This document shows positions 1 to 64,000 of a stretch of 64,000 bases of DNA, one piece after another; positions within the stretch are counted from its first letter, which is position 1, and each line of letters opens with the position of its first letter. A model generated the notes under the pieces. The model worked only from the letters and a program-made list of their open reading frames with translations, was not told the origin of the DNA and searched no databases. Source of the stretch: Candidatus Scatomonas sp. (GTDB taxonomy: Bacteria; Bacillota; Clostridia; Lachnospirales; Lachnospiraceae). Both the position numbers and the translations under genes were made by a program. The stretch spans positions 586,441 through 650,440 of the forward strand of contig CAWVDN010000001.1 in the NCBI GenBank assembly GCA_963928055.1, in the 5' to 3' direction.

Positions 1-60
1 TGCTTTTTGCGTATTCCCCGTGGCGCTCCAGTATACGCCCCATACCTTTTCAATCTTCAT
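1..60 (-). CDS. 5' part of a flavodoxin-domain/4Fe-4S ferredoxin-like protein (runs off the window)
   Basis: ATG at 60 behind a GAAGGAGG RBS; translates MKIEKVWGVYWSATGNTQKA, a flavodoxin-type S-x-T-G-N-T loop. Confidence 0.55.
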   Translation of the reverse strand, partial: MKIEKVWGVYWSATGNTQKA

Positions 61-318
61 CCATAACCCTCCTTCTGGTGGCAATGGCCTTTTCTATTTT
101 TCACGCACTTTTCCTTTCAAGCGTTTATCCCTGGTCCCTTGTAAAACAAAAATCCACCGCTAATACAAAACTTTTTCTGGCTTACCGCAGATATGACGGA
201 AACTACCGTCAATTTCCAACTTATACGTTTCCTATCCAGAAACAATCCAACTTTTGACACATTTTACTCGGCCATCACCTCGATCTTCATGACCCCATCC
301 TGAATCAGTATAAACAGA

Positions 319-1821
319 CTTTCTGCTTACGCGCCTCATATAAGGCGTGACTGGTCAGGTCCATGTTGAACACACCCGCATTGGATTTCTACTCACACGC
401 CTCTCGCGAGGCGTGACCGAAACTTGATATTTCAAAAAATGTTCGTGGACATTTCTACTCACACGCCTCTCGCGAGGCGTGACCACAGCGACCTACAACG
501 TGAATCGAAAAAAGAATATTTCTACTCACACGCCTCTCGCGAGGCGTGACCTTCGCCCGAATATGCACAACATGAGCAATCAAGATTTCTACTCACACGC
601 CTCTCGCGAGGCGTGACTGTCGGCATATTCATTATGATTTCTCGTATTTTATTTCTACTCACACGCCTCTCGCGAGGCGTGACTGCCCTGGCAACTTTCT
701 CATCGGTCTCTTTTACCTTATTTCTACTCACACGCCTCTCGCGAGGCGTGACCGTCAGGGTGGTGTCGTTGGCGGAGTCTCCCGGGATTTCTACTCACAC
801 GCCTCTCGCGAGGCGTGACGGCCGCCTGCCCGGCTCCATGTCGGCCGTGATGGATTTCTACTCACACGCCTCTCGCGAGGCGTGACTTTCTCAAAGGCTC
901 TCTTTGCAGTTTCCTCAAGATTTCTACTCACACGCCTCTCGCGAGGCGTGACGCCTATTTAGGCGTATAATAAAACCATAAACAAAATTTCTACTCACAC
1001 GCCTCTCGCGAGGCGTGACGTGCCTTCTCCCAGTGCCTCTCTGATTTCACCAATTATTTCTACTCACACGCCTCTCGCGAGGCGTGACGGATTTCAGGGC
1101 GCTTGCCAGCCTCGGGTGCAGTAATTTCTACTCACACGCCTCTCGCGAGGCGTGACAAAAAATGAAAAATGAAGTGGTGAAAAGTTATAATTTCTACTCA
1201 CACGCCTCTCGCGAGGCGTGACTGATCAAAAACGTGCTGGATGAATCCGAGAACATTTCTACTCACACGCCTCTCGCGAGGCGTGACGATAGACCCTGGG
1301 GCTGTCCGGCCCTGAGCGTACAATTTCTACTCACACGCCTCTCGCGAGGCGTGACCCAGGATCACCAGATCATCCAAACCTTCAACCGATTTCTACTCAC
1401 ACGCCTCTCGCGAGGCGTGACTTGTTAGAGGCCCAAGGCCTTTTCGATAGCTCCGATTTCTACTCACACGCCTCTCGCGAGGCGTGACGGAGTACCCGAT
1501 CGCAATGACCGTGGAAGCGCAATTTCTACTCACACGCCTCTCGCGAGGCGTGACTCCCGGACGGGATCGCCATGAAATATCTGTCCGGATTTCTACTCAC
1601 ACGCCTCTCGCGAGGCGTGACATATCTTGACAAGTTACGGAAATGTGATATACTAGATTTCTACTCACACGCCTCTCGCGAGGCGTGACTTTATGCACCT
1701 GTTCCTTTTTGCCGGCTTTCATATTTCTACTCACACGCCTCTCGCGAGGCGTGACTTCGTCCGGCCCGTAGGTTGTAGCGCGGCTGTTATTTCTACTCAC
1801 ACGCCTCTCGCGAGGCGTGAC
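319..1821 (-). CRISPR. Type I-C CRISPR array: 22 identical 33-bp repeats (GTCACGCCTCGCGAGAGGCGTGTGAGTAGAAAT on the minus strand), one degenerate trailer repeat (319-351), 22 spacers of 32-36 bp
   Basis: Repeat starts counted at 385,451,518,585,651,720,787,854,920,987,1056,1124,1190,1255,1323,1389,1456,1522,1589,1657,1723,1789. The repeat has a CACGCCTC/GAGGCGTG stem and a GAAAT 3' end. The degenerate copy lies distal to cas2, which fixes the orientation. Confidence 0.99.
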
Positions 1822-1975
1822 CGCTACAACTTGTAATCATAAGCATGCACACCCCAATATCTTGAGACGGACTATTTCTTACTTAATCTAATCTTGCATT
1901 TTAAATCTAAAAACAGACATTTTTTAGGCGAACCTCACGAGCTTACATAATCACCTCTACTTCGCCTTTTCCCTT
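1822..1975 (-). promoter_or_regulatory. CRISPR leader
   Basis: AT-rich non-coding segment between the cas2 stop and the first repeat; contains a GCGAA...GGTTCGC inverted motif. Confidence 0.8.
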
Positions 1976-2266
1976 CTAAATAATAATTACTCCTTCCGGA
2001 TCATATGTTTTTTTAGCCCCCACATGTTCCACTTTTCTTTTCCAGTTGTTTCCAAGATGGTAGAACCGTAAACTATCCTGTTCTGGATCAATCAACTTAA
2101 TCAGAGCATCTTTTAGTCGCAAGAAGGCAGAATAATCTAAATCCGCCTCAAACACCGAATTTTGTACCCGTTGAGCATGATTTTGACATTGCTTAGCCAC
2201 TTTACGCAGCCTGCTCTTACCTGCTGCGCTGGTAGTGCTGACATCATAACTAATTAAAACCATCAT
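1976..2266 (-). CDS. cas2: CRISPR-associated endoribonuclease Cas2
   Basis: 96 aa; MMVLISYDV...RLRKVAKQCQNHAQRVQNSVFE. Confidence 0.97.
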   Translation of the reverse strand: MMVLISYDVSTTSAAGKSRLRKVAKQCQNHAQRVQNSVFEADLDYSAFLRLKDALIKLIDPEQDSLRFYHLGNNWKRKVEHVGAKKTYDPEGVIII

Positions 2267-2275
2267 TTATTTTAC

Positions 2276-3298
2276 CTATTTTAATAGAAAAGGCGGATAG
2301 TTTTCCAGATCTCCCCGTACATATTTTGCGAGTAAATTACTCTGAACATAGGGAAGCAGTCCCAAAGGTATTTTTTGTGCTAAATAAGGATGTTTCATAT
2401 TTGTACGTTTTTTTTCCTGCCATCTGGATAAAACCTTTTTTCGTCCTGCCTCATTCAACCATACTGCACCGGAAACCTGTTTTTCAAAATCTCCTTCCCC
2501 GAGAATCTGAAGATTTAAAAGTGTAATTACAAATCTTTCAACAATGCATCTCGCCTCCTCCACCATGTCACATGCAAGCGAAATCCTTCCACTTCGCAAG
2601 GAATGGCAAAATCCAATATAACTGTCCAACCCCACCGTTTCCAACGCTGCCGCGAATTCCGCAGTAGCAAGGGTATAAACAAATGACAGCACTGCATTAA
2701 TCGGATCCAGAGGTGGTCTTTTCGTACGAAGATTAAACGTAAATGGAACTTTTTTATTAGTAATCAGCTTATTAAATAATGAAAAATATTTTTGCGCACA
2801 ATATCCCTCTATTCCTACTACTTCTTCTACACTATCCGCTTTAAAGACTTTTTCTATCCCCTCGACCAAAACTTCCAATACCTGGACTATTTCTTCATCA
2901 CCCCGCATTTCTGCGTTATCGTGAAGTGTTCTTTTTATTAGCTGCCTGGCATTGCTGAATTTAGCAGCCATAGTATTTTGAGCCAATTCCAATCCCGATT
3001 CCCGGAATTTATCAATCTGAGCGATCCGAAGGAAAACATTTCCTTTTGTCTCTCCACAAACTTTGGCCAAAAATTTTCCTTGAGGAGAAATAAAATTAAT
3101 AGGTATAGTTTTCCCTACGCATTTTCCCATCAACGCCGGAGAACAGCCAAGATAATTAAAGCAAACGATATTCTCAATATTTTCAAATGGGATCCGGAGT
3201 TTTATTTCGCCATCCACTTTACAGACCAGATTTTCACCATCCAGGGTCAAGTAGGCCATCTCATTTGTAACATATACAGTATTTAATAATTTTCTCAT
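2276..3298 (-). CDS. cas1: Type I-C Cas1
   Basis: 340 aa; MRKLLNTVYVT, GIEG, RPPLDPINAVLSF, LACDMVEE motifs. Confidence 0.97.
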   Translation of the reverse strand: MRKLLNTVYVTNEMAYLTLDGENLVCKVDGEIKLRIPFENIENIVCFNYLGCSPALMGKCVGKTIPINFISPQGKFLAKVCGETKGNVFLRIAQIDKFRESGLELAQNTMAAKFSNARQLIKRTLHDNAEMRGDEEIVQVLEVLVEGIEKVFKADSVEEVVGIEGYCAQKYFSLFNKLITNKKVPFTFNLRTKRPPLDPINAVLSFVYTLATAEFAAALETVGLDSYIGFCHSLRSGRISLACDMVEEARCIVERFVITLLNLQILGEGDFEKQVSGAVWLNEAGRKKVLSRWQEKKRTNMKHPYLAQKIPLGLLPYVQSNLLAKYVRGDLENYPPFLLK

Positions 3299-3969
3299 CT
3301 TTCGGCCCTCACAATTTTACGTATTTCTTCCTGAATGTTTCTGGCTGATTTTACGGATGGCATACATAAATCTTTCATAGAACAGCCGCTGCATTGTTGT
3401 TTTGCCCGGATTGCGGGAATTTTCCCTGCAAGCATATAAGTGCGCATCTCTTTCAACAACCCTTTCAGCCTCTCATCGTATGTAAAGTAGTTTTCTTTCA
3501 GCGGCAATGAAATTCTTTTCCTGACATCTGCATAGTAAAGTACACCGCTGCAATCTCCTCCAAATACATAATCCACACAGATTTTCTGTGCGAAAACCTG
3601 CAGCAGATCTTCTTCTCTATACAATTGATTTCCAGGTTTTGTCGGTTTATATTCCACAATACAGATTTTGTATTTTTCAGTACTTCCCGAAATAGAAACT
3701 CCATTCGGATCCTCTGTTACTTCCAGACAATCAGCGATTCCATACAAGTTATACTGTTCCAGGTCATTATAAATCGGAACAGAAGTGTATACCTTTTTCC
3801 CTCGGACGGAATAGTAATTCTCCGGATCATGAACTCGTCTGTGGAGCAGATCCGCCTTTGTCACAAAATAATTCTCAGCCCATGCTCTGTCAATCTCAAG
3901 CAACCCCCATCGGTGTGGACAGTAAATATAATGCTGAACCGATCGGATGGTTATTTCCTGGTTGCTCAT
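3295..3969 (-). CDS. cas4: Cas4
   Basis: 224 aa; YCPHRW, GIAD...VEYK RecB-type motif, C-terminal CSGCSMKDLC Fe-S ligands. Confidence 0.95.
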   Translation of the reverse strand: MSNQEITIRSVQHYIYCPHRWGLLEIDRAWAENYFVTKADLLHRRVHDPENYYSVRGKKVYTSVPIYNDLEQYNLYGIADCLEVTEDPNGVSISGSTEKYKICIVEYKPTKPGNQLYREEDLLQVFAQKICVDYVFGGDCSGVLYYADVRKRISLPLKENYFTYDERLKGLLKEMRTYMLAGKIPAIRAKQQCSGCSMKDLCMPSVKSARNIQEEIRKIVRAER

Positions 3970-4823
3970 ATTTTTTCCAGGAGTTCCACACCTTCCGGCA
4001 TTTCCCGATCAACGGATGTTTCATAATCGGTAAACGCTCGTGGCGGGACATCCGTTTTTTCCTGTACGGAAATTTTATCAAACAAAAGATGTGAAGGACA
4101 GTTTCCGAGAACATTACTGTGTTTGAAAACATACAGTTTACGCATACACATTTTCCCTCTTGCAGCGCTGTGGTCGTTTTCAAACATATTGATAATCGCA
4201 GTCCACAAAAGTTCCACATCTTCTTCAGAAAGATTCGTAAGTTTATTGGCAAGAGCTGCGGAAATATATCCTTCTGCCCGGTAAAGAGCATAGGGAATCA
4301 CGCTTTTTTTACCCATCTCTGTTTCTCCGGTTTCCTTTCGCTCCTCTGTAGTTCTGGCCTGTCTGGTAATAGTAACCTCCTGAATGTTAATAGGGGAAAT
4401 ACTTCTGGCAAAATTAATCTGCACAGGCCCCCGAACAATTCCGCAGGGATCCTCTCCGGTGGACATAACTGCTCCAAAGGCTCTTACATCAAAATAATTG
4501 CGGCACATATAATCTCTGGCCTGTTTAACATCATTCGGATTTTTACCTTTATTTTTCTTCTGCAGACCTTCTGCCTCATAGGCTTCTGTAAATTTTGTGT
4601 TCAAAGTTTTATCCGGTTTGATCAGGATATTATATCCCGGCACGCCCTCTCTGGAAAGTTCCACATAATTTCTGATTTTACGTTTTATACAGACATCGGT
4701 CACATATCCGTATCCTGATTCCGCATCAATCCTTGGCGAATTTCCAGCATCCGGATCCCCATTAGGATTTCCATTTTCCACATCAAATAACATTACAAAA
4801 TCATATCTGTTTTCCAGTGCCAT
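3966..4823 (-). CDS. cas7: Type I-C Cas7 (Csd2)
   Basis: 285 aa; NRYDF...NGNPNGDPDAGNSPRID, VRGPVQ, MFENDHSAARG. Confidence 0.97.
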   Translation of the reverse strand: MALENRYDFVMLFDVENGNPNGDPDAGNSPRIDAESGYGYVTDVCIKRKIRNYVELSREGVPGYNILIKPDKTLNTKFTEAYEAEGLQKKNKGKNPNDVKQARDYMCRNYFDVRAFGAVMSTGEDPCGIVRGPVQINFARSISPINIQEVTITRQARTTEERKETGETEMGKKSVIPYALYRAEGYISAALANKLTNLSEEDVELLWTAIINMFENDHSAARGKMCMRKLYVFKHSNVLGNCPSHLLFDKISVQEKTDVPPRAFTDYETSVDREMPEGVELLEKI

Positions 4824-6623
4824 TTACTCATCCTCCGTTTCTTCTTTTTTATCAAAAAAGCTCTGGTACTGCTGATAATATCCGATCATAAATTTCCCCT
4901 GATCTTTCAGGTAAAAATGATCTGGAAATTCCTGGCCCATCATGTCTATGATATTTCCTATCAGCACCTTATACTTGACAGGATTTTTCAGCTTTTTCAG
5001 GTGGTTTTGCGCCAGTCCGATTAATTTAGGAAATACCAGTACAGGCTTTGATGACGCAGAAGCGAAATAAGCGTCTTTAATTGTTCGATTTAGTGTGTTC
5101 TTCGAAGCATCCTGCTGCAATTTTTCCAGAACAGCGAATAATCTGCCGCATAGATACGCCGGATCATGATTTGATTTATCCAGTGCCACTTTTAACTCCT
5201 CCTTTTTTGCTTTTCTGTTAATACAGGCTTTGATAACACCCATTCGGATCTGCTGGCTGACTTTTCCGACCTCCCGGTCCGTCTGTACACGCCTTACTAT
5301 CGTACTCAGCAGCGCTTCCGGGCAAGGATTCCCATAAATGATTGCTTCAAATAATTTTGTCATCAATGCCGGATTCACTTTTTCATTGCTGCTTTTTGGT
5401 GAAATCATCTCCTTTTTAATACTGGAAAGAAATACCGGCTGTGCTTCTCTTATAATCTGTAAATCCTTTTGAAATTGTGCGATATTCCAAAGCACATCCG
5501 CATACTTTTTACGAATGGCAAATTTTACGGAAAGTCTGGAAGAATTCGGTTTCAATCCCACCATATAAAAGTCCACGTCCGAATGAAAAAAAACCGTTTT
5601 CAATCTATTATCGGTAATCCGCGCCTGTCCGGAATCTTCCCATACATTCTGCAACATTTCTTCCACCTGCTCTGTTCCCATCAGACCAGATCTGCCCAAC
5701 AGTATCTCCATGAACAGCGTTTCGTGATTTTCTTCTGGATTCATCGCCCAGAATATAATCGTCATATCATCCAAAATGACTTTATGTTTATTACTGCCCA
5801 GAAGATAATTTAAGGCTTCCGTATATTTTTTCATGGCGATTTCGGAGATTCCGCTGTTGTAGGACTGCTCATTCCCATAAGAATTTTCCGATTCATTATT
5901 GAACCCCACCAAAACACTTCCAGTAGCAAGTCCGCCGTAAACACCTTTTATTTTATTATGAATCCTGGCAATCGGCGCCTTCTGACCGGTTATCGCGCAC
6001 TGCGCGATTTTTATATCTTTCATATCTTCCAGCCGGTTTTTATATACAGTTCCCCATTTTTTCTTTACAGACTCTTCTTCATGCAGCAACAGATCCGGCC
6101 TTCCGGAAAGGCAGAAAGCAAAGCCTGCTTTTCCATATTCTTTCCCAAGCTTTAACAAATCTGGGTTTCCAATCTCCATCTCAGGATTCCAGGTTTCGAT
6201 AAATCTCCGGTACGCGTTGATCAATGGAGAATCCAGTCCTTCTAAAAATTTAAGATTAGTCTGCACAAAGGCCTCATGGGATTTTTTTGCCTTTCCTGTT
6301 CGATCTTCCGGATGAAACGTAAGGGTTTCATGGTCAAAATTTAAGCCGAAAATATATAAAGGACGGTGCTCGATGATATTCGCGTCTATCCCCGGCTTTT
6401 CTGTCCGTTCCGGCATAATCTCACCCTGTGGGATCGATCTTTCTTTTTTTTTCGTACCAATAATTACTTCTTCTGTATTCTGGTGGTTTAGTATGACGTC
6501 TATTTTTCCATCTTCTGTCAGCGCGATCAGATAATGAATCTTTACCTTTGAGTATCCTTCCGGAAGAACTTTTCCTGCTTTTGAAAGGATATCATAATAT
6601 CTGCATAATCCCTGGATCAGCAT
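4824..6623 (-). CDS. cas8c: Type I-C Cas8c (Csd1)
   Basis: 599 aa between cas5 and cas7; AYLCGRLFAVLEKLQQDA, Q+GKFMIGYYQQ C-terminal motifs. Confidence 0.93.
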   Translation of the reverse strand: MLIQGLCRYYDILSKAGKVLPEGYSKVKIHYLIALTEDGKIDVILNHQNTEEVIIGTKKKERSIPQGEIMPERTEKPGIDANIIEHRPLYIFGLNFDHETLTFHPEDRTGKAKKSHEAFVQTNLKFLEGLDSPLINAYRRFIETWNPEMEIGNPDLLKLGKEYGKAGFAFCLSGRPDLLLHEEESVKKKWGTVYKNRLEDMKDIKIAQCAITGQKAPIARIHNKIKGVYGGLATGSVLVGFNNESENSYGNEQSYNSGISEIAMKKYTEALNYLLGSNKHKVILDDMTIIFWAMNPEENHETLFMEILLGRSGLMGTEQVEEMLQNVWEDSGQARITDNRLKTVFFHSDVDFYMVGLKPNSSRLSVKFAIRKKYADVLWNIAQFQKDLQIIREAQPVFLSSIKKEMISPKSSNEKVNPALMTKLFEAIIYGNPCPEALLSTIVRRVQTDREVGKVSQQIRMGVIKACINRKAKKEELKVALDKSNHDPAYLCGRLFAVLEKLQQDASKNTLNRTIKDAYFASASSKPVLVFPKLIGLAQNHLKKLKNPVKYKVLIGNIIDMMGQEFPDHFYLKDQGKFMIGYYQQYQSFFDKKEETEDE

Positions 6624-7345
6624 CGCAGTTCCTCCCTGTATTTTTCTACATCTATCACGCCGTTTATCATATGCGGCCTGTAATAAACCGTTGAAGCCCG
6701 ATCCGAAAATCTGGGATTGTTCCAGTCATTATTAATAGGTTTTCCTCCGTCTTCAAACCTGACTTTATAACTCATATAACCCAGATCTACATCCCCCATT
6801 TTTAAAATCTCACTGCTGATCATCTGCTGATCAAATTCCTGTACCAACTCGATCCGTTTCACAGGAAATTCACTGCATCCGAGACAAGGGGTACGGAACC
6901 ACTGTCCTTTTTCCAATCGTCTTTTAATAATATTATAATGTTTGTTTTCCCCATCCGTCTCTGCTTCATTTTTCAAGCCGGTCAGTTCAAAATGAAATTC
7001 CACCCCGTATTTTACATTTTTCAAAACCATAGAGGCTCTTTGGCTCCGGCTTTCCGTGGAATAAATGCAGGGATCTCCTCCTTTTTTATTCATTTGACTT
7101 TTTACAGCGCTGAGCAGAACTTTATCTTTTACCTCATTTCTTCGGATATTGACAAAATCAATATTCTGGAAGACAATGATCTTGTCAATTACATACCGGA
7201 TCGCCGGCTTCCAGTAAACACTTTTCAGCAGGCCCTCCAGAGCTCCCGGAGTCGGCACATCATAGCTGACTCTTTCCACCTTAAGCTCCGGCCTGGTAAA
7301 GCATGCGTAATCGCCTTCTACCAGAATTTTAAATCCATAACTCAT
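6617..7345 (-). CDS. cas5: Type I-C Cas5 (Cas5d)
   Basis: 242 aa; GDYACFTRPELKVERVSYDVPTP. Confidence 0.96.
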   Translation of the reverse strand: MSYGFKILVEGDYACFTRPELKVERVSYDVPTPGALEGLLKSVYWKPAIRYVIDKIIVFQNIDFVNIRRNEVKDKVLLSAVKSQMNKKGGDPCIYSTESRSQRASMVLKNVKYGVEFHFELTGLKNEAETDGENKHYNIIKRRLEKGQWFRTPCLGCSEFPVKRIELVQEFDQQMISSEILKMGDVDLGYMSYKVRFEDGGKPINNDWNNPRFSDRASTVYYRPHMINGVIDVEKYREELRC

Positions 7346-7361
7346 TTTTTCACCCCTCTTT

Positions 7362-9560
7362 CTATTCTACAAAGTAGTCCTTTGCATCAAATTGAACACC
7401 TGTCTCTCTGTCATAATAATCCATATTTGTCAGGCAATAGATTCCTGTTCCATAATCATCCGCTGCATGCTGCCTCGCCAGATCTTCCAGTTCTTTTTGA
7501 TATAAAGTACAGGTATATTTTTGAAATTGTCTTGGGTTTCCGGTTTTTGTATACTTCAGTGTCTCTACCAGCATCCTGCTTCTGTCATCACATGGGATCA
7601 CCAGGGAAACTGTCTTATTATCTATAAATCCAAAATGCTCCGCATACCACGAAAAAGGAATGGAACGAATATCCGAACAGAACTGATGTATCGTGTATTT
7701 CTGAATTTCCTCCCGCTTCATAAAATACAATCTGTTGTAGTATGCTTGAATGCATTCACCTGCAGAGATGTCGTTAAATTCTTTTAGCAGACCTTTTGTC
7801 AGATTTGCCTTTTCATCTTCTGAATTTTCTTTCTCTCCCTCGTATAAGTCAAAAATAAACACCTCTGCATTATTTCTTTTGCCTTCTCTATTGCATCGGC
7901 CTCCTGCCTGAAGGATACTGTCTAATCCTGTCCGTTCTCTAAACACAGTATATACATCCAGATCCACGCCCGCCTCAATAAGAGAAGTAGATATAATTGT
8001 AATCCTTTTTCCCTCCGGTACATTCTGCAGATCTGGATAATCCTTTTCCAATTTTATTAATTCGCTTCGAATCTCCTGCAAGATCCTTTTTCGATCGCAA
8101 ACTGTCATATAAGTAGAAAGATGATATTTTTTTCCTTGTACCAGATAATACATATTTCTGGCAGTTTCCTTTTGATTTACTATGATCAGGGAAGACGGAT
8201 ACTGCCGACTTTTTGCAGCCAGTTCTTCTCTTGAAATTCTGTCCAAATACTTATAACTGCATTTTTGGAACACTTTGAAATCTGATTTATCCGGGATCAG
8301 ATCAATAATTTTGCTGTCCCTCAAAGCATATTCACGGATCAGCTGTTCAAAATCTGGCATGGTCGCTGTCAGAAATACTGCCTTACTGTGCAGATATCTG
8401 GTCAGAAATGCCACTGCCTGCAGACAGGCCTGAAGATACTTCCGCGGCATCAGGTGCGCTTCATCAAAGATCAATATGCTGTCTGCCATGTTATGCATTT
8501 TTCTTAATTTGCCTCGTTTATTTCCATAAACAGATTCAAAGAACTGGACAGCCGTAGTAATGATAAATGGTGCATCCCAATTCTCAGCGGCAACCCTGGC
8601 TGCCTCCCGATAATCCTCTGTAATATTTTCATCTTCTTCATAAGAAAATGTAGACTGGTGCCTTAAAATTTCCAGATTATCCCGGAACAGTTCTTCAAAC
8701 ACTTCTGCCGTCTGATCAATAATACTATTATAAGGAATAATATAAATAATTCTTTTTTTATCTGACGCTATAGCCTGTTCCAAAGCTATTTTTACACTTG
8801 CAAGTGTTTTTCCGCTTCCTGTCGGCATATTCAGAAGGTATATCTCTCCCTCTTTTCCAGCATTCTGAAACGCCTGTTTTTGCAGAACCGCCCGGGTTTT
8901 CTGCAATGGCGTGGAACATTGAAAAGATTGAAACAGTTTGTTTACTTGTTCCAGGCATGTCGAAAAATCTGCCTTAAGTCGACGCGGCAGCTCCCGGTCT
9001 TTACAAAAATCTGCCGTATCTGCAAAATCCGCATCCACAAGGCAGGAAAAAGTATATCTGGTCAGAAAAGCGAATTTATCAATCAAACGATTCATATCCT
9101 GTCCGCAGTCGCCGCACAAAAAACGTATCCATTCATTTTCTTCCAGTTTTGGAAATACTAATTCATTTTTATATTTACTGAAATCCTCAAATTTTTTCTG
9201 TAATCTTCCCTGTAATGTCGGATCCCCTGGCTCATCATTTACAAACCCTCCATCCGGGATCCCACCATGGTGTCCGGCGATGCAGTACTGCATCATCAAG
9301 CTGATTATAAACGGGTACTCTTCTCCCACCGCCAAGGATCCACAAGCCGAATGTTCTACTTTAATATTTTCCCCCCGGATCCTCCTTTGAAAGGAATGCT
9401 GATATTTCCCAATATCATGAGCGAGTCCTGCCGCATAATTAAACTTTTTCATTTCCGGTATCGCATAGGAACTGCACAGTTCCGCAGTATTTTCACAGTG
9501 CTCTTTCACGGACTGGACAGCCCCTGTCGCTTCGTTTATATGTGCAATATATGGTTCCAA
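7362..9560 (-). CDS. cas3: Cas3 HD nuclease-helicase (TTG start)
   Basis: 732 aa; HDIGK HD motif, HHGG, PTGSGKT Walker A, DEAH, QAGGRCNREG. Confidence 0.97.
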   Translation of the reverse strand: MEPYIAHINEATGAVQSVKEHCENTAELCSSYAIPEMKKFNYAAGLAHDIGKYQHSFQRRIRGENIKVEHSACGSLAVGEEYPFIISLMMQYCIAGHHGGIPDGGFVNDEPGDPTLQGRLQKKFEDFSKYKNELVFPKLEENEWIRFLCGDCGQDMNRLIDKFAFLTRYTFSCLVDADFADTADFCKDRELPRRLKADFSTCLEQVNKLFQSFQCSTPLQKTRAVLQKQAFQNAGKEGEIYLLNMPTGSGKTLASVKIALEQAIASDKKRIIYIIPYNSIIDQTAEVFEELFRDNLEILRHQSTFSYEEDENITEDYREAARVAAENWDAPFIITTAVQFFESVYGNKRGKLRKMHNMADSILIFDEAHLMPRKYLQACLQAVAFLTRYLHSKAVFLTATMPDFEQLIREYALRDSKIIDLIPDKSDFKVFQKCSYKYLDRISREELAAKSRQYPSSLIIVNQKETARNMYYLVQGKKYHLSTYMTVCDRKRILQEIRSELIKLEKDYPDLQNVPEGKRITIISTSLIEAGVDLDVYTVFRERTGLDSILQAGGRCNREGKRNNAEVFIFDLYEGEKENSEDEKANLTKGLLKEFNDISAGECIQAYYNRLYFMKREEIQKYTIHQFCSDIRSIPFSWYAEHFGFIDNKTVSLVIPCDDRSRMLVETLKYTKTGNPRQFQKYTCTLYQKELEDLARQHAADDYGTGIYCLTNMDYYDRETGVQFDAKDYFVE

Positions 9561-9574
9561 ACCAAAACTCCTTT

Positions 9575-10786
9575 TTAAAATTCCTGACTCAACAGAAAAT
9601 CTGCGACATGCATCGTTTTTATTCCTTCATAATTGCCGCCTGCAAAGGGATTTGTTGATAAAACATACTTGGGATAATTATCGTGAATCTCCAGCAGTCT
9701 TTCATATTCTCTTTTCTCTGTTTTTTCTGAACGTATTTCCTGCGTAACCTGCACATAAATTTTTTCATTTTGTCGTACTGCCGCAAAATCAATTTCCCCT
9801 TGCGGGGTTTTCCCCACATATACATTGTATCCTCGGCGGCACAGCTCCAGATATACAACATTTTCAAGACTGGATGCAAAGCTGTCTGCCTGATATCCCA
9901 ACACACTGTATCTTAGCGCTGTATCAGCCAGATAAAACTTCTCCTGTGTTTTCAGCAGAGCCCTGCCCTGCAGATCAAAGCGGGAACATCTGTGAAGAAG
10001 ATAGGCTTTCTCCAATTTTTCAAGATAACTGTATACAGTTTCGTTATCAAGGGTCCTTCTCTCCGATTTCAAATAATCCGAAATTGACCTGGCAGAAAAA
10101 GTATTTCCAACATTTTGAAACGTATATTTTACTACCCGTTCCAGCTGATCGATTTTCCGTATTTGATTTCTTTTTACAATATCTGAAAAAATGGTAGAAT
10201 TATAAATATCCCGTACAATAGTATATATTTCCTCCTGAGAATAGGATCCTGTATGCGTGGCCGGAAATCCGCCCAGGCGAACATACCTCTCCAGCTCTAA
10301 TTTGGGGGCTTCTGTTTTATCATAGGCTCTGCGAAAATTCAAATACTCTGCAAAAGACAGCGTAAAAATGCGAAAGGCAATATAGCGTCCTGTGAGATAC
10401 GTAGAAATCTCCGAAGACATCATTCTGGAATTCGATCCAGTCACATAAATATCCACATTATAGTCAGATGCCAGCGAATTCACCACTCTTTCCCATCCAG
10501 GGATCTCCTGCACTTCATCCAGAAACAAATAGGTTTTCCCTTCTGAAAAAATACGGCTTTTTATTTCTTCATACATCTGTTTCGCTGTCATATCTTCATA
10601 TTCCATGGAATCAAAGCGGTAACTGATCAGACGTTCCGAAGGAATACCCCGTGTTTTCCGCAATTGATCCATGATCATTTTAAGAATGGTAGATTTTCCG
10701 CAGCGGCGTACACCTGTCAGGATTTTTACAAAGGGAGCATCCACATAAGGCATAATCCGTTCTATATACAAAGGCCTTTCTATCAT
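9575..10786 (-). CDS. AAA_14/DUF4143-type ATP-binding protein
   Basis: 403 aa; GVRRCGKS Walker A, FLDEVQ Walker B, VTGSNS, C-terminal EIDF...YVQV; its stop abuts the cas3 RBS. Confidence 0.9.
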   Translation of the reverse strand: MIERPLYIERIMPYVDAPFVKILTGVRRCGKSTILKMIMDQLRKTRGIPSERLISYRFDSMEYEDMTAKQMYEEIKSRIFSEGKTYLFLDEVQEIPGWERVVNSLASDYNVDIYVTGSNSRMMSSEISTYLTGRYIAFRIFTLSFAEYLNFRRAYDKTEAPKLELERYVRLGGFPATHTGSYSQEEIYTIVRDIYNSTIFSDIVKRNQIRKIDQLERVVKYTFQNVGNTFSARSISDYLKSERRTLDNETVYSYLEKLEKAYLLHRCSRFDLQGRALLKTQEKFYLADTALRYSVLGYQADSFASSLENVVYLELCRRGYNVYVGKTPQGEIDFAAVRQNEKIYVQVTQEIRSEKTEKREYERLLEIHDNYPKYVLSTNPFAGGNYEGIKTMHVADFLLSQEF

Positions 10787-11126
10787 CTTATATCACCTCC
10801 ACATCAGCTATCTATATTATATCACTTAATTATATTAGTTGTATAGAACAAATGGCCATCTACCGAAGAAAATATTTCAGCAAATAGCCATTCATACAAC
10901 TAGTGTAATTATTTCTACTCACGTGCATCTGCTACACGGCAAAAAGATTCTGTATTTTCACCAAACTTTTCTCTTTTATTATGACATTCTTACAGAAAAA
11001 AAGCAATTCTTTTACAAGAAAAGGTGGCCGGCATAATCTTTATATTTTCACCAATAGACCACAAAAAATCTACTTTCTATTTTAAGCACTTGCTTTTCTT
11101 GCCCTTAAACGATCCAGCTCCACGTT

Positions 11127-12164
11127 TCACTCCGCCGTCACCGCGATCTTCATGACCCCGTCCTGTTGTTGCTCGAAGATCTCGTAGGCTTTCTCGATCT
11201 CCGCCAGTGGAAAGCGGTGGGTGATCAGCGGAGTGGTGTCGATCTTTCCCTGGCGGATCAGTTCCAGGATCGCGGCACAGTCGCAGCCGTCTACACCTCC
11301 GGTTTTAAAGGTCAGGTTTTTTCCGTACATCCGGGGCAGGGGCAGAACCTGGTCTTCCTCATAAAGCGCCACAATGGTGACGATGGCATTGGGCCTGGCG
11401 CATTTCCAGGCCAATGCAAAGGTGTCTTTTCCTCCGGCTGCCTCCAGCACCACATCCGCGCCGCCGTGGTCCGCATGCCGCCTCACAGTTTTTTCGCATT
11501 CCTCCGGGGTACAGAGCAGCACCTGGGGATAATGATCCCGGACAAACTGCCGCCGGGTCTCATTTTTCTCGCAGACCAGGATCCGCCTGGGCTGCTGCAG
11601 CATCACGCACAGCAGAGTGCAGATTCCCGTAGGGCCCGCGCCGATGATCAGCACGGTGTCCTCCGGGCCGATCCGGGAGATCCTGGCCGCCCAGAATCCG
11701 GTGGCCAGAATATCCCCCACGAACAGGGCCTGCTCATCGGTGACCCCCTCCGGGATCCGGTTCAGTCCCTGATCCGCGCAGGGCACCCGGACGTACTCCG
11801 CCTGGCCGCCGTCGATGCGGCAGCCAAGAGCCCAGCCGCCGTTTGGATCTGTGCAGTTATTGACATACCCGTGTCTGCAGAAAAAGCACTCTCCGCAGAA
11901 GGTCTCCACGTTCACTGTTACCCGGTCTCCGGGACGGGCAGCGGACACCTTCGGACCGGTCTGCTCCACAACGCCTACCATCTCATGGCCCACGGTGATC
12001 CCCGGAACCGCCCGGGGCACGCTTCCGTGCTTAATATGCAGATCACTGGTGCAGATGGAGCTCATGGTCACCCGGACAATGGCGTCCCCGGGATCCTGCA
12101 GCACCGGCACCGGCTTGTCACGCATGGCAAATTTTCCCTGTTCTATATAAGTGAAAGCTTTCAT
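11127..12164 (-). CDS. Zinc-dependent alcohol dehydrogenase
   Basis: 345 aa; ICTSD, GHE, CGECFFC...C structural Zn site, GAGPTG. Confidence 0.93.
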   Translation of the reverse strand: MKAFTYIEQGKFAMRDKPVPVLQDPGDAIVRVTMSSICTSDLHIKHGSVPRAVPGITVGHEMVGVVEQTGPKVSAARPGDRVTVNVETFCGECFFCRHGYVNNCTDPNGGWALGCRIDGGQAEYVRVPCADQGLNRIPEGVTDEQALFVGDILATGFWAARISRIGPEDTVLIIGAGPTGICTLLCVMLQQPRRILVCEKNETRRQFVRDHYPQVLLCTPEECEKTVRRHADHGGADVVLEAAGGKDTFALAWKCARPNAIVTIVALYEEDQVLPLPRMYGKNLTFKTGGVDGCDCAAILELIRQGKIDTTPLITHRFPLAEIEKAYEIFEQQQDGVMKIAVTAE

Positions 12165-12188
12165 ACCCTTCTCCTTCCGGATATGTTT

Positions 12189-13586
12189 TTAAAAAGGATC
12201 TTCCTTTTCGGATACTGCCCTCCCCTTTGGCCTGTATTTATGGTACACCCAGAAGGACAGGATCACCGTCAGGGTATCCGCCGTTACCTGGGACCAGACA
12301 ATGCCGTACATGCCCACCAGGCGGTTCAGCAGGAACAGCATGGGAATGTTGAACACCAGCCAGCGCATGACTCCCAGAAACAGGGCGATCTTTCCCATGC
12401 CGAAAGCCTGGAACAGATAGACCGTATAGAAGCTCAGGAACATCAGCGGGGTGGCCAGCACCCGGATCCGCAGGAACTGGGAAGCCATGTCCACCGTCTG
12501 GGGGTCAGAGATAAAGACGCGGGTCAGAGGGCCGGCAAAAATTTCATACAGAGCGATGCTGACGGCGGCGATCCCAAGGCCCAGGCCTCTGGACAGGCGG
12601 ATGGTATCCTGCATCCGTCTGTGTTCTCCGGCAGCGTAGCTGTAAGCCACCAGGGGCATCATTCCCTGGCAGATGCCGATGCCCACGTTCAGCGGGAACC
12701 GCTCCACCTTCAGGACAATCCCCACAGCCGCCAAGGCCAGGTCGTGGTAGGAAGCCATGAGTTTGTCAATGATCACATAATCCAGGTCAAAGAGCAGAGT
12801 GGCGATGGCAGAGGGAATGCCCACGGCAAACACCTCCCGGACACTTTCCCCCTGGGGCCGCCCGGCCCGCAGACTAAAGGTGATCACCGGTTTCTTTCCC
12901 ATACGGAACAGCACCGCAAAGAAATAAACGCAGGCAATACAGTTGGACAGACAGGTGGCAATCCCTGCTCCCAGAACCTCCTGGCCTTTTGGAAGAAGCA
13001 CAAACATAAAAAGAGGATCCAACGCAATATTCAGCAGACCTCCCAGGATAATACCGGTTCCGGCTTTCCGGGACAGTCCTACGCTGCGGATCAGATTGGA
13101 AAGCACGTTGGACAGCACGGTGGGAACGCCGCCTGCTACAATCACGCAGAGGGCATACTGCCGGGCGTAGGCATAGGTTCGCTCCGTGGCTCCCAGAACT
13201 CCCAGGATGGCTTCCATGAACAGAGCCATACAAAAAGAAAAGACAGCAGCCACAGCAATTCCCAGATACAGGGAAAAAGCGCTGACGCGCCGGGCTTCCT
13301 CCTCCCGATGCTGTCCCAGCAGGCGGGAGATCAGCGCGCCGCCGCCTACACCCGCCAGCCCTGCCAGACAGAGGCTGATATTGAACACCGGCAGGATCAG
13401 GGAAGTGGCCGCCACCATATAGGGGTTATCCGTCTGCCCTACATAAAAGGTATCGGCCATGTTGTAGATCAGCACGATCAGCTGGCTGATCACTGCCGGC
13501 ACCACCATGATCCGCAGAGAGCGGGCCACAGGAAGTTCCTCAAAAATCTGTTTTTCCGTTGGCTTTGTTTTTGATCCTGTTCTCAT
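12189..13586 (-). CDS. MATE family efflux transporter
   Basis: Hydrophobic, two-repeat protein with YNMADTFYVG motif; start probably the second Met (13586) of the 12189-13628 ORF. Confidence 0.9.
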   Translation of the reverse strand: MRTGSKTKPTEKQIFEELPVARSLRIMVVPAVISQLIVLIYNMADTFYVGQTDNPYMVAATSLILPVFNISLCLAGLAGVGGGALISRLLGQHREEEARRVSAFSLYLGIAVAAVFSFCMALFMEAILGVLGATERTYAYARQYALCVIVAGGVPTVLSNVLSNLIRSVGLSRKAGTGIILGGLLNIALDPLFMFVLLPKGQEVLGAGIATCLSNCIACVYFFAVLFRMGKKPVITFSLRAGRPQGESVREVFAVGIPSAIATLLFDLDYVIIDKLMASYHDLALAAVGIVLKVERFPLNVGIGICQGMMPLVAYSYAAGEHRRMQDTIRLSRGLGLGIAAVSIALYEIFAGPLTRVFISDPQTVDMASQFLRIRVLATPLMFLSFYTVYLFQAFGMGKIALFLGVMRWLVFNIPMLFLLNRLVGMYGIVWSQVTADTLTVILSFWVYHKYRPKGRAVSEKEDPF

Positions 13587-13596
13587 ACTGTTTCCC

Positions 13597-14328
13597 TCAG
13601 AGCTTTCTTCTTCCCCTGTCTCTGGCATGTTTCTCAGAAATCCTCAGCTTCAGCTCCTGCATCTTCACGTCCGTGGCGGCAATGGTATCCGCGCAGATCC
13701 GCAGTTCCCGGGCAATCGCTTTTACTTCCGGCGAGTCATTCTTGTAACGGATCTGGTGTTCCAGGCTGGCCCAGAAATCCATGGCCACGGTGCGGATCTG
13801 CACCTCCACCCGGATCGGCTCCTTGCCGGTAGAGAAAAACACCGGGATCTCCACAATGAGATGCAGGCTGCGGTAGCCGCCGGGCTTGGGATTTTTTATG
13901 TAATCCTTCCTGGTGATCAGGCGAATATCATCCTGGGCCAGCAGCATCTCCGCAATATCGTATATGTCATTGATAAACGAGCAGATCACCCGGATCCCCG
14001 CCACATCGTTGAGATGCTCCTGGATGGATTCCACCGTCACCGGCTGGTTATTCCGGCGGAGCTTTTCCGCGATACTGTAGGGACGCTTTACCCGGGAATG
14101 GATGCTGGCAATGGGATTGTGCTCCCGGGACAGGGTCAGCTCATCGTTCAGCACTTCCAGCTTGGTGGTGACCTCCCGGATGGCTGAGCGGTACTTCAGC
14201 ATAAGGTCCTCAAACTGGAGCAGCCGCTCCAGGGACTCCTCGGTGATCTCCTCATCGGTTTCCACTCCGAAAAAATCCCGGAAGGTTTCTTTGCGTTCTT
14301 TCGTTCTGGTATCAAATAATGTAGCCAT
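13597..14328 (-). CDS. Small alarmone synthetase (GTP pyrophosphokinase family, RelP/RelQ-like)
   Basis: 243 aa; SRVKRPYSI, DVAGIRVIC, GYRSLH, EVQIRT, WASLEH. Confidence 0.92.
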   Translation of the reverse strand: MATLFDTRTKERKETFRDFFGVETDEEITEESLERLLQFEDLMLKYRSAIREVTTKLEVLNDELTLSREHNPIASIHSRVKRPYSIAEKLRRNNQPVTVESIQEHLNDVAGIRVICSFINDIYDIAEMLLAQDDIRLITRKDYIKNPKPGGYRSLHLIVEIPVFFSTGKEPIRVEVQIRTVAMDFWASLEHQIRYKNDSPEVKAIARELRICADTIAATDVKMQELKLRISEKHARDRGRRKL

Positions 14329-14341
14329 AGCGGTCCTTTCT

Positions 14342-14959
14342 TTATGTATTCTCCCCCTCTATCCTGCGGATGATCTTCTTTGTTTTTTCCACAGGGAAGG
14401 GAACGCTTACGCGGGTATACTGCCCTACAGAAACCACGGTCCCTGTCATTTCTTTCTGTTCTGCTCCTACCGGCACCAGCACCCTATCCCCGATCTTCAG
14501 GGATGAGTCTTCCGTCCGGTAAGAGTAAGGCCGGGAAGAAAAAGGCAGAAGCACCCCGCAGTAAATATAAATCGTCTTATCCTCCGGTAGTTTCTCTGGC
14601 AGCTGTTCTTTTCCATTCTCCGGCGGCTGCATCTCCTTTTTTCTGGCCTGCAGCGCTTTCCGAAATTCCTCGGCAGTCTCAAAGTCCCGGACGTTCAGAC
14701 CGCAGGTATCCCTTTTTTCATACCATTTCCGCCAGCCGTAATTTCCGTTCCCGGAACGGTAATTTCTGGTTATCCGGAATAGTGATTTCCTATCGCCGGA
14801 CAGGTGATGGAAAATGCCCCGGAATACACATCCGATGAACTGCCGTAGTCGTGGAGTATACCGCAGGCATAGCCCCAGTCTGCTTTTCCGAAGCGTTCTG
14901 CAAAGCGAGCCGCCGGTTCCGCGGTTCCACGTAAATAATCTTTTAAAGGCTGTGCGCAT
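14342..14959 (-). CDS. Hypothetical protein; only the C-terminal part (about 14342-14760) looks genuine
   Basis: C-terminal YSY...LKIGDRVLVPVG beta-barrel-like segment; the N-terminal part overlaps the cas3-like remnant in another frame. Confidence 0.4.
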   Translation of the reverse strand: MRTAFKRLFTWNRGTGGSLCRTLRKSRLGLCLRYTPRLRQFIGCVFRGIFHHLSGDRKSLFRITRNYRSGNGNYGWRKWYEKRDTCGLNVRDFETAEEFRKALQARKKEMQPPENGKEQLPEKLPEDKTIYIYCGVLLPFSSRPYSYRTEDSSLKIGDRVLVPVGAEQKEMTGTVVSVGQYTRVSVPFPVEKTKKIIRRIEGENT

Positions 14960-14988
14960 TTTTCATTGAGATGAACGGCATATTCCAT
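14770..14988 (-). pseudogene. Truncated N-terminus of a second Cas3 HD domain
   Basis: MEYAVHLNEKCAQPLKDYLRGTAEPAARFAERFGKADWGYACGILHDYG aligns by eye with this window's Cas3 (YIAHINE..QSVKEHCENTAE..YAAGLAHDIG); GGAGG RBS upstream. Confidence 0.7.
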
Positions 14989-15010
14989 AGAAGCCATCCT
15001 CCTGCGAATT

Positions 15011-15736
15011 TCACATAAAATATCTGCATTGTTCCTCGTAGGATTTCTGTTCTTTCTGGAACAACGCTGTCAACTTACCGACACCCTCTCTTTTGCGGTA
15101 TGATGCCAGTGCGTTCAAATATTCCATCCGATTTTTATCCATAATAATCAAAGGAACCAAACCATTTACCAAACATTCCCGAAACAGAATAAGCCGTCCC
15201 ATCCGTCCGTTTCCATCCTGAAAAGGATGGATGCACTCATAACGTGCGTGAAATTCGGCCAAAACAGATAATGTGGCATCGCAGCTGTGATACCACTGCA
15301 GAAGTTCCTGCATTTTTAACGGAACATCTTCCGGATATACAGTTTCATAGGTTCCGATGATATTCCTCCGTTTTTTGTAATCCCCGATGGCATAACCGTT
15401 TGCCCGATCCTCAAAGACTCCACTTTTCAGCTCAAAATGAAATTGTTTGATCAATTTCTGCGATAATGGCTGATTCAGTGTATCCAGCATATAATTAAAC
15501 ATCAGGAAATGGCCGTTCATTTCTTCCACATCTTTAGCACGGTAAACGTGGGCACTGACGGGTAACGTTCCTGTGTCAAATAATGCAGCGGTCTGCTCTT
15601 CCGTCATAGTTGAACCTTCAATTTTATTTGAATGATAGGCAAAATCCCACTGTGTATAAGCATAGATGCCGGATTTGTCCGATTTTGTTCTTTCAGTGCG
15701 AAATCGCTCCCGAAGGAACTGATTGATTATGTTCAT
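15011..15736 (-). CDS. Fic family protein with an N-terminal autoinhibitory motif (class II type)
   Basis: HPFQDGNGRMGR catalytic motif; SNKIEG matches (S/T)xxxE(G/N). Confidence 0.92.
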   Translation of the reverse strand: MNIINQFLRERFRTERTKSDKSGIYAYTQWDFAYHSNKIEGSTMTEEQTAALFDTGTLPVSAHVYRAKDVEEMNGHFLMFNYMLDTLNQPLSQKLIKQFHFELKSGVFEDRANGYAIGDYKKRRNIIGTYETVYPEDVPLKMQELLQWYHSCDATLSVLAEFHARYECIHPFQDGNGRMGRLILFRECLVNGLVPLIIMDKNRMEYLNALASYRKREGVGKLTALFQKEQKSYEEQCRYFM

Positions 15737-15740
15737 ATCT

Positions 15741-16319
15741 TTATTTCAGTTTCATTCCGTCTTTAAAGGCATTTCCCACTTTTTCCCCGATGGCATGGTA
15801 GGCTCCCCCGATGGGGTCAAAGGTGATCGGCGCCAGTTTTCCCATATCGATCTTTCCATCGGTGAGGATGGATTCATCGGCGCTGACGTTGACGATCTCT
15901 CCAAAGAGATGACAGCTTTCCGGATCGTAGCTGATAAGACGGCATTCCAGGGTCATAGGCAGCTCCCGGATCACCGGTGCGTCTACAAATTCCGCTTTGT
16001 CCGTGTGGAAACCGGCCTTCTCCATTTTGTCCGGGGTGTTGTTTCCGGAAACAATACCCACGTAGTCGCAGGCCGTCATCTGCTCCGCAGTGGCCATGCT
16101 CACCGTAAAGGCTTTCCGGGCCAGAATGTTTTTTGTGGTCTTGTGGCCGGCGCTGATGCAGAGGCAGATTTCTGTATCGCAGCTGATGCCGCCCCAGGCG
16201 GCGTTCATGGCGTCAGCCTTTCCCTCTTCATCGTAGCTGCCCAGAATAAATACCGGCTGCGGATAGGTCCAGGGTTTTGCTCCAAAATTTTTTCTCATGA
16301 TCATGTCCTCCTGATTCAA
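15741..16319 (-). CDS. Flavin reductase family protein
   Basis: YPQPVFILGSY, NAAWGG, HKTTKNI, LTLECRL-like motifs. Confidence 0.88.
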   Translation of the reverse strand: MNQEDMIMRKNFGAKPWTYPQPVFILGSYDEEGKADAMNAAWGGISCDTEICLCISAGHKTTKNILARKAFTVSMATAEQMTACDYVGIVSGNNTPDKMEKAGFHTDKAEFVDAPVIRELPMTLECRLISYDPESCHLFGEIVNVSADESILTDGKIDMGKLAPITFDPIGGAYHAIGEKVGNAFKDGMKLK

Positions 16320-16336
16320 TGGTTTTCTATTTTAGT

Positions 16337-16615
16337 TAGCGTCAGTGTACAAAGGGACAATACGGTCGTTGAAGGGCTGATTTGGGCTCCTTCTGCGTTA
16401 CTTTCCCTCCGCGTACGTCTCTGTACGCGTCGATCAAGTGCCTTGAAGGGGCTCAAATCAGCACCTTCACGACTCAAAGACTCCAACCGCAGGAATTTCG
16501 GCGATTTTCAAGGCAGACGATAGAGGCGTACTGGACGTACGCCGATTAAGGATAACGCAGAAAATCACCGAAATTACGCGGTTTGGAGCGTGTTGCCCCT
16601 TGTACACTGACGCTA
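16337..16615. repeat. 279-bp palindromic element: terminal inverted repeats enclosing two long hairpins (MITE/REP-like or structured RNA)
   Basis: TAGCGTCAGTGTACAAAGGGACAA (16337-16360) versus TTGCCCCTTGTACACTGACGCTA (16593-16615); two internal arms each self-complementary and inversely homologous to each other. Confidence 0.85.
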
Positions 16616-16677
16616 CTCGTAAGAAAAATAATGCAGGATCACCGGCAGAGCATCTACTGGTGCCCGCCTTTTCTGTC

Positions 16678-17625
16678 TCAGAATTCCAGCCGCTGCTGAC
16701 CGCTGAGGCTGTCTTTCGCCAGAAAACTTTTCTGCGCCCCCTGCCGCACCTCATCTGTCTCCCGTAGATGCCCCAGCAGCAGCGGAGAAGCAGGATCGTG
16801 GAATTGATAATTCTCCCGGGCTTTCGCCGGGCTCTGGTTGGCATAGCAGTATTTGCAGCCGTTGAGACAGGTATCATAGGCGCCGATGTCCCGGCTCTCT
16901 ATGCAATGGCATCCTGCCCTGGCGCCTCGATGCTTCCGCTCCCGGAAGGTAACGCCGTTGGCCTCCCCCAGGATCTTCAGGGTTGTACAGCCGGAGGCCT
17001 GGATGCCGTAGCGGCTGTAATCTCCGTTGGTGCCGCAGGTCTGGATGGGGATACCGTACTTTTCCGCGATCCGGCCCAGCTCCCGGGCCAGAGTCTCTTT
17101 CTCCGCAGCAGTCAGCGGAACCAGTTCCGGCATATTAGTCCGCAGCTTCTGATACATTTCCACGAAGCTGAAAATGCAGCGGTCCACATGACCAGCCAGC
17201 CGGGAAGCCAGAGATTCAAAGGTTTCCATATGCACCGGGATCGTATACCGATCCGTCAGGAGCACCGGATCATACCGCCAGCTGATGCGTCCTGCCCCCA
17301 CCTGTTTTTCCAGTTCCAGCAGGGTTTCCACACTTTCGTCCAGGGAGGGAACTCCCGGCTCAATATCTTTTCCGTAAGCAGTAATGGTGTACTGAAAATA
17401 TGTGTGGAAGCGGTCTGTGATCTGATGAAGATCCTGCAGGATAGGCCGGTAATTTTTGGAGCAGAACACCACGCAGTCCACGGTCTCCGACGTCAGCTCG
17501 TAGCGGGTCACTTTATTTTGAAACAGCGGATTCCTGGCAAGGACATATCCTTCCTGAAACCGCTTCAGAAGCCAGGGCGTAAAATACTGCACAGAATCCG
17601 TCCGGGCACCGGTGTTGATGATCAT
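16678..17625 (-). CDS. DUF1848 family protein (radical-SAM-like)
   Basis: MIINTGARTDSVQYFTPW, VFCSKN, C-terminal CLNGCKYCYA. Confidence 0.85.
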   Translation of the reverse strand: MIINTGARTDSVQYFTPWLLKRFQEGYVLARNPLFQNKVTRYELTSETVDCVVFCSKNYRPILQDLHQITDRFHTYFQYTITAYGKDIEPGVPSLDESVETLLELEKQVGAGRISWRYDPVLLTDRYTIPVHMETFESLASRLAGHVDRCIFSFVEMYQKLRTNMPELVPLTAAEKETLARELGRIAEKYGIPIQTCGTNGDYSRYGIQASGCTTLKILGEANGVTFRERKHRGARAGCHCIESRDIGAYDTCLNGCKYCYANQSPAKARENYQFHDPASPLLLGHLRETDEVRQGAQKSFLAKDSLSGQQRLEF

Positions 17626-17651
17626 AGTGCTGCCTCCTTTCCCTCCTGCAT

Positions 17652-18137
17652 TCAGACTTCCCGATATGTGACCTTCCCGTTTTTCGTCTCCGATTTCATC
17701 AGGGAAGCCCGCTTCACCTCCATCTCGGCTTTCGGCAGATGGATCTGGTAGGGGTTTCTGGCAGACACCTTGCGGATCAGGGTAATATGGGGAGTAAACC
17801 GGTCGTCCTCAAAGGGAATACCCGCATTCTTCAGAGCCGCCCGCAGATCTCTGACATAGGTTTTCAGTTTCTGGTTCCCCTTTACTCCTGCCCAGAGAAT
17901 GTTTCCGAAATTTCCTTTTTCGGACAGGGCCAGCCGAAAGGCCGGCAGGGGAACCGACGCCAGGATCCGCTTCACCTGCTCCGGATCCCTGTACTCACCG
18001 ATAAATGCCAGGGTCAGATGCAGGTTCTGGGCCGGCACGTAATTTCCCTCCACGCCCTGCTTTTTCAGGTCGTGCAGGCAGTCCACCAGGGCCTTACGCA
18101 TTTCCTCTGACAGCTGAATGGCAATAAATAATCTCAT
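17652..18137 (-). CDS. thpR: RNA 2',3'-cyclic phosphodiesterase (2H phosphoesterase)
   Basis: MRLFIAI, HLTL and HITL 2H motifs. Confidence 0.9.
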   Translation of the reverse strand: MRLFIAIQLSEEMRKALVDCLHDLKKQGVEGNYVPAQNLHLTLAFIGEYRDPEQVKRILASVPLPAFRLALSEKGNFGNILWAGVKGNQKLKTYVRDLRAALKNAGIPFEDDRFTPHITLIRKVSARNPYQIHLPKAEMEVKRASLMKSETKNGKVTYREV

Positions 18138-18156
18138 CGTTTACCCTTTCTGAAAC

Positions 18157-18490
18157 TCAGTTTTTCTTCTTCTTAAATCTGTATTTTCCTTTTCCGCAGC
18201 CGGATACCGGCTCAATCATTTCGCGCGCAGCCATCTCACGAAGCAGCTCCGTACTTCTGGTCGGTTTCAGGCCAAGGATTTTCTGAACATCTGATCTGCC
18301 GAAGACGGTCTGACAGCCAAATTTTTTTCAATAATTTATAAATGTGACAAGCCGTTTTAGGGGTAAACGGGCTTTCAATGTTCGCTTTTATTTCTTCAAT
18401 ATTCGCTTTTTCATCTTCAATGTTCGCTTTTTGGGGGCAATGTTCACTTTTTCTTCTGCTTGAAATGTGCCGCTGATATGCAATGCTTGT
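18157..18490 (-). pseudogene. Frameshifted C-terminal remnant (KANIE repeats + winged helix) of the type found on some Fic proteins
   Basis: 21-bp tandem units (about 18373-18452); removing one A from an A7 run gives FGRSDVQKILGLKPTRSTELLREM...GKGKYRF*. Confidence 0.55.
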
Positions 18491-18513
18491 ATTAAGAAAA
18501 CTTCTGCAGAGCC

Positions 18514-18921
18514 TCAGAGCATTCCTTCTTCCGCCTGCATCTGCTCCCGGATCTTCCGGATCAGCGACAGATCTGCCGGCAGCCAGTCCACACTGTCCAG
18601 TTCTTCCCGGGAGAGCCATCTGGCGGCCTCGTGTTCTTTTAAGGTCAGTTCCCCGGAGCGGATCCGGGCCCAGAAGCATTCCATGGACAGATGAAAAGCG
18701 GGATAATCGTATTCCACGCAGTCGATCTTCTCTCCCACCTGGATCTCCGCGTCCAGCTCTTCCCGGATCTCCCGGACCAGAGCCTCCTGGGGCGTCTCCC
18801 CGGCCTCGATCTTGCCGCCGGGAAATTCCCAGCCGTCCTTGAATTCTCCGTAGCCTCTCTGGGTGGCAAATATCTTATGGCCGGAGCGAATAATGGCCGC
18901 TGCAACTCTGACTGTTTTCAT
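18514..18921 (-). CDS. MutT-like NUDIX hydrolase
   Basis: GGKIEAGETPQEALVREIREE Nudix box. Confidence 0.93.
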   Translation of the reverse strand: MKTVRVAAAIIRSGHKIFATQRGYGEFKDGWEFPGGKIEAGETPQEALVREIREELDAEIQVGEKIDCVEYDYPAFHLSMECFWARIRSGELTLKEHEAARWLSREELDSVDWLPADLSLIRKIREQMQAEEGML

Positions 18922-18943
18922 GTTTGATTCCTCTCTTCTGTAT

Positions 18944-21919
18944 TCAGCTGATGATGTACTGGTAAATATCCTCCCGAACCGGAGTGTCCAGATTCCACTC
19001 GATCTCTACTGCCGTCTTGGTGGTGTTGGGCATCTGAAATTCCCGGGTTCGGCCGGTAGCGGCCATTCTTCCCAGGTAATAAAATTCCTTGGAGATCTTG
19101 TCGTCCTTATTCTTCCTCACAAACAGATGAACGTCAATCCCACGCTCCCTGGCGTGCAGGAAGTTCTGAACGTCCTCGGATTCCAGGGACCGGCCGGATT
19201 TGGAAACGGCCATAAGGGTTCCGGTATTGAGGAAATGATCCTCGTACTTGGTGGTGTCGCTGATGTTCTCTTCCTTATGATAATTGATAAAAACCGGAAA
19301 GGTCCTGGTGTTCTTGTCGAATTTGTACCCGCCGATATTCAGGGGCACTTCGTTGTTCTCCCAGTTCAGCAGGCGGCAGACGTCCTCGTAAGTATATTTC
19401 TGATAGAGGACAAATTCCGTATCCTGGTAGCGGAGGCTGAAATTCTGCCGGTACCGGGAAATGCCGAAATCGATAAGCCCCTGCAGAATCTGATAGAATG
19501 CCGGGTTGCCCAGCATGCGGGCAAAGTTACGGGAGATCCCGTACTCCTCCCCTTCCTTCCGGATGAAAACGCAGGTTTCATAGGTTTTCTTTCCGGATCC
19601 GGAAGGAAATTCGTTGGTCATAACATTGACTACATTTTTTCTGGTCTTTTCATCTATGGTAATCCCGTAGTTGTCCCGGAGACTCTTGCTGAGGATCTGC
19701 AAAATCCCATGGCGGTACACCAGCAGACGGTTCAGCATTTCCAGTTCGTGGATCCGTTTGCCTGAGGCCAGCTTCCGGGAGACAAATTCAAGAATCTTCT
19801 CCTCTTCTTTGGACAGGCGCACCGTATATTCCTTCTCGTATTTTACCAGGAACTTGTAGTAAGATCCCAGACTGCTGTTATCAAAAATCCGGCAGACATC
19901 CATTTCCCCGTAGAGGTCAAAATCCTTCAGGGCAGGGATCCGGCCCAGCTTGTATTTCAGATTTGTGTAATTCTCCCGAATCAGCCGGATGTCGCTGAAA
20001 TTGGCGGCGTCAATGGCCGCGAAAATCCGCCGGCGGCTGATCTCGTCGAAATGAATGGTGGACACTCCGGGAATCACCCGGTCTCCCTCCATAACATACC
20101 GGCGCACGTTGTCTTTATTGTAGCTGCGGTCCCCGGAAAGGGCAATGGGGATCAGAAAATTATTTTTATAGTTGCCGATGAAATCCAGGATCACCACAAA
20201 TTCTTTGCCGGGGGATTTCCGAAGTCCCCGGCCCAGCTGCTGGACAAAGACAACAGCAGACTGGGTGGGCCGGAGCATGATCACCTGATTGATCTCCGGA
20301 ATATCCACACCCTCGGAGAAAATATCTACGGTAAAAATATAGTCCAGATAGTCTGCGGTTTCCTTCTGATCCTCCGGCACCTCCATCACCAGGCGCTCAA
20401 TGACTTCCTCCCGGCGGGTCTCGCTGTCCTCTCCAGTGAGGACCTCCGTCCGCAGGCCTCTCTCGTTAAACTTTTTGGAAAGCAGCCGGGCCTCCTCCTT
20501 GCGGCTGCAAAAAACCAGACCTTTGACCCGGTTTCCGCTGTGGCCGTAATAGGACGCCTGTTCCAGCACATAATCCACCCGGTGGTCGCTGACCAGCCGG
20601 TTAAAATCCCGAAAATCCCCCTCCTCATCGCCAATGGCCCGGCCGTCAATGGTAAGATCCGTGATGCCAAAATAGTGGAACGGACAGAGCAGATCCTCCT
20701 CCAATGCCTGCTGCAGACGAATTTCGTAGGCGATGTTATGATCAAAAATCTCATATACATCAAAACGGTTAGTTTCCGGGCTGGCCGTCATGCCCAGCCA
20801 GAAATCCGGCCGGAAATAGTCCATAATCTTCCGGTAGCTTTCCGCGCCGGAATGATGGGCCTCATCCAGGCAGATAACCGTGAACTGCTCCGGAGAAAAA
20901 GCTTCCCGCACGGAATCCCGACTCATCATCTGCATAGTAGCAAAAACCAGATCCGCCTGGCAGATGGATTCCAATTCCCCGGACGTGCGGCCGGAAAGCA
21001 AGGCGTAACGCCAGGGCGAACCGTCGTCCTTCCGGGGGCCAAAGACTTTCTGATAACTGGCCAGTGCCTGCCGGGCAATCTGCTCCCGGTGCACCAGAAA
21101 CAGCACTTTTTTCGGATGCATGTCCCGGAGAGCAAAGGCGGAGGCATAGGTTTTACCGGTTCCGGTGGCAGAAATCAGCAGCGCCCGGCGGGCTCCCTGC
21201 CGCACCAGCTTGCGAATATTTCTCACGAACGCCGTCTGCATGACATTAGGCTGCAGACGGTACTGCTCCAGAGACACCGGTACGGTCTCCCTGGCAACCT
21301 GCTTCTGTTTCTTCACCAGCGCATATCTGACCCGGTAATCCTCAATAAACTCCTCATATGCCAGGCTGTTGGTATCCTCCCAAAGAGAACGAAATTCCTG
21401 AAGAATGTCTCCCACCACTTCTCCGGTTTCCAATCCCACCAACTTGGTGTTCCACTCCCGATTCACCTTCAGAGCACCGGCAGTCATGTTGGCACTGCCA
21501 ATGATGATCCGGTAAATCTCTTCCTTCCGAAAAATATATCCTTTGGTATGAAATCCATCCTTATATCCATGAGTCACAAACATCTTCAGTTCAATATTTT
21601 TCAGGGAATGCAGCTTGTCCAGGGCCGCCGGATCATTAAACGCCAGATAATCCGTGGTGAGAATCTTCCCCGGAATCCCCCTGCGCTCTAATTCTTTCAA
21701 CGTCTGCAATAAGGGGGTAATCCCGCCCAAAGTAATAAACGCCACACTGATATAGAACTCCTGACAATTCAGGAGTTCCTGTTCCACTGCAGAAATCACT
21801 CTCTTGCCCTGACGGTAATCGTTGGAGACAAACTCCGGGCGGTACGCCAGGTTAGAGGGAATAGATTGGTTGATAAAGGCCGTTTCCAGGCCGTGTTGGA
21901 GGTTTGTTTGGTTATTCAT
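18944..21919 (-). CDS. PLD-domain / DExH helicase / DUF3427 protein (putative restriction-like nuclease-helicase)
   Basis: 991 aa; FHTKGY...GSANMT PLD motif, ATGTGKT, DEAHH, QQLGRGLR, DUF3427-type C-terminus. Confidence 0.9.
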   Translation of the reverse strand: MNNQTNLQHGLETAFINQSIPSNLAYRPEFVSNDYRQGKRVISAVEQELLNCQEFYISVAFITLGGITPLLQTLKELERRGIPGKILTTDYLAFNDPAALDKLHSLKNIELKMFVTHGYKDGFHTKGYIFRKEEIYRIIIGSANMTAGALKVNREWNTKLVGLETGEVVGDILQEFRSLWEDTNSLAYEEFIEDYRVRYALVKKQKQVARETVPVSLEQYRLQPNVMQTAFVRNIRKLVRQGARRALLISATGTGKTYASAFALRDMHPKKVLFLVHREQIARQALASYQKVFGPRKDDGSPWRYALLSGRTSGELESICQADLVFATMQMMSRDSVREAFSPEQFTVICLDEAHHSGAESYRKIMDYFRPDFWLGMTASPETNRFDVYEIFDHNIAYEIRLQQALEEDLLCPFHYFGITDLTIDGRAIGDEEGDFRDFNRLVSDHRVDYVLEQASYYGHSGNRVKGLVFCSRKEEARLLSKKFNERGLRTEVLTGEDSETRREEVIERLVMEVPEDQKETADYLDYIFTVDIFSEGVDIPEINQVIMLRPTQSAVVFVQQLGRGLRKSPGKEFVVILDFIGNYKNNFLIPIALSGDRSYNKDNVRRYVMEGDRVIPGVSTIHFDEISRRRIFAAIDAANFSDIRLIRENYTNLKYKLGRIPALKDFDLYGEMDVCRIFDNSSLGSYYKFLVKYEKEYTVRLSKEEEKILEFVSRKLASGKRIHELEMLNRLLVYRHGILQILSKSLRDNYGITIDEKTRKNVVNVMTNEFPSGSGKKTYETCVFIRKEGEEYGISRNFARMLGNPAFYQILQGLIDFGISRYRQNFSLRYQDTEFVLYQKYTYEDVCRLLNWENNEVPLNIGGYKFDKNTRTFPVFINYHKEENISDTTKYEDHFLNTGTLMAVSKSGRSLESEDVQNFLHARERGIDVHLFVRKNKDDKISKEFYYLGRMAATGRTREFQMPNTTKTAVEIEWNLDTPVREDIYQYIIS

Positions 21920-21939
21920 TTTTTCATCCTGGTTGCTTT
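21870..21939. repeat. 70-bp direct repeat, copy 1 (contains the helicase start codon and first 17 codons)
   Basis: 67/70 identical to 29878-29947. Confidence 0.95.
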
Positions 21940-22025
21940 ATTTTTAGGGTTTCAATTTTATTATGCGATTTTTTTTTACTCTTTTAAAGTGGTTTTTGCT
22001 CTGCCGAAAAATATATGTAAATAAA

Positions 22026-22147
22026 TAGATCTGTTCCCTAGTACTGGCTGGCACGAGAGGACAGAAAGTACGTCATTTGCCGGGCGGTTCCTCCGACTTG
22101 ATCCACCGCTGTTTTACTCTCTGGAAACGTAGCCGGGAACATATCTA
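22026..22147 (-). other. Long imperfect hairpin in the leader of the helicase gene
   Basis: TAGATCTGTTCCC / GGGAACATATCTA (12 of 13 complementary) with inner GGCT/AGCC, GAGAG/CTCTC and GCGGT/ACCGC stems. Confidence 0.55.
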
Positions 22148-22237
22148 GCCCAATATAAGTGATATATCCCACACATGTCAATACATCTCTATTCCCATCC
22201 ACGCACAAGCGATTTTCTTTTAAAAAACTATTAGAAA

Positions 22238-24265
22238 TCAAAATAGTTTAAATGCTCGCTCTCCAATATTAATTATTTTGGCATCTTCCTCTGGCAAATT
22301 TTCAATGAATTGCTTTAATTCTTCATTATTTAGTGTTATTCCAACAATAACCTGAGCCTCCCCTTCTATGTCAAGTACACTTTGTATTAAACTTTCCATA
22401 TCGGATGTTACAATACTATGTTGTGCTGGCTCATCAAATATTATTATACCTGGGTGATTTCCTCCTTTTACAAGAGAAGTTTGAAGTAATGCTATTGTAA
22501 ATGACCAGATAATTCTAATATTGTCACTCGCAGAAGAATCAAACTTCATATCAAATCCATCAATTAAAGGAAGGCATGTTTCAACAGGAATATCAACAGC
22601 ATCAATATCTGGAGCACTTTTGTACTTATATTTACGAAGATTATTAACAAAGTTATTTTTAAAAGTTTTGATAACTTCAGCATCTAAATCTGAGACTTCT
22701 TTTTTGGGAAGTTTTTCATATTCTTCTTTATATTTTTTCCAACGATCAGAAAGTTTTCTGATTTCTTCTAGTTTCTGGTCTATAAAGGATTGAAGTTGAA
22801 CATATCCTCTAATTTTCGACTCAATTTCTACAAATTTTTGTACGACAAATTCTGACCATTCTGTTTCAGTAGAATAAATATCCGAACGAATTGTCTGTGC
22901 AAGGCGTCGCAAAGTTACCAGCCGTGATTGTAAATCATTTTCGACTAGTGAAAGTTGCTCTATATTTGTTTTGTGACTATCACGTGTAAACTCAAGAACG
23001 CTTTTCTGTCCTTCTAAGTGTCGAATATTTTCTTCGATACTCATAATTGGGATATCATTACCAAAATGCAAGAGAGAATCCTCAATTTTTTGATTGCATG
23101 TCGGACAAATATTTTTTGCAATCTTACATCCTATTGCAGAACCCATACTTTGCAATTTTGCCGCATCTTTATTATTTCTTAAATCACGAATAACTATTTC
23201 AAGGCTTCGCTCAGCTTGAGTAACCGCACTACGTGACAAGGTAATTTGTTCATGACATTCAGAAGCTTTCTGTTCAAAAGAATCTATTGTTTCAGATATT
23301 GTTTGCAACTCCTTATTTAAATCATCAAAATTATCAATATTCCTAGGTTTAAGACATTTAATCGAATCATGCTCGTCTTGTAATTCTAAGATAGCATCTT
23401 CAAGAGATTTTTTATCAACTGTTGTTACGGCAATAGCTTTATAATCGTTATCACTCATAATTTTAGGTTGTATAGGTAATCCACTAACTGAGCAAGATTC
23501 ATGGGTTGCATTTCGATTTATATCATCAAATATGTTTTTCCATTCACTAATAATTGCATTCTTTACGGATTTAAGTCTATTCTTTTCTCTCTCATTTTTA
23601 AATGTATCTAAACCTAGTAAAAATTCTACAACTCGCTTTTTGGCATCCTTAATTCCGAAATATGGCATCCCTGAAAAAATATCACCCCAGCCATGTTTCT
23701 GCTCAATGAATAAGCCTGAAAAAATCACTTGTAAATATAGTTTTTGATTATTACCGTTTGTTTGTACCAAAGGTAGTTGAATATGCAGAAATGATTCTAA
23801 AAACGAGTGGAACCCTTTTTCATTAGTTGCTGCACCTCCATCATGAATATACATATCTTCTGGTTGCGTACTTTGATTTCCAATAGAATCATAATCACCA
23901 TAATATACAGTAACAAGTCGTGGATCCCTTGTTTCCATTTTTGCAGATCTATATATAGTTACAATTTCATTACCATTAGATATTTCCAAGTATGCCCCTG
24001 ACTCTAAAACATTCCAATCCTTATCCCCATCATGAATTACTGACTTATATACAGAAGTGAGAACTTTTTGATTTCTTCCTCCAATAATTTCTTCAAAACC
24101 AAGACAGTAAAAAATTGCTTCAAGCACAGAACTTTTACCAGCAGTATTACTATTACTAGCAATAAATGTTAACCCACTGGAAAATTTTTCATCAAAACCA
24201 TAAATTCCTTCATTTTCCTCATTGGCTGTTTTAATTTCAATGCGAAGACGATTTATTCTCAGCAT
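22238..24265 (-). CDS. SMC/Rad50-like ABC ATPase (Lamassu LmuB-like / ABC-3C ATPase)
   Basis: 675 aa; NTAGKSS Walker A, FIEQ Q-loop, coiled coils with a central CPTC zinc hook, SASDNIRIIW signature, IIFDEP Walker B. Confidence 0.85.
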   Translation of the reverse strand: MLRINRLRIEIKTANEENEGIYGFDEKFSSGLTFIASNSNTAGKSSVLEAIFYCLGFEEIIGGRNQKVLTSVYKSVIHDGDKDWNVLESGAYLEISNGNEIVTIYRSAKMETRDPRLVTVYYGDYDSIGNQSTQPEDMYIHDGGAATNEKGFHSFLESFLHIQLPLVQTNGNNQKLYLQVIFSGLFIEQKHGWGDIFSGMPYFGIKDAKKRVVEFLLGLDTFKNEREKNRLKSVKNAIISEWKNIFDDINRNATHESCSVSGLPIQPKIMSDNDYKAIAVTTVDKKSLEDAILELQDEHDSIKCLKPRNIDNFDDLNKELQTISETIDSFEQKASECHEQITLSRSAVTQAERSLEIVIRDLRNNKDAAKLQSMGSAIGCKIAKNICPTCNQKIEDSLLHFGNDIPIMSIEENIRHLEGQKSVLEFTRDSHKTNIEQLSLVENDLQSRLVTLRRLAQTIRSDIYSTETEWSEFVVQKFVEIESKIRGYVQLQSFIDQKLEEIRKLSDRWKKYKEEYEKLPKKEVSDLDAEVIKTFKNNFVNNLRKYKYKSAPDIDAVDIPVETCLPLIDGFDMKFDSSASDNIRIIWSFTIALLQTSLVKGGNHPGIIIFDEPAQHSIVTSDMESLIQSVLDIEGEAQVIVGITLNNEELKQFIENLPEEDAKIINIGERAFKLF

Positions 24266-24743
24266 ATGTGTTCCTCCAAATATCTGACAGTTGTTTTATC
24301 TTATTATCTGTCAATTTTTTTGACAAAAGCGAAAGTGCTATCTTCTCTGCAGTAAATATTTCTGATTTGTTATCTATTTCTGATACAAGTTCTTGGCCTT
24401 TGTCTGTCAAAACATATTTTCCGTTTTTCCCTTGAAAAATCAATTCATCTGCTATTGCAAAAGTTACTGCTCTATTTACCGCTGGATCAAAACGAATAAT
24501 GGGAGGCGAAGCAAAGTCATATTGTACATAATCTAATAGCCTGTCCATTGCTTCTTTCGAGCAAAGCGCAAAAGATATAATATGTAGTTTTATTGGCAAA
24601 CAACCAGACTTACCCCAACATGATTTTGCAATAATAAAGCATATCTGCGAAACTTTATAACTGATACGATAATTATATGGCACAGCATCTGGTTTGGCAT
24701 CAAACACAATATCCCTATTTTCAATTAAATTTTGTCTATTCAA
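24237..24743 (-). CDS. Middle component (LmuC-like / ABC-3C MC)
   Basis: 168 aa between the effector and the ATPase, overlapping the ATPase start; C-terminal winged-helix-like YVLTDKG. Confidence 0.7.
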   Translation of the reverse strand: MNRQNLIENRDIVFDAKPDAVPYNYRISYKVSQICFIIAKSCWGKSGCLPIKLHIISFALCSKEAMDRLLDYVQYDFASPPIIRFDPAVNRAVTFAIADELIFQGKNGKYVLTDKGQELVSEIDNKSEIFTAEKIALSLLSKKLTDNKIKQLSDIWRNTYAENKSSSH

Positions 24744-24754
24744 AATACTCTCAC

Positions 24755-25714
24755 CTACATTCTAAATTCCATTGAGCAATCTGCCAACCAACTTGCAACT
24801 AAATCTTGTTTAAGTTCCCCAATTGAAGCCAAACTAATTGTTGTAGAGAATTGTTCTTTAAGCTTTTTTTCAAAATCATCAAGCAATTCACCAAACAAAC
24901 GTGCATTACCTGAGTGTTCAGATATTAATCTCGTCTTAACAGCAACATCTTTTTTACAACTCTGTTCTAATTCAATTAGCGATTCATGTATTTCCGGAAA
25001 ATTCAGTCTCAACTTATTTAATATTGCTAATCCACTAAGATAAGATTCTATATAATGATTCACTAGAAAAACAACATCTATATCCTCATCGTTATTAGTG
25101 TTTTTTATGGCTTTTATTTTTCGTTTTATATTGTTAACTTTTTCAGAATCACATTTCGTATAGTCAAGCTCAACTGCATCTCTTATCGCCAAATTTAAAA
25201 GATAATCTTTATGAGGAGCAAGAACTATCCTGCTAATTTCCAATAAAAAATCTTCTGCACACTTTATGATAACTTTAAAGTCATCGTCAATATTTGTATA
25301 AACAGTAGGATTTGCCTTCTTAGCGGCTAATACTTCCTTTCTTTTAGTCTCAGCATGTTTTACAATACGAGAGTCCTTTTGTTCGGGTATAACAAAATGC
25401 CATTCTTTAATTGGTGGTACACCCCACTCTTTAAGTTTCTTTATATAATCGGGTTTCAAAAGTTTTCCGATATCCTTTGTCATTTTATCACGCATATGCG
25501 TGTAATTATCTTCATCTGAATAGTCTTTCTCTGGACAATAGCATTGATGAACAATTCCATTTTGAGTAAATCCTTCGATTCCTCCATCGCCTCCCTGAGC
25601 CGCAGAAATGGGTGTATAATGCTCATTTTGATATCTCATACGATAACACATTACACACAATTCCTCCCATGCATTGCCGTTCATGTATCCCTCAATAAAT
25701 TGTAAAACACTCAT
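24755..25714 (-). CDS. Effector with an N-terminal PD-(D/E)xK-like endonuclease domain and a helical C-terminal domain (LmuA-like)
   Basis: 319 aa; WEELC...GGDGGIEGF...HQCY. Confidence 0.75.
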   Translation of the reverse strand: MSVLQFIEGYMNGNAWEELCVMCYRMRYQNEHYTPISAAQGGDGGIEGFTQNGIVHQCYCPEKDYSDEDNYTHMRDKMTKDIGKLLKPDYIKKLKEWGVPPIKEWHFVIPEQKDSRIVKHAETKRKEVLAAKKANPTVYTNIDDDFKVIIKCAEDFLLEISRIVLAPHKDYLLNLAIRDAVELDYTKCDSEKVNNIKRKIKAIKNTNNDEDIDVVFLVNHYIESYLSGLAILNKLRLNFPEIHESLIELEQSCKKDVAVKTRLISEHSGNARLFGELLDDFEKKLKEQFSTTISLASIGELKQDLVASWLADCSMEFRM

Positions 25715-25920
25715 TTATTTTCTCCTCCAAAAAGCCTTAACGATATAGTATTGACAAAATCAGGCTTCCTAGTCAACGTACATTTATCAACACAAACTGA
25801 ATACTTCCCTGATAAATCCTTTATTTTTACAAGATGGAAAAAGTCTAAAACATCTATAACTATTACTTCTCTATGCATATAATAGCACTTTTCACCTATT
25901 CTAGGGAGATATTCCGCCAT
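25711..25920 (-). CDS. 69-aa hypothetical protein translationally coupled to the effector gene
   Basis: GGGAGG RBS; its TGA overlaps the effector ATG (ATGA). Confidence 0.7.
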   Translation of the reverse strand: MAEYLPRIGEKCYYMHREVIVIDVLDFFHLVKIKDLSGKYSVCVDKCTLTRKPDFVNTISLRLFGGENK

Positions 25921-26021
25921 AGCACCATCCTCCCTCTATGTATTGTCATGTAAATACATTTTCTCTACACCCTCTGCTATTTTTTATAGCCACTTGTATG
26001 TACAAGGCTTTCTGTTTATCA

Positions 26022-26252
26022 TCAACATTCTCTATTAGATATCTGTATATAACTACCATCCTCTATTATGAATCTCTGCTCAAACGTGACACCTAGTACG
26101 TCTGCAATAATAATCATTTCCTCCACACTGACAGTCCCACGTTGTAACTTCTTATTAAAGTTCTGCGGTGATTGGCCAATTTTCCGGGCAAGCTCTGAGA
26201 TACTGATATTCATTTTTTCACAAAGTTCCCGAATCATATCAGATGTTGTCAT
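26022..26252 (-). CDS. Xre-family HTH protein
   Basis: MTTSDMIRELCEKMNISISELARKIGQSPQNF; GGAGG RBS. Confidence 0.85.
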   Translation of the reverse strand: MTTSDMIRELCEKMNISISELARKIGQSPQNFNKKLQRGTVSVEEMIIIADVLGVTFEQRFIIEDGSYIQISNREC

Positions 26253-26330
26253 TTTTACTCCTCCATACCTTTTATTATAAACCATATGGTTGCTAAACGC
26301 AATCCATCATTCCTTTATTCTATTTCCCAC

Positions 26331-26371
26331 AAAAAGACATCCTACAAGTCCGCTTGAACTTATAGGATGTC
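26331..26371 (-). terminator. Rho-independent terminator after the recombinase gene
   Basis: GACATCCTATAAG-loop-CTTGTAGGATGTC followed by TTTTT. Confidence 0.8.
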
Positions 26372-26381
26372 AACGTACCTA

Positions 26382-27920
26382 TTATTCCACATCCACCTTC
26401 GCACCAGATTTGAACTCCACCTCAAACCTTTCATCATAAACGGTAACCTTCTCGATCAGCCGCCGCACCAGTTGCTCATCGTACTCCATAACCTCTGTGG
26501 ACTGCCGTTCCAGGAACTCCCGCATCTCTCTGATCCGCTGTTTCAGTCCTTCCCGTTCGGCGCTCTCCACCAGGGCATTCTGCTTCAATTCCCGCAGCCT
26601 GTCAATCTCATCCGCAACACTGTTATAATCCTTTTTTGAATTCGCCAGCTTCAGAAGCTCCTTTTGCAGGTCCAGCAGCTTGGCCTCAATCCCTTCCGAT
26701 GAGGTTTCACCCTCCTGCCGGATCACTGCTTCTATGTTCTCCTGGAGAGTGGCCATCATGTTTTCCCTGTTGCCAAGTGTAAGGTTGATCGCCTGCACCA
26801 CCGCCGCCTGCAGATCTTGCTCCTGAATAGTTGGTGCGTCACAGGCGGTTGGCCCATGTTCCACACGGGTACAGCACCGCCACACGGTAGAATGTTTTCC
26901 CCTGTTATTCCATGCAATCCGCCGGTAAATTTCGCCGCACCTGGAGCAGTAAACAATACTGGATAAGGCATACTTGCTGCTGTAAACCCTCTTTTTCCGG
27001 TTAGCTCCACTGTGGAGGTTCGCCCGCCGGATCATTTCCTCCTGCACCTGCATATAAAGGTCACGGGGAATGATCGGCTCATGGCTGTTTTCCACATAAT
27101 ACTGTGGGACAATCCCCTTGTTCTGCACCCGTTTTTTATTAAGAAAATCAACAGTATAGGTCTTCTGCAAAAGGGCGTCTCCGATGTACTTTTCATTCTG
27201 CAGGATCTTCTTCAGTGTTTCCGGACGCCACTTCGTTTTCCCAGCCCCGGTAAGAATCCCGTCCGCTTCCAGCCCACGCCCGATTTGGAGCAGGCTTTCC
27301 CCTTCCAGGTACTCCCGGTAAATCCACTTTACCACTTCCGCCTCTGCAGGCTCTATGACCAGGTTTCCCTCCTCATCCTTTGTGTAACCCAGGAATCGGC
27401 TGTGGTTGACCCGGACCTCCCCATTCTGGAAGCGGTACTGCAGGCCGAGTTTGATGTTCTGGCTCAAAGACTGGCTTTCCTGCTGTGCCAGACTCGCCAT
27501 GATGGTGAGTAGCACCTCACCTTTGGAATCCATGGTGTTGATGTTCTCTTTTTCAAAGAAAACCGGGATGTTCTTTTCCTTCAGTTCCCGGATATATTTC
27601 AGACAATCCAGAGTATTTCTGGCAAACCGGCTGATGGACTTGGTAATGACGAAGTCAATCGTTCCTCTCTCGCAGGCGGCAACCATCGCCAGCAACCCAT
27701 CCCGCTTTTCTTTTTTCGTGCCAGAGATGCCTTCGTCATAGTAAAGTCCGGCAAATTTCCACTCGTCATTGGACTTGATATAGTTCTCATAGTGGGCCTT
27801 CTGCGCTGCCAGGCTGACAAGCTGTTCCTCACTGGCTGTAGACACCCGGCAGTAGGCAGCCACTCTGATTTTCTTCTCCCCAAAGGATGTATTCTCCGCA
27901 ATCTTTGTGATCCGTTTCAT
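26382..27920 (-). CDS. Large serine recombinase
   Basis: 512 aa; AAYCRVST catalytic Ser, [11 protein letters not shown], recombinase domain, CSRC...C zinc ribbon, coiled coil. Confidence 0.95.
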
Positions 27921-28086
27921 CCTCTCACCTCTCTCTGCAGGAAGCTGTCTTCCTTACATGTCACAGGCAAAAAAAAGAAAGGATTTTTACCCTCTCCAAA
28001 AAAATTTTTCAATATTTTTACCAGATAAAATCACGATACATAGTAAATTTTACGACATAAAAAGGCCGGTGGATTTCTCCATCAGC

Positions 28087-38969: not shown

Positions 38970-39710
38970 TTACATGGCCATGCCGCCGTCTACGCACAGC
39001 ACCTGCCCGGTTATATAGGCTGCCTCCTCAGAGGCCAGGAAGGCTGCGGCCTGGGCCACATCTTCCGGTTTTCCGAATTTCTGCAGTGGGATCTCCTTTA
39101 AGGTGGCCGCCTTGGTCTCCTCCGGCAGCACCGCTGTCATCTCCGTCTCGATAAATCCGGGGGCAATGGCGTTGACCGTAATGCCCCGGGAGGCCAGTTC
39201 CTTGGCCGCGGATTTGGTAAGGCCGATGATCCCCGCTTTGGAAGCGCTGTAGTTTACCTGGCCCCCGTTGCCTCTGAGGCCTACCACGGAGGACAGATTG
39301 ATGATCCGGCCGCTTCTCTGCTTCAGCATCTGTCTGGCGGCGAAGCGGATAGTGTGGAAGGCGCCCTTCAGGTTGGTGTCCACCACCGCGTCGAAGTCCT
39401 CCTCCTTCATCTGCATCAGCAGGCCGTCTCTGGTGACGCCCGCGTTGTTTACCAGAATGTCGATGCGCTTATATTCTTTGATGATGTCCTTCATAAAGGC
39501 TTCGCAGGCTCCGTAGTCGGACACGTCGCACTGCATGGCGCAGGCTTCTCCTCCTGCCGCCTCGATTTCCTGCTTGACTGCCTCCGCCTTCTCCGCGGAG
39601 CCGTTGTAGTTCACCACCACAAAATTTCCTCTTCTGCCCAGCTCCAGGGCAATGGCTCTCCCGATCCCCCGGGACGCCCCTGTCACTACGGCAACTTTTT
39701 TCTCTGCCAT
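38970..39710 (-). CDS. fabG: 3-oxoacyl-ACP reductase
   Basis: TGASRGIG, NNAG, YSASK. Confidence 0.96.
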   Translation of the reverse strand: MAEKKVAVVTGASRGIGRAIALELGRRGNFVVVNYNGSAEKAEAVKQEIEAAGGEACAMQCDVSDYGACEAFMKDIIKEYKRIDILVNNAGVTRDGLLMQMKEEDFDAVVDTNLKGAFHTIRFAARQMLKQRSGRIINLSSVVGLRGNGGQVNYSASKAGIIGLTKSAAKELASRGITVNAIAPGFIETEMTAVLPEETKAATLKEIPLQKFGKPEDVAQAAAFLASEEAAYITGQVLCVDGGMAM

Positions 39711-39723
39711 CTTGCTCCTCCTG

Positions 39724-40644
39724 TCAGGCTAAGGCCGAAGCCACTTTTTCGATATCTCCGCAGGTGCCTACCTGATAAACCACGGCGCTGCGGTCGATCT
39801 TCCGCAGGAAGCCCGTCAGGGTCTTGCCCGGTCCGATCTCCACAAAGGTATCCACTCCGTTTGCCAGCATATACTCCATGCTCTGCTGCCAGCGCACAGA
39901 AGATGATACCTGCTGCTTCAGCAGCTCTTTGGTAAGCCGGATGTCCGTCACCGGCTCCGCCGTCACGTTGGTAACGTAGGGGATCTGCAGAGGGGTAAAT
40001 TCCACCTGGTTCAGAGTCTCCAGAAGTTTTTCTCCGGCAGGCTCCAGCATGGGGGAATGGAAAGGTCCGCTGACATTTAAGGGCAGCACTCTTCTGGCGC
40101 CCTTTTCCTTCAGCACCTGGGAAGCCTTTTCCACCGCCGCCTTCCGGCCGGTGATCACGATCTGTCCCGGACAGTTGTAGTTGGCGATCCAGGCTCCCTC
40201 GATGCCCTGCAGGCCCTCTTCAATGGCTGCGGCTTCCATGCCCAGCACAGCCGCCATGCCGCCCTCCCCTGCGGGAACCGTATCCTGCATCAGGATGCCT
40301 CTCTCCCGGACGGTGCGGATGGCATCGGCAGCGCTCATGCCGCCTGCCGCATGAATGGCGCAGTACTCGCCCAGGCTCAGTCCCGCGGTAATGTCCGGCT
40401 TCACGCCGGCCTCCTCCAGGACTTTTTCCATGGCCAGACAGGTGGTTACCAGAGCTGCCTGGGTGTACTCCGTCAGATCCAGCTTATCATTTTCCTCAAA
40501 GCAGAGGGCTTTCATATCCAGCTTCAGAAGGTCGGAGGCCATATCGTAGATCTCCGCCGCTTTGGGGTATGCTTCATAAAAATCCTTTCCCATGCCGGCG
40601 GCCTGTGCCCCCTGGCCCGGGAAGATAAATGCGGTCTTACTCAT
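39724..40644 (-). CDS. fabD: Malonyl-CoA:ACP transacylase
   Basis: FPGQGAQ, GLSLGEY, GPFHS. Confidence 0.96.
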   Translation of the reverse strand: MSKTAFIFPGQGAQAAGMGKDFYEAYPKAAEIYDMASDLLKLDMKALCFEENDKLDLTEYTQAALVTTCLAMEKVLEEAGVKPDITAGLSLGEYCAIHAAGGMSAADAIRTVRERGILMQDTVPAGEGGMAAVLGMEAAAIEEGLQGIEGAWIANYNCPGQIVITGRKAAVEKASQVLKEKGARRVLPLNVSGPFHSPMLEPAGEKLLETLNQVEFTPLQIPYVTNVTAEPVTDIRLTKELLKQQVSSSVRWQQSMEYMLANGVDTFVEIGPGKTLTGFLRKIDRSAVVYQVGTCGDIEKVASALA

Positions 40645-41575
40645 AGATTCCGGTTCCTTTCATGAGTTTATCAGTTTCTGTTACCAGACGGTCGATGATC
40701 TCCTGGCAGGTGGGGATGTCCCGGATCATGCCGGCGATCTGTCCGGACATAAGACTTCCGGTCTTGGTGTCGCCCTCCTGCACCGCCCGGCGCAGGCCGC
40801 CTACGGTCAGGCCTTCCAGCTCCTCAAAGGAGGCTCCCTTCTTCTCCAGCTCCAGGTACTCCTTGGTCACTGCGTTCCGGAGAACCCGCACCGGATGGCC
40901 GGTGCTTCTGCCGGTGACTCTGGTATCGATATCTTTTGCTTTCACAATGTAGTCTTTGTAGTTCTGATGCACCACCGCCTCTTTAGAAGCCACGAACCGG
41001 GTGCCCAGCTGTACGCCTTTGGCTCCCAGCATAAAGGCTGCCGCGATGCCCCTGCCGTCAGCAATGCCGCCGGCTGCGATCACCGGGATCTTCACCGCGT
41101 CCACTACCTGAGGAACCAGTACCATGGTCGTGGTCTCGCCGATGTGTCCGCCGGACTCGGTTCCTTCCGCCACCACGGCGTCCACTCCGGCCCGCTCCAT
41201 CATTTTGGCCAGAGCCACGGAAGCTACTACCGGGATCACGCAGATGCCTGCTTCCTTCCAGGAAGCCAGATACTTGCCGGGATTTCCCGCGCCGGTGGTA
41301 ACCACCTTCACCCCTTCCTCGGCCACTACTTTCGCCACATCGTCCGCGTAGGGGCTCATGAGCATGATGTTCACGCCGAAGGGTTTATCTGTCAGTTCTT
41401 TGGCCTTGCGGATCTCCTCACGGACCCACTCCGCCGGAGCGTTGGCCGCTCCGATCAGTCCCAGACCGCCTGCCTCGGACACTGCCGCGGCCAGATGATG
41501 CTCCGCCACCCAGGCCATACCGCCCTGGATGATCGGATACTTGATTTCCAGCAACTTTGTCACTTCCGTCTGCAT
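40637..41575 (-). CDS. fabK: Enoyl-ACP reductase II
   Basis: PIIQGGMAW, EGTESGGH, AAGGIADG. Confidence 0.95.
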   Translation of the reverse strand: MQTEVTKLLEIKYPIIQGGMAWVAEHHLAAAVSEAGGLGLIGAANAPAEWVREEIRKAKELTDKPFGVNIMLMSPYADDVAKVVAEEGVKVVTTGAGNPGKYLASWKEAGICVIPVVASVALAKMMERAGVDAVVAEGTESGGHIGETTTMVLVPQVVDAVKIPVIAAGGIADGRGIAAAFMLGAKGVQLGTRFVASKEAVVHQNYKDYIVKAKDIDTRVTGRSTGHPVRVLRNAVTKEYLELEKKGASFEELEGLTVGGLRRAVQEGDTKTGSLMSGQIAGMIRDIPTCQEIIDRLVTETDKLMKGTGIYE

Positions 41576-41620
41576 TGTGATAACCTCTCTCTTTCTATAT
41601 TAATTTTGTTGTTTCCTCTC

Positions 41621-42574
41621 TTACCACTCCAGATAAGCGGCTCCCCAGGTAAGGCCTCCGCCGAAGCCGACCATCACCAGCTTGTCGCCTTTTTTGAACC
41701 GTCCTGCCCGGTTCAGCTCATCCAGCAGGATGGGCACGCTGGCGGAAGAGGTATTTCCATATTCATGCATGTTCATGGGGAACTTCTCCAGGGGCAGCTT
41801 CATCTTCTTCACCGCCGCCTCCACGATCCGGGCGTTGGCCTGGTGGAGCACAAAGGTGTCGATGTCATTGGCTGTGATGGGAAGCTTTTCCATAAGCTCC
41901 CTGACTACCTCCGGGATCCGCTTCACGGCAAACATAAAGATTTCCTTGCCGTCCATGGTCATATTATAGGCTTCCTCCGGCAGTCCCTGGGTGTAGGGAG
42001 TTGCCTTGGCCAGGGCCTCGCCCCGGGAGCCGTCGGAATGCAGCACGCACTCAAAAGGCGCCTCCGGATCCGCCTGAAGCACTGCTGCTCCCGCTCCGTC
42101 TCCGAAAAGGATGCAGGTACTCCGGTCCGTCCAGTTTACCAGATTGGAAAGGCTTTCCGCTCCGATGATCAGGATGGTCTTGTAGATCCCGCCGCGGATA
42201 AAGGCCTGGGCAGTACAGTAGGCGTACACGAAACCGCTGCAGGCAGCGTTCAGGTCATAGCACACCGCGTTTTTGGCCCCGATCATTTCCTGGACCTGGC
42301 AGGCCACACAGGGCACTACCGCGTTGGGGGAGGCGGTGGAAAGGATGATCATGTCGATCTCCTCCGGGGAAATGCCGCTCATCTCCAGGGCTTTCTTTGA
42401 AGCCTCCGCCGACATGGTGGCTGTGGATTCCTCTCCGGAAATAATGTGCCGTCTGGCGATTCCCGTGCGCTCCTGGATCCAGGCATCGTTGGTCTCCACC
42501 ATCTGGGCCAGGTCATCGTTGGTCAGTACTTTGCCGGGTACATAGGAGCCCGTGCCGCATATTCTTCCATTCAT
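41621..42574 (-). CDS. fabH: 3-oxoacyl-ACP synthase III
   Basis: NAACSGF, HQAN, GNTSSAS. Confidence 0.96.
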   Translation of the reverse strand: MNGRICGTGSYVPGKVLTNDDLAQMVETNDAWIQERTGIARRHIISGEESTATMSAEASKKALEMSGISPEEIDMIILSTASPNAVVPCVACQVQEMIGAKNAVCYDLNAACSGFVYAYCTAQAFIRGGIYKTILIIGAESLSNLVNWTDRSTCILFGDGAGAAVLQADPEAPFECVLHSDGSRGEALAKATPYTQGLPEEAYNMTMDGKEIFMFAVKRIPEVVRELMEKLPITANDIDTFVLHQANARIVEAAVKKMKLPLEKFPMNMHEYGNTSSASVPILLDELNRAGRFKKGDKLVMVGFGGGLTWGAAYLEW

Positions 42575-42605
42575 ACTGATTCTCCATTTATTTTTAATCT
42601 AAAAT

Positions 42606-42647
42606 AGTTTGACTACTAAAGTATATAATATTTCTTTGGATTGTCAA
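42606..42647 (-). promoter_or_regulatory. fab operon promoter (TTGACA-16-TATACT) with an adjacent FabT-like palindrome
   Basis: TTGACA at 42647-42642; AGTTTGACTACTAAAGT imperfect palindrome at 42606-42622. Confidence 0.65.
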
Positions 42648-42674
42648 GCGGAATTCTGCACAAAACTGAATTAT

Positions 42675-42709
42675 AAAAAAACAGACTTCCCATTTCTGAA
42701 AAGTCTGTT
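42675..42709 (-). terminator. Terminator after the DHHW gene
   Basis: AACAGACTT/AAGTCTGTT stem followed by a T run. Confidence 0.75.
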
Positions 42710-42738
42710 TGTCTGATCCCGAATCTTCTTCCGTTCTT

Positions 42739-44121
42739 TCAGCCTTCCGGGAACAGGGCCAGCATCTTGCCGCTGCTGCTCTCTGAAAGAGCGTCCGCGT
42801 TATTTACAAAGATCACATCCTGCACACTGTTTTCCCGGATGAACTGGGTCAGGTTCCCGGTGTAATACCGGTAGTCCACCACGTACACGTTCTGGTAGTG
42901 ATCCACCAGCCAGGGAACGAAGGCGTTGCCGTAGGATTCCTTTACCACCACGCAGGAAGATCCATCCTGGATCTGGGGATTGGTGATCCGGGTAAAGGGA
43001 TTGTCGCCGCCGATAAAGCAGCTGTATTTGGCGCCCTCCCCATAATCGCTCACATCGCTGACCACAAACCACTGCAGGGTTCCCCCTTCCGCCTGCTGGA
43101 TCTCCGCGTCGTTGGTTCCCATGGGGATGTAGGCTTCCACGGTATCCGAGTGATCTCCCAGGGCTGCCGACTGATTGCTGTAGGCGTAAAAGGTCCCCAG
43201 GAACCCCGGGTATTCCCTCTTCTCGAATTCAGACAGCTCGTGGGGCTGGATGCCTTTCTGCTCCGCGAAGACCCGGTAGGCGTAGTAGGCCCCCAGGGCC
43301 GTCCAGTGATGGTCCGTGCGGTAATACAGGTACTCCGCGTTGTGCCGGATCAGTTCCTCCATAACGTCCACCCGGCGCACCGCCGGATCCAGCCGGCTGT
43401 AAATATACGCAAAAGCGTTTTTTTCAAGGGAACCGCCCATTTTTTCCTGAATGGATTCGTCCAGACAGACGCCGAAGCTGGTGGGTGCCAGCAGATCGTA
43501 GACTGCGGCGCTCCCTCCCAGACGTGCCTGGACCGTATTGAGCATGGAGGCGTAGGCGTCGGCGCCCCCCTGATTAAAGTAATAGATCTCAAAAGCGGTG
43601 TCTCCGGAAAGATACACATCCCCGGCCATCTCCGGCTCCTGATGAATGGTGCCGTCTTCCAGGGCCTGGGTGGGTTCCGGAGTCTGCTCTGGTCCTGCTT
43701 CCGCTTCCGGTTCCGGCGTCGCCGTGATTACCGGGGCCGGCGTTGTTTCCTGGCCGATCTCCGGCACTTTGTCGCCGGTGGCGTCGGAATGGTTCAGCAG
43801 CTGCTCGCCCTGTACCCCGTACAGCCGCTCAAAGCGGGAAGCTCCGCCGATCAGGGATTCCCGCAGCGGATAGGTATCGGAATACCAGGTGCTTACCCCC
43901 TCAAACCAGGAGCCGTCCCAGAGACCGGAGGCCGTAAGCGCCGGAAACTCCTCCAGCTTCCGCTTCTCCAGCTCTGAGCGCTGGGGCCGCAGGGGCAGGC
44001 AGAGACCTACCGCGGTTCCAAGAGCCAGGATCACCGCAAAAACCCGCGCGCCTGCGGCACTGACCTTTTTCTTCAGACGTTTGCATCTCTTATAATAATG
44101 TTTCAAATGTTCTCTGTTCAT
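42739..44121 (-). CDS. DHHW family (AlgX/AlgJ-like) O-acetyltransferase partner
   Basis: RTDHHWT, KESYGN, one N-terminal TM segment. Confidence 0.85.
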   Translation of the reverse strand: MNREHLKHYYKRCKRLKKKVSAAGARVFAVILALGTAVGLCLPLRPQRSELEKRKLEEFPALTASGLWDGSWFEGVSTWYSDTYPLRESLIGGASRFERLYGVQGEQLLNHSDATGDKVPEIGQETTPAPVITATPEPEAEAGPEQTPEPTQALEDGTIHQEPEMAGDVYLSGDTAFEIYYFNQGGADAYASMLNTVQARLGGSAAVYDLLAPTSFGVCLDESIQEKMGGSLEKNAFAYIYSRLDPAVRRVDVMEELIRHNAEYLYYRTDHHWTALGAYYAYRVFAEQKGIQPHELSEFEKREYPGFLGTFYAYSNQSAALGDHSDTVEAYIPMGTNDAEIQQAEGGTLQWFVVSDVSDYGEGAKYSCFIGGDNPFTRITNPQIQDGSSCVVVKESYGNAFVPWLVDHYQNVYVVDYRYYTGNLTQFIRENSVQDVIFVNNADALSESSSGKMLALFPEG

Positions 44122-44156
44122 CTTCTTATTAACACTCGGCCTCCGCCGCCTTCCGC

Positions 44157-45584
44157 TTAAAATTGGTCATACAGAAAAGGCGTGTAACTGTTTCCCGCCA
44201 GCAGCATGGAAGAGATCACCAGCAGGGCTGCCGCCCCGGCAATGGCTGCTCCCCGGAGCAGCGCGAAGTTGATCCGCCTGCTCTTCATATAAGAATACAG
44301 GTAATTGACCAGCCTTTTCCAGAGGGGCGTCACTGCCAGCACCGCCACGATCAGGAACAGAAAATTGTTCCGCAGGGTCAGGGCTGCCGCTGCGCCGCCG
44401 TAGCCCCTTCCGTTCAGGCCCAGCAGGCCCCGGAAGGCCTGGCCCATGGAGGCAAAGTTTTCAAAACGGAAAAAGATCCAGCCAAAGAACACTACCGCCA
44501 GGGTATAGATCCGTCCCAGGGCTTCCGGCATCCGAAAGTTTCTGCGCCTCCAGTAGTTTTCCAGGACCACAAAAGCAAAATAGTAAAGCCCCCAGAACAC
44601 AAAATTCCAGCTGGCCCCGTGCCACAGTCCGGTAAGGGCCCAGACGACCAGCAGGTTCAGGGTGGTACGCTTCACGCTGCAGCGGCTCCCTCCCAGGGGA
44701 AAATATACGTAATCCCGGAAGAAGAAGCTTAAGGTCCTGTGCCACCTGGTCCAGAAATCCTTCACCGACACAGCCATGTAGGGATAGTGAAAGTTTTCCG
44801 GATAATGGAAGCCGATCATACGTCCCAGGCCAATGGCCATATCTGTATAGGCGGAAAAATCCAGGTAGATCTGCAGCATATAGCAGAGAGAGCCCAGCCA
44901 GGCCCCCGCCGCGGGGGCGGAAGCCGCGTTGGACAGAGGCAGGAAGGTCTCCGCCAGTTTCCCGCAGTGATCCGCCAGAATGGCTTTCTTTCCCAGGCCC
45001 ACGCTGAAGCGGAGCATCCCCTCCGTGAAGTGGTACCAGCCTCCCTGGCGCTGGGTCAGTTCCTGGCGCATCTCCCCGTAACGCGCAATGGGGCCCTGCA
45101 GACTCTGATGGAAAATACTGGTGTACAGAAGCAGCAGCCAGTAATTATCCTGGGCCTTTTCCTCTCCTCTGTAAATATCTACTATATAAGAAATCAGTTT
45201 AAAGGTATAGAAGGAGATCCCCAGGGGCAGGGCAAACTTCCCCGCGCCCTCCGGCAGATGGAAAAGCGCCCCGAAGGTCCCCAGGAAAAACCCTGTGTAC
45301 TTGAAGATCCCCAGCACTGCCAGGAACAGGACCAGGGAAAAGATCAGCCAGTTCTTCCGCCTTCTGTCCTCCCGGGGATATTTTTCTATCTGCCGACCGC
45401 AGATCCAGCCGGCGGCAGTCATGGCCATCAGCAGCAGCAGATAGCGCACTCCTCCCCAGCAGTAGAAGATCAGCGACGCCGCCAGAAGAACGAGATTCTT
45501 TTTCCGGATCCCGGAAACCCGGTAATACACCAGCAAAAATACCGGCAGAAAGAAAAAGAGAAAAAATAAACTGGAAAAACTCAT
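44157..45584 (-). CDS. MBOAT family O-acyltransferase (AlgI-like)
   Basis: LPLGISFYTF, YLDFSAY, ENFHYPY, FWTRWH, GLWHG. Confidence 0.93.
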   Translation of the reverse strand: MSFSSLFFLFFFLPVFLLVYYRVSGIRKKNLVLLAASLIFYCWGGVRYLLLLMAMTAAGWICGRQIEKYPREDRRRKNWLIFSLVLFLAVLGIFKYTGFFLGTFGALFHLPEGAGKFALPLGISFYTFKLISYIVDIYRGEEKAQDNYWLLLLYTSIFHQSLQGPIARYGEMRQELTQRQGGWYHFTEGMLRFSVGLGKKAILADHCGKLAETFLPLSNAASAPAAGAWLGSLCYMLQIYLDFSAYTDMAIGLGRMIGFHYPENFHYPYMAVSVKDFWTRWHRTLSFFFRDYVYFPLGGSRCSVKRTTLNLLVVWALTGLWHGASWNFVFWGLYYFAFVVLENYWRRRNFRMPEALGRIYTLAVVFFGWIFFRFENFASMGQAFRGLLGLNGRGYGGAAAALTLRNNFLFLIVAVLAVTPLWKRLVNYLYSYMKSRRINFALLRGAAIAGAAALLVISSMLLAGNSYTPFLYDQF

Positions 45585-45694
45585 AGAAGCCCCTTTGCCT
45601 GTACTGTATTTTTTACAGGAAGACGCCTCCCCGGAGCCTTCCTGCCTGATTCGCGTTCAGAAGCCGGCAGAGTGCCGGCTTCGCTATAAGATTC

Positions 45695-45722
45695 ATTATA
45701 CTGGTCTTTCTACTTATGTCAA
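45695..45722 (-). promoter_or_regulatory. Sigma70-type promoter of the MBOAT-DHHW operon
   Basis: TTGACA-16-TATAAT, both hexamers match consensus. Confidence 0.65.
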
Positions 45723-45770
45723 CAATTAACGACAAATTTCTCCCCTGTTTCCCATCTTTTAAAAAATAAA

Positions 45771-47491
45771 GGTTGAATGAAAAAGTAACTGCAACCAAGT
45801 AGAAACCATTAAAAAATCAGTAGGTTTTGAAAATGTTATTGCAGTCAGGAACTGAAATTTCCCAGTAAGACTGGCTATCTTTTGATATTTTTATTATACT
45901 TAAGAAGCAGGAAATATGATGGGATTCGCTTTTTCAGGTATCACAAAAAGACGGCTGAGTTACTTTTGCAGAAGTAACTGCTACCCGTCAAACAGTACTT
46001 TAATGACGCCTGTACCCGAAGCTAATGTTGTTTGTCTATTTTAAGAGTGACGGCTTTAGTATCACCTGATCAGCCGATATACTGGTCAGACAACAGAGTT
46101 CTATCAGTTTCTTATCCAATAGCATCTGAGCCAGTTCAAATGGGGTGTGGCCATTTAAACTGGCTCTTGCTGTGCTGTTGATATGGTTTGCCATCCGTGT
46201 GGCGTCTTCCTGGGTAAGACCTGAAAAATGGCTGCCTTTTGGAAGGACATAACGGATGAACTCATGATTCTTTTCTAATCTTCCTTTTTGCCAGGATGCC
46301 ATGGGGTCACAGTAGTATATATGTGTAGTTTCTCCATTCCCGTTTTCCCGTTCAAAGATTCTCGGATCCTTAAAAGCAGAGCCGTTGTCTGTGAGGATCA
46401 CAGGGAACAGCTGCCCATAGGATATGGCTCCCAGTCCGTCATAAAGGAAATCAAAGACCTCTTCGATATATTCTCTGCGATCAGCGGGAAGCAGGAAGAC
46501 CAGCATAAGCAGGCAGCTCCGGAACAAAAGTGTCAGAAAAACCTTTCCGTCTTTTCCGCCGGCCCCTTCTACAACGTCCATTTCTACTACGGAAAAGTCC
46601 GGGTGCTGTGCCATATAAAGTTCAAAATTAGCATAGGTACGCCCTTTCCTATAACCGGGGACTTCTCTGTCACCACGGCGTTTCTGCCGGGGCTTATAGC
46701 GTACTTTTCGAGGAAGATCCAGATTAATGGCAGAAAAAAGGTTCTGGTCGATATAGTTGTATAAAGTCCTCTGGGAACAGCCGATCAGCTCTTTGTGGGA
46801 AAGATAGATATGGGAAAGGGGCTGCCCCTGTTTTAAAAGCGGAGAAATGAGCTTGTCCAGCTGTTCCAGGGATTCCGGGGTCTGGTTGATGCCGCTGCGG
46901 GAAGAAGATTTGACTTCGTGATAGGCGTCATCTGCATATTTTGCCCGATAGAAAAAGAAATCATGAGAACAGGAGCGCAGTTTTGGGCATTTGTTACAGA
47001 CATAAGGCGGCTTTTTGAGAAGGGGGCATATTTTAGGAATGAAGCTTTTACAGTAAAGCGTACAGCGCTTGCTGCGGCATTTGGAGCAAAAGGCCTCACA
47101 GTGTGGGCGTCCACATAGGCCTTTCACCGTGCAGGAGCCAAACTGTTCACATTCCGAACGCTTCCTTGCCATTTCTGTGGAATAATGGTGCATAACAGAG
47201 CGGTGCCTGCATACCTCCCTTGAAATAGTTGTAGCAGACCGGCCAAGTTCTGCAGCAATCTGGGAGAAACTCCTTCTTTCTTCCAGAAGGGCTTCAATAC
47301 GGATCCGTTCAGAGAGAGTCAAATGTTTCATAAAGAACCTCCAATCTGCTTCGGGTCTAGGTTCAGATAGGAGTATCATAAAGCATTGCAGGAGTAAATG
47401 CTACCCCTGTTTTGCAGGACTTACTGCAATGGCAAATGCAATAGAAGGTATTTTGGTTATCAAAAACTTGCAGTTACTTTTTCATTTAACC
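45771..47491 (-). mobile_element. IS30-family insertion sequence, 1721 bp
   Basis: 23-bp IRs (GGTT[G/A]AATGAAAAAGTAACTGCA, 1 mismatch); 13-bp direct repeat TTTAAAAAATAAA at 45758-45770 and 47492-47504. Confidence 0.93.
46036..47331 (-). CDS. IS30-family transposase with a Cys-rich insert
   Basis: MKHLTLSER...TTISRE HTH; EMDVVEG, ILTDNGSAF, WQKGRLEKNH DDE motifs. Confidence 0.93.
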   Translation of the reverse strand: MKHLTLSERIRIEALLEERRSFSQIAAELGRSATTISREVCRHRSVMHHYSTEMARKRSECEQFGSCTVKGLCGRPHCEAFCSKCRSKRCTLYCKSFIPKICPLLKKPPYVCNKCPKLRSCSHDFFFYRAKYADDAYHEVKSSSRSGINQTPESLEQLDKLISPLLKQGQPLSHIYLSHKELIGCSQRTLYNYIDQNLFSAINLDLPRKVRYKPRQKRRGDREVPGYRKGRTYANFELYMAQHPDFSVVEMDVVEGAGGKDGKVFLTLLFRSCLLMLVFLLPADRREYIEEVFDFLYDGLGAISYGQLFPVILTDNGSAFKDPRIFERENGNGETTHIYYCDPMASWQKGRLEKNHEFIRYVLPKGSHFSGLTQEDATRMANHINSTARASLNGHTPFELAQMLLDKKLIELCCLTSISADQVILKPSLLK

Positions 47492-47672
47492 TTTAAAAAA
47501 TAAACAAAAATTCCTTGTTTTCCATGTGTTTTTTCGTACGATTTATTTCTGTCTGTGTGTTATAATACACTTGTAACAAGAAATCGCCTTTGACACGAAC
47601 CGGAGCAGGAAACGCGTCTTGTTCCCGCGCCAGTCCGCCTGCCGGGCATTCAGATTTTGGAGGAAAAGACAA

Positions 47673-48254
47673 ATGAATACTTTGAAAGCTGAAAAAAGAG
47701 ACATGAGTGTAAAGGCAAAAAAACTGAGAAGAGAAGGGTATGTTACCGGAAACTTATTTGGCCGTGAGATCAGCGGTTCCGTTCCCCTGAAGATCGAAAA
47801 AGCCGCCGCCGAAAAGCTTCTGAAGACCAATGGCAAAGGCAGCCAGATCCTGCTGGATGTGGATGGCGCCGTCCACGATGTCCTCATCAAGGAAGTTCAG
47901 TACGATTCCATGAAAAATCAGATCGATGAGATGGATTTCCAGGCCCTGGTAAAGGGCGAAAAGGTTCATTCCACAGCGGAGATCTTCCTGCTCAATCACG
48001 AGATGGTCAACACCGGCGTGGTACAGCAGCTGCTTCACGAGATCGCCTACAAAACGGATCCTGCCCATCTGGTAGACAAGATCGAGGTGGATGTGAGCGG
48101 CATGAAAGCCGGAGATATCCTGAAGGTAAAAGATCTCGCCATCGCCAGAGACGAGAACATTGATCTGCAGACCGATCCGGAAGCGGATGTGGTCACGGTA
48201 ACCGAAGTCCACGCGGCTTCTGAAGCGGAAGAAGACACTGAGGAGAACGCTTAA
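47673..48254 (+). CDS. rplY: 50S ribosomal protein L25 (Ctc-type)
   Basis: KAKKLRREGYV, VLIKEVQYD, MDF; GGAGG RBS. Confidence 0.92.
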   Translation: MNTLKAEKRDMSVKAKKLRREGYVTGNLFGREISGSVPLKIEKAAAEKLLKTNGKGSQILLDVDGAVHDVLIKEVQYDSMKNQIDEMDFQALVKGEKVHSTAEIFLLNHEMVNTGVVQQLLHEIAYKTDPAHLVDKIEVDVSGMKAGDILKVKDLAIARDENIDLQTDPEADVVTVTEVHAASEAEEDTEENA

Positions 48255-48273
48255 GCCCGCCGGGGTTTTGAGT

Positions 48274-48324
48274 AAAAAGAGGATTGGCACAACGGCTTTG
48301 AGCCGGTGCCGATCCTCTTTTTTT
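48274..48324. terminator. Bidirectional terminator between rplY and nadA
   Basis: AAAAAGAGGATTGGCAC...GTGCCGATCCTCTTTTTTT. Confidence 0.85.
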
Positions 48325-48337
48325 CAGGGAGAAAATC

Positions 48338-49306
48338 TTATTGTCTTTCTGCTTTCGCCCCCGTCCCGCGGTCGGAGCGCGTCATCCTTCTGATGCACCG
48401 GCCAGCGCCCTCCAGGACAGCACGGGACAGGCAGATCTCTTCCCCGCCCTCCCCCAGAAGCGTCCGGTACACATCCGCCAGCGTGGTGAGCCGCATATCT
48501 CCGCAGACCAGTTTGGGGGACAGCGGATAAAACTTTTTGCGGGGCCAGGCGAACTGCAGATGTTCTACAATGCTGTTTTCCGTGCCGATCAGGAATTCCC
48601 GGGCGGAAGATTTCCCGGCGAAATCCATAATCCCCGTGGTGGATCCTACGTAATCCGCTTCCGCAGCCACCTCCGGAGAGCATTCCGGATGAACCAGCAG
48701 CAGAGCCTCCGGATGGGCCTCTCTGGCTTTCTTTACATCCGCGGAGGTGACTTCCTGATGCCGGGGACAGCCTCCCGGCCAGAAGGCAAAGGTTTTCTCC
48801 GGCAAATGCTCCGCTACATACTGACCCAGATTGGGATCCGGGATAAAGAGGATCCTGTCGTTTTCCAGGGTTTTACAGATCGAAAGGGCGCTGGAACTGG
48901 TCACACAGAGATCGCACTCCGCTTTCAGCTCCGCGGTAGTATTCACGTACGCCGCTACCGTATAGCCGGGATACTGTTTTTTCAGTCCACGCAGGATCTC
49001 CGGAGTCATCTGCTCCGCCATGGGACAGCCGGCCAGGGGATTGGCCAGCCACACCCGCTTTTCCGGATTGAGGATCTTGCAGGTTTCCGCCATAAAGCGC
49101 ACCCCGCAGAGGAGCAGGTTTTTCTGGGGTGCCTTGGCCGCCTGCAGGCTCAGGCCGTAGGAGTCTCCTGTAAAATCCGCTGTTTCCAGGATTTCCTGAC
49201 TCTGATATGCGTGGGCAAGAATACACACATCCTTTTCTTTTTTCAAGCGCAGGATTTCTTCCTGCATCTCATGTACTTTCATGATCCGTTCCTCTTTTTC
49301 TGTCAC
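48338..49306 (-). CDS. nadA: Quinolinate synthase
   Basis: LAHAYQ, CGVRFMAET, AGCPMA, YVNT, HPEC. Confidence 0.95.
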   Translation of the reverse strand: MTEKEERIMKVHEMQEEILRLKKEKDVCILAHAYQSQEILETADFTGDSYGLSLQAAKAPQKNLLLCGVRFMAETCKILNPEKRVWLANPLAGCPMAEQMTPEILRGLKKQYPGYTVAAYVNTTAELKAECDLCVTSSSALSICKTLENDRILFIPDPNLGQYVAEHLPEKTFAFWPGGCPRHQEVTSADVKKAREAHPEALLLVHPECSPEVAAEADYVGSTTGIMDFAGKSSAREFLIGTENSIVEHLQFAWPRKKFYPLSPKLVCGDMRLTTLADVYRTLLGEGGEEICLSRAVLEGAGRCIRRMTRSDRGTGAKAERQ

Positions 49307-49836
49307 GATTCGTTTTCCCAGGGCTGCAGGGGCGCCAGGAACCCTGCCTGTTTCAGCGCCTGCTCAATCTGCCGCAGCCGCTCCTCAGAATCCGCCTCCA
49401 CCAGATGATAATGGTAGCCGTCCGTGGCCGCGGAAAGCTCCCTGGAGGAGGCTCCCTCCAGGCTTTTCAGAAAATCCCTGACGTCCTGACGGCAGCGGAT
49501 ATCCAGATCCGCCGTCATCCTCCCGTAAACCCGATGGCTGATACTGATATTCCTGACCCATCCTCCCAGATCCACAATCAGCTTCAGTTCCTCTTCCGTC
49601 CGGTCCGAAGCATGGCGCACCTTGAATTCCCGTGTACATCCGCTTTCCGGATGCTGCATTACATAGCCCCGGTACGTGGAAATAATGTGGGGATGGGAGG
49701 CCCGGATCACAGCCAGATCCTGAACGATCACCTGACGGCTGACCCCGAAGCGGGCGGCCAGGTCCCGGGCGGCTGCCGGCGCCTCACTCTCGGATAAAAT
49801 CCGCAGGATCTCCCTGCGGCGATCGGCGGCGGTCAT
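49303..49836 (-). CDS. niaR: Niacin-responsive repressor (HTH_11 + 3H domain)
   Basis: VSRQVIVQD, HRVYG, YHYH. Confidence 0.9.
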   Translation of the reverse strand: MTAADRRREILRILSESEAPAAARDLAARFGVSRQVIVQDLAVIRASHPHIISTYRGYVMQHPESGCTREFKVRHASDRTEEELKLIVDLGGWVRNISISHRVYGRMTADLDIRCRQDVRDFLKSLEGASSRELSAATDGYHYHLVEADSEERLRQIEQALKQAGFLAPLQPWENES

Positions 49837-50702
49837 GCTCCCACCTCCTTTTCCAGAGGGCGCAGATGCTTCATGGACAGATCCAGGATGGGAGCCGAAT
49901 GCGTCAGCGCCCCGCTGGATATGTAATCCACGCCGATATCCGCCAGACGGGAGATATTCTCCCTGGTCACATTGCCGGAGCATTCTGTCCGGGCTCTGCC
50001 GGCGATAAGCTTTACTGCGGCCCGCATATCTTCCGGACACATGTTGTCCAGCATGATAATGTCCGCCCCGGCCTCCACGGCCTCCCGAACCTGATCCAGA
50101 GTTTCCACCTCGACTTCGATCTTCCGCACAAAGGGTGCGTACGTCTTCGCCATTTTTACCGCCCGGGCCACGCCTCCCGCTGCTCCGATATGGTTGTCCT
50201 TCAGCAGTACTCCGTCGGAAAGTCCGGTCCGGTGATTCGCTCCTCCGCCCACTCTGACCGCGTATTTTTCAAAAACCCGGTTGTTGGGGCTGGTCTTCCG
50301 GGTATCCAGCAGAGTGATTCCCGTACCCTCCAGCAGATCCGCCATCCGGCGGGTGTAAGTGGCGATCCCGCTCATTCGCTGCAGATAGTTGAGAGCCACC
50401 CTTTCCCCGGAGAGCAGCACCCGGATATCTCCCTGCAGCACTGCCAGCTTCTGGCCCTTCTCTACCCTGTCTCCGTCTCTGCAAAAAAATCGGATCTCGG
50501 TGGCTTCATCCAGAAGGGTAAAAACTCTGGCAAATACATCCAGTCCGGCAAGGATCCCCTCTTCCTTGGCAATCAGATCCACCGTTCCCGGACAGGCCTC
50601 CGGCATGACTGCGTTGGTGGATACGTCTTCCCCTGGCATATCCTCCCGCAGAGCCTGGAGGATCAGGTCGTCCGCGTTTAATTTTCGGCTGATTTCATTC
50701 AT
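49833..50702 (-). CDS. nadC: Quinolinate phosphoribosyltransferase
   Basis: LDTRKT, NHRTGLSD, KDNH, EVEV, MLDN. Confidence 0.96.
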   Translation of the reverse strand: MNEISRKLNADDLILQALREDMPGEDVSTNAVMPEACPGTVDLIAKEEGILAGLDVFARVFTLLDEATEIRFFCRDGDRVEKGQKLAVLQGDIRVLLSGERVALNYLQRMSGIATYTRRMADLLEGTGITLLDTRKTSPNNRVFEKYAVRVGGGANHRTGLSDGVLLKDNHIGAAGGVARAVKMAKTYAPFVRKIEVEVETLDQVREAVEAGADIIMLDNMCPEDMRAAVKLIAGRARTECSGNVTRENISRLADIGVDYISSGALTHSAPILDLSMKHLRPLEKEVGA

Positions 50703-51561
50703 GGCTTTTTCTCATCCTTTCCATAGCGCTTAATATTTCTTTCCGGTAATCGGCAAATAAGGGCTCCTGCTCCCGGTAAGGCCCCAGATCCGGGGCGCTT
50801 CCCCGGAATTCCGGCGCTTCTCCAAACAGTATATCATCTGCCGCCCGCTGGGCAAATACCAGAGATTCCAGCAGGGAATTGCTGGCCAGGCGGTTCCGTC
50901 CATGTACTCCGCTGCAGCTGATCTCTCCGCAGGCATAAAGCCGCGGCATGGCCGTGCGGCTGCTGAGATCCACCTTGATGCCGCCCATAAAATAGTGCTG
51001 GGCCGGCACCACCGGAATCGGTTCCTTCAGCACCTGGTAGCCTTCTTCCTGACAATGACGGCAGATATTGGGGAAATGCTTCCGCAGGGTCGACTCACCG
51101 AGAGGCCGCAGATCTTCCCAGACATGTTCCGTTCCATCCTTTTCCATCCGCTCCCGGATCGCCTGACTCAGCAGATCCCTGGGCTGAAGCTCATCGGTAA
51201 AACGGTTCCCGTTTTTATCGTACAGAAGAGCCCCCTCCCCTCTGGCCGATTCAGAGATCAGAAACCGCCGTCCCGGCTTTTGAGAATAAAGGGTAGTGGG
51301 ATGGATCTGCACATAGTCCAGATGTTCCACCGCCTTCCTGTCATTTTCGTAATGCCCTGCCCGCAGGGTATCCTCCATATAGGAAGAAAAATCCTCCTCT
51401 CCCCGCAGCATGCAGATTCCTCCCTGAGCCAGAAAAGAATCGCTCTCATCCGCCTTTTTCTTGGTCAGCAGCAGCACCGTCATCCGCTCCGGAAGGTTCA
51501 GCGCGCAGTAAAGTCCCGCCGCTCCGGTGCCCACAATGACCACATCAAAAAACTCGTCCAT
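50695..51561 (-). pseudogene. nadB: L-aspartate oxidase with a large in-frame internal deletion
   Basis: GTGAAG, AQGGI, QIHPT, HYFMGG and RLASNSLLE are present, but NDRKAVE is joined directly to HLDYVQIHPT; only 288 aa. Confidence 0.8.
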
Positions 51562-51604
51562 GGCTTCTGTCTCTCCGTTTTCTTTTGAATTTAAGACTTT
51601 CGCC

Positions 51605-51639
51605 ATTGTAGCACCGATCTTGTCAGGTGTCAAGACACC
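51605..51639 (-). promoter_or_regulatory. nad operon promoter (TTGACA-17-TACAAT) overlapped by a NiaR-type palindrome GGTGTCTTGACACC
   Basis: Palindrome at 51626-51639 covers the -35 box. Confidence 0.8.
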
Positions 51640-51784
51640 CGAAAGATTCCGCAGCAGCCATCTGAAAGGTTATCCAGCGGTTTTCCGGGATCCTGGGGGA
51701 TTGTTTTGATCCGGAGCTTTATTGCCATAGATTATTTGAAGCCCTCTATTCCGTCGGGGAATGAATGGATCGCTTTTCTTGACA

Positions 51785-51842
51785 GAAAAAGCCTTCTGCC
51801 CCAGGAATTCTTTAGGAGTTCCTGTGAGCGGAAGGCTTTTTT
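51785..51842. terminator. Terminator after the ABC permease gene
   Basis: AAAAAGCCTTC...GAAGGCTTTTTT. Confidence 0.75.
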
Positions 51843-51851
51843 CATACGCTC

Positions 51852-53444
51852 TTATAAAGAAACGAAGATTTCCGCGCCTCTGGTTTTGATCCACCGGAGA
51901 AGCAGAAGGGACAGAATCAGCAACAGCGCGGCCACCAGCAGCGCGTATCCCGCAGGGCTGAAAATCCCCGCCAGGCGGAAGTAAAGAACGCACAGAACGG
52001 CTGTGATCCCCCAGCTTCCAAAAATGGATACCATCATGCTCATGCTCTGCTTGATGGGGACCGTTTCATTTTTCCAGGTAAGGTTGGGCGCTTTCAGATT
52101 GAGAAATACGCCGAAGGCCGCGGAGAACAGGATATAAAGCACAGAAACCGCCGGAAACAGCAGGGCCATAGCAGCGGAGGGCTGAACCAGAAGTTCCACG
52201 ACCAGGAGAAACACGGCGGCCGGAACCAGGGTAAGCAGCACATGCAGGCGCACCTTGGCCATAAGCGCCCGGGCCGGCGAAACCGGGAGGGACTGGACGA
52301 TCCAGATATTTTTCCCTTCCAGGGAAACCGAGGGAGAAGAAATATCCACCATGGAGCACAGGACAAACACAGCGGCAGCCCCCGCAAGGCAGAGAGCGTC
52401 TTTATCCGTTCCCACCAGTTCATAAGCTACAAGGAAGACGTCCTCCCGGAACCACAGCAGAGCGATGGCAGCGGCGATAAAGAACACCAGGCCCAGGCCG
52501 CAGTTGAGCATATAGACCGCGCTCCCGGTAAACCGCCTCAGCTCTTTGATCAGAAGAGCGGTATCCGCGGAACGCATTCTGGCTCTGCGCTCTTTATATT
52601 TTGTTTTCGCCGCGCCCTTGTTGGCGGTTGCAAGTTTGATAAAGCTCCGGGAGACTCCCGCGTATACCAGGGCAAACAGCACGCAGACGAAGACCGCGAA
52701 AATGACCGTGGCGGTGATATTGCCTTCCGCGGCAAGCCCCATCTGATAGAAGGGGTAAAGGGCGTTCTTCACGATAGCTCCGGCGCCCTCAGGGCTGCTT
52801 GTGATGGCCTGCAGGTAATCGAAGGCTTTGGAGTAAAATAAGAAATAGGCCACAAGGAACACAAGGGACAGAAGCACCGTCGTTATGTTTTTGCGCCGCA
52901 TCTTTCCGGAGATCAGAGCGACTACCCAGCCAAGCACCGCCGACAGGACCAGCACAAAAAGCGAGATCATGGCGGAGGTGATCAGGGTACAGAAGAAAAC
53001 AGCCGGACCAAACTCCACGTTCATAAACCAGACGATCAGCGTGGGCACAAGGACGATCAGCTCATACAGCAGGCCCATGATAAACACTCCAAAAAGCCTG
53101 ACAAAAATGATCCTGCGCGACGGAATCGGCATGGAAAGCAGCAGATCGTTGTCCTTCGCCAGATACAGGGACGCATAGGTGTTAAAGACACTGCCCACCA
53201 CCCCCATACAGATGGTGATCAGACCCATGATGGCGAAATACAGCCAGCCGAAGCCCATGGTGATCAGCGGCGCCATGGTATACGCCGTCATAAAAAAGAC
53301 GACCCCCACCACGACAAAAAGGCATAAGTAAAGCACGCTGTATCCGATGATCCCGGATTTCGACCGGTTCGTCCCCTTTTTGCTGTCCCGGTACAGCCAG
53401 GAAAAAACCTCCAGCATCTGTTTTTTCAGCAAAACTCTGGTCAT
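51852..53444 (-). CDS. ABC-2 type exporter permease
   Basis: 530 aa, multi-TM; DNDLLLSMPI and SLEGK motifs; coupled to the ATPase gene. Confidence 0.85.
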   Translation of the reverse strand: MTRVLLKKQMLEVFSWLYRDSKKGTNRSKSGIIGYSVLYLCLFVVVGVVFFMTAYTMAPLITMGFGWLYFAIMGLITICMGVVGSVFNTYASLYLAKDNDLLLSMPIPSRRIIFVRLFGVFIMGLLYELIVLVPTLIVWFMNVEFGPAVFFCTLITSAMISLFVLVLSAVLGWVVALISGKMRRKNITTVLLSLVFLVAYFLFYSKAFDYLQAITSSPEGAGAIVKNALYPFYQMGLAAEGNITATVIFAVFVCVLFALVYAGVSRSFIKLATANKGAAKTKYKERRARMRSADTALLIKELRRFTGSAVYMLNCGLGLVFFIAAAIALLWFREDVFLVAYELVGTDKDALCLAGAAAVFVLCSMVDISSPSVSLEGKNIWIVQSLPVSPARALMAKVRLHVLLTLVPAAVFLLVVELLVQPSAAMALLFPAVSVLYILFSAAFGVFLNLKAPNLTWKNETVPIKQSMSMMVSIFGSWGITAVLCVLYFRLAGIFSPAGYALLVAALLLILSLLLLRWIKTRGAEIFVSL

Positions 53445-54156
53445 TTTTCCGCCTCCAGTTCCAGAAATACTTCTTCCAGCGAAGAGTCTCCCTTTACTTC
53501 CTCCATGGAGCCGGAACGGATCAGGACTCCGTTTTTGATAATGGCGATCTTATCGCAGAGCTTCTCGGCGACCTCCAGAACATGGGTGGAGAAAAAGATC
53601 GCCCCGCCCCGGTCGCACACCTCTCTCATCATCTGCTTCAGCGTGTGGGAGGCTTTCGGGTCAAGGCCTACAAAGGGCTCGTCCATAATGATCAGTTTGG
53701 GCTCGTGGATCCAGGCGGCAATGATGGCCAGTTTCTGTTTCATTCCGTGGGAATACGCGGAAACCGGCTGCGCCAGATCCTGGGTAAGTTCAAAGATATC
53801 CGCGTATCTGCGGATGCGCTCCTGGCGGACATCGGCGCTTACGCCGTAAATATCCGCGACAAAATTCAGGAACTGTATGCCGGTCATGAATTCGTAAAGG
53901 TCCGGGTTGTCCGGAATATACGCCAGGCACTTTTTGGCGGTCAGGGGATCGCTTTTCACAGAAACGCCGTTGATATAGATCTCCCCCTGATCGGCCTGAA
54001 GGATCCCGCCAGCAGGCTTTGATCGTGGTGTTGTTTTTCCTGCGCCGTTGTGCCCGATAAAACCGTAAATCTGGCCCGGAAGGATATGCAGGGACAGGTT
54101 GTCCACAGCACTTTTTCGCTACCGTAGGTTTTTGTGAGATTCTCAATTTTAAGCAT
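53441..54156 (-). CDS. ABC transporter ATPase with apparent frameshifts near 54110 and 54020
   Basis: MLKIENLTK start in a different frame from GHNGAGKT, YSHGMKQK and IMDEP. Confidence 0.85.
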
Positions 54157-54433
54157 GTCTTTTCCTCTCTTGTTCATAAGAATACAGGGATGGCCGAAGC
54201 AAACAGAAGTGTTCAGGATACTTTCACCTTTCAGGGAATCTTGTTTGCTTTAACGTATATATATAACCGATCTTTCAGAAAAGTCAAGAACAATCTCTGC
54301 CATTTGTTCATTCTTCCAAAATGGGAACCCGATGTCTTGCGCAAAAAATACCAGTGCTGATCCGGATAGAAACATCGCGTCAACACTGGTATCTGATTCT
54401 TTTTCCTCTGCCTAGGGCATCAGGAAATACTTC

Positions 54434-55287
54434 TCACAGGTCTTTTTCTCTTATATGTACATCCAGCTGGTTATAGGGGATCTCGATCCCCTCCTGATCA
54501 AACCTCTCCTTGATCTTCTCATTCATGTCCCACCGGGTGTTCCAGTACTCCTCCGTCTTCACCCAGGCCCGGAAGCCCATGACCACCGCGCTGTCTCCCA
54601 GGGAATCCACAAACACCTGCCGCTCCTCTGCCTCCACCCGGGGATCCGCGTCCAGCAGCTCCGTCAGGATCCGTTTGGCCTCTTGCAGATCTGTCCGGTA
54701 GGAAACCCCCACTTTGATCTCCAGCTTCCGCTTGTCCATGGAGGTCACGTTGGATAATGGTATTGTCCGTCAGCAGGGAGTTGGGGATCTTTACCACCTG
54801 GTTGTCCACTGTGGTGATGGTGGTATAGTACATTATCGATCTGCGATCCTGCGACCGTCCCCTCCACATTTCTCTCCGGGACCAGAATGTAATCCCCGGC
54901 TTTAAAAGGCTTCAGAAACAGGATCAGGATCCCGCCGGCAAAATTGGAAAGGCCGCCCCTTCAGAGCAGGGAAGGCACGGCTCGCCTGCTGCGGCGATGG
55001 CCGCCGCGATAGAGGGCCTCCGAAACAATGCCCAGCTGCATCGATCATGGTGACCCACGTCAGGATCAGGATCAGCTAGTAAAGCAGCGAGATCACAAAG
55101 CTGTGAAGAGAGCCTTCTCCACCCGGAGGCCGTTCCATCCGCGTCACGGAGCCAGCGGCAGAACTTCCTGGAAACCTTACGGATCAGGATAAAAACAACG
55201 ATGCAGATCGCTAATTTGACCAGAAAATTAAAGGCCGCTCCGCCTGTGGTTCGGAAGCCATTTTTCCACATCCGCCCAGGTGATCAT
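54434..55287 (-). CDS. MscS-family mechanosensitive channel, multiply frameshifted
   Basis: Fragments: GLSNFAGGILIL..KPFKAGD, TTITTVDNQVVKIPN, GIEIPYNQLDVH in different frames. Confidence 0.75.
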
Positions 55288-55293
55288 TCGCGG

Positions 55294-57617
55294 TTTACTT
55301 CTCCTCTTTTCCTCAATCTTCTCCTGCAGTTCCTTTTTCAGATCCCGTTTCTTTGCCGCCTGGCGCTTTTTGCCTTTGGCGGTCTTGTTGTCAGAGATTT
55401 TTTCCACCACTTTTGTATACTGGAAAACGGAAATCCCCAGAGGCGGGATCTTTACTTTGATGGACTGCTTTCTCTCATCGCACTCTTCCTCCCGGCTCAT
55501 TTTCACTCTGGGATTTACGTTCCCCTCCGCCCCCGAAGGCCGCGGCGTCACTGTTGAAGATCTCTTTATATTTTCCCCGGAAGGGAACGCCGATCTGGTA
55601 ATCCGCGTAGACCACGTTGGAGAAATTGCAGACGATCAGCAGCGTATCCTCCTTCCCTTTCTGTTTTTCTCAGGAAGATCAGAAGATTCTTTTCCCATTC
55701 CAGGCAGTTGATCCATTCAAATCCACCTCGGCCCTGAAGTCTTCCCGGTAAAGAGCCGGACAGGCCCGATACAGCTGCAGCAGAGCTCTTCATGTATTCC
55801 TTCATCTGTACATGCTGAGGATGCCTCCAGCGCTTTCCAGTCCAGCTCCTGCTTTTCATTCCACTCCATATCCTGGGCAAAATCCTGTCCCATAAAGACC
55901 AGCTTCTTGCCGGGATGGGCGGTCAGATACCCGAAGGCCAGCCGCAGATTGGCCAGCTTCTGCTCATATTCTCCCGGCATCTTGGATACCAGCGTCCCTT
56001 TGCCGTGGACCACCTCGTCATGGGAGAAGCTCAGCAGGAACCGCTCGCTGTAGTTGTAGATCATGCTGAAGGTCAGCTCGTCGTGATGAGCTCCCCGGTA
56101 CACGGGATCATAGCGCATATAGCCCAGGAAATCATTCATCCAGCCCCATATTCCCACTTATAATCAAAGCCCAGGCCTTCCTCCTCCAGATCGCCTGTGA
56201 TCTTCGGCCAGGCGGTGGACTCCTCGGCGATGAGAAGCGCGGAGGGGAATTTCTTTTTAAAGATGGAGTTCAGATGTTTCAGGAACTCGATGGCCTCCAG
56301 GTTCTCGTCGTTGCCGCCGTAGATATTGGCCACCCACTCGCCGTCCTGCTTGCCGTAAGTCCAGGTACAGCATGGAGGCCACGGCGTCCCATACGGATGC
56401 CGTCGGCATGATATTTATCCGCCCCAGAACAGGGCGTTGGCGATCAGGAAGTTCCGCACTTCCGGCCTGCCGTAGTTGTAGATCAGAGTGCCCCAGTGGG
56501 GATGGGATCCCTTCCGGGGATCCAGATGCTCATAGAGGCAGGTGCCGTCGAAGGCCGCCAGCCCGAAGGTATCCCTGGGAAAATGGGCCGGCACCCAGTC
56601 CAGGATCACCCCGATCCCTTCCCGGTGCATGTAGTCCATAAAAAACATAAAGTCTTCCGGAGATCCGCAGCGGCTGGTGGGGGCGTAATAGCCCGTCACC
56701 TGATAGCCCCAGGATTCGTCCAGAGGATGCTCCATGACCGGCATCAGTTCCACATGGGTGTAACCCATTTCCTTGACGTATTCCGCCAGCATGGGAGCGA
56801 TCTCCCGGTAATTGTAAAACTCCCGGTCTTCCTCCTGGGGCTTTTTCCAGGAGCCCAGATGGACTTCGTAGATAAACATGGGAGCCTGGTACCCCTGTTT
56901 CTGCTCCCGCTGCTGCATCCACTCCTGGTCCTGCCAGGGATAATCCCGCAGGTCTTCCACAATGGACGCGGTATCCGGCCGCAGTTCCGCCCCGTTGGCA
57001 TAGGGGTCCGCCTTCAGATAGGTCAGTTCTCCCTTAGCTTTGATCTCGTATTTGTAGAGCGCCCCCGGCTTCAATTCCGGGACGAAAAGTTCAAAGATCC
57101 CGGAATCCAGGCAGTGCATCTGGCAGGTCCTGCCGTCCCAATGGTTAAAATCCCCTACTACGGAGACCCGCATGGCGTTGGGGGCCCAGACGGCAAAGTA
57201 CACCCCCTCCACCCCGTCAATGGTCATGGGATGGGCGCCCAGCTTTTCGTAGATGTCATAGCAGATCCCGGCGGTAAAGCGGGTTTCTTCCTTTTCCGTG
57301 ATCTGGCAGGGAAAAGCGTAGGGGTCGTAGATCTCCCGGCCCTTCTTTTTGTCTCCCAGGACGAATTTGTATCTGGGGATAGTCTTTCCCGGAAGCAGTA
57401 TGGCGAAAAAGCCGCTGTCCTCCTCGGTCATGGCATAGCAGCGCCTGTCGGACAGAGTCTTCAGATATACCTTTTCCTCCTCCGGAAAATAGCACTGCAC
57501 CAGGATTCCCTCCGGCACCACCCGGGGGCCCAGGATATTCCTTGGATATTTTTCCTCCGAATACTGCACGGCCTCGATCTCCGCCCAGTCCATCAGATCA
57601 TACAGCTTGTCCTCCAT
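55294..57617 (-). CDS. glgB: 1,4-alpha-glucan branching enzyme, multiply frameshifted in its 3' half
   Basis: [29 protein letters not shown]; later [10 protein letters not shown] and GKKLVFMG in other frames; end coordinate approximate. Confidence 0.88.
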
Positions 57618-57637
57618 ACTACAATCCTCCCTCTTCT

Positions 57638-59524
57638 TTATGACGGATCCGCTTCCGCGTCGGCGTCTTCCACCTTCGTGGCGGTCAGCTCCTCCGGTTT
57701 CCGGTTCAGGATCTCCATGAATTCCTCCCCGGTGATCGTCTCTTTTTCATACAGATATTTCGCCAGCTCATGCAGCTTGGGCATATTGGTCTTTATGATC
57801 TCCACCGCCCGCTCGTAGGCCTTCTTTACCAGGGCCACCACCATGGCGTCGATCCTGGCGGAGGTGGATTCCGAGCACATCAGCGCCACATCCCCGCCCA
57901 GATACTGGTTGGTCACGGTCTCGAAGGCTACCATGCCGAAATCCTCGCTCATGCCGAAACGGCTGATCATGGCCCGGGCCAGCTTGGTGGCCTGCTCGAT
58001 ATCGTTGGCCGCTCCGGTGGTAATGGAATGGAACACCAGATCCTCCGCCACGCGGCCGCCGGTAAAGGTGGCAATGCGGTTGTCCAGTTCCTCCCGGCTC
58101 ATCAGGTTGTGATCGTCCTCGTCCACCTGCATGGTGTAGCCCAGAGCCCCGGAGGTCCTGGGGATGATGGTGATCTTGGTCACCGGCGCGGAATGGGTCT
58201 GCATGGCAGCCACCAGGGCATGTCCTGTCTCATGGTAGGCTACGATCAGTTTTTCTTTATCTGTCAGGATCTTGTTCTTCTTCTGATATCCGGCGATGAC
58301 AACCTCCACGCTCTCCTCCAGATCGGCCTGGCATACAAATTTCCGGCCGTCCCGGACTGCCCGCAGGGCCGCCTCGTTGATCATGTTGGCCAGCTCCGCG
58401 CCGCTGGCTCCGGAAGCCAGACGGGCCACCGCCCCGAAATCCACATTGTCGCTGATCTTGATCTTTTTGGCGTGGAGCCGCAGGATCTCCTCCCGGCCTT
58501 TCATGTCCGGCAGTTCCACCGGCACCCGGCGGTCAAACCGGCCGGGCCGCAGCAGGGCAGGATCCAGGGAATCCGGCCGGTTGGTGGCCGCCAGAATGAT
58601 GACGCCCTTGCGGCCGTCAAAACCGTCCATTTCCGAGAGCAGCTGGTTCAGGGTCTGCTCCCGCTCGTCATTTCCGGAGAGGCCGCCGCCGTCACGCTTT
58701 TTGCCCACCGTATCGATCTCATCGATAAACACGATACAGGGAGCCTTTTCATTGGCCTGCTTGAACAGGTCCCGGACCTTGGCCGCGCCCATACCGACAA
58801 ACATTTCCACGAACTCAGAACCGGAAATGGAAAAGAAAGGCACGTTGGCCTCCCCCGCCACCGCCTTGGCCAGCAGGGTCTTACCGGTTCCGGGCGGTCC
58901 CACCAGCAGAGCGCCCTTGGGCATCCTGGCTCCGATCTCCGTATATTTCGCGGGATTGTGCAGGAAATCCACGATCTCCGTCAGGATCTCCTTGGCCTCA
59001 TCCTCCCCGGCCACATCGGAGAATTTGATGCCCGTCTCCGACTGGACATATACCTTGGCGTTGCTCTTTCCGAAACTCATGGCGTTGCCCATGCCGCCGC
59101 CCATGCGCTTCATCATAGAACGCATCAGCAGCTGGCCTACCAGGATAATGAGAAAAATAGGCAGCACCATGGAGATCAGAAAGCTGATAATGGGATTCAT
59201 TTCCTCCACGATGGGGGAAGAAAAGTCCTCCAGTCCCGCCTCCAGAAGACGGTCCGTCAGCTTATAGTCATCCATCAGACCCGTTTCGTAGTATTTTTCC
59301 GGTTCCGAGGTGTCCCCGAAGGTGATGACGCCGTTCTGCCAGTCCACCTCCACTTCCCGGATCTCATCGTCATTGAGCATCTGGATAAAGGTGCCGTATC
59401 CCACTTCCTGCACATGAGGCTTGGTAAGCTGAGGCACCAGGATCATATTTAAAAGCAGCAGCACGACCAGGGCGATACCGTAGTAAAACATGATCGGCCG
59501 CTTGGGGGTCTTTACCTCCTTCAT
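57638..59524 (-). CDS. ftsH: ATP-dependent zinc metalloprotease
   Basis: Two TM segments, [22 protein letters not shown]. Confidence 0.96.
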
Positions 59525-59655
59525 GTTTATGCCTCCTGTCTTTTCTGATATGAATTAAGTATCCGCTAACCCCTGGGCAAAGTCAAGTAAATAACCGAAA
59601 TTTCACCAAATCTTCATGTTTTTCAGACTTTGTTAAGAGGCCGTCCGCGGATGGC

Positions 59656-60159
59656 TCAGAATTTCCGCAGCTCGTCCGTGGCCTCCTCCCCGGTATTTTC
59701 GATGGAACGGATCACCACGTCGTAGCCGGCATGCTCGTTAAGCTTCACATGGACCCGGTCCCCGGCCTTGTGCCCCATAAGAGCCGCTCCCAGGGGAGAA
59801 TCCGCGGTGATCAGTCCTTTCAGGGAATTTCCCCGGACCGCGGTGACGATCTTGTACTCCTCCGTCTCGTCGTCCTCCTCAAAATATACGGTTACCCTTT
59901 TATTCAGGCCTACCTCGTCCTCTTTGGAGCGGTCCGTCACCAGGACCGCCGTTTTGATCATGTTTTCCAGGTACCGGATGCGGCTCTCATTCTGATTCTT
60001 CTCCCGTTTTGCCGCGTAATATTCAAAATTTTCGCTGAGATCCCCCTGCGCTCTGGCTTCTTTTACCGCCTCGATGGCCTGCTTGCGCACCACCAGCTTC
60101 CGGTACTCGATCTCTTCCTTCATTTTGTCAATATCGCTCTGGGTCAGTCTGTCATGCAT
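59656..60159 (-). CDS. greA: GreA/GreB family elongation factor
   Basis: GDLSENFEY, SPLGAAL. Confidence 0.9.
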   Translation of the reverse strand: MHDRLTQSDIDKMKEEIEYRKLVVRKQAIEAVKEARAQGDLSENFEYYAAKREKNQNESRIRYLENMIKTAVLVTDRSKEDEVGLNKRVTVYFEEDDETEEYKIVTAVRGNSLKGLITADSPLGAALMGHKAGDRVHVKLNEHAGYDVVIRSIENTGEEATDELRKF

Positions 60160-60304
60160 CTCTGTAGTCCTCTTTTCTTTTTTGCTTTCTTTATTTTACA
60201 AAATTTTATTCCCGACTGCAATGGGTTCCTGGGATCTGCGCCCTTGTCAAGCCCGGAAAATAAGGCTATAATAGCATCGAAAATCAGTAAAGGAGCGAAA
60301 CAAT

Positions 60305-61675
60305 ATGGTATCAGAAAATCTTTGGAATAAAACCACCGACTTAAAGGCGGTCAACGCCTTCTGCGAAGACTACAAAGCCTTCCTTTCCGCCTGCAAAACA
60401 GAGCGGGAATGCGTCTCCTTCATGGAGGCGGAACTGCAGGCCAAGGGCTACCGGAATCTGGAGGATGTGATCCGGGAGGGCGCGGCGCTGAAGGCCGGCG
60501 ATAAAGTGTATACGGACATTATGAAAAAAGCCCTGCTCATGTTCCACATAGGCTCCCGTCCCCTTTCCGAAGGCATGCGGATCCTGGGGGCCCACATCGA
60601 CTCCCCCCGGCTGGATCTGAAGCAGCGGCCTCTTTACGAGGAGGGAGGCCTGGCTATGCTGGACACCCATTATTACGGAGGAATTAAAAAATACCAGTGG
60701 ACCGCCCTGCCTCTGGCGCTTCACGGGGTCGTGGCCAAAAAGGACGGATCCCTGATCCCGGTTTCCATCGGCGACAGACCGGAGGATCCCGTGTTCGGCG
60801 TTTCCGATCTGCTGCCCCATCTGGCCTCCAAACAGATGGAGAAAAAAGCCCGGGAATTTGTGGAGGGAGAAAATCTCAATGTGCTGGTGGGCAGCCGTCC
60901 TCTGGAAGGGGATCAGAAGGAAGCGGTAAAAGCTTCTATCCTGCAGATCCTGAAAGAACAGTACAACATCGAAGATGAGGATTTCATCTCCGCGGAGATC
61001 GAGGTAGTTCCCGCCGGCGGCGCCAGGGATTACGGCCTGGACCGGAGCATGATCATGTCCTACGGGCAGGACGACCGGGTCTGCGCCTACACCTCTTTCC
61101 GGGCCATGGTGGAGATGGAAGCTCCGGAATACACCAGCGTCTGCCTGCTGACCGACAAGGAAGAGATCGGCAGCGTAGGGGCCACCGGCATGCATTCCCG
61201 GTTCTTTGAGGACACCGTGGCGGAAGTCATGAACGCCTACGGCTGCTACAGCGAGATCGGCCTGCGCCGGCTGCTGAAAAAGACCCGGGTGCTGTCCTCC
61301 GACGTCAGCGCCGCCTTTGATCCCAACTATCCGGAGGTCATGGAAAAGAACAACTGCGCCTATCTGGGCAACGGCCCCGTCTTCAATAAATACACCGGCT
61401 CCCGGGGCAAATCCGGCTCCAACGACGCCAACGCGGAATACATCGGCTGGCTGCGGAACATCCTGGACCAAGGGGGCATCGGCTATCAGACTTCCGAGCT
61501 GGGCAAGGTAGACGCCGGCGGCGGCGGCACCATCGCCTACATCCTGGCCAACCTGGGCATGGAGGTCATCGACTGCGGCGTAGCGGTGCTGAACATGCAC
61601 GCTCCCTTTGAGATCACCAGCAAAATCGACGTCTACGAAACCTACCGGGCCTACGGCGTTTTCCTCCGGGGCTGA
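60305..61675 (+). CDS. M18 family aminopeptidase
   Basis: GAHIDSP, QDD, DKEEIGS, DV, NMH. Confidence 0.92.
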   Translation: MVSENLWNKTTDLKAVNAFCEDYKAFLSACKTERECVSFMEAELQAKGYRNLEDVIREGAALKAGDKVYTDIMKKALLMFHIGSRPLSEGMRILGAHIDSPRLDLKQRPLYEEGGLAMLDTHYYGGIKKYQWTALPLALHGVVAKKDGSLIPVSIGDRPEDPVFGVSDLLPHLASKQMEKKAREFVEGENLNVLVGSRPLEGDQKEAVKASILQILKEQYNIEDEDFISAEIEVVPAGGARDYGLDRSMIMSYGQDDRVCAYTSFRAMVEMEAPEYTSVCLLTDKEEIGSVGATGMHSRFFEDTVAEVMNAYGCYSEIGLRRLLKKTRVLSSDVSAAFDPNYPEVMEKNNCAYLGNGPVFNKYTGSRGKSGSNDANAEYIGWLRNILDQGGIGYQTSELGKVDAGGGGTIAYILANLGMEVIDCGVAVLNMHAPFEITSKIDVYETYRAYGVFLRG

Positions 61676-61697
61676 GGTTTCCGAAGAGGAGGAAATC

Positions 61698-62057
61698 ATG
61701 AAATACTTCCGTCAATTCTGTATTATCATCGCGATCTCTTTTCTGGGAGAGGCCTGCCATGAATGGCTGCCTCTCCCCATTCCTGCCAGCATCTACGGCC
61801 TTTTGCTGATGCTGGCGGCTCTCTGTACCCATCTGCTTCCTCTGGAAGCGGTAAAGGACGCGGGGAAATTTCTCATTGACATCATGCCGGTAATGTTTAT
61901 CCCGGCGGCGGTAGGGCTGCTGGAATCCTGGGGTGTGCTGCATCCCATGCTGGTTCCTCTGCTGGTGATCATTCCCGTGACCACGGTTCTGGTCATGGCG
62001 GTCTCCGGCCGTGTCACCCAATGGGTCATCCGTTCAGAAAAGAGGCGAAAAAAATGA
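61698..62057 (+). CDS. CidA/LrgA family protein
   Basis: PIPASIYG, FIPAAVG. Confidence 0.9.
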   Translation: MKYFRQFCIIIAISFLGEACHEWLPLPIPASIYGLLLMLAALCTHLLPLEAVKDAGKFLIDIMPVMFIPAAVGLLESWGVLHPMLVPLLVIIPVTTVLVMAVSGRVTQWVIRSEKRRKK

Positions 62058-62746
62058 AAGAAATGCTCTGCGATTCTGTATTTTTCGGGGTGACGGTCAG
62101 TCTGCTGGCCTATGAGCTGGGCGCCTTTCTGAAAAGGAAGTGGAAGCTGGCCATTTTTAACCCCCTGCTGATCTCTATCATCGTGGTCATGGTGGTACTG
62201 GCCGGGTTCCATATCGATTATGAAAGCTACAACGAAGGCGCCAAATATCTCAGCTACCTGCTGACCCCCGCCACGGTCTGCCTGGCCATCCCTCTTTACG
62301 AGCAGCTGGAGGTTCTGAAAAAGAATCTGAAGGCCATTGCCGCCGGGATCCTCTCCGGGGTGCTCACCAGCCTGGCCAGTGTTCTGGCTCTGGCCCTGCT
62401 TTTCGGCCTGACCCATGAGCAGTACGTAACGCTCCTGCCCAAGTCCATCACCACCGCCATCGGCATGGGGGTCTCCGAAGAACTGGGAGGCATCACCACC
62501 ATTACCGTAGCGGTGATCATCATCACCGGCATCCTGGGCAATATGCTGGCCGTCTTTGTATGCCGCCTCTTTAAAATTGAAGAGCCGGCCGCGGTAGGCA
62601 TTGCCCTGGGATCCTCCTCCCACGCCATCGGCACCACCAAGGCCATGGAACTGGGAGAGGTCCAGGGGGCCATGAGCAGCCTTTCCATTGCTGTCTCCGG
62701 CATCCTCACCGTGGGGGCCGCCTCGGTCTTTGCCATGTTCCTGTAG
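62054..62746 (+). CDS. LrgB family protein
   Basis: PATVCLAIPLY, PKSITTAI, HAIGT. Confidence 0.92.
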   Translation: MKEMLCDSVFFGVTVSLLAYELGAFLKRKWKLAIFNPLLISIIVVMVVLAGFHIDYESYNEGAKYLSYLLTPATVCLAIPLYEQLEVLKKNLKAIAAGILSGVLTSLASVLALALLFGLTHEQYVTLLPKSITTAIGMGVSEELGGITTITVAVIIITGILGNMLAVFVCRLFKIEEPAAVGIALGSSSHAIGTTKAMELGEVQGAMSSLSIAVSGILTVGAASVFAMFL

Positions 62747-62894
62747 TCTGCGCCGGAAAAGCAATCTTCGCGTTTTTCTGTACGCTTTGGCTGTTTTGTG
62801 CTATACTTTCCTTGCATTTATACAATCGGGACTCTTCCCGGACTGGTTCGAGAACTTCCCAGGATAAAAAACCAAGATCAAAGGAGATTAGAGA

Positions 62895-63917
62895 ATGAAT
62901 GCAAAACGAAAAGTAATCATTGACTGCGACCCGGGCATCGATGACGCCCTGGCCCTGATGCTGGCCCTGGCCTCCCCGGAGATGGAGGTGCTGGGCCTTA
63001 CTGTGGTATCCGGCAACGTGCCTGCCAGGGTGGGCATGGAAAACGCCCTGCGGATCCTGAAATCCATGGGCCGCCTGGATATCCCTGTTTACCGGGGAGA
63101 GGAATATCCTCTGGTCCGGCCCTACGAGGATGCCACAGAGACCCACGGCAACACCGGCCTGGGGAACCTCGACCTGCCGGTGGTCACAGAGGTCCGGCCC
63201 CGGGAGGGCGCGGTGGACTTTCTGGCCGCTTCCCTGACAGGGGCGGCAGCCTCCGGAGAAAAGATCTCCGTCATCGCCCTGGGCCCCATGACCAATCTGG
63301 CCCGGCTGGCAGAGCTCCATCCGGACTGCTTCGCCGGACTGGATCAGCTGGTTTCCATGGGGGGAAACTACCGGAGCCACGGCAACTGCTCCCCGGTAGC
63401 CGAATATAACTACTGGTGCGATCCCCACGCGGCAAAAGCCGTGTTTGAGGACTTTGAGAAGCTTCCCGCCCTGAAGGGAAAGGAACTGCATATGGTGGGC
63501 CTGGATGTGACCCGGCAGATCGTGTTGACCCCCAGTCTGGCGGACTATTTCCGCCGGCTGGATCCGGAACTGGGAGCCCTGGTCACCGCCATGACCGATT
63601 TCTATATGGACTTTCACTGGGAGCAGGAAGGGCTCATCGGCTGCGTCATCAACGACCCCCTGGCTGTGGCCTACTTCCTGCGGCCGGAGCTGTGTCACGG
63701 ATTTTCCGCCTACACCACCGTGGAGACGGAGGGCATCTGCGAAGGCCAGAGCGTGGTGGACACCTGCGGTTTCTGGAAAAAGGCTCCCAACAGCTATATC
63801 CTCACCGAAACCGATCCCCTGGGCTTTATGGAGCTGTTCTTCTCCCGGCTTCTGAAAAAAGATCCCAAGGAACTGCGCCCCATGCTGCTCCCGCTTATGG
63901 GAGGCGCGATCCGGTGA
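62895..63917 (+). CDS. Nucleoside hydrolase (IUNH family)
   Basis: DCDPGIDDA, LGPMTN, AEYN..DP, NDPL. Confidence 0.92.
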   Translation: MNAKRKVIIDCDPGIDDALALMLALASPEMEVLGLTVVSGNVPARVGMENALRILKSMGRLDIPVYRGEEYPLVRPYEDATETHGNTGLGNLDLPVVTEVRPREGAVDFLAASLTGAAASGEKISVIALGPMTNLARLAELHPDCFAGLDQLVSMGGNYRSHGNCSPVAEYNYWCDPHAAKAVFEDFEKLPALKGKELHMVGLDVTRQIVLTPSLADYFRRLDPELGALVTAMTDFYMDFHWEQEGLIGCVINDPLAVAYFLRPELCHGFSAYTTVETEGICEGQSVVDTCGFWKKAPNSYILTETDPLGFMELFFSRLLKKDPKELRPMLLPLMGGAIR

Positions 63918-64000
63918 AAAAACTGAATCTTTCCGGCCTCTGTTTTCTGGCCCTGGCCGCGGTCCTGAACCTGGTGGGGGCCAATCTGGCCCTGGCCCTG
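63914..64000 (+). CDS. 5' part of a membrane protein, probably an ECF transporter S component
   Basis: GTG overlaps the hydrolase stop; MKKLNLSGLCFLALAAVLNLVGANLALAL. Confidence 0.55.
   Translation, partial: MKKLNLSGLCFLALAAVLNLVGANLALAL

Follow-up and report, generated by a model that had tools for sequence, protein, structure and literature searches.

A conserved small gene precedes LmuA in the Lamassu operons of a Bacillota clade

Lamassu is reported in about 10% of prokaryotic genomes and is among the most frequent of the SMC-based defence systems. The published accounts compared here list two or three genes for it, in agreement with the initial annotation of the DNA described here, and structural work on Lamassu has so far dealt with a two- or three-protein machine. 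Within the window, by which we mean the whole 64,000-nucleotide stretch of Candidatus Scatomonas sp. DNA that was analysed, there is an operon that encodes the effector, the middle component and the SMC-like ATPase in the same tightly packed order as in type II or 'Lamassu-like' (ABC-3C) systems such as DdmABC of Vibrio cholerae. It differs from these in two ways. First, a fourth, conserved and translationally coupled small gene stands before LmuA, here and in 84 of 90 related loci overall. Second, its LmuA is of a type that has no match to any solved LmuA by either sequence or fold search and belongs to no Pfam family. The LmuACB core is thus known, and what is new is an unnamed fourth-gene family in the Lamassu operons of one Bacillota clade, which is absent from published Lamassu descriptions.

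The features of the locus are collected in Table 1. The coordinates first given for the small open reading frame, its strong ribosome-binding site, the ATGA overlap and the presence of GGAGGAG in its last codons are all as stated when read against the sequence, as is the placing of an Xre gene 101 bp upstream on the same strand (with the Xre stop at 26022 the gap is exactly 101 bp). The description of the downstream gene as a Lamassu-like effector is borne out by its PADLOC LmuA match and by LmuC and LmuB downstream of it; LmuC also sits between LmuA and LmuB in related loci.

Table 1. Features of the four-gene Lamassu locus and of its upstream region, in window coordinates.
Feature	Position	Strand	Remarks
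LmuB, SMC/Rad50-like ABC ATPase, 675 aa	22238..24265	-	PADLOC LmuB (PDLC03863) 2.9e-104 over residues 1-643; weak SMC_N, AAA_23 and Rad50/SMC matches
LmuC, middle component, 168 aa	24237..24743	-	PADLOC LmuC (PDLC03871) 6.3e-22
LmuA, effector, 319 aa	24755..25714	-	PADLOC LmuA (PDLC03852) 5.6e-30
ATGA stop/start overlap	25711-25714	-	small-ORF TGA 25713-25711 on LmuA ATG 25714-25712
Small ORF, 69 aa, ATG start	25711..25920	-	first cistron of conserved four-gene cassette
Ribosome-binding site of LmuA, GGAGGAG	25722..25728	-	within last small-ORF codons GGA GGA GAA (Gly-Gly-Glu), 7 nt before LmuA ATG
Ribosome-binding site of small ORF, GGGAGGA	25928..25934	-	7 nt before small-ORF ATG
Inverted repeat ATGTATT-N8-AATACAT	25938..25959	.	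-39 to -18 of small-ORF ATG; candidate operator or 5'-UTR hairpin
Xre/Cro-C1-type HTH regulator, 76 aa	26022..26252	-	Pfam HTH_26 1e-10, HTH_3 1e-6
Putative Xre-gene promoter TTGCGT, 17 nt, TATAAT	26274..26302	-	consensus match only
Palindrome AACCATATGGTT	26280-26291		inside spacer of putative Xre promoter
Intrinsic-terminator-like hairpin, 16-bp stem then T run	26336..26371	-	directly 3' of recombinase gene
Large serine recombinase, 512 aa	26382..27920	-	context gene, outside the system

The association of the small gene with LmuA is strikingly regular. Of 80 GTDB species-representative loci, 74 have a homologue that is encoded on the same strand as LmuA and touches or overlaps its start, as do all 10 contigs from the IMG/VR viral collection; the Clostridium plasmid pCBG, whose LmuA shares only 40% identity, carries the gene too. 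Stop and start overlap by -4 in 30 loci, by -8 in 8 and by -1 in 7, and a GGAGG-like ribosome-binding site lies at the same place before the small ORF in relatives. The co-occurrence that was looked for is therefore present in 84 of the 90 related loci, the proposed translational coupling is seen in a conserved overlap, and the four-gene variant and undescribed subunit first proposed are strongly supported by a gene that travels with LmuA-LmuC-LmuB and carries no family or name. What had been put down as an extra gene of this locus is instead, on sequence comparison, the norm for one Bacillota clade of this LmuA type. Distant LmuA homologues (27–30% identity; Priestia and Burkholderia plasmids) have no small gene. 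A programmed frameshift joining the small ORF to LmuA was considered and rejected, as a slippery heptamer is lacking and the overlap varies in length among loci.

The surroundings of the cassette bear on whether the small gene belongs to it at all. In the window the cassette adjoins the serine recombinase and Xre genes within a low-GC island, and one could suppose that the small gene is an independent hitch-hiker beside Lamassu, either a separate defence or anti-defence gene or a part of a recombinase/Xre mobile element. Four things speak against this. First, the upstream neighbour of the small gene differs from locus to locus (an OLD/UvrD pair, Fic, PIN, recombinase plus Xre, and others), but the small gene stays with LmuA-LmuC-LmuB whatever stands upstream, including where recombinase and Xre are absent. 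Second, it overlaps the LmuA start. Third, its base composition (GC 0.319) is like that of LmuACB (0.32–0.33) and unlike that of the recombinase (0.513). Fourth, the small protein co-diverges with LmuA, LmuB and LmuC, its pairwise distances tracking theirs with r of 0.82–0.86, even if mirror-tree partial correlations do not tie it to LmuA above LmuB or LmuC. A hitch-hiking gene is accordingly disfavoured, and we regard it as very improbable.

The open reading frame is also a gene in its own right. Values of dN/dS between divergent pairs are 0.15–0.38, which indicates a genuine 69-aa gene under purifying selection. Its close homologues form 20 clusters at 68–99% identity, 15 of them of 69 aa, and a profile search extends the family to 106 clusters at 50% identity. 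Down to about 30% identity the length and the hydrophobic pattern persist, Asp45 is the sole nearly invariant residue across the family, and the C-terminal tail is conserved, reading NTISLRLFGG in the window with a family pattern of SISLxLLGG. These properties matter for a reading in which the small ORF is only a leader whose translation sets the amount of LmuA by coupling, the peptide itself being functionless. Such a leader would account for the ATGA overlap, for the LmuA ribosome-binding site inside the ORF and for the conservation of overlap or abutment, but not for a protein sequence under purifying selection, whose length, hydrophobic pattern, near-invariant Asp and tail motif are held across the 106 clusters, for a predicted barrel fold (AlphaFold2; below), or for relatives of the domain that occur away from LmuA; we give it hardly any credence.

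The family has nonetheless escaped notice. The small protein has no real match in Pfam, PHROG, NCBIfam or PADLOC (a PADLOC match to AbiA, E 0.0046 over 38 residues, was set aside as noise), a sequence-profile search of the PDB returned chance-level matches only, and all named family members are annotated "hypothetical protein". PADLOC and the annotation libraries searched thus overlook a real component of these operons. Fusions of the small ORF to LmuA, LmuB or LmuC were sought among 1.84 billion representative proteins and none was found, which fits a partner that has to stay separate. No match to the small protein or to LmuA turned up by tblastn in 50,697 phage genomes, and an IMG/VR scan with the close-clade alignment yielded no small ORF standing alone. 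In one related locus (L008) a 486-aa gene call suggested an LmuA-LmuC fusion, but it holds an in-frame TAG and is a gene-calling artefact.

The initial annotation had guessed at a barrel of the SH3/KOW type, and the AlphaFold2 model of the small protein agrees with this, with a pLDDT of 74.8 and strands at residues 11–14, 17–25, 30–35 and 41–45 plus a short bridge. A Tudor/SH3-like barrel has five strongly bent antiparallel strands in about 50–60 residues. The best Foldseek matches of the model in the PDB are Tudor/SH3-like barrels, albeit weak ones (E 0.02–0.3, TM 0.58–0.65), aligned over 50–60 residues with a sequence identity of 7–20%; a BFVD fold search found unnamed small phage barrels only, again with weak E-values. 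Residues from about 10 to 50 are thus predicted to form a Tudor/SH3-like beta-barrel, the fold assignment being weak, and the likeness to the Tudor domains of SMN, SPF30 and TDRD3 and to small uncharacterised phage proteins is one of fold only and does not imply homology. The C-terminal tail is amphipathic and comes out disordered when the protein is modelled by itself (pLDDT <50); its SISLxLL motif directly precedes the Gly-Gly codons that bear the ribosome-binding site of LmuA. The protein has no enzymatic features.

AlphaFold2 models the presumed partner with an alpha/beta N-domain followed by a helical C-domain. The N-domain of LmuA has the topology alpha-beta-beta-beta-alpha-beta and an invariant GDxGIEG…QCYCPE motif, and by this topology and motif only it looks like a restriction-endonuclease fold, which would make LmuA a nuclease. 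Neither a Foldseek search of the model against the PDB nor a profile search of PDB sequences found anything significant among solved structures, and no Pfam family was matched.

We propose that the small protein is a dispensable, LmuA-binding regulatory subunit of an antitoxin-like or holdase-like kind, a reading to which we attach roughly even confidence. It would regulate LmuA as a partner that acts by protein-protein contact, being made just before the effector and in step with it by way of translational coupling. The new small protein would bind free LmuA, its tail probably contributing a strand or fitting into a groove, and would keep LmuA harmless or competent for assembly until it is loaded on the LmuB2-LmuC sensor, serving in effect as an antitoxin-like or holdase-like safety catch. 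Published Lamassu work holds that LmuA has to be held inactive until LmuBC senses DNA. Indirect support for an inhibitor comes from this published need, from a gene order and overlap as in type II antitoxin-toxin pairs, from the position of the small protein as the fastest-evolving member of the cassette, and from the phage-type gene context of a tail-less relative of the barrel, P0164 (below).

The likeness to type II toxin-antitoxin pairs goes some way, since the small gene lies upstream, its end overlaps the gene of a potentially toxic nuclease-like effector and its product evolves faster than the partner, and since, as in MazE of MazE-MazF, a folded beta domain is combined with a disordered tail (toxin-binding in MazE, conserved and C-terminal here). 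There are three differences. First, the small protein has no detected DNA-binding domain of the antitoxin type. Second, LmuA belongs to a larger sensor complex. Third, the small gene is missing in 6 of the 80 GTDB loci, which corresponds to at least four independent losses, and LmuA in these loci keeps all or nearly all of its invariant residues. LmuA therefore has no strict need of the small gene, and a strict antitoxin role is unlikely; as several lineages have lost the gene, its product would be an added layer and not a core subunit. The question has practical sides as well. The small protein, be it inhibitor, loading factor or specificity element, gives a concrete handle on effector control at a time when the silencing and release of the toxic Lamassu effector is a current question in the field, and 'LmuACB' cloned without the small gene may give misleading results in toxicity or defence assays.

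A role in specificity would fit the rate of change. The mean p-distance of the small protein is 0.66, against 0.39–0.50 for the other three proteins, and close relatives differ mostly by protein-altering changes: between the window and locus L004 the small ORF has 15 non-synonymous and 4 synonymous changes, for a dN/dS of about 1 on these small counts, and LmuA has 0.04. The small protein might then sense phages or set specificity, or be a decoy; it would bind a phage protein or nucleic-acid feature and signal to LmuA/LmuBC, or itself be the target of phage anti-Lamassu proteins, and both its dispensability in some lineages and the occurrence of barrel relatives in phage-like gene neighbourhoods would suit such a part. 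Against this, published Lamassu structures put the sensing of DNA ends in LmuB/LmuC with no extra subunit, and few changes lie behind the dN/dS of about 1; dS between the window and L004 is only 0.10 in the small ORF and 0.42 in LmuA, which indicates recombination rather than selection. We consider a sensor or decoy unlikely.

The relative P0164 lacks the tail. Its barrel is fused to a Lar restriction-alleviation domain, and its gene is flanked by two phage-type DNA methyltransferase genes, a context in which one might expect a phage protein that mimics a defence inhibitor. It is known from a single 952-bp metagenomic contig, and neither IMG/VR nor a search of 5.8 billion proteins held further relatives of the Lar-barrel fusion. 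A more specific form of the regulatory-subunit proposal can be built on it, in which the barrel is an off-switch that clamps newly made LmuA by its tail and is displaced when LmuB/LmuC sense DNA, phages having captured tail-less copies such as P0164 as anti-Lamassu proteins that keep LmuA locked; we hold this elaboration to be rather improbable.

The position of the small gene at the head of the cassette and the 7-N8-7 inverted repeat that shortly precedes its ribosome-binding site raise the possibility that the small protein is a DNA-binding autoregulator, a repressor that acts on this repeat. Some SH3-like barrels bind DNA. Inverted repeats are, moreover, modestly enriched across 64 loci in the 82 nt upstream of the small-ORF ribosome-binding site: those with arms of at least 6 occur in 42% of loci, compared with 27 ± 6% in shuffled sequences, and those with arms of at least 7 in 19%, compared with 8 ± 3%. 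Yet the repeats vary from locus to locus and are missing from many; that of the window is kept in four of five Xre-bearing relatives included in the comparison (it is degenerate in L013), and the remaining loci have different repeats upstream of the small ORF or none. The protein is not basic but acidic to neutral, with a median pI of 5.7 and a net charge of about 0, and Pfam finds no HTH, RHH, AbrB/SpoVT or Phd DNA-binding signature in the window protein or in 65 members. Nor would a repressor need tight translational coupling to LmuA, and it would be redundant with the separate upstream HTH regulator found in a minority of loci. Autoregulation is thus decidedly unlikely, and a regulatory partner of LmuA remains the preferred reading of the small protein.

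The Xre gene recalls the HTH regulators that precede other defence operons, such as CapH of CBASS and the C-proteins of restriction-modification systems, in that a 76-aa Cro/C1-type HTH gene lies directly upstream on the same strand with its own putative promoter and a palindrome in the promoter spacer. Its product also matches PHROG transcriptional regulator and repressor families. It differs from the CapH/C-protein type in that an HTH gene is present in only a minority of related cassettes, where it is of several different HTH types, and the promoter palindrome is not repeated before the small gene. This type of Xre is seen only in the closest relatives of the window, and only 14 of 84 loci have a Cro/C1-type HTH gene of any kind in the 1.5 kb upstream. 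The Xre gene is therefore a lineage-specific neighbour and not part of the conserved system, so that the Xre control first suggested as possible would hold at most for this lineage. An Xre operator before the small gene was sought and rejected, as the palindrome AACCATATGGTT is confined to the Xre promoter.

In this lineage the Xre gene probably heads the transcript from its own putative promoter, which is conserved in L004, L013, L017 and L022. Its likely start is the ATG at 26252, which is preceded by GGAGGAG and agrees with the gene called in relatives, and the terminator-like hairpin stands between the recombinase gene and the Xre gene.

The small ORF lies within a run of features that are all on the minus strand, read in the order recombinase, terminator-like hairpin, Xre gene, small ORF, LmuA, LmuC and LmuB (see table). 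The initial annotation was accurate as to the signals around it: a ribosome-binding site (GGGAGGA) is located 7 nt 5′ of its ATG, its TGA stop overlaps the LmuA start as ATGA, the GGAGGAG site of LmuA lies within its terminal Gly-Gly-Glu codons, and 101 bp separate it from the Xre gene on the same strand. Its GC content of 0.319 (GC3 0.26) is the same as in LmuA, LmuB and LmuC (0.32-0.33), with values of 0.377 for the Xre gene, 0.513 for the recombinase and 0.55-0.60 for the flanking chromosome.

Features of the Lamassu locus and its surroundings in the window
Feature	Coordinates	Strand	Details
tRNA/rRNA U5-methyltransferase gene	31165-32325		adjoins end of low-GC DNA
Low-GC stretches	22000-26340; 28000-31100		GC 0.32-0.40
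Putative HTH + peptidase-Fic module	28134-29865	minus	peptidase-Fic gene apparently split by stop or frameshift
HTH_3 gene	29431-29865	minus	within the module
Peptidase_M78/IrrE fragment	29148-29438		96 aa; follows HTH_3 gene
Large serine recombinase	27920-26382	minus	Pfam Resolvase, Recombinase, Zn_ribbon_recom
Terminator-like hairpin	26371-26336	minus	16-bp stem and T run
Putative Xre promoter	26302-26274	minus	TTGCGT-17-TATAAT; conserved promoter-like site, palindrome AACCATATGGTT in spacer
Xre/Cro-C1 HTH gene	26252-26022	minus	76 aa; HTH_26, 1e-10
Imperfect hairpin	25960-26010	minus	GCCTTGTACATACAAGTGGC; conserved, just 3′ of Xre stop
Inverted repeat	25938-25959		ATGTATT-N8-AATACAT; -39 to -18 of small ORF ATG
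Small ORF	25920-25711	minus	69 aa
LmuA	25714-24755	minus	319 aa; PADLOC profile 5.6e-30
LmuC	24743-24237	minus	168 aa; PADLOC profile 6.3e-22
LmuB	24265-22238	minus	675 aa; PADLOC profile 2.9e-104
PLD-like nuclease/helicase gene	18944-21919	minus	991 aa; directly 3′ of LmuB
Second Fic/DOC-family gene	15011-15736	minus	241 aa; Pfam Fic 4.2e-16

There are several reasons why we have hardly any doubt that the small gene is real and linked to Lamassu. First, contigs carrying diverse family members always present the small gene immediately followed by a 319-320-aa LmuA, LmuC and LmuB, regardless of whether OLD-nuclease and UvrD-helicase genes, a Fic or a PIN gene, or a recombinase gene with Xre lies upstream, and the four-gene variant proposed in the initial annotation is thus strongly supported. 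Second, the conserved position 5′ of homologous effectors on which that proposal had been made to depend is found: when loci around LmuA homologues of 42-100% identity, one genome per GTDB species, were translated in all six frames and searched with a small-family HMM, a same-strand match ending at or overlapping the LmuA start was obtained in 74 of 80, and all ten LmuA loci of IMG/VR contigs have the gene as well. The 74 loci come from Clostridia, Paenibacillus, Cohnella, Sporomusa, Lysinibacillus, Ornithinibacillus, Sporolactobacillus and others, and the small-gene stop and the LmuA start are offset by -4 (30 loci), -8 (8 loci) or -1 (7 loci), with small offsets in almost all others. Third, on Clostridium plasmid pCBG (LmuA 40% identical) a 72-aa RefSeq 'hypothetical protein' at this place matches the HMM (5e-17). 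The small gene is absent beside LmuA homologues of 27-30% identity on Priestia and Burkholderia plasmids. Finally, looking conversely from the family to LmuA, 51 of its 106 clusters are at least 50% identical to an LmuA-adjacent small ORF and 51 more are 35-50% identical, and distances between pairs of small proteins track those between the matching LmuA, LmuB and LmuC proteins (r 0.82-0.86), indicating that the gene is inherited together with the cassette. That it is a hitch-hiker is the least likely of four alternatives to the mechanism that we favor below.

The ORF also behaves as a protein-coding gene. A search of 5.8 billion proteins yielded 20 clusters at 68-99% identity, all unnamed metagenomic proteins and 15 of them exactly 69 aa, and a profile search of 1.84 billion representatives (E up to 1e-3) defined a family of 106 clusters at 50% identity, nearly all of 60-80 aa and matched end to end. 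Family-wide conservation extends to the hydrophobic pattern, an almost invariant Asp (D45 of the window protein) and the C-terminal motif S-I-S-L-x-L-L-G-G. In divergent pairs among six loci its dN/dS (Nei-Gojobori) is 0.15-0.38, signifying purifying selection, as against 0.04-0.07 for LmuA in the same loci, and the small protein therefore evolves several-fold faster. The purifying selection speaks against a pure leader ORF, third in likelihood of the four alternatives. Between the window and its relative L004 (8001-8210), the small ORF has a dS of 0.10 and the adjoining LmuA 0.42, and 15 of 19 small-ORF differences alter the protein, a pattern that suggests either recombination within the cassette or a diversifying small protein.

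Pfam, PHROGs and NCBIfam contain no match to the window protein and PADLOC gives no credible one, none of 65 family members tested matches Pfam, a sequence profile matches no solved structure, and all family members named in databases are 'hypothetical' or 'uncharacterized'. An AlphaFold2 model from 20 sequences (pLDDT 74.8) has four strands between residues 11 and 45 and a tail of low confidence from about residue 55 (<50 from residue 60). The best Foldseek matches in the PDB are the Tudor/SH3-like barrels of SMN, SPF30, TDRD3 and SGF29, and in a viral library only unnamed small phage barrels; the SH3/KOW-like barrel first guessed from the sequence is thus reasonable, but the PDB matches are weak (E 0.02-0.3, TM ~0.6) and so is the assignment. 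Among the 1.84 billion representatives the small protein never appeared fused to LmuA, LmuB or LmuC. An apparent LmuA-LmuC fusion in locus L008 (393-1853, a 486-aa call) contains an in-frame TAG and is a gene-calling artefact.

In six of the 80 loci the DNA 5′ of LmuA is entirely non-coding. The LmuA proteins of these six fall among those of relatives that have the small gene, implying that it was lost independently at least four times, and they keep all, or all but one, of 41 invariant residues, so the three-gene core can persist without the small gene. Overall, the product is a conserved, separately encoded and translationally coupled protein, predicted to be a barrel with a conserved disordered tail; it is specific to one LmuA clade, not basic, fast-evolving and occasionally lost. 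We consider it an even proposition at best that it acts by binding another protein, LmuA being the most probable partner, with the synthesis of both being coupled; it could then serve new LmuA molecules as a holdase or safety catch. Such a role would fit published Lamassu work, in which LmuA has to remain inactive on LmuB/LmuC before DNA ends are detected, and would explain the losses, since the small protein would be an added layer. Of the four alternatives, a sensor or specificity subunit is the likeliest.

By profile and gene order LmuA, LmuC and LmuB are Lamassu members, and the window-type cassettes differ in their conserved fourth gene; we found none in the published descriptions consulted, although Krishnan et al. 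2020 (ABC-3C) may mention one in passing. The order and overlap of the small gene and LmuA are those of type II antitoxin-toxin operons. MazE-type antitoxins have a folded beta domain and a disordered tail, which the small protein resembles without being a member. However, no DNA-binding domain was detected in it, and LmuA, the 'toxin', is retained in loci without the small gene; departing on these two defining points, it should not be filed as a type II antitoxin.

The window-type Xre gene is restricted to the closest relatives (L004-L006, L013, L017, L022), and by iterative HMM searching a Cro/C1-type HTH ORF of whatever type lies within 1.5 kb 5′ of the small gene in only 14 of 84 loci, about 10 of these being directly upstream on the same strand and of several types and sizes. 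The promoter-like site of the window-type Xre gene comes directly after the recombinase terminator; the palindrome in that site has no copy in front of the small gene, and no convincing promoter was found in the 101-bp spacer. Of five Xre-bearing relatives compared, four retain the inverted repeat 5′ of the small ORF (it is degenerate in L013), and inverted repeats at this position are modestly enriched over shuffles (64 distinct loci). These repeats count in favor of the second most likely alternative, a DNA-binding autoregulator; the acidic to neutral character of the family (median pI 5.7, mean net charge -0.3) counts against it. The locus is evenly covered by metatranscriptome contigs from chicken gut, one of which runs from the 3′ half of Xre through the small ORF into the beginning of LmuA. 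This fits co-transcription, if weakly, since assembled contigs may contain DNA. The imperfect hairpin after the Xre gene has no T run and so does not qualify as a canonical terminator.

Away from Lamassu there are a few family members that match less strongly or are longer. P0164 (191 aa; L096 254-829) has a Lar restriction-alleviation domain (PF14354, 3.9e-15) N-terminal to a barrel 45% identical to window residues 5-53, without the tail, and its gene is flanked on both sides by phage-type DNA methyltransferase genes on a single 952-bp contig. It is possibly a phage-borne mimic of the small protein, a lead only; IMG/VR and the 5.8 billion proteins yielded no further relatives of P0164. P0237 lies in a phage-like region. 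The N-terminus of P0219 resembles a zinc ribbon, and its gene has no Lamassu neighbor. P0020 (114 aa; L014 123-467) combines the first ~31 small-protein residues with an ABC-transporter fragment, and its surroundings contain no Lamassu genes; the probable explanation is a chimeric scaffold or a deletion remnant.

The recombinase gene (GC 0.51) separates the two low-GC stretches, which are set in a chromosome of 0.50-0.60 GC, and the U5-methyltransferase gene at their border also borders the related island in L004, and thus looks like a recurrent insertion hot spot. In several unrelated genomes (L020, L029, L030, L032, L062, L073, L081, L095) a homologue of the recombinase precedes the four-gene cassette in the same orientation, and the cassette may often be cargo of recombinase-borne elements. 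In the putative peptidase-Fic module the peptidase fragment stops right after its HExxH motif, and the next ORF, a 309-aa Fic-domain protein, matches the capP peptidase profile at its N-terminus and PDC-S04/SoFic in PADLOC; an intact 348-aa Fic gene is directly 5′ of the small ORF in L007. The 991-aa product combines PLD-like nuclease, ResIII/DEAD helicase and DUF3427 domains; its gene, with a host-like GC of 0.52, is likely a further defence gene.
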